Origin: Myxococcales bacterium
GTDB taxonomy: Bacteria; Myxococcota_A; UBA9042; JABWCM01; BTVJ01
DNA length: 20,930 nucleotides
NCBI GenBank assembly: GCA_045863395.1
Contig: BTVJ01000114.1
Location: 1 to 20,930 of the forward strand
Direction of reading: 5' to 3'
The translations under genes were made by a program, and so were the position numbers. Positions within the stretch are counted from its first letter, which is position 1, and the number at the start of each line of letters is the position of its first letter. Under the pieces are notes generated by a model that saw nothing but the letters and a program-made list of their open reading frames with translations, made no database searches and had not been told where the DNA came from. Positions 1 to 20,930 of this stretch are shown here, in pieces.

Positions 1-75
1 CCGAAGCGCGGTATGTCGCAACGCCACCATTCCGTCGCGGTTAGGGACCGAACTACGCTTTCAGCGGCGCCCCTC

Positions 76-450
76 GCAGTACAAGCCAGCGCTGGATTGG
101 TGCTTGCTGCGCGAGGAGCCGCGAGAATGCGCCTTCCCGGGCGGATGTGGCTGCTCTGCGTTCTTGCCAAGGGCTGCGAAGCTGCAGTGCAAACCTGCGG
201 GGGCGCTCCGACTGGTCCTCCTGTGGCGGTATAAGCCGAGGCCGAGGAGGGATGTGCTGCCAGGCTGCAGTGTAAGCGGCTGGGTCCAGCGGTTATGGCT
301 GCAGGGCTCTGGAGCTGTACCTCGCACTTGGGGTCGCGCTCGTGGAGTCCTGCTGCTCGCGGCGCAGGTGTACCCGGCTCCTTGCAGTACATCCCGTCGA
401 TTGTGGGTGGTTGTACTGCGGGCAGGCAGTAGTTGTAGCGGATGTGCTGC
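76..450. repeat. Degenerate array of ~35-bp palindromic units (left arm GCRGTRYAWSC, right arm GGWTRT(R)CTGC)
   Basis: Left arms gcagtacaagcc (76-87), gcagtgcaaacc (184-195), gcggtataagcc (226-237), gcagtgtaagc (267-277), gcagtacatcc (384-394). Right arms ggatgtggctgc (143-154), ggatgtgctgc (250-260 and 440-450), ggttatggctgc (291-302), ggttgtactgc (409-419). Adjacent units start 41-42 bp apart (184/226/267; 384/426). Confidence 0.4.
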
Positions 451-1578
451 GGCGTGGCCGGCGTGAGCTGCGAGGTTCGCTTGTCTCTGCGAGCTTGGGG
501 CCGGGGCTCAGCGGGTGCGGTGCCAGGGGTGGCATGGACTCTGACTTGCGTCCATGTTCCCCATGGGGTGCTCTCAGTACTTCGCGCCCACGCTGCGTGG
601 TGTCTCTCATGGCGTACGGTCCCTGATCGCGTTGAACCATGAGCCGTGACTGCGGAGGAGCGCTGGCGGTGCCCTCCACGAGTGCCCGAGGCTTGCTGGG
701 TCAAGGACAAGCGAACGAGGGCGCCTTGGGCTTGAGGGAGCGCGTTCAAGAGAGGTGGCCTGGGCGCTGCGGGGGATGGCGAGCAGAGGAGACCGCAAGC
801 GGTGGGATTCTCGGCGGGGATGTGGAGCCTGGCTTCTATTGCTATCGGTCCTGTGGTGCCGGGGGCTCGACAAGCTGGCTCTGGGTCTACGCCGTCCGTC
901 GCGCGGGGAGGGTAAACGGGGCCCGTAGGCTTCTCGCATCTGCGCTGCTGGGCCAGTGCCTCGTGATGTGTGAGCTTCGGGTCAACAGAGCCTGCGTCTT
1001 GCCACTCGCTTCGCCAGGATGGTGATGGGAGTTGCCGCAAAGGGGCTTCAACGGGCCTCGCATCGTGGGGATTGTCGGGGGCTTGCGCTCCTCTTGGGCC
1101 AGGGTCGTGCGGGGAGGCATGGGGCTGGCGGGCGCGGCTCCGGCTGGACACTACACCGGATCGATGCAGATCTGTCGCGGGGGACCACGGCGTGTTCCCG
1201 GCTGAGACGCTGCTCTTTGTGGGCTGCTTCCGCACGTTGAGTTGCTCTGGCGGGTGGCGTTGTCCTGGCCCGCTGGGCCGGTTGCTGTTCGTGCGCCGAG
1301 CTGATCGACCTCGCGATAGTAGGGTTCCTCGCGCGGGTCTGTCTAGTGGAAAGTTTTCGGTGAGGGGCCTGTGCGGCCCCCTGGGGTAGGGCGTGAAGGC
1401 CCTGTCCAGGGCGGGCATGCTGCGGTGGGATGCAACCTCCTCCGTCGCAGGGTGAGGACGTTATCCGGTGAGGCTGTCCTGCATGACTCGGGGGAGGAAG
1501 ACGGCGCCGGGGAGGATGGCCGCGTGAGAGGCGGCGGGGGAGGGCGGGGGAGGGTGGTCAGTCGGTCCCGGGAGCTTT

Positions 1579-1608
1579 GGCGGGCGGCTGACTCTCCAGC
1601 CGCCCGCC
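1579..1608 (-). terminator. GC-rich hairpin 3' of the giant gene (terminator or 3'-stabilising stem; no U-tract)
   Basis: Perfect 12-bp stem ggcgggcggctg / cagccgcccgcc with a 6-nt loop, 16 nt past the stop codon at 1625. The minus-strand transcript continues into a C-rich tract rather than poly-U. Confidence 0.55.
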
Positions 1609-1624
1609 GCGGCACACGGTACGG

Positions 1625-6694
<5,070 letters not shown>

Positions 6695-6739
6695 GCACGG
6701 CTCCCTTTTTTTGGTGGTGGACTCCCGGACCTGCGGTAG

Positions 6740-6755
6740 AGCATCCACCGTGCCA
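6740..6755 (-). promoter_or_regulatory. sigma54 (-24/-12) promoter for the giant secreted protein gene
   Basis: Minus strand TGGCACGGTGGATGCT vs consensus TGGCACG-N4-TTGCW: one mismatch, exact GG-N10-GC spacing. Predicted start near 6729, ~35 nt before ATG 6694. Confidence 0.75.
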
Positions 6756-6770
6756 TGCGGCACTTCCGCG

Positions 6771-6783
6771 CAACTCCTTGACC
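6771..6783 (-). promoter_or_regulatory. Possible IHF site
   Basis: Minus strand GGTCAAGGAGTTG matches the TCAA-N4-TTR core of WATCAANNNNTTR (first two bases mismatch). It sits between the -24 box and the putative enhancer, where IHF sites usually lie in sigma54 promoters. Confidence 0.35.
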
Positions 6784-6874
6784 ACAATGATCTCGCACCG
6801 GCTCCGACGGATATGCCCGGTGGGTGTCGTGTGACCCGGGGGTGGGTGGGTGACTCAGGGGGGCGCAGCATCGC

Positions 6875-6922
6875 GGGCGGGCACTGCAGGAGCTGCAGGT
6901 CCCGCCCCTGCAAGATCTGCAT
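6875..6922. promoter_or_regulatory. Candidate upstream activator sequences (bEBP sites): tandem TGCA-N5-TGCA palindromes
   Basis: CTGCAGGAGCTGCAG (6884-6898) and CTGCAAGATCTGCAT (6908-6922), 24 bp apart. The first lies inside a 33-bp inverted repeat (6875-6907, 13/15 arm match). They are ~85-110 bp from the rightward and ~160-190 bp from the leftward predicted start. Confidence 0.5.
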
Positions 6923-6973
6923 GAGCGTCACTTGCTGTTCGCAGAACATTCAGAATTTACTATGCTTTTGTCC

Positions 6974-6989
6974 TGGCACGCCCGGTGCA
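6974..6989 (+). promoter_or_regulatory. sigma54 (-24/-12) promoter for the PqqD/ATP-grasp operon
   Basis: TGGCACGCCCGGTGCA vs TGGCACG-N4-TTGCW: one mismatch, correct spacing. Preceded by an AT-rich patch (6945-6970). Predicted start near 7000, just before RBS AGGAGG at 7012-7017. Confidence 0.75.
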
Positions 6990-7024
6990 AACCACATCGA
7001 CAGGACCTTCCAGGAGGTGAACCC

Positions 7025-7273
7025 GTGCTCGAACACCTGGCCATCAGCGAGAGTGGCTTCCTCTTCGACGCCCGCACCGGGCACACGTACACCCTGAGCC
7101 GCACCGGGGTCTTCCTCGTGCGCGCCCTCGTCTCCGGCGCCTCCACTTCAGAGCTGCCCGGCCGCCTCGCCGCGGACTACGACGTGGAGCCGCCCATCGC
7201 GGCCCGCGACGTGGAGCAGTTCCTGATGCGCATGCGCGACCTCGGCCTGCTGGACACGGAGGACGAGCCATGA
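7025..7273 (+). CDS. PqqD-family / RiPP recognition element (RRE) stand-alone protein, 82 aa
   Basis: GTG start 7 nt after AGGAGG. Sequence GFLFDARTGHTYTLSRTGVFLVRAL...LAADYDVEPPIAARDVEQFLMRMRDLGLL shows the three-strand/three-helix PqqD pattern (YxLxxxG, Y-D-V, D-V-xx-F-L-xx-L-xxx-G-L-L). Confidence 0.88.
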   Translation: MLEHLAISESGFLFDARTGHTYTLSRTGVFLVRALVSGASTSELPGRLAADYDVEPPIAARDVEQFLMRMRDLGLLDTEDEP

Positions 7274-8328
7274 GCCTGACCATCGCCGTCACCGGCCTGA
7301 ACGCCAGCGACAGCCCCGGCCCCGGGGTGCCCGTGATCCGCGCCATCCGCCATGCGGCCAACGGCGAGGTCCGTGTCGTGGGCCTCGCCTACGACCCGCT
7401 CGACCCCGGCGCCTTCATGTCGGGCATCTGCGACGACGTCTACCTGATGCCGTACCCCTCGCAGGGCGCCGACACCCTCCTCGCCCGGCTGCGCGCCATC
7501 CACGAGATCACGCCGCTGGACGTTCTGATCCCCACGCTGGACGCCGAGCTGTCCGCCTGCATCAAGATCGAGCCCGCCCTCCGCCAGCTCGGCATCCGCA
7601 TGGTGCTGCCCGGCGAGGAGCGCCTGCGCCTGCGCGCCAAGGATCGCTTCGGCGAGCTGGGCGAGGCCATCGGGCTCAGCGTCCCGAAGAGCGTGACCCT
7701 GACGGACGCCTCCACCATCCCCAGCCTCGACAAGGACTTCACCTACCCGGTCATGGTGAAGGGGCAGTTCTACGACGCGTGGATCGCGTGGACTCCCATG
7801 GACGTCCACGCCCACTTCGAGCGCGTGCGGGCCAAGTGGGGGCTGCCGGTCATCGTGCAGCAGCACGTCTCCGGCGAGGAGCTGGACGTGGTGTGCCTGG
7901 GCGACGGCGAGGGCGGCCTCGTCGGGTGGGTGCCCATGCGCAAGATGCAGCTCACGGACAAGGGCAAGGCCTGGGGCGGCGTGACCATCGCCGACCGCAA
8001 GCTGACGGCCTTCGTCCAGGACACGATGCGGCGGCTCAAGTGGCTCGGGCCCTGCGAGCTGGAGATGATGAAGACTCCAGATGGGGCCTTCACCCTCATC
8101 GAGATCAACCCCAGGTTCCCGGCGTGGGTGTGGCTCAGCGTCGGCGCGGGCCGCAACCTGCCGTGGGCGCTCGTCCAGATGGCGCTCGGCCACCCGGTGG
8201 ACCCCATGCCGCCCGCCCCCCCGGGCGTCATGTTCCTGCGCCACTCCTTCGACCAGATCTGCACCCTGTCGGACTACGCCGCGCTCACAACCGCCGGCGA
8301 GCTCCACCGCGAGGAGGCACCCCGATGA
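7270..8328 (+). CDS. ATP-grasp ligase (carbamoyl-phosphate-synthase/biotin-carboxylase-like fold), 352 aa
   Basis: ATGA overlap with the upstream stop. Motifs DVLIPTLDAEL, YPVMVKG, PVIVQQHVSGEE, WLGPCELEMM and LIEINPRF (ExNPR metal/phosphate motif). Confidence 0.88.
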   Translation: MSLTIAVTGLNASDSPGPGVPVIRAIRHAANGEVRVVGLAYDPLDPGAFMSGICDDVYLMPYPSQGADTLLARLRAIHEITPLDVLIPTLDAELSACIKIEPALRQLGIRMVLPGEERLRLRAKDRFGELGEAIGLSVPKSVTLTDASTIPSLDKDFTYPVMVKGQFYDAWIAWTPMDVHAHFERVRAKWGLPVIVQQHVSGEELDVVCLGDGEGGLVGWVPMRKMQLTDKGKAWGGVTIADRKLTAFVQDTMRRLKWLGPCELEMMKTPDGAFTLIEINPRFPAWVWLSVGAGRNLPWALVQMALGHPVDPMPPAPPGVMFLRHSFDQICTLSDYAALTTAGELHREEAPR

Positions 8329-9668
8329 AGCAGCCCTACGAGAAGCCGACCATCCTGCGCCATGTGGGCGGGCTCGCAAACAAGCACGGCCGCGGCCCGA
8401 GCCGCCGCTCCATGGGGCGCATCGACGGGGTGCGCGTCGAGGAGCTGGTCGCCCGCTACGGGAGCCCACTGTACGTGTTCAGCGAGCACACGCTGCGCCG
8501 CGCCTACCGCGAGCTTCACCGCGCGTTCTCGCTGCGCTACCCCAAGGTGCAGCTCGCGTGGTCGTACAAGACCAACTATCTGGACGCCATCTGCCGCGTG
8601 TTCCACCAGGAGGGCGCCTGGGCCGAGGTCGTCAGCGAGATGGAGTACGACATGGCCCGCCGCCTGGGCGTGCCGGGGCACCAGATCCTGTTCAACGGCC
8701 CGTACAAGCCGCAGGCGGCGCTGAAGACCGCCATCGACGAGGGCGCGCACCTGCACATCGACCACTGGGACGAGCTGTGGGCCATCGAGCGCATCGCGCG
8801 CGAGTCCGGCCGCCCCGTCCCGGTGACCATGCGCGTCAACATGGACACGGGCATCTACCCGCGGTGGGACCGCTTCGGGTTCAACCTGGACAGCGGCGAG
8901 GCCCTGGACGCCATCCGGCGGATGCACGCCGGGGGGCACCTCACCCTCGACGGCCTGCACGCGCACATCGGCACCTACATCGCGTCCACGGAGGCCTATG
9001 GCAAGGCTGCGAGCCGCCTGGCGGACCTCGCCCTGACCGCGCGCCGGGAGCTGGGCGTCCGGGTCCGCAGCATCGACCTCGGCGGAGGGTTCGCGTCGAC
9101 GGCCACCCTGCACGCCCAGTATGCGCCGGGCGCCGACTCGTCCCCTGCCGTCGACCTCTACGCCGAGGCCATCTCCAACGCGCTCCTCGGGGCCGGCTTC
9201 GCCCCGGAGGACCTGCCGACCCTGATGCTGGAGACCGGCCGCGCGCTCATCGACGAGGCCGGCTCCCTGATCACGTCCGTGGTCGGCAACAAGCGCCTGG
9301 CCAACGGGACGCGGTCCATCATCGTGGATGCGGGGGTCAATGTGCTGTTCACGTCCTTCTGGTATCGCCACGAGCTGCTCCCCGCCCATGACCGGGGAGG
9401 GCTCCTCGAGGAGACCGTCGTCTACGGGCCCCTGTGCATGAACATCGACGTGGTGCACCCCTCGACCCTGCTGCCCCCCCTCGACCCCGGCGATCTGCTC
9501 GTCGTGCGGCCCGTCGGGGCGTACAACATCACCCAGAGCATGCAGTTCATCAGGCTGCGGCCGGCGGTGGTGATGGTGGGCGAGGGCCAGCAGGTGGATC
9601 TGCTCCGCGACGTGGAGACCGTCAACGATGTCAAGCGCAACGAGCATGTCCCTGAGCGCCTCCGCTGA
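8325..9668 (+). CDS. Fold-type III PLP-dependent decarboxylase (Orn/DAP/Arg decarboxylase family, LysA-like), 447 aa
   Basis: True start is ATG 8325 (GAGGAGG RBS, ATGA overlap). Motifs SYKTN (PLP Lys), FNGPYK, MRVN, RFG, GLHAHIGT, IDLGGGF, ETGR, VDAG, GPLC, GAY. Confidence 0.9.
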   Translation: MKQPYEKPTILRHVGGLANKHGRGPSRRSMGRIDGVRVEELVARYGSPLYVFSEHTLRRAYRELHRAFSLRYPKVQLAWSYKTNYLDAICRVFHQEGAWAEVVSEMEYDMARRLGVPGHQILFNGPYKPQAALKTAIDEGAHLHIDHWDELWAIERIARESGRPVPVTMRVNMDTGIYPRWDRFGFNLDSGEALDAIRRMHAGGHLTLDGLHAHIGTYIASTEAYGKAASRLADLALTARRELGVRVRSIDLGGGFASTATLHAQYAPGADSSPAVDLYAEAISNALLGAGFAPEDLPTLMLETGRALIDEAGSLITSVVGNKRLANGTRSIIVDAGVNVLFTSFWYRHELLPAHDRGGLLEETVVYGPLCMNIDVVHPSTLLPPLDPGDLLVVRPVGAYNITQSMQFIRLRPAVVMVGEGQQVDLLRDVETVNDVKRNEHVPERLR

Positions 9669-11751
9669 CGCCCGCGGGTGGGTCGCAGCCGGCCTGCGCC
9701 AGGTGCTGGAGGCCTACGCGCAGGTGCTCTTCGGGCGCAGCCTGCTCGCGGGGCTCCTCTTCGCGGCGGCAACCTTCGTGGTCCCGGAGCACGGCCTGGC
9801 GGGGCTCCTCGGGCTGCTGGCGACCAACGGGTGGGCGCGGGCGCTGGGTCGCCCAGACGCCCACATCCGAGAAGGGTACTACGGCTACAACGGGCTCCTC
9901 GTGGGCCTCGCGCTCGGCAACCTGTTCCGTCTGACGCTGCCCTTCGCGGTGCTCCTCGTCGCCGTGAGCCTGCTGACCGTGGCGGTCGCCGCGGCGCTGC
10001 GCAACGTGAGCGAGCGCCTGATCGGCGTGCCCGTCCTGTCGCTGCCCTTCGTGCTCGCCACGTGGGCGGCGCTCCTCGCCGCCCGGCGCTTCGGCGCCGT
10101 TGAGATCGCCATCGACCCGGTGCTGGCCGGTGTCCCGCTGGGCGTCGCGGCACCCATCGTCGAGACCTTCCTGCGGTCGCTCGGGGCGGTGTTCTTTCAG
10201 CTCGGTGTGCCGTCCGGCGTCCTGGTCCTGGCGGGGCTCCTCGTCCAGTCCAGGTGGGCGGTCATCCTCGCGATCCTGGGCTTCGCGGCGGGCGCGGCAG
10301 TCTACCAGGGCCTGGGCGGCGCGGACGCGGACATCTCGGCCTCCCTCATCGGCTTCAACTTCATCCTCGCGGCCATCGCGCTCGGCGGCGTGTTCGTGGT
10401 GCTGGGGCCGGCCTCCCTCGGCCTGGGCGCGGCCGCCGGGGTGCTCGCCGCCGTCCTGTCCGCGGCGACCATGGCGGCGCTGGCCCCCCTGAACCTGCCG
10501 GTGCTCGCGTTCCCCTTCGTCATCACGACCCAGGCGCTGATCTTCGCGCTTGCGCTGCGGGTCAATGGCGGACGGCCCCGCCTCGTGGAAGGTCCCCCCG
10601 CGACCCCCGAGGTGAACCTCGCGCGGGCCGTGTTCCGGGCGCGGCGCTACCCGGACCCGTCCGTGCCCGTGCTCCACCTGCCGGTGGTGGGGCGGTGGAA
10701 GGTCACGCAGGGCGTCGCCGGCGCCTTGACCCACCAGGGGCTGTGGGCCCACGCCTGGGACTTCGAGGTGGCCGGCGAGGACGGCTCCACCCACCGGGGG
10801 GACGGGGCGCGCCGCGAGGACTGGCTCGCCTGGGGGATGCCGGTATTCGCGCCGGCCGACGGGCGGGTGGTGCGGGTGGTCAACCACCAGGAGGACAACC
10901 CGGTGGGGGAGGTGGATGTCGCGAGCAACTGGGGCAACCTCGTGATCCTGTGGCACTGGGGGGACGTCTACTCCGCCGTCTGCCACCTGCAGAAGGGGTC
11001 GGTGGCCATCCGGGAGGGGGAGGTCGTGGCGCGCGGGCAGCTCCTGGGGCGCGTGGGCAGCTCGGGGCGGTCGCCGGTCCCCCACCTGCACTTCCAGGTT
11101 CAAGGGTCGCCGGAGGTCGGAGCCCCCACCCGCCGGGCGGAGCTGCTGCACTACGTCGAGGACGGGCGCTGGGTGGCCCACGGCGTGCCACGCGAGGGCG
11201 ATCTGGTGGCTCCGCTGGCCGTCGATGAGGTGGCACGGCGGGCCGTGTCCCTGGCCCCCGGGGTGGAGCTGGTGTGGGACGTGCGGTGGGGCAGCCAGGT
11301 ACGCCAGGAGCGGTGGCAGAGCACCATCGACGCGCTCGGCGGGCGGGAGCTGTCCACCGATGGGGCGCGGGCGCGCCTGTGGGTGGATCAGAGCTACACG
11401 ACGGTGCTGGACTACGAGGGCAGCGGTGACACCCTCCTCGCGGTCTTTGCCCTCGGGGCGGCGCGGGTCCCCCATTCCCTCGCGGGGCGGTGGACCGATA
11501 CGCCTCCGGTGGCGCCGTGGCTCTCCGCGCCGATGCGCCTCGCGCAGGAGCTGCTCCTGCCCTTCGCGGAGGTGGGGGCCGCGCGGACGACCAGCACCCT
11601 TACGGCGGGTGATGGGCTGCGGGTCGTGACCGAGGTGGCAGGTGGCGCGGGGGCGCCGACGCGCGTAGAGATCCGCTGGGTGGACGGCCCCGAGGAGCTG
11701 CGGGCCTGGAAAGGCGACACCCTCCTGGTGGAGGCGAGGAGGCGGCGATGA
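9646..11751 (+). CDS. Urea transporter (UT) domain fused to M23 metallopeptidase and a C-terminal domain of unknown function (~701 aa)
   Basis: UT signatures YAQVLF, GYYGYNGLLVG, PVLSLPF and, in the second repeat, SLGAVFFQ, GFNFIL, PVLAFPF within ~10 hydrophobic helices. M23 motifs VTQG..TH....HAWDF, PVFAPADGRV, WGNLVILWH, CHLQKGS, GxVGSSGRSPVPHLHFQ. Start could alternatively be ATG 9628; the gene overlaps the upstream stop. Confidence 0.88.
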   Translation: MSLSASADARGWVAAGLRQVLEAYAQVLFGRSLLAGLLFAAATFVVPEHGLAGLLGLLATNGWARALGRPDAHIREGYYGYNGLLVGLALGNLFRLTLPFAVLLVAVSLLTVAVAAALRNVSERLIGVPVLSLPFVLATWAALLAARRFGAVEIAIDPVLAGVPLGVAAPIVETFLRSLGAVFFQLGVPSGVLVLAGLLVQSRWAVILAILGFAAGAAVYQGLGGADADISASLIGFNFILAAIALGGVFVVLGPASLGLGAAAGVLAAVLSAATMAALAPLNLPVLAFPFVITTQALIFALALRVNGGRPRLVEGPPATPEVNLARAVFRARRYPDPSVPVLHLPVVGRWKVTQGVAGALTHQGLWAHAWDFEVAGEDGSTHRGDGARREDWLAWGMPVFAPADGRVVRVVNHQEDNPVGEVDVASNWGNLVILWHWGDVYSAVCHLQKGSVAIREGEVVARGQLLGRVGSSGRSPVPHLHFQVQGSPEVGAPTRRAELLHYVEDGRWVAHGVPREGDLVAPLAVDEVARRAVSLAPGVELVWDVRWGSQVRQERWQSTIDALGGRELSTDGARARLWVDQSYTTVLDYEGSGDTLLAVFALGAARVPHSLAGRWTDTPPVAPWLSAPMRLAQELLLPFAEVGAARTTSTLTAGDGLRVVTEVAGGAGAPTRVEIRWVDGPEELRAWKGDTLLVEARRRR

Positions 11752-12986
11752 TCACCCCATGGATCCTGGCGCTGGGCTTCGATGCGCAGATGGCCGCCGG
11801 TCAGGAGCGCCTTGCGGCCGGCGCGTGCGTGGAGGCCGCGACCGCGTACCAGGCGGCGGGCGCCGAGGTCCCGGACGCGGAGGACGCCTGGGTCGGCGCG
11901 CAGCGCGCCTGGCTGTGCGCGGGAGAGTGGGCGAAGGCCGCGAACGCAGGGAACGTCGCCCTGGCCCTGAACCCGCACAACGCCTGGGCGCTGCGGGGGC
12001 TGGGCTACGCGCTGTCCATGACGGGCGACCTCGACGGCGCGCGACGTGCCTACGAGGCGTGCCTGGCCTTGCGGCCCGACGATGGGGAGGCGCGGCTGGG
12101 CCTGGGCTTCGTGCGCGTCGCGCAAGGGGACGTGGACGAGGGCCACGCGCTCTGTCGCGGCGCCGCGAGCGGGCTCACCGTGGGGGATCCCCGCCCCGAC
12201 GAGTGCCTCGCCTTGGGTGGAACCCCGTTCACGTGGGGTGCCGGCGTTTCCGCCACGTACCTCCGCTACACGGACCCGTACATCCTACGCAACGTCTCGG
12301 CCATCTCGCTCACGGCGGGCGTGGACTGGGTTCCCGGTGGCGTCTGGGCCGGAGCCACGCTGAGCGGTTCGGCCCGCAACTTCGACCTTGGCGACTACCA
12401 ACAGGCAAACCCGGTGCTTGGGGGGGCCGTGCGCATCGGCGGCCTCACGATGGGGGTCGCAGGCAGCGTGCTCTTCTCCAGCGAGGACTCCCTGGACCTG
12501 ACGGGTCTGGTCCTCGGGTCCCTCGCCTACCGGGACGGTGCCTTCGGGGCGAGCGTGTCATCGACGACCAGCCTCTACCCGAGCCAGGTCGTGGAGCAGC
12601 TCGACGCCCGCTTCGAGTGGGAGCCGGCGCCTTGGCTGTCCCTGGTCCTCGGGCCGGAGCTGCAGATCATCGACGCCGACGAGCTCCTCGCCAGCGGCTC
12701 CCTGTCCGTGACGGGGCGCCCCCACCCGCGGTTGGCGCTGTTCGCCACGGGACTCGGGGGGCCGCGACGCTGGGCCGTCGATGACGTGCTCTTGAGCGTC
12801 TGGACCAACTCCGACCGGGTCATCGGGGGCTACCGCGTGGGGGTGGACTGGACCCCGTGGGACGTCTTCGGGCTCACCTTGACGTTCCGCCACGACTTTG
12901 GCGATGAGCAGGCGGGGCTCACCCGCGACTTTCAGATCTGGGGCGGCACCCTCGGGGCGCGGCTCTTCTTCCAGGAGGCACCATGA
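11748..12986 (+). CDS. TPR-repeat protein with probable C-terminal outer-membrane beta-barrel, 412 aa
   Basis: AGGAGG RBS and ATGA overlap. TPR pattern ALALNPHNAWALRGLGYAL...GDLDGARRAYEACLALRPDDGEARLGLG. The last ~250 aa are alternating amphipathic strands ending GGTLGARLFF. Confidence 0.75.
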   Translation: MITPWILALGFDAQMAAGQERLAAGACVEAATAYQAAGAEVPDAEDAWVGAQRAWLCAGEWAKAANAGNVALALNPHNAWALRGLGYALSMTGDLDGARRAYEACLALRPDDGEARLGLGFVRVAQGDVDEGHALCRGAASGLTVGDPRPDECLALGGTPFTWGAGVSATYLRYTDPYILRNVSAISLTAGVDWVPGGVWAGATLSGSARNFDLGDYQQANPVLGGAVRIGGLTMGVAGSVLFSSEDSLDLTGLVLGSLAYRDGAFGASVSSTTSLYPSQVVEQLDARFEWEPAPWLSLVLGPELQIIDADELLASGSLSVTGRPHPRLALFATGLGGPRRWAVDDVLLSVWTNSDRVIGGYRVGVDWTPWDVFGLTLTFRHDFGDEQAGLTRDFQIWGGTLGARLFFQEAP

Positions 12987-13597
12987 AGACGCTTGCAGTG
13001 TTGCTGCTGACCCTCACCCTCGTGCGCCCGGCCGCGGCGGACGGACCGGCGGACATCCCCGACCTGTTCGCGTCGTCCTTCGCCTACGAGACGACGGGCG
13101 ACCTGGACCGCGCGCTCAACGACGCGCTGCGCGTGGTCCGCGTCGAGCCATCCCACTACGTCGCGACCCTGCGCGCGGGTTGGCTCTACTACTTGAAGGG
13201 GCGGTATGGGGACTCGGTGGACCTCTACCAGAAGGCCGTGAAGCTGGCGCCGAACGCTGCGGAGCCCAAGCTGGGGCTCATGCTCCCCCTGATGGCTGCG
13301 GGGCGTTGGGGTGAGGCGGAGGCCGTGGGGGAGCAGGTGCTGGCCAAGGCGCCCCGAAACTACCTGGCGGCGAGCCGGCTCGCCTACTGTGCGTTCTCCC
13401 AGGGGCGGTGGAAGGTCGCCGAGCAGCGCTACAAGGAGGTGCTCGACGACTACCCGGGGGACCTGGAGATGATGCTGGGGCTCGCCTGGACGTGGGCCAA
13501 GCAGGGCAGGGCCGCGGAGGCCAAGGGGCTGTTCCAGAAGGTGCTGGTCATCCGCAAGGACAACGTCAACGCCCGCGCCGGGCTCGACTCGTTGTAG
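12983..13597 (+). CDS. Secreted/periplasmic TPR-repeat protein, 204 aa
   Basis: AGGAGG RBS and ATGA overlap. Signal peptide MKTLAVLLLTLTLVRPAAA. Tandem TPRs: LRAGWLYYLKGRYGDSVDLYQKAVKLAP; RLAYCAFSQGRWKVAEQRYKEVLDDYP; GLAWTWAKQGRAAEAKGLFQKVL. Confidence 0.88.
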   Translation: MKTLAVLLLTLTLVRPAAADGPADIPDLFASSFAYETTGDLDRALNDALRVVRVEPSHYVATLRAGWLYYLKGRYGDSVDLYQKAVKLAPNAAEPKLGLMLPLMAAGRWGEAEAVGEQVLAKAPRNYLAASRLAYCAFSQGRWKVAEQRYKEVLDDYPGDLEMMLGLAWTWAKQGRAAEAKGLFQKVLVIRKDNVNARAGLDSL

Positions 13598-13648
13598 CGC
13601 GTCCTGCGCCGGTGACAACGCCCCGGTCCCTGTGCGAACATTGGACCC

Positions 13649-14890
13649 ATGAGCCCCCCGGCCACGCCGCGCACCTGCCGCGTCTACGAGCCCTCGCTGG
13701 TCACCTCGCAGGCGACCGAGGAGGAGCCTCGCGCGGGGGGGCTGGATCGCGCCGCCATCGAAGCCATCTGGAGGGCGGTCGAAGCCGCCTACCGGACCGG
13801 CCTCTACCCGGCCATGGCGCTGTGCCTGCGCCGCAGGGGCCACGTCGTCCTGGACCGCGCCATCGGGCACGCCCGCGGAAACGACCCCGGGGATGCGCTG
13901 GAGGTCCCCAAGGTCCCCGCGACTCCGGCGACCCTCTTCAACGTGTTCTCCGCGTCGAAGATGGTCATGGCCATGCTCGTGCACCTGCTGTCCGAGCGGG
14001 GCCTGGTGCACCTGGACGACCTGATCGTGCGGTACATCCCCGCCTTTGGTCGTCACGGCAAGGAGCGCACGACGATCCGCCACGTGCTGACGCACCGGGC
14101 CGGGATCCCGTCGGTGCCGCCCGGCGGGGTGGACGTCGGGCTCCTGTCCGATCCGCGGGCGACCGTGGAGCTGCTCTGCGACGCCCGCCCGGTGTGGGTC
14201 CCCGGGCGTCGCCTCGCCTACCATGCGCTGACCGGCGGCTACGTGCTGGCGGAGATCGCCCGCGCGGTCACCGGCGTGGACGCTCGGACGCTGCTTCGCC
14301 GTGAGATCCTGGAGCCGCTGCGGTTCGACCACTTCGGCTATGGGGTTCCCGCTGCGGAGGTGGGCAGCGTCGCCCTCAACTCCTTCACGGGGCCGCCGGC
14401 AGGGCGCCTCGCGGGTGGGCTGTTCCGCAAGGCGCTGGGGGTCGGCTTCGAGGAGGCCGTCGCGCTCTCCAACCACCCCAGCTTCCTCACTGGGCTGGTG
14501 CCGTCGGGCAACGTCATCGGCACGGCCAACGAGGGGTCGCGGTTCATGGAGCTGCTGCTGCGCCGTGGCGCTCTGGATGGCGTCCGGGTGTTTGCCGAGC
14601 GGACCATTCGGGAGGCGCTCCGCGAGCAGTCCTACCTGGAGATGGACCTGACCATGGCGCTGCCCGTGCGGTATGGCATGGGCTTCATGCTCGGCGGGCG
14701 CATCCTGTCGCCCTACGGCATGGGCACGCGAAACGCCTTCGGGCATCTGGGCTTCTCCAACGTCGTGCTGTGGGCCGACCCGGACCGCGACATCAGCGCC
14801 TGCCTCATGACCAGCGGCAAGCCGTTCCTGGCGCTGGGCGAGGTGCGCTGGTACGGCGTCATGCAGACCATCACGCGCACATGCGAGTGA
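13649..14890 (+). CDS. Serine hydrolase, beta-lactamase/class C-esterase family, 413 aa
   Basis: FSASK (SxxK), TIRHVLTHRAG, PGRRLAYHAL (catalytic Tyr), AFGHLG (HxG triad). No signal peptide. Confidence 0.9.
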   Translation: MSPPATPRTCRVYEPSLVTSQATEEEPRAGGLDRAAIEAIWRAVEAAYRTGLYPAMALCLRRRGHVVLDRAIGHARGNDPGDALEVPKVPATPATLFNVFSASKMVMAMLVHLLSERGLVHLDDLIVRYIPAFGRHGKERTTIRHVLTHRAGIPSVPPGGVDVGLLSDPRATVELLCDARPVWVPGRRLAYHALTGGYVLAEIARAVTGVDARTLLRREILEPLRFDHFGYGVPAAEVGSVALNSFTGPPAGRLAGGLFRKALGVGFEEAVALSNHPSFLTGLVPSGNVIGTANEGSRFMELLLRRGALDGVRVFAERTIREALREQSYLEMDLTMALPVRYGMGFMLGGRILSPYGMGTRNAFGHLGFSNVVLWADPDRDISACLMTSGKPFLALGEVRWYGVMQTITRTCE

Positions 14891-15672
14891 TCCGCCTGGC
14901 AGCCTGGCAGCTCGTTGCGCTCTTCGTGGCCGCGCGCGTCTCCGTGGCGCTGCACGAGCTTGCCGGCCACGCGCTGCCCGCGCTCGCCCTGGGGTTGGGG
15001 GTCGAGGAGGTGTCCGTGTCCTGGTTCGGGGGCGGGTTCGTGCGCTTTGGCGCGCCCGTCCCCCCAGGCGCGGCGGCCTTCATCGTGGAGATGGGCGGGA
15101 TCCTGCTGAACCTCGTGCTGTTCCTGGGGGCCGCGTCCCTGACGCGACGGTGGCGCTCCAACGCTCTGGCCGTGTTCGCCGCCGTCAACGTCTTCGGCGC
15201 CACCCACTATGCTGTGCTGGGCTCGTTCCATGGCTTTGGAGATCCGGCAGGCTGGCCCCAGGTCTGGCCACCGGCGCTGGGGCTCGCGGTGATCGCGGTC
15301 CCCGTGGCGCTCGCGCAGTGGCTGCGGACGCTGCCGCTCTCCGGGCGGTCCCGGTGGCTCGCGGTACCTGTGGCTGCGCTCGCTCTCGCGGGCTACGGTG
15401 CCGGATACGTGGCCGAGCAGGCGTGGACCGCAGGAGAGAGCGAGGTCCGCGCGTTGAAGGCCGAGTCCGCAGCCGTGGAGCGCGCCGTCGCCGAGGAGCG
15501 GGAGCGCAGGCGCCGTGCCTGGGCGGAGACTCACGGTGGGGAGGAGGCGCCCCCGGAGATCGTCGCCGTCAGCGCCGAGGACGTGCCGCGCCCCTTCCCG
15601 ATGACCGCGGCGCTGATCCTGTTCGATGGGGTGGCGCTGGTGGCCGTGGTGTTCCGAGGGGCGAGGCGCTGA
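14887..15672 (+). CDS. Membrane protein, M50/M50B-like zinc metalloprotease, ~261 aa
   Basis: GTGA overlap with the upstream stop (in-frame ATG 14881 is also possible). HELAGH in the first hydrophobic helix, GG-hairpin, GGILLN and a downstream GD motif (HGFGDP); several TM segments. Confidence 0.65.
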   Translation: MIRLAAWQLVALFVAARVSVALHELAGHALPALALGLGVEEVSVSWFGGGFVRFGAPVPPGAAAFIVEMGGILLNLVLFLGAASLTRRWRSNALAVFAAVNVFGATHYAVLGSFHGFGDPAGWPQVWPPALGLAVIAVPVALAQWLRTLPLSGRSRWLAVPVAALALAGYGAGYVAEQAWTAGESEVRALKAESAAVERAVAEERERRRRAWAETHGGEEAPPEIVAVSAEDVPRPFPMTAALILFDGVALVAVVFRGARR

Positions 15673-15675
15673 GGA

Positions 15676-17349
<1,674 letters not shown>

Positions 17350-17381
17350 GGCTCGCCTCCCGGTCGTGGTTCCAGCGCCAG

Positions 17382-17411
17382 ACTATAGGCGGCGGGGCGG
17401 GGACCGTTCAA
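17382..17411 (-). promoter_or_regulatory. sigma70-type promoter for the Cys-rich lipoprotein
   Basis: Minus strand TTGAAC-N18-TATAGT, 32 nt upstream of GTG 17349. Confidence 0.55.
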
Positions 17412-17450
17412 GCGGCCTGTGCGGCTGTGGGCGGTCGTGGTTTCGCCGCC

Positions 17451-17618
17451 TCAGCGCTCCGGGGGCTTGCGAGATCGGCGCGTGGAGACGAACGCGAACG
17501 CCGCGCCGCCAACGACGACGACGAGGACGATCACCGCCACGGCTGTCCACTCGCCGCCGGACTGGGGGAGCAGGCCACAGCCGCCCAGCAGGGCCGCGAA
17601 GGGGAGCGCGCGTCTCAT
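17451..17618 (-). CDS. Small membrane protein (55 aa): lipobox-like N-terminus, LPQSG, TM helix, basic tail
   Basis: MRRALPFAALLGGC-GLLPQSGGEW-TAVAVIVLVVVVGGAAFAFV-STRRSRKPPER. GC-rich third positions and its own promoter directly upstream. Confidence 0.65.
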   Translation of the reverse strand: MRRALPFAALLGGCGLLPQSGGEWTAVAVIVLVVVVGGAAFAFVSTRRSRKPPER

Positions 17619-17625
17619 GGACCGG

Positions 17626-17654
17626 ACTGTAGCGCTCCTGGAGAGGGGCGGCAA
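17626..17654 (-). promoter_or_regulatory. sigma70-type promoter giving a leaderless transcript of the 55-aa gene
   Basis: Minus strand TTGCCG-N17-TACAGT, followed by 7 nt and then the ATG; no SD in between. Confidence 0.55.
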
Positions 17655-17710
17655 GTTGGTGTCGCGGAGGCGCCATGGTAGATCAGGGGGTCGAACCCGA
17701 GGTGCCCCCG

Positions 17711-18670
17711 ATGCGTGTCGCGTTCCTCCTGCTGTTGCTCTCGCGCCTGGCCGTGGCGGCGCCAGCCCCGCTCACCACCGAGGCAGCGGCTGCGCTCGCG
17801 GCCATCACGCCGGACCCGAAGCCCAAGGAGCTGTCTGCCAACGCCCACTTCCTGGTGTCCGACGAGAAGCGCCACGACCTGTTTGCCCGCGCCATCGACG
17901 GGGTCGGGGGCATGCTCGTGGGGGTTGGGACGGACCAGGTGTGGCTCCTGGCGGCCTGGGCCAGGAGCGAGGTCGTCATCCCCATGGACTTCGATCAGCT
18001 CGTCGTGGACGTCCAGAGGGCCTACGGCGTGGCGTTTCGGGCAGCGCCGGGTCCTGCGGAGTTCGTGGCGTGGTGGACGCTGCCCGAGGACGCCGCGATG
18101 GCGACGGCAGCATCCGTGTGGGGGCTCGAGGAGCAGGCCTCGGCGCGGCGTGGCTTCCGAGCGGCCCGAGCGATGGTGCGCAGGAAGCTTGCGGCCACCG
18201 TCGCGCTCCATGAGCGCCGGGGCATCCGGTCGTACCTGAATGACCAAGCGCAGTACGATCACCTGGCGGCCCTGTGGGCGGGCGGCCGTGTCCATCCCGT
18301 GCGGGGGGATCTGACGGCGAAGACCACGATGCGCCAGATTGGCGAAGCGTCTATCGCGCTCGGGGTGCCGGTGCGCGTGCTCTACCTGTCCAATGCGGAG
18401 AAGTACTTCCCCTACTCCAAGCAGTTCAGGCAGAACGTGCTCGGGCTGCCCTTCGACGCACGGACGGTCGTGCTGCGTGCCCAGGGCCGCGGAGAGGGCA
18501 ACGGGGTGGAGGACGACGGCTTCTACATCTACGAGGTCCAGACCGGTGAGAGCATGAGGGCGTGGCTCGAGTCTGGCAAAGCCTGGAACGTCCACGTCCT
18601 GCATCGCCAGCGCCGCAAGACCGACGTGGACGGTCTGTTCCTCATCGACTCCGTTCCCCCGTCGAAGTAG
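17711..18670 (+). CDS. Secreted hypothetical protein with Rossmann/SAM-binding-like motifs, 319 aa
   Basis: ATG 17711 with GAGGTG upstream; signal peptide MRVAFLLLLLSRLAVAA. Motifs GGMLVGVGTDQ, IPMDFD, PVRGDL, VLYLSNAEKY occur in class-I methyltransferase strand order. Confidence 0.75.
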   Translation: MRVAFLLLLLSRLAVAAPAPLTTEAAAALAAITPDPKPKELSANAHFLVSDEKRHDLFARAIDGVGGMLVGVGTDQVWLLAAWARSEVVIPMDFDQLVVDVQRAYGVAFRAAPGPAEFVAWWTLPEDAAMATAASVWGLEEQASARRGFRAARAMVRRKLAATVALHERRGIRSYLNDQAQYDHLAALWAGGRVHPVRGDLTAKTTMRQIGEASIALGVPVRVLYLSNAEKYFPYSKQFRQNVLGLPFDARTVVLRAQGRGEGNGVEDDGFYIYEVQTGESMRAWLESGKAWNVHVLHRQRRKTDVDGLFLIDSVPPSK

Positions 18671-18705
18671 GCACGCTCGCGAAGGGCAACGGGCCAGTGC
18701 CGTAC

Positions 18706-18734
18706 TCGCCATGTGAGCTCCGGCGCGCTATGGT
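18706..18734 (+). promoter_or_regulatory. Possible sigma70-type promoter, leaderless transcript
   Basis: TCGCCA-N17-TATGGT followed by 6 nt and then ATG 18741; no SD. Confidence 0.4.
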
Positions 18735-18740
18735 GCCGCC

Positions 18741-19424
18741 ATGGCGCTCCCCTGGACCGTGATCGAGACCGTGCCCACCGAAGAGGGGCCGCTGGAGCTC
18801 CGCCGCCGCGGTGATCGGGACTTCTTGATCATGCTCGGGCCGCTCGTGCTGATGAGCAGCCGCGCACATACCTCCGAGGCCGCGCTCGGTGAGCTGGGGT
18901 GCCGCCACCTGCGCGGGCGGGCGGGGGCTCGTGTGCTGGTCGGCGGGCTGGGCATGGCCTTCACGCTGCGGGCTGTGCTGGACGTGCTGGGACCGGACGC
19001 GCGGGTGACCGTCGCCGAACTCAACCCCGTCGTGGAGGGATGGTGCCGTGGGCCGCTCGCGGGGTTGACCGGGGCGGCCGTCGCGGACCCGAGAGTGGCC
19101 GTGCGCATCGCCGACGTGGCCAAGGTGATCCGCGACGCACAAGGGTGCTACGACGCCATCGTGCTCGACTTGTACCGCGGGCCGCACCCCCGCACGGACC
19201 CTCGCGGAGACCCCCTGTACGGGAGCCGCGCCATCGAGAGGGCGCGGGCGGCCCTGCGGCAAGGCGGCGTCCTCGCGGTGTGGGGCGAGGTCTACGACGC
19301 AGCGTTCGAGGCGCGGCTCAAGGCTGCTGGCTTCGTCGTGTCGGGGGTGCGTCCCGGGCGGGGGCGCCAGCACGCGGTGTTCGTGGGCACGCTGCCAGCG
19401 CCGGCCGGTGCCGCCTCGCGATGA
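18741..19424 (+). CDS. Spermidine-synthase-like class I SAM-dependent transferase, 227 aa
   Basis: LMSSRAHTSEAAL, RVLVGGLGMAFT (motif I), VTVAELNPVV, IADV, YDAIVLDLYRGP, ALRQGGVLAVW. Confidence 0.82.
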   Translation: MALPWTVIETVPTEEGPLELRRRGDRDFLIMLGPLVLMSSRAHTSEAALGELGCRHLRGRAGARVLVGGLGMAFTLRAVLDVLGPDARVTVAELNPVVEGWCRGPLAGLTGAAVADPRVAVRIADVAKVIRDAQGCYDAIVLDLYRGPHPRTDPRGDPLYGSRAIERARAALRQGGVLAVWGEVYDAAFEARLKAAGFVVSGVRPGRGRQHAVFVGTLPAPAGAASR

Positions 19425-19481
19425 TTGGGTCAGTGCGCGGCGTGGAGACGTGGGCTGCGGGCCACGGGGAGAGGAGGGCGC

Positions 19482-20261
19482 CTACTGGGAGGGGGCGTCT
19501 CCGGGAACCGGCTTCGTGGCCGTGTCGCCTTTGCCCGGTGCGGGCGCCTGGGGCTCGAAGCACGCCACCAACGGGGTGTCCGCCGTCTCGTGGAGCTTGA
19601 GGAAGAGTTCGGTCTCCGCGTAGCACTCGCCAGGATCGTCGTCGCCGAAATAGCCCGGCGGGGGCCCCCCGGCACAGCGCGGGAGCGTCGCCCAGACCAG
19701 GATCGAGCGCCGGGCTGGCAGGTAGAGCGGCAGCACCTGGCGCTTCACCTCCGAGGCCACCCCGTCGCCGATGGGGGCGCTCCAGGCCTCCTTGCCGTCC
19801 ACGGCGATGCGGAGAGTCAGTGAGAGCGCGTCTCCCTTCTTCGTCGTTGCCACGGACGCCTTGCAGCGCCCGCTCGGGCTCTTCTGGAGGGACTTCGGGG
19901 CCAGGAAGCCCTCCGCCTTCTTGCGCTCATCCAGTTTGGACATGGGGAGCGGCGCCTCGGCCTGGGTGATGGCGGCGAGGCGTTGCGCCGCCTCCTTGCC
20001 GCTCTCGCGCAGGTACCACTGAGAGACCTTGCCCGACACATCCCGAACCTGCGCGGTGTGGAGCACACCGCGCTCCTCTCCCTCGTCGGTCTCCTCGCAC
20101 CACTCCAGGTCGCCCTGAAGGAGGACGAGGCTGCCGTCCGCAGAGACCGCTTCCAGTGTCCAGGTCTCTGACAGGTTCTCGCAGAAGCCGATGGCGAGGG
20201 CGGGTCCCGAAGACCCGACGAGGCTGGCGGCCAAGCTCAGGACCGTGATCGTGCGGGTCAT
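19482..20261 (-). CDS. Secreted hypothetical protein, 259 aa
   Basis: ATG 20261 with AGAGGG upstream; signal peptide MTRTITVLSLAASLVGSSGPALA; six Cys; no family recognised. Confidence 0.75.
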   Translation of the reverse strand: MTRTITVLSLAASLVGSSGPALAIGFCENLSETWTLEAVSADGSLVLLQGDLEWCEETDEGEERGVLHTAQVRDVSGKVSQWYLRESGKEAAQRLAAITQAEAPLPMSKLDERKKAEGFLAPKSLQKSPSGRCKASVATTKKGDALSLTLRIAVDGKEAWSAPIGDGVASEVKRQVLPLYLPARRSILVWATLPRCAGGPPPGYFGDDDPGECYAETELFLKLHETADTPLVACFEPQAPAPGKGDTATKPVPGDAPSQ

Positions 20262-20340
20262 CGCGCCCTCTGTGGGTGGCATCCTCGGCGGGGCAAGGGG
20301 GCATCACGAGCGGCGCGGACACCCATCTCGGGAACGCGGC

Positions 20341-20930
20341 CTACGGGGTGCAGAGTTGGGCCGCCTCACCCTGACAGATGGAGTCCCACGCGGTGTTGCA
20401 GCAGAAGGAATCGACCGCGCACACCGCGCTACAGCAGGCCGGTGACACTCCTGCAGTGATGCAGGGGTTGGCGCCGCCGCACAGCGTGGTGGCCTCGTTC
20501 TGGCAGATGCCGTCCCACGCCTCGTTGCAGCAGAACGCGTCGACTGCGCACACGGTCTCGCAGCAGAGCGCGGTCTGGCCGGCCTGGAGGCAGGGGTTGG
20601 GGGCCGCGCACCACGAGGTGGCCTCGTCTGCGCACTGCCCGTCCCAGCCGTTGGTGCAGCACCAGGGGTCCTGGGCGCAGACGGTGTCGCAGCAAGCGGC
20701 GGTCTGGCCGGCGTCCAGGCAGGGGTTGGTCGCCACGCTACACAGGGTCGCCTCCTCGTCCTGGCAGAGGGAGTCCCAGGCGGTCTCACAGCAGAACGGG
20801 TCTGCGGCGCAGACGGTGTCGCAGCAGGCGGCGCTCACGCCAGCGTTGATGCAGGGATTGGAGGCGCCGCACCAAGCGGCGGCCTCGTCGGCGCACTGCT
20901 GATCCCAGCCGTTGGTGCAGCACCAGGGAT
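20341..20930 (-). CDS. 3' end of a Cys-rich repeat protein (5' part outside window); 43-44-aa 8-Cys repeats
   Basis: Frame stays open to the window edge. Unit NPCxxAGxxxxCCxxVCAxDx[FW]CCxxxWDxxCxxEAxx[LW]C appears as four complete copies and one partial; TAG at 20341-20343. Confidence 0.85.
   Translation of the reverse strand, partial: PWCCTNGWDQQCADEAAAWCGASNPCINAGVSAACCDTVCAADPFCCETAWDSLCQDEEATLCSVATNPCLDAGQTAACCDTVCAQDPWCCTNGWDGQCADEATSWCAAPNPCLQAGQTALCCETVCAVDAFCCNEAWDGICQNEATTLCGGANPCITAGVSPACCSAVCAVDSFCCNTAWDSICQGEAAQLCTP

Follow-up and report, generated by a model that had tools for sequence, protein, structure and literature searches.

A conserved six-gene cassette in which a PLP decarboxylase may serve as its own acyl carrier through an RRE-bound N-terminal tail

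In closthioamide assembly, CtaD and CtaF are described as building beta-alanine chains on a carrier, with CtaF ignoring free Asp and a PCP lying near 95% of CtaD homologues (in parts of PMC7183216). Decarboxylases of the FslC clade take acylated or tethered amino acids as their substrates, as set out in a section of PMC7857480. RREs recognise the motif [Y/W]xxPx[L/V/I/F/A], and modelling of the LPP system placed the residue at +15 from the Tyr (T-1) at the catalytic centre of the partner enzyme (both from portions of PMC13381572). Here we describe a six-gene cassette in which these elements come together, and we give an even chance to its being a carrier-tethered ligation and decarboxylation line in which the N-terminal tail of the decarboxylase itself acts as carrier.

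The window, the whole 20,930-nt stretch of DNA that was analysed, contains six + strand ORFs (7025-7273, 7270-8328, 8325-9668, 9646-11751, 11748-12986 and 12983-13597), the first with a GTG start at 7025 and AGGAGG 7 nt ahead of it. Exact ATGA overlaps occur at 7270, 8325, 11748 and 12983, and the third and fourth genes share 23 nt (9646-9668). All the ORFs and overlaps from which the original prediction had read a coupled unit were thus confirmed to the nucleotide. Pfam domains above cut-off were PqqD (E 5.7e-12), ATPgrasp_Ter (1.7e-8), UT (1.5e-56), Peptidase_M23 (1.7e-15) and TPRs, together with Orn_Arg_deC_N (1.8e-29) and Orn_DAP_Arg_deC (1.9e-13) in the decarboxylase. Ahead of the cassette lies a sigma54-type -24/-12 promoter site, TGGCACG-N4-GTGCA (6974..6989, + strand), which matches TGGCAC-N6-TGC exactly at 6974-6988. 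With 14 one-mismatch sites in the window against 9.45 expected, the window by itself does not beat chance; among related loci, a site of at least 9/11 stands 5' of the RRE gene in 31 of 165, compared with 2 of 165 control stretches, and rpoN was found in the same genome, so that the sigma54 site assigned earlier gains comparative backing. In three of four runs, contigs from RNA libraries, which may contain DNA, start close to this site, at 7018, 7019 and 7030, and give a weak hint of a promoter; one such contig covers 7018-9147 with no mismatch. Uncovered stretches carry no meaning in these libraries, and depth does not rank the genes. We conclude that the operon is genuine, its six genes, overlaps and sigma54-type site having been verified, and that its co-transcription is predicted. 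The next gene downstream, a beta-lactamase-family hydrolase at 13649, was rejected as a member, its homologue being absent from 80 GTDB loci.

RRE, ATP-grasp, decarboxylase and urea-channel fusion follow one another in this order in nearly all informative loci, across several phyla, in line with the synteny that had been anticipated. The ATP-grasp and AR-fold PLP decarboxylase genes are adjacent in 161 of 162 informative loci (type I, 144/145; type II, 17/17). Among GTDB species genomes the ligase has 339 confirmed relatives; in the window's phylum 47 of 401 genomes have it, and in the Maribellus phylum 26 of 301. Carriers of the cassette include two cultured non-pathogens, Maribellus luteus (L036) and Mariniphaga anaerophila (L051). 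Databases usually name the ligase a carbamoyl-phosphate synthase and the decarboxylase a diaminopimelate decarboxylase or alanine racemase. The literature searched contained no description of the cassette, which agrees with the original prediction that such cassettes have no assigned function; Iyer et al. 2009 could mention it. A supplement of PMC12710340 contained no match, and plasmid records gave none to a tandem ligase. Surface lipoprotein or T9SS cargo genes often border the cassette.

The first gene (7025..7273, +) encodes a discrete RRE/PqqD-family adaptor of 82 aa (PF05402), lasso-B1-like by Pfam, PDB neighbours and predicted complex, whose nearest PDB structures are TbiB1 (5V1U), TfuB1 (6JX3) and 9X90. 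Its D62 is kept in 165 of 168 sequences and its F66 is invariant in 54, and by alignment both match the leader-Tyr-binding pocket. Mapped from the PDB-neighbour alignment, a Tyr-selecting Asp and an Asn/Ser occupy the positions of G42N/Q79D, the residues mutated in PbaB1 (PMC13381572, in part). A candidate ligand lies two genes downstream. The decarboxylase opens with a leader-like recognition motif, Y5-E-K-P8-T-I10 (8337..8354, +), which conforms to the published pattern; a lasso-type YxxPxI opens the enzyme in 156 distinct tails, and all 200 tails examined carried the motif; the first pattern caught 199 of them, and the last has Phe at +5. The predicted complex of RRE and tail scored 0.69, against 0.00 for the best of three controls; the mark for this score lets through 116 of 157 solved complexes but also 2 of 215 mismatched pairs. 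Contacts agreed by at least 68% between runs, partner pLDDT was at least 79, and the interface comprised decarboxylase residues 2-13 only. Similar complexes have already been solved, so the predictor may have reproduced known lasso complexes. From modelling and conservation together, the RRE is predicted with high confidence to bind the YxxPxI tail of the decarboxylase. The role of peptide binder first given to the RRE therefore stands, with a leader pocket and predicted binding, but its likely ligand, the tail encoded in the same operon, had been overlooked. In one representative, P0308, RRE and ATP-grasp are fused, though this lone case may be artefactual; a weak test for RRE fusions of greater length gave one irrelevant match.

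Fifteen residues past the motif Tyr stands Lys20 (8382..8384, +), the proposed acyl-carrier residue. Tail alignment places a Lys at +15 in 152 of the 156 distinct tails and at +15 or +16 in 155; in type II tails it is at +15 in 14 of 15, with variable neighbouring residues. Two exceptions are tail L194, without the Lys, and P0274, whose Arg in its place would fit a structural basic residue. The motif and its spacing would also suit a RiPP precursor fused to the enzyme, with the tail modified by the ATP-grasp, the leader cut by M23 near Lys20 and the peptide exported, since they fit LPP and lasso leaders, in which the RRE delivers this position to a peptidase (PMC13381572, in part). When lasso-leader HMMs were run against 12 tails, none in NCBIfam matched and one tail weakly matched a Pfam family (PF19397, E 0.051). 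We regard this reading as improbable: type II loci have, in the place of M23, a sirtuin, which is unable to cleave a peptide backbone; no variable core accompanied by conserved acidic partners comes after the Lys; spending one enzyme molecule on each product would be costly; and the UT pore is narrow. Searches for a separate precursor or carrier found none. The decarboxylase is the only ORF of its own genome with an N-terminal YxxPxI-x9-K; a looser pattern matched 30 short ORFs, none like a conserved precursor; no small gene recurred next to the cassette among 80 loci; and an ACP/PCP motif screen of ORFs shorter than 220 aa in 210 loci, some of them short, gave two matches, neither carrier-like.

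The ATP-grasp ligase (7270..8328, +; 352 aa) is PF15632/PRK12767-like and retains K124, K164 and E278-x-N280-P-R282. Its PDB matches are CarB-like, and a single-sequence PDB search with the ligase returned none. The AR-fold PLP decarboxylase (8325..9668, +; 447 aa) has invariant K82, H212, E303 and C371, and its closest characterised and solved relative is FslC (E 5e-61, PDB 7KH2). It reaches 225 bits with the FslC family model NF041039, whose cut-off is 500, and its C-M-N-I-D loop, in general C-M-N/Q-x-D, fits the C-M-Q-H-D of FslC, unlike the C-E-S-S-D of DAPDC. Identity with the housekeeping LysA was rejected on the TIGR01048 score (221.8, cut-off 297.9), the different loop and a separate LysA-like gene in the genome, which carries G-P-V-C-E-T-G-D and lies on another contig (C20). 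The ligase and decarboxylase logic likened earlier to BtrJ/BtrK is supported, with the decarboxylase closest to FslC. Natural fusions of the two enzymes occur (P0274 and P0421); in a third, P0016, the junction is garbled and it was given no weight. Such fusions would also be expected if the RRE did nothing but tether ligase and decarboxylase, channelling a free small molecule in the manner of FslA/FslC, with Lys20 structural or substrate-binding and M23 or the sirtuin trimming the product ahead of UT export. FslC itself acts on a free acylated amino acid (PMC7857480, in part), P0274 has Arg for Lys, and the UT filter fits small solutes. We nevertheless find a mere scaffold unlikely: the Lys keeps a fixed spacing from the RRE motif though its neighbours vary, it sits where RREs present a residue to the partner's active site (portions of PMC13381572), and the sirtuin suggests an acyl-lysine on a peptide. 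Acylation of Lys20 by the ATP-grasp is, in our judgement, probable.

The fourth gene (9646..11751, +) encodes an inner-membrane fusion of 701 aa, assigned from Pfam and a structure model: a UT fold (residues ~9-334), a Zn M23 domain (~340-520) and a beta-rich C-terminal domain (524-701). For the last of these no family was found, and the 701-residue model gave only middling LolA/vitellogenin-like matches (Z 8.4-9.0). The UT fold superimposes on urea transporters with Z 39 and rmsd 2.1-2.8 over 308-317 aligned residues, and scores 142 with TIGR03441 against a cut-off of 274.6. We take its topology and the roles of its filter residues to be those of the dvUT structure. The pore retains the four filter aromatics and both Asn, and the central Thr pair is replaced, by Ser in 98 of 109 sequences and by Ala/Ser in 91 of 109. 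A filter with four aromatics looks like a slot for small solutes, and a chain may not pass. The Zn ligands and catalytic His of M23 (H363, D372, H447, H480 and H482) are invariant in 109 of 109. No hydrophobic segment intervenes between the last UT helix and M23, and K/R enrichment falls at the C-terminal side of the UT in 110 of 110, as the positive-inside rule describes; topology prediction thus very probably places M23 in the cytoplasm, where a muropeptide role would be unlikely. A periplasmic peptidoglycan role was rejected on this prediction and on the presence of an NAD+-dependent sirtuin in the same place in other loci.

Those loci form type II, in which SIR2 stands in place of M23 on the UT C-terminus (by Pfam, six of six tested) and M23 was found in 0 of 13. 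The M23 and sirtuin families could both cleave an acyl-lysine bond, and the exchange of one for the other suggests an N-epsilon-acyl-lysine intermediate. Judged by sirtuin sequence motifs, 4 of the 13 type II domains that are complete, and one truncated domain besides, appear degenerate, and one type II UT ORF ends ahead of the sirtuin; the release domain would therefore not always be active. A sirtuin is also a typical eraser, and one NAD+ per released product suits regulation better than production. The cassette could accordingly be read as a switch, in which acylation of Lys20 by the RRE-guided ATP-grasp controls whether the decarboxylase is active, M23 or the sirtuin, fused to the UT, erases the mark, and a signal passes through barrel, TPR and a UT fold that acts as sensor, with nothing exported. 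Channel-fold sensors exist (a 'Sensor Amt protein' is among the structural matches), type II UTs are divergent (the type I UT profile matches only 4 of 16), and surface genes at the flanks would suit such signalling. Yet the switch gives no reason for an FslC-like loop suited to a tethered or acylated substrate, ligases and AR-fold decarboxylases working on a carrier are already known as a biosynthetic pair (PMC7857480 and PMC7183216, each in part), and the decarboxylase would need a free substrate although no pathway genes travelling with it are found among the recurrent neighbours. We think it unlikely that the cassette is such a switch.

The fifth gene (11748..12986, +) encodes a TPR region (residues 4-158) followed by a 14-stranded, YaiO/OmpG-like outer-membrane beta-barrel (162-409). 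The barrel has no Pfam match, and both parts are seen in an AlphaFold2 model, TPR helices plus 14 strands, with pLDDT 95.1. The top Foldseek row is BcsC (E 5e-11, TM 0.39), the top Atlas family is YaiO, for which nothing specific was found in the literature, and the top structural matches of the barrel are the 14-strand uptake barrels OmpG, FadL and CymA. A profile trained partly on position finds the barrel in 71 of the 74 informative type I loci; it went undetected in the other three and in 17 type II loci, many of them short. The sixth gene (12983..13597, +), which 83 of 86 type I loci possess, encodes a 204-aa all-TPR protein with a predicted signal peptide, probably periplasmic. The export hallmark claimed for this pair holds in so far as TPR and barrel are both there, but 14 strands of YaiO/OmpG type are not the 16-18 of PgaA, BcsC and AlgE. 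Uptake barrels as best matches, and a sigma54 promoter that could mean nitrogen control, would agree with import of a small amide or amine through barrel, TPR and UT for processing inside; this has very little probability, for it explains neither the RRE-tail-Lys arrangement nor an ATP-consuming ligase.

In the carrier-tethered line that we favour, the RRE would grip YxxPxI of the decarboxylase tail, and Lys20 would receive an amino acid from the ATP-grasp and offer it to the PLP site for decarboxylation; the M23 fused to the channel would then free the product, likely for export. By likeness to CtaD/CtaF and BtrJ/BtrK, the substrate may be a dicarboxylic amino acid (Asp/Glu) joined via its side-chain carboxyl, which would leave beta-alanyl or 4-aminobutyryl units. 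The cycle might repeat to give an oligomer, a step we hold as tentative and rather doubtful. Exit through the UT pore, the TPR and the 14-strand barrel we consider slightly better than an even prospect. The boldest form, a protein-primed, nylon-type polyamide (poly-beta-alanine or poly-4-aminobutyrate) grown on the enzyme's own lysine by rounds of RRE-guided ligation and decarboxylation, cut by M23 or sirtuin on the channel and exported to the surface through a repurposed urea channel, the TPR part and the 14-strand barrel, is speculative and on balance unlikely; if true, it would be a class of secreted biopolymer whose synthesis needs neither a carrier protein nor an NRPS nor a glycosyl synthase. 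Should the tethered line itself be correct, an RRE would recognise a leader that belongs to one of its own pathway's enzymes and not to a RiPP precursor, the thioester-tethered chemistry of butirosin and closthioamide would have a lysine-tethered counterpart, and urea-channel folds fused to amide hydrolases would gain a role.

Compared with known systems, the cassette shares with closthioamide (CtaD/CtaF/CtaE) and butirosin (BtrJ/BtrK/BtrI) an ATP-grasp beside an AR-fold PLP decarboxylase (PMC7183216 and PMC7857480, in part) and, as proposed, a logic of loading, decarboxylation and repetition; the likeness to CtaD/BtrJ described here is one of gene pairing. Where those systems have a phosphopantetheine carrier, the cassette has an RRE and a Lys-bearing decarboxylase tail, so its tether would be an amide and not a thioester, and release would fall to a channel-fused M23 or sirtuin. 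With the lasso B1 RREs (TbiB1, TfuB1, PbaB1) and LppB/LppA/LppS it has in common a discrete RRE, YxxPx[ILV], a Tyr-binding Asp, predicted beta-strand pairing and a key residue 15 positions past the Tyr (parts of PMC13381572). It differs in that the motif sits on a 447-aa enzyme, with no separate precursor found, and +15 is Lys, not Thr; no B2 or SpI-like leader peptidase, cyclase or kinase occurs in the cassette or among its recurrent neighbours. The FslA/FslC (FigA/FigC) rhizoferrin route, grouped here with SbnH, AcsE and MccE, is a further close system and supplies the nearest characterised decarboxylase, with a C-M-x-x-D loop; unlike FslC, the cassette enzyme falls under the NF041039 cut-off and has a leader tail, and the cassette has neither an MFS exporter nor, among recurrent neighbours, an NIS synthetase. 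BcsC, PgaA, PelB, AlgK/AlgE and YaiO share its combination of TPR and beta-barrel, but the polymer export systems have 16 or 18 strands (PMC12141448, in part) against 14 here, and the cassette contains no glycosyltransferase synthase gene, its inner-membrane partner being a UT fold. With the urea transporters (dvUT, UT-A, UT-B) that partner has in common the whole fold, the four filter aromatics and both Asn, and it is set apart from them by an altered central Thr pair and a C-terminal M23 or sirtuin fusion.

The six plus-strand genes at 7025–13597 were re-derived from the sequence, and the six open reading frames, four ATGA overlaps and one 23-nt overlap were all recovered as originally predicted. 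In gene order, the Pfam assignments are PqqD, ATPgrasp_Ter, a PLP decarboxylase of AR fold, UT with M23, TPR and TPR. The RRE protein scored above an NCBIfam cut-off (TIGR04353, 36.8 bits versus 35), and none of the other five cassette proteins passed any. The window is one entire contig of an 8.8-Mb genome, probably from Myxococcota to go by how its nearest homologues are named. Taken alone, it does not make the proposed sigma54 promoter significant, but a sigma54-type site recurs upstream of the RRE gene in 31/165 loci versus 2/165 control stretches, and rpoN was found in the genome. RNA-library contigs start at 7018 and 7019 (two studies) and a third contig starts at 7030, and one spans 7018–9147 with zero mismatches; these positions hint only weakly at transcription beginning near 7018–7030 and do not prove it. 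In several loci from deltaproteobacteria (L002, L004, L005, L008, L013, L014 and L032) the cassette is preceded by sensor kinase and response regulator pairs, and a fragment at this position in L012 resembles a sigma54 activator. No such pair is present in the window.

The original prediction had set co-occurrence across phyla as one of its tests. Scanning GTDB yielded 339 confirmed relatives of the ligase, the best 80 of which were named Myxococcota/Deltaproteobacteria, Desulfobacteraceae, Spirochaetota and Bacteroidota. These 80, with 20 own-phylum regions and 80 metagenome loci, form a set of 180 loci; 30 short own-phylum loci and L202, where the ligase is fragmentary, were left out of the counts, and only loci with sufficient flank were scored. 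Gene order is kept in type I loci, which have a single ligase and a UT-M23 fusion: the RRE gene lies upstream in 150/150, followed by counts of 144/145 for the decarboxylase, 121/121 for the UT gene, 111/112 for M23 and 83/86 for the small TPR gene, although the set contains kin and some duplicates, so that these are not independent events. The barrel was found in 71/74 (nine of them upstream) with a profile trained partly on positional candidates. In L160 (7371–8671), the sole exception among the 145, RRE and ATP-grasp genes occur without a decarboxylase or channel gene downstream. The ligase is present in 47 of 401 sampled own-phylum genomes and in 26 of 301 from the phylum of Maribellus.

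Type II cassettes, with tandem ligases and a UT-sirtuin fusion, occur in L131–L134, L138–L141, L148, L159, L162, L177, L192 and L197. They retain the RRE (15/15) and decarboxylase (17/17), and M23 is absent (0/13 loci). Many of them open with a very long TPR gene, which precedes the genes for the RRE, the tandem ATP-grasp, the decarboxylase and the UT-sirtuin fusion. Between the RRE and tandem ligase genes, L138 carries a further gene, about 200 aa long and without a Pfam match, and L133 and L137 show a comparable gap. The sirtuin domains of L133 and L138 are degenerate.

The decarboxylase carries about 30 additional N-terminal residues ahead of its LysA fold, and all 200 tails examined contain a [YWF]xxPx[ILVMF] motif, which is that bound by discrete lasso RREs according to portions of two reports (PMC13381572, PMC12710340). 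The closest solved structures to the RRE are TbiB1, TfuB1 and 9X90. Its D62 is kept in 165/168 sequences; by our mapping, from alignment to solved relatives, D62 and N/S25 would correspond to the Q79D/G42N changes that let PbaB1 accept Tyr leaders, as described in part of PMC13381572. Complex prediction of the RRE with the full-length decarboxylase scored 0.69 versus 0.00 for the best control, the mark for this score being reached by 116/157 solved complexes and 2/215 mismatched pairs. Contact agreement between runs was at least 68%, the partner had a pLDDT of 79 or more, and predicted contacts were restricted to decarboxylase residues 2–13. Because like complexes have already been solved, we read the prediction as showing likeness, not binding. 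In this genome an RRE of this kind occurs once, and the decarboxylase is the single ORF that carries the complete N-terminal motif.

A lysine (Lys20 here) stands at +15 from the motif Tyr in 152/156 distinct tails and at +15 or +16 in 155/156; L194 lacks it and P0274, another protein representative, has Arg. Among 15 type II tails it is at +15 in 14 and +16 in one, while most positions between Tyr and Lys vary. In the LppB/LppA/LppS RiPP system (LPP), modelling placed the equidistant residue (Y-16 to T-1) at the catalytic centre of the partner enzyme, according to an excerpt of PMC13381572. We prefer, with about an even chance of being right, carrier-tethered synthesis on Lys20: the RRE is predicted to dock the tail, the ligase would acylate Lys20 and the PLP site would take off CO2. 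That this load-decarboxylate cycle recurs is possible but somewhat doubtful. A fused precursor undergoing leader cleavage seems distinctly improbable. One representative, P0308, is an RRE-ligase fusion; no further case turned up when longer RRE fusions were searched for specifically.

The ligase retains K124, K164 and E-x-N-x-R. In tandem ligases N280 and R282 are intact in the second domain (25/25); the first domain is frequently degenerate, with N280 present in 15/26. K82, H212, E303 and C371 of the decarboxylase are kept in 157/157. Its loop, C-M-N-I-D in type I and C-M-Q-x-D in type II, resembles that of FslC (C-M-Q-H-D) and not that of DAPDC (C-E-S-S-D). The FslC clade includes SbnH, AcsE, MccE and BtrK, whose substrates are acylated or carrier-bound amino acids in the portion of PMC7857480 consulted. 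With CtaD/CtaF, Asp loading and decarboxylation are iterated on a PCP, which lies near 95% of CtaD homologues (PMC7183216, in part). A motif screen of 210 loci found no carrier-protein gene. That the RRE merely scaffolds enzymes acting on a free molecule is rather unlikely.

Under carrier-tethered synthesis, the UT-fused hydrolase would free the product. The UT-M23 model (pLDDT 93.6, pTM 0.89) matched UT structures with Z 39 and M23 domains with Z 13–15, and the M23 ligands are invariant (109/109). UT filter aromatics are retained, and smaller residues take the place of both central Thr. Domain, fold-family and structure searches gave the last 180 residues no family assignment. With loop sides assigned from what we take to be the UT topology, Lys/Arg are richer on the C-terminus-bearing side in 110/110 sequences (mean 10.0 versus 3.1). 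Because of this excess, and because the sequence has no hydrophobic segment between UT and M23, the M23 domain is predicted to be cytoplasmic. SIR2 replaces M23 in type II (Pfam, 6/6 tested, E 9e-40 to 2e-10). Among 17 type II UT ORFs read, nine have intact-looking sirtuin motifs (several near-identical pairs), four are degenerate, three are cut by contig ends and one ends after UT. A second SIR2 gene, this one stand-alone, adjoins the cassette in L177, and a similar ORF is seen in L192; in L159 the adjoining gene encodes an alpha/beta hydrolase. Sirtuins take acyl groups off lysine and M23 enzymes cleave aminoacyl-epsilon-amine cross-links; given these family activities, acyl-lysine is the sole bond on which both could act. 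A reversible acylation switch within a trans-envelope signal path has, in our view, a low probability.

In carrier-tethered synthesis, UT, TPR and barrel would carry the product out; uptake is very improbable. The proposed TPR plus beta-barrel likeness to BcsC, PgaA and AlgE held for the architecture and not for the strand number, since gene 5 is modelled as TPR plus a 14-strand barrel, whereas 16 or 18 strands are known from barrels that export polysaccharides (PMC12141448, in part). Its top Foldseek row is BcsC, at low TM, its best barrel matches are OmpG, FadL and CymA (Z about 20), and its top Atlas family is YaiO. Its signal-peptide-like start is short and weak here (11748–11810) and clear in many homologues. 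Type II loci often have a single very long TPR protein, with no barrel detected. In L175 (6678–9026), a single case, MBOAT acyltransferase and DUF1574-like genes between the UT-M23 and TPR genes recall AlgI/AlgJ-type polymer acylation.

Surface lipoprotein or T9SS-cargo genes often lie beside the cassette, their kind varying with lineage: a Cys-rich lipoprotein (family of L020:16646–17347, 16 loci), a T9SS C-terminal-domain protein (family of L036:16642–17433, 17 loci) or lipoproteins of 900–1100 aa (L147, L155, L157). In the window, a divergent gene (1625–6694, minus strand) behind its own exact sigma54-type site (6741–6755, minus strand) encodes a Cys-rich protein of 1689 aa that is rich in MopE-type (CDGxDDDCDG) repeats and also carries TSP_3 repeats; in two runs, contigs from the RNA libraries cover the 5' part of this gene at high depth. 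A second, lipoprotein-like MopE-repeat gene lies at 15676–17349 (minus strand). Unlinked neighbours encode a LipE-like beta-lactamase-family hydrolase (13649–14890), a DUF7790/LIC_10091-like protein (17714–18670) and a spermidine-synthase-like methyltransferase (18741–19424).

A full-text literature search, with subscription journals outside its scope, returned no description of the cassette. It lacks defining features of lasso and LPP clusters, of thiotemplated CtaD/BtrJ pathways, of FslC, of LysA and of synthase-dependent polysaccharide export, although it works like parts of each.

Follow-up and report, generated by a model that had tools for sequence, protein, structure and literature searches.

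The discrete PqqD/RRE protein encoded in the DNA analyzed here very probably binds a YxxPxI motif at the N-terminus of a decarboxylase encoded in the same gene cassette, in the way that lasso-peptide B1 proteins bind leaders, so that the enzyme would serve as its own "precursor". A first-pass annotation had proposed this tail as the RRE ligand, which is now supported by five sequence-based lines: co-occurrence of tail and RRE, their joint loss, a lasso-type RRE with a kept pocket, covariation between RRE Asp62 and tail Tyr5, and the lack of a conserved free precursor. In genome mining, an RRE is read as a sign that a small precursor gene exists, and clusters without one are set aside. Here, the apparent "precursor" comprises residues 1–22 of a protein whose gene is annotated as diaminopimelate decarboxylase or alanine racemase. 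If true, an enzyme-borne leader would account for one class of orphan RREs, which suggests scanning enzyme N-termini beside the others. The cassette is testable with three small soluble proteins of cultured soil bacteria.

Gene cassette and decarboxylase core

The window, which is the whole stretch of 20,930 nucleotides analyzed from a Myxococcales bacterium, carries the cassette on its forward strand. The RRE protein (7025..7273, 82 aa, GTG start) is of the lasso B1 type and matches PF05402 (E 5.7e-12), NF033530 and TIGR04353. An ATP-grasp ligase of 352 aa (7270..8328) is translationally coupled to both the RRE and the 447-aa decarboxylase (8325..9668), which begins MKQPYEKPTILRHVGGLANKHG, is preceded by a GGAGG ribosome-binding site and has an ATGA overlap with the ligase stop. 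No match to a sigma-70 promoter was obtained within 6600–8500. Downstream, a urea-transporter-like membrane domain is fused to an M23 metallopeptidase (UT-M23; 9628..11751, start codon uncertain; PF03253 and PF01551). This is followed by an ATGA-coupled protein with a signal-peptide-like start, matches to TPR repeats and a probable outer-membrane barrel (11748..12986), and by a secreted-type TPR protein (12983..13597; TPR matches), a usual cassette member for which a BLAST match was obtained in 109 of 176 sequences (the window counted), many of the loci being truncated. The cassette is spread over at least 8 phyla. No literature joining PqqD/RRE, ATP-grasp and decarboxylase with a urea transporter or M23 was found, though the supplements of RRE surveys lie outside the search and could include the cluster; nor was any found that combines RRE, PqqD, a protein substrate and an N-terminal extension, in a search that most subscription papers lie outside.

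The decarboxylase is a PLP-dependent fold-III enzyme of a distinct subfamily closest to FslC/FigC. Compared with solved structures, it scored 314 bits with 7kh2 versus 230 with LysA (Foldseek E 7e-41). It stays below the cut-offs of both family models, giving 221.8 bits versus 297.9 for TIGR01048 (LysA diaminopimelate decarboxylase) and 225 versus 500 for NF041039 (FslC N-citrylornithine decarboxylase). Residues K82, H214, G253–255, E303 and R306 are invariant in 218 of 218 sequences, and C371 is present in 217. The genome holds a second LysA-like gene on contig C20, which is tail-less. A search of plasmids gave only ordinary LysA-level matches. For the ligase, a fold search singled out neither PylC nor any other characterized enzyme and gave no substrate hint; graspetide ligases were absent from the fold matches listed, and the RimK Pfam matched 4 of 97 ligases weakly. 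Graspetide hallmarks were likewise missing, as no conserved free precursor was found in 183 loci and no conserved acidic residue lies downstream of Lys20. Among the window proteins there is no NIS synthetase family, and among its cassette genes no acyl carrier protein family.

Conserved tail and its pairing with the RRE

The extension before the LysA-like core was confirmed, but its length is about 32 aa rather than the 35 first estimated; the core starts near I33-D34-G35, and NCBIfam lysA aligns from residue 32. This tail (residues 1–32, 8325..8420) is probably disordered, since the AF2 monomer gave pLDDT values of 54/47/66 over residues 1–30 and 97 from residue 31. Atlas models of relatives align from residue 10–12, hinting at some order in that part, and the tail profile found no meaningful match in solved structures. 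Across the subfamily the tail follows the pattern [YFW]ExPx[ILV]…G…[NS]K[FHY]G. The candidate RRE anchor Y5-E6-K7-P8-T9-I10 (8337..8354) belongs to the published leader motif class of lasso-peptide discrete RREs, [Y/W]xxPx[L/V/I/F/A] (PMC13381572). As first noticed, the motif is present, and it is kept in 252 of 253 subfamily loci with an intact N-terminus in the locus (Phe allowed at the first position); by pattern, [YWF]xxPx[LIV] occurs in 114 of 120 homologous proteins. Such a pattern is expected by chance in about 0.7% of given 10-residue windows in proteins of the same genome. Among 220 unique RRE–tail pairs, Pro8 is invariant, and the other anchor columns hold Tyr 161, Phe 34 or Trp 25; Glu 189; and Ile 174, Leu 33 or Val 12. 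Positions 9, 11, 14, 15 and 23–26 are variable (approximately 3 bits of entropy each). The glycine had been placed one position later than in the lasso consensus, which does not hold: the column of G15 is variable and the conserved residue is G16 (Tyr+11; 194/220), two positions later.

A second conserved element, N19-K20-H21-G22 (8379..8390), was absent from the first-pass annotation. Its column 21 is F, H or Y, Lys20 is found in 213 of 220 pairs and Gly22 in 199. With an entropy of 0.26 bits, Lys20 is second only to Pro8 in conservation among tail residues. Tyr-to-Lys spacing is 15 in 210 of 217, and the Lys20-to-core distance is 26 in 200 of 217. Since both distances are nearly fixed, we discarded the argument that the position of Lys20 is set by the RRE anchor and not by the core. 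For the same reason Lys20 might have another role, packing on the enzyme dimer or binding substrate.

Tail and RRE occur together. The RRE gene is present in 206 of 208 subfamily loci with at least 1.7 kb of upstream DNA, and both the RRE and the tail profile are absent (0/20 each) from the next-best LysA-like outgroup loci, so the motif is conserved in syntenic homologues beside PqqD. Of the two exceptions, L242 has a split operon and keeps the RRE elsewhere in its genome, while L220 lacks tail, RRE, ligase and channel, with no full-length match to RRE, ligase or UT-M23 in its genome. In the tree, L220 branches from within the tailed clade (support 91/100), which indicates a derived joint loss. 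Its pocket residues W346, Y347, M372 and Q404, near-invariant in other loci, have changed as well. This is a single case in one draft genome, and the gene is possibly decaying.

The RRE is 76–105 aa long in 148 of 150 called loci, and its closest solved structures are TbiB1, TfuB1, PbaB1 and LppB, so that the window protein is a stand-alone PqqD-fold protein related to B1. No fused forms were scored in a search of longer proteins, which is weak evidence; the sequence P0018 was left out, as it resembles a ligase–decarboxylase read-through with a frameshifted junction. The peptide-pairing-strand Tyr of three lasso B1 proteins, presumably the peptidase-contacting Tyr33, is Ser/Thr in the cassette RRE. 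LppB N33/Y60/D70/F74/L83 align to S25/Y52/D62/F66/L75 of the RRE. Among the 220 pairs, position 25 is Asn or Ser in 219 (Asn 207, Ser 12), position 52 Tyr or Phe in 216 (Tyr 141, Phe 75), position 66 Phe in 197, and position 75 Leu, Ile or Val in 193. LppB is described as needing Asn at the position equivalent to 25, where the window RRE has the rarer Ser, and its Asp70, equivalent to Asp62 (7208..7210), hydrogen-bonds the leader Tyr (PMC13381572). In the complex that we predict, Tyr5 would lie against Asp62/Tyr52, Pro8 against Phe66/Ser25, and Ile10 in a Tyr22-Leu24-Phe66-Leu75 pocket.

Asp62 follows the tail aromatic, being found with Tyr in 154 of 161 pairs, with Phe in 0 of 34 and with Trp in 13 of 25, a pattern that agrees with published RRE pockets (PMC13381572). 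Asp62–Tyr5 ranked first among 1406 RRE–tail column pairs, and Asp62 was the top Tyr5 partner of 822 columns from the RRE, ligase and decarboxylase core (z 8.4, the next being 4.5). Newly fetched loci gave Asp with all 29 Tyr tails and with none of 3 Phe tails. The events behind this covariation are 6 aromatic and 4 Asp changes; independent pairs changed in the same direction in approximately 2 of 5 and never in the opposite one (median p 0.5, sign test not significant), and only 2 of 18 contact pairs taken from PMC13381572 stood in the top ten. Covariation of Thr21–His13 and Asp15–His13 was largely phylogenetic, and Thr21–His13 failed the independent-pairs test.

A free precursor was sought in 183 loci (2.29 Mb). 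Among 334 motif-bearing candidate ORFs of at least 20 codons, none is conserved, in agreement with the first impression that no precursor ORF lies near the RRE gene; the largest cluster comprises 6 loci and is antisense to the ligase gene. A lasso-type precursor with Thr(−2) and a cyclizable core is thus not represented by any conserved motif-bearing short ORF in these loci, and position −2 of the tail is Lys. Two RBS-bearing short YxxPx[LIV] ORFs in the same genome resemble neither the tail nor each other, and the ORFs listed near the second PF05402 gene (C71) include none of this kind. Searched with the tail profile, this genome gave a single match, and 1.84 billion representatives gave 169; the best 150 of these were 147 decarboxylase N-termini, mostly fragments and chimeras, and 3 unrelated repeats. 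The few matches of 30–60 aa end shortly past NKFG with unrelated C-termini and look like truncations.

Possible roles of the tail lysine

Lys20 falls outside the RRE-contacting segment of the solved complexes, and in the −17 lasso register it occupies position −2, with Gly22 at +1, an agreement limited to that register, as the aromatic stands at −16 in LppA and −15 in PbaA (PMC13381572). Where at least 1.2 kb of downstream DNA is available, 158 of 165 loci have the UT-M23 gene, and its metal and catalytic residues H369, D378, H453, H486 and H488 are invariant in 147 of 147. Three loci of one clade, in which Lys20 is Thr, keep the RRE, the ligase and WxxPxI, and no UT-M23 match was found in their genomes; their Lys-bearing sister genome has UT-M23. 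In L112, Pro replaces Lys20, yet UT-M23 is kept, and a 99% complete genome (G092) keeps Lys20 with no UT-M23 match. The near-invariant Lys20 outside the RRE footprint, together with its change to Thr in the clade without the channel-peptidase, tilts us toward the tail as a modified substrate, an alternative already raised in the first-pass annotation, over a mere adaptor, which was the main reading there.

Of the roles considered here, the likeliest is that the RRE presents Lys20 to the ligase as a built-in carrier whose cargo is decarboxylated and then released by M23, a sequence of steps that we regard as nearly balanced between likely and unlikely. With the tail held by the RRE, Lys20, 15 residues past the anchor, could reach the coupled ligase, which would acylate its epsilon-amine with an amino acid through a carboxylate that is distal or on the side chain. 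Once attached, the residue would retain a free alpha-amino acid end, and the FslC-like active site could decarboxylate it. The isopeptide bond may then be hydrolyzed by the M23 domain that the membrane channel carries, and the UT-like pore may release the small amine product toward the TPR/barrel envelope proteins in the presumed membrane topology. Taken generally, we tentatively propose an RRE-addressed lysine carrier arm within an enzyme, loaded by a ligase, processed at a PLP site and unloaded by M23, which would be RiPP machinery used for small molecules with no peptide product. If Lys20 is the carrier, its chemistry would be new among carriers, and cytoplasmic M23 domains and UT-family channels would gain a role.

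A possible though more doubtful account is that the RRE grips YxxPxI simply as an adaptor docking the decarboxylase on the ligase, with NKxG as an unmodified docking patch. The ligase would then couple a pair of free metabolites and channel the product to the decarboxylase; it might, for example, attach an acid to the side-chain amine of Lys, Orn or DAP, a reaction like those of PylC and rhizoferrin synthetase. All evidence for RRE–tail binding fits this, the closest solved decarboxylase FslC takes free N-acyl-ornithine (PMC7857480), and 44 of 97 ligases have a weak PylC-like N-domain match. Moreover, 4 of 220 pairs carry another residue in place of Lys20, and the C-terminal half of the LPP leader is proposed to touch modifying enzymes (PMC13381572). 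It does not account, however, for the near-invariance of a Lys in place of a hydrophobic anchor, for the fusion of an intact amide hydrolase to the channel, or for the change of Lys20 in the clade lacking the hydrolase.

It is improbable that the motif serves the structure or regulation of the decarboxylase dimer and resembles a leader by chance, with the RRE binding the ligase or an unlinked peptide. Operon co-inheritance would yield the co-occurrence for free, the AF2 model is a monomer, and the short-ORF scan covered at least 20 codons only. Against this, none of the 821 other co-inherited columns, among them those of the decarboxylase core, follows Tyr5 as closely as Asp62 does, the Tyr/Phe/Trp pattern matches the published pockets, no conserved motif-bearing short ORF recurs, and the tail profile is unique in the genome. 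Least probable is that the RRE delivers the tail to M23, as B1 delivers the leader to B2, for a cut near His21/Gly22 that activates, releases or membrane-channel-tethers the enzyme: the −2/+1 register, the intact M23 residues and the loss of Lys20 in the clade without UT-M23 agree with it, but three genomes that gave no UT-M23 match retain the RRE, the ligase and WxxPxI, the B1 pairing-strand Tyr is Ser/Thr, and M23 enzymes normally cut peptidoglycan-type bonds.

Comparison with known systems

In borosins the substrate peptide is fused to its own modifying enzyme, with a C-terminal core modified by the same protein and no discrete RRE known to take part. QhpC, with QhpD, represents leader-guided modification of a small enzyme subunit, and its leader is removed after radical-SAM cross-linking. 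The closest solved relatives of the cassette RRE are the lasso discrete RREs (TbiB1, 5v1u/5v1v; TfuB1/FusB1, 6jx3; PbaB1, 9x90), which share its motif class and pocket residues; their motif lies on a short precursor, whereas that of the cassette lies on a 447-aa enzyme, and neither the B2 cysteine peptidase nor the asparagine-synthetase-like cyclase family of lasso systems is among the 13 main window proteins. The proposed chemistry recalls butirosin synthesis, of which we take BtrJ to be the ATP-grasp ligase. BtrI/BtrJ/BtrK combine a ligase and a fold-III decarboxylase acting on carrier-tethered glutamate, and BtrK is a sequence and fold relative of the cassette decarboxylase (PMC7857480). 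BtrI is a separate phosphopantetheine carrier, no RRE being involved as far as the pathway is described there (PMC7857480), whereas the cassette has one; the tail would do as a reusable carrier arm what BtrI does for BtrJ/BtrK, except that it forms part of the enzyme and is addressed by the RRE. Both BtrK and FslC act on acylated or carrier-bound amino acids (PMC7857480). FslC/FigC, the N-citrylornithine decarboxylase of rhizoferrin synthesis (7kh2; PMC7857480), has the catalytic Lys, His, Glu, Arg and Cys and the glycine loop in common with the cassette enzyme; its partner is an NIS synthetase, in contrast to the ATP-grasp ligase, RRE and UT-M23 found here. In the LppA/LppB system of linear polyphosphorylated peptides, a discrete YxxP-binding RRE likewise serves outside lasso synthesis, and its leader consensus YxxPxVLxHQ resembles the Myxococcota-type tail YEKPTI[LI]xH (PMC13381572). 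The LPP system pairs free precursors with a kinase (PMC13381572), whereas the cassette pairs an ATP-grasp ligase with a decarboxylase, the enzyme itself standing in as the "precursor".

Cassette organization and the decarboxylase tail

Six tightly coupled genes lie on the + strand of the window, encoding a discrete PqqD-fold protein (RRE; 7025–7273), an ATP-grasp ligase (7270–8328), a decarboxylase (8325–9668), a urea-transporter-like membrane domain fused to an M23 metallopeptidase (UT-M23; about 9628–11751), a TPR protein with a probable barrel (11748–12986), and a second TPR protein (12983–13597). The closest homologues are labeled Myxococcota or Deltaproteobacteria. On the − strand, 1625–6949 and 15676–17349 encode two large cysteine-rich proteins of secreted type, both with numerous MopE-like DDDCDG repeats; the former, transcribed away from the cassette, also contains TSP3 repeats and a tandem EPGS repeat. 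Gene order differs at L112, L222, and L227, where the barrel/TPR genes are upstream of the RRE and not downstream of UT-M23. The loci named by phylum belong to Bacteroidota, Ignavibacteriota, Myxococcota, Gemmatimonadota, Aquificota, Thermodesulfobacteriota, Pseudomonadota, Melainabacteria, and Chlorobiota, with the label absent for 112 of 180 rows.

The ligase is confidently assigned to the ATP-grasp fold, and the structure nearest to it is of an uncharacterized protein. It carries VKGQFYDA (7744–7790) in place of the longer glycine-rich loop found in many ATP-grasp enzymes (a gap versus CarB), and across 97 sequences K164, G165, and A170 do not vary. In an ESM Atlas cluster of 344 members, mostly Pseudomonadota, the same fold (TM 0.95) forms part of a protein twice as long (721 aa). 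The decarboxylase start is backed by GGAGG and an ATGA overlap, and its N-terminal sequence is MKQPYEKPTILRHVGGLANKHG. Its closest relatives are FslC/FigC, and its catalytic set is intact; PMC7857480 groups FslC with SbnH, MccE, and BtrK, whose substrates are amino acids in acylated, peptide-bound, or carrier-bound form.

The decarboxylase tail (residues 1–32) is a real, conserved feature. It is probably free, because the AlphaFold monomer model gave a low pLDDT (54/47/66) across residues 1–30 and 97 from residue 31. Column counts over 220 unique RRE–tail pairs were Y161/F34/W25 at position 5, E189 at 6, P220 at 8, I174/L33/V12/F1 at 10, G194 at 16, N166/S33 at 19, K213 at 20, F177 at 21, and G199 at 22. 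Positions 9, 11, 14, 15, and 23–26 are unconstrained (~3 bits), and the tail thus holds two conserved islands, a YxxPxI anchor and an NKxG element. The first-pass annotation had recognized the anchor, which these counts bear out, and missed the NKxG element; its conserved glycine was misplaced at G15, a free position next to the conserved G16.

Co-occurrence of tail and RRE

Profile searches were performed on sampled genomes in sets of 301, 401, 301, 251, 251, and 5. Scores split sharply between full-length subfamily members (at least 497 bits) and ordinary LysA-like genes (at most 237), a gap far exceeding any tail contribution. We counted 255 subfamily loci, leaving out 1 duplicate, 5 non-family, 4 partner-gene, and 20 outgroup loci, the last picked among the next-best hits of one sampled-genome search. 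The motif was present in 252 of the 253 loci containing the decarboxylase N-terminus, and among 208 loci with at least 1.7 kb upstream, the RRE was found in 206 and the ligase in 207. Neither the tail profile nor the RRE profile matched any of the 20 outgroup loci, 1 of which matched the loose form of the motif.

The two loci that depart from the pattern, L242 and L220, are informative. At L242 the operon is split, and the RRE is found on a different contig. A 146-aa ORF, FabA/FabZ hot-dog dehydratase-like by eye, lies on the opposite strand between its ligase and decarboxylase (L242:2000–2440, −). Each half of this split cassette (L242 and L282, genome G804) is downstream of a gene whose product ends in a secretion-type domain, and the RRE half continues into a small exported protein and a barrel-like protein.

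L220 encodes a decarboxylase without the tail that branches inside the tailed clade (support 91 and 100); in the L220 genome, the RRE, ligase, and UT-M23 were matched only weakly and in part. This enzyme keeps the catalytic residues, with the near-invariant W346, Y347, M372, and Q404 changed, and may be repurposed or decaying. Upstream of its gene (L220:7128–8543, −), in a block that looks richer in AT, are genes for a MoxR-like ATPase and a WD40-like protein (by eye). Co-occurrence and joint loss support a tail–RRE tie, short of proof because the loss is a single case from a draft genome and the loci were chosen by similarity.

No conserved free precursor was detected among ORFs of at least 20 codons in 183 loci, in agreement with the earlier remark that no precursor ORF is evident near the RRE gene. 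The tail profile had 1 match in the window's own genome and one convincing match per cassette in ten others, including G311, a gammaproteobacterial genome with two complete cassettes (L046 and L219), both with WxxPxI tails. Against 1.84 billion proteins, 147 of the 150 matches listed were decarboxylase N-termini. A second stand-alone PF05402 protein of the window's own genome (L217:1375–1674, contig C71), which neighbors a cysteine-rich gene of secreted type and lacks an evident precursor, is another orphan RRE.

The RRE pocket and Tyr5

The closest solved relatives of the RRE are TbiB1, TfuB1, PbaB1, and LppB. According to PMC13381572, discrete RREs bind [Y/W]xxPx[L/V/I/F/A]; LppB D70 forms a hydrogen bond to the leader Tyr, N33 holds the kink at Pro in place, and PbaB1, which binds Trp, carries Gln instead of the Asp. 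In the RRE, S25/Y52/D62/F66/L75 are the aligned counterparts of LppB N33/Y60/D70/F74/L83, all five positions being conserved in the family, with a minority Ser at position 25 in the window. Position 62 was Asp in 154 of 161 pairs with Tyr tails (the rest N5, E1, gap 1), in 0 of 34 with Phe tails (Y29, S3, N1, H1 instead), and in 13 of 25 with Trp tails. This pattern was first found on 183 pairs and also held in 37 fetched afterwards. Asp62–Tyr5 ranked top of 1406 pairs with or without weighting, and Asp62 was Tyr5's top partner among 822 columns of three co-inherited proteins (z 8.4 versus 4.5 for the runner-up). The tree requires only 6 and 4 changes for the pattern, and ~2 independent pairs agree with 0 disagreeing, which is not significant (median p 0.5). 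Most of the other literature contacts varied too little, or were too noisy, to be ranked. We weigh the covariation as real but modest, since the test was directional and the position came from solved structures. The tail is probably an RRE ligand.

Lys20 and known systems

Lys20 lies outside the stretch touching the RRE in the solved complexes. PMC10368454 places YxxPxL at −17 to −12, Thr/Ile at −2, and Gly at +1; on this register, Lys20 is −2 and Gly22 is +1, and other leaders start at −16 or −15. We tentatively favor a cycle in which Lys20 would serve as a carrier, all of whose chemical steps we infer. Three loci with Thr for Lys20 retain the RRE, ligase, and WxxPxI, and UT-M23 had no match in their genomes, unlike their Lys-bearing sister; two other loci keep Lys, have no UT-M23 nearby, and carry it elsewhere. 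Counter-cases are L112, with Pro at position 20 and UT-M23 present, and genome G092, with Lys kept and no UT-M23 match. A pure adaptor, in which the RRE docks the decarboxylase with no carrier role for the tail, is a somewhat less probable but serious alternative; the spacings from Tyr to Lys and from Lys to the core hardly vary, which does not separate it from the Lys20 carrier. The anchor being coincidental is unlikely; by chance, its loose form is expected in ~0.7% of given 10-residue windows of the own genome. The metal and catalytic residues of M23 are invariant, and therefore some pathway component would be an amide to be cut. Delivery of the tail itself to M23 for cleavage is the least probable reading.

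On the tested features, the cassette falls outside the lasso, graspetide, LysA, and FslC families, and no published description of it was found in a search of largely open-access main texts. The RRE–tail pairing would be a new form of RRE recognition, and there is a fair chance that the Lys20 carrier represents a new carrier logic. The RRE and tail would work like a lasso or LPP RRE–leader pair, and the cassette perhaps works like BtrI/J/K.
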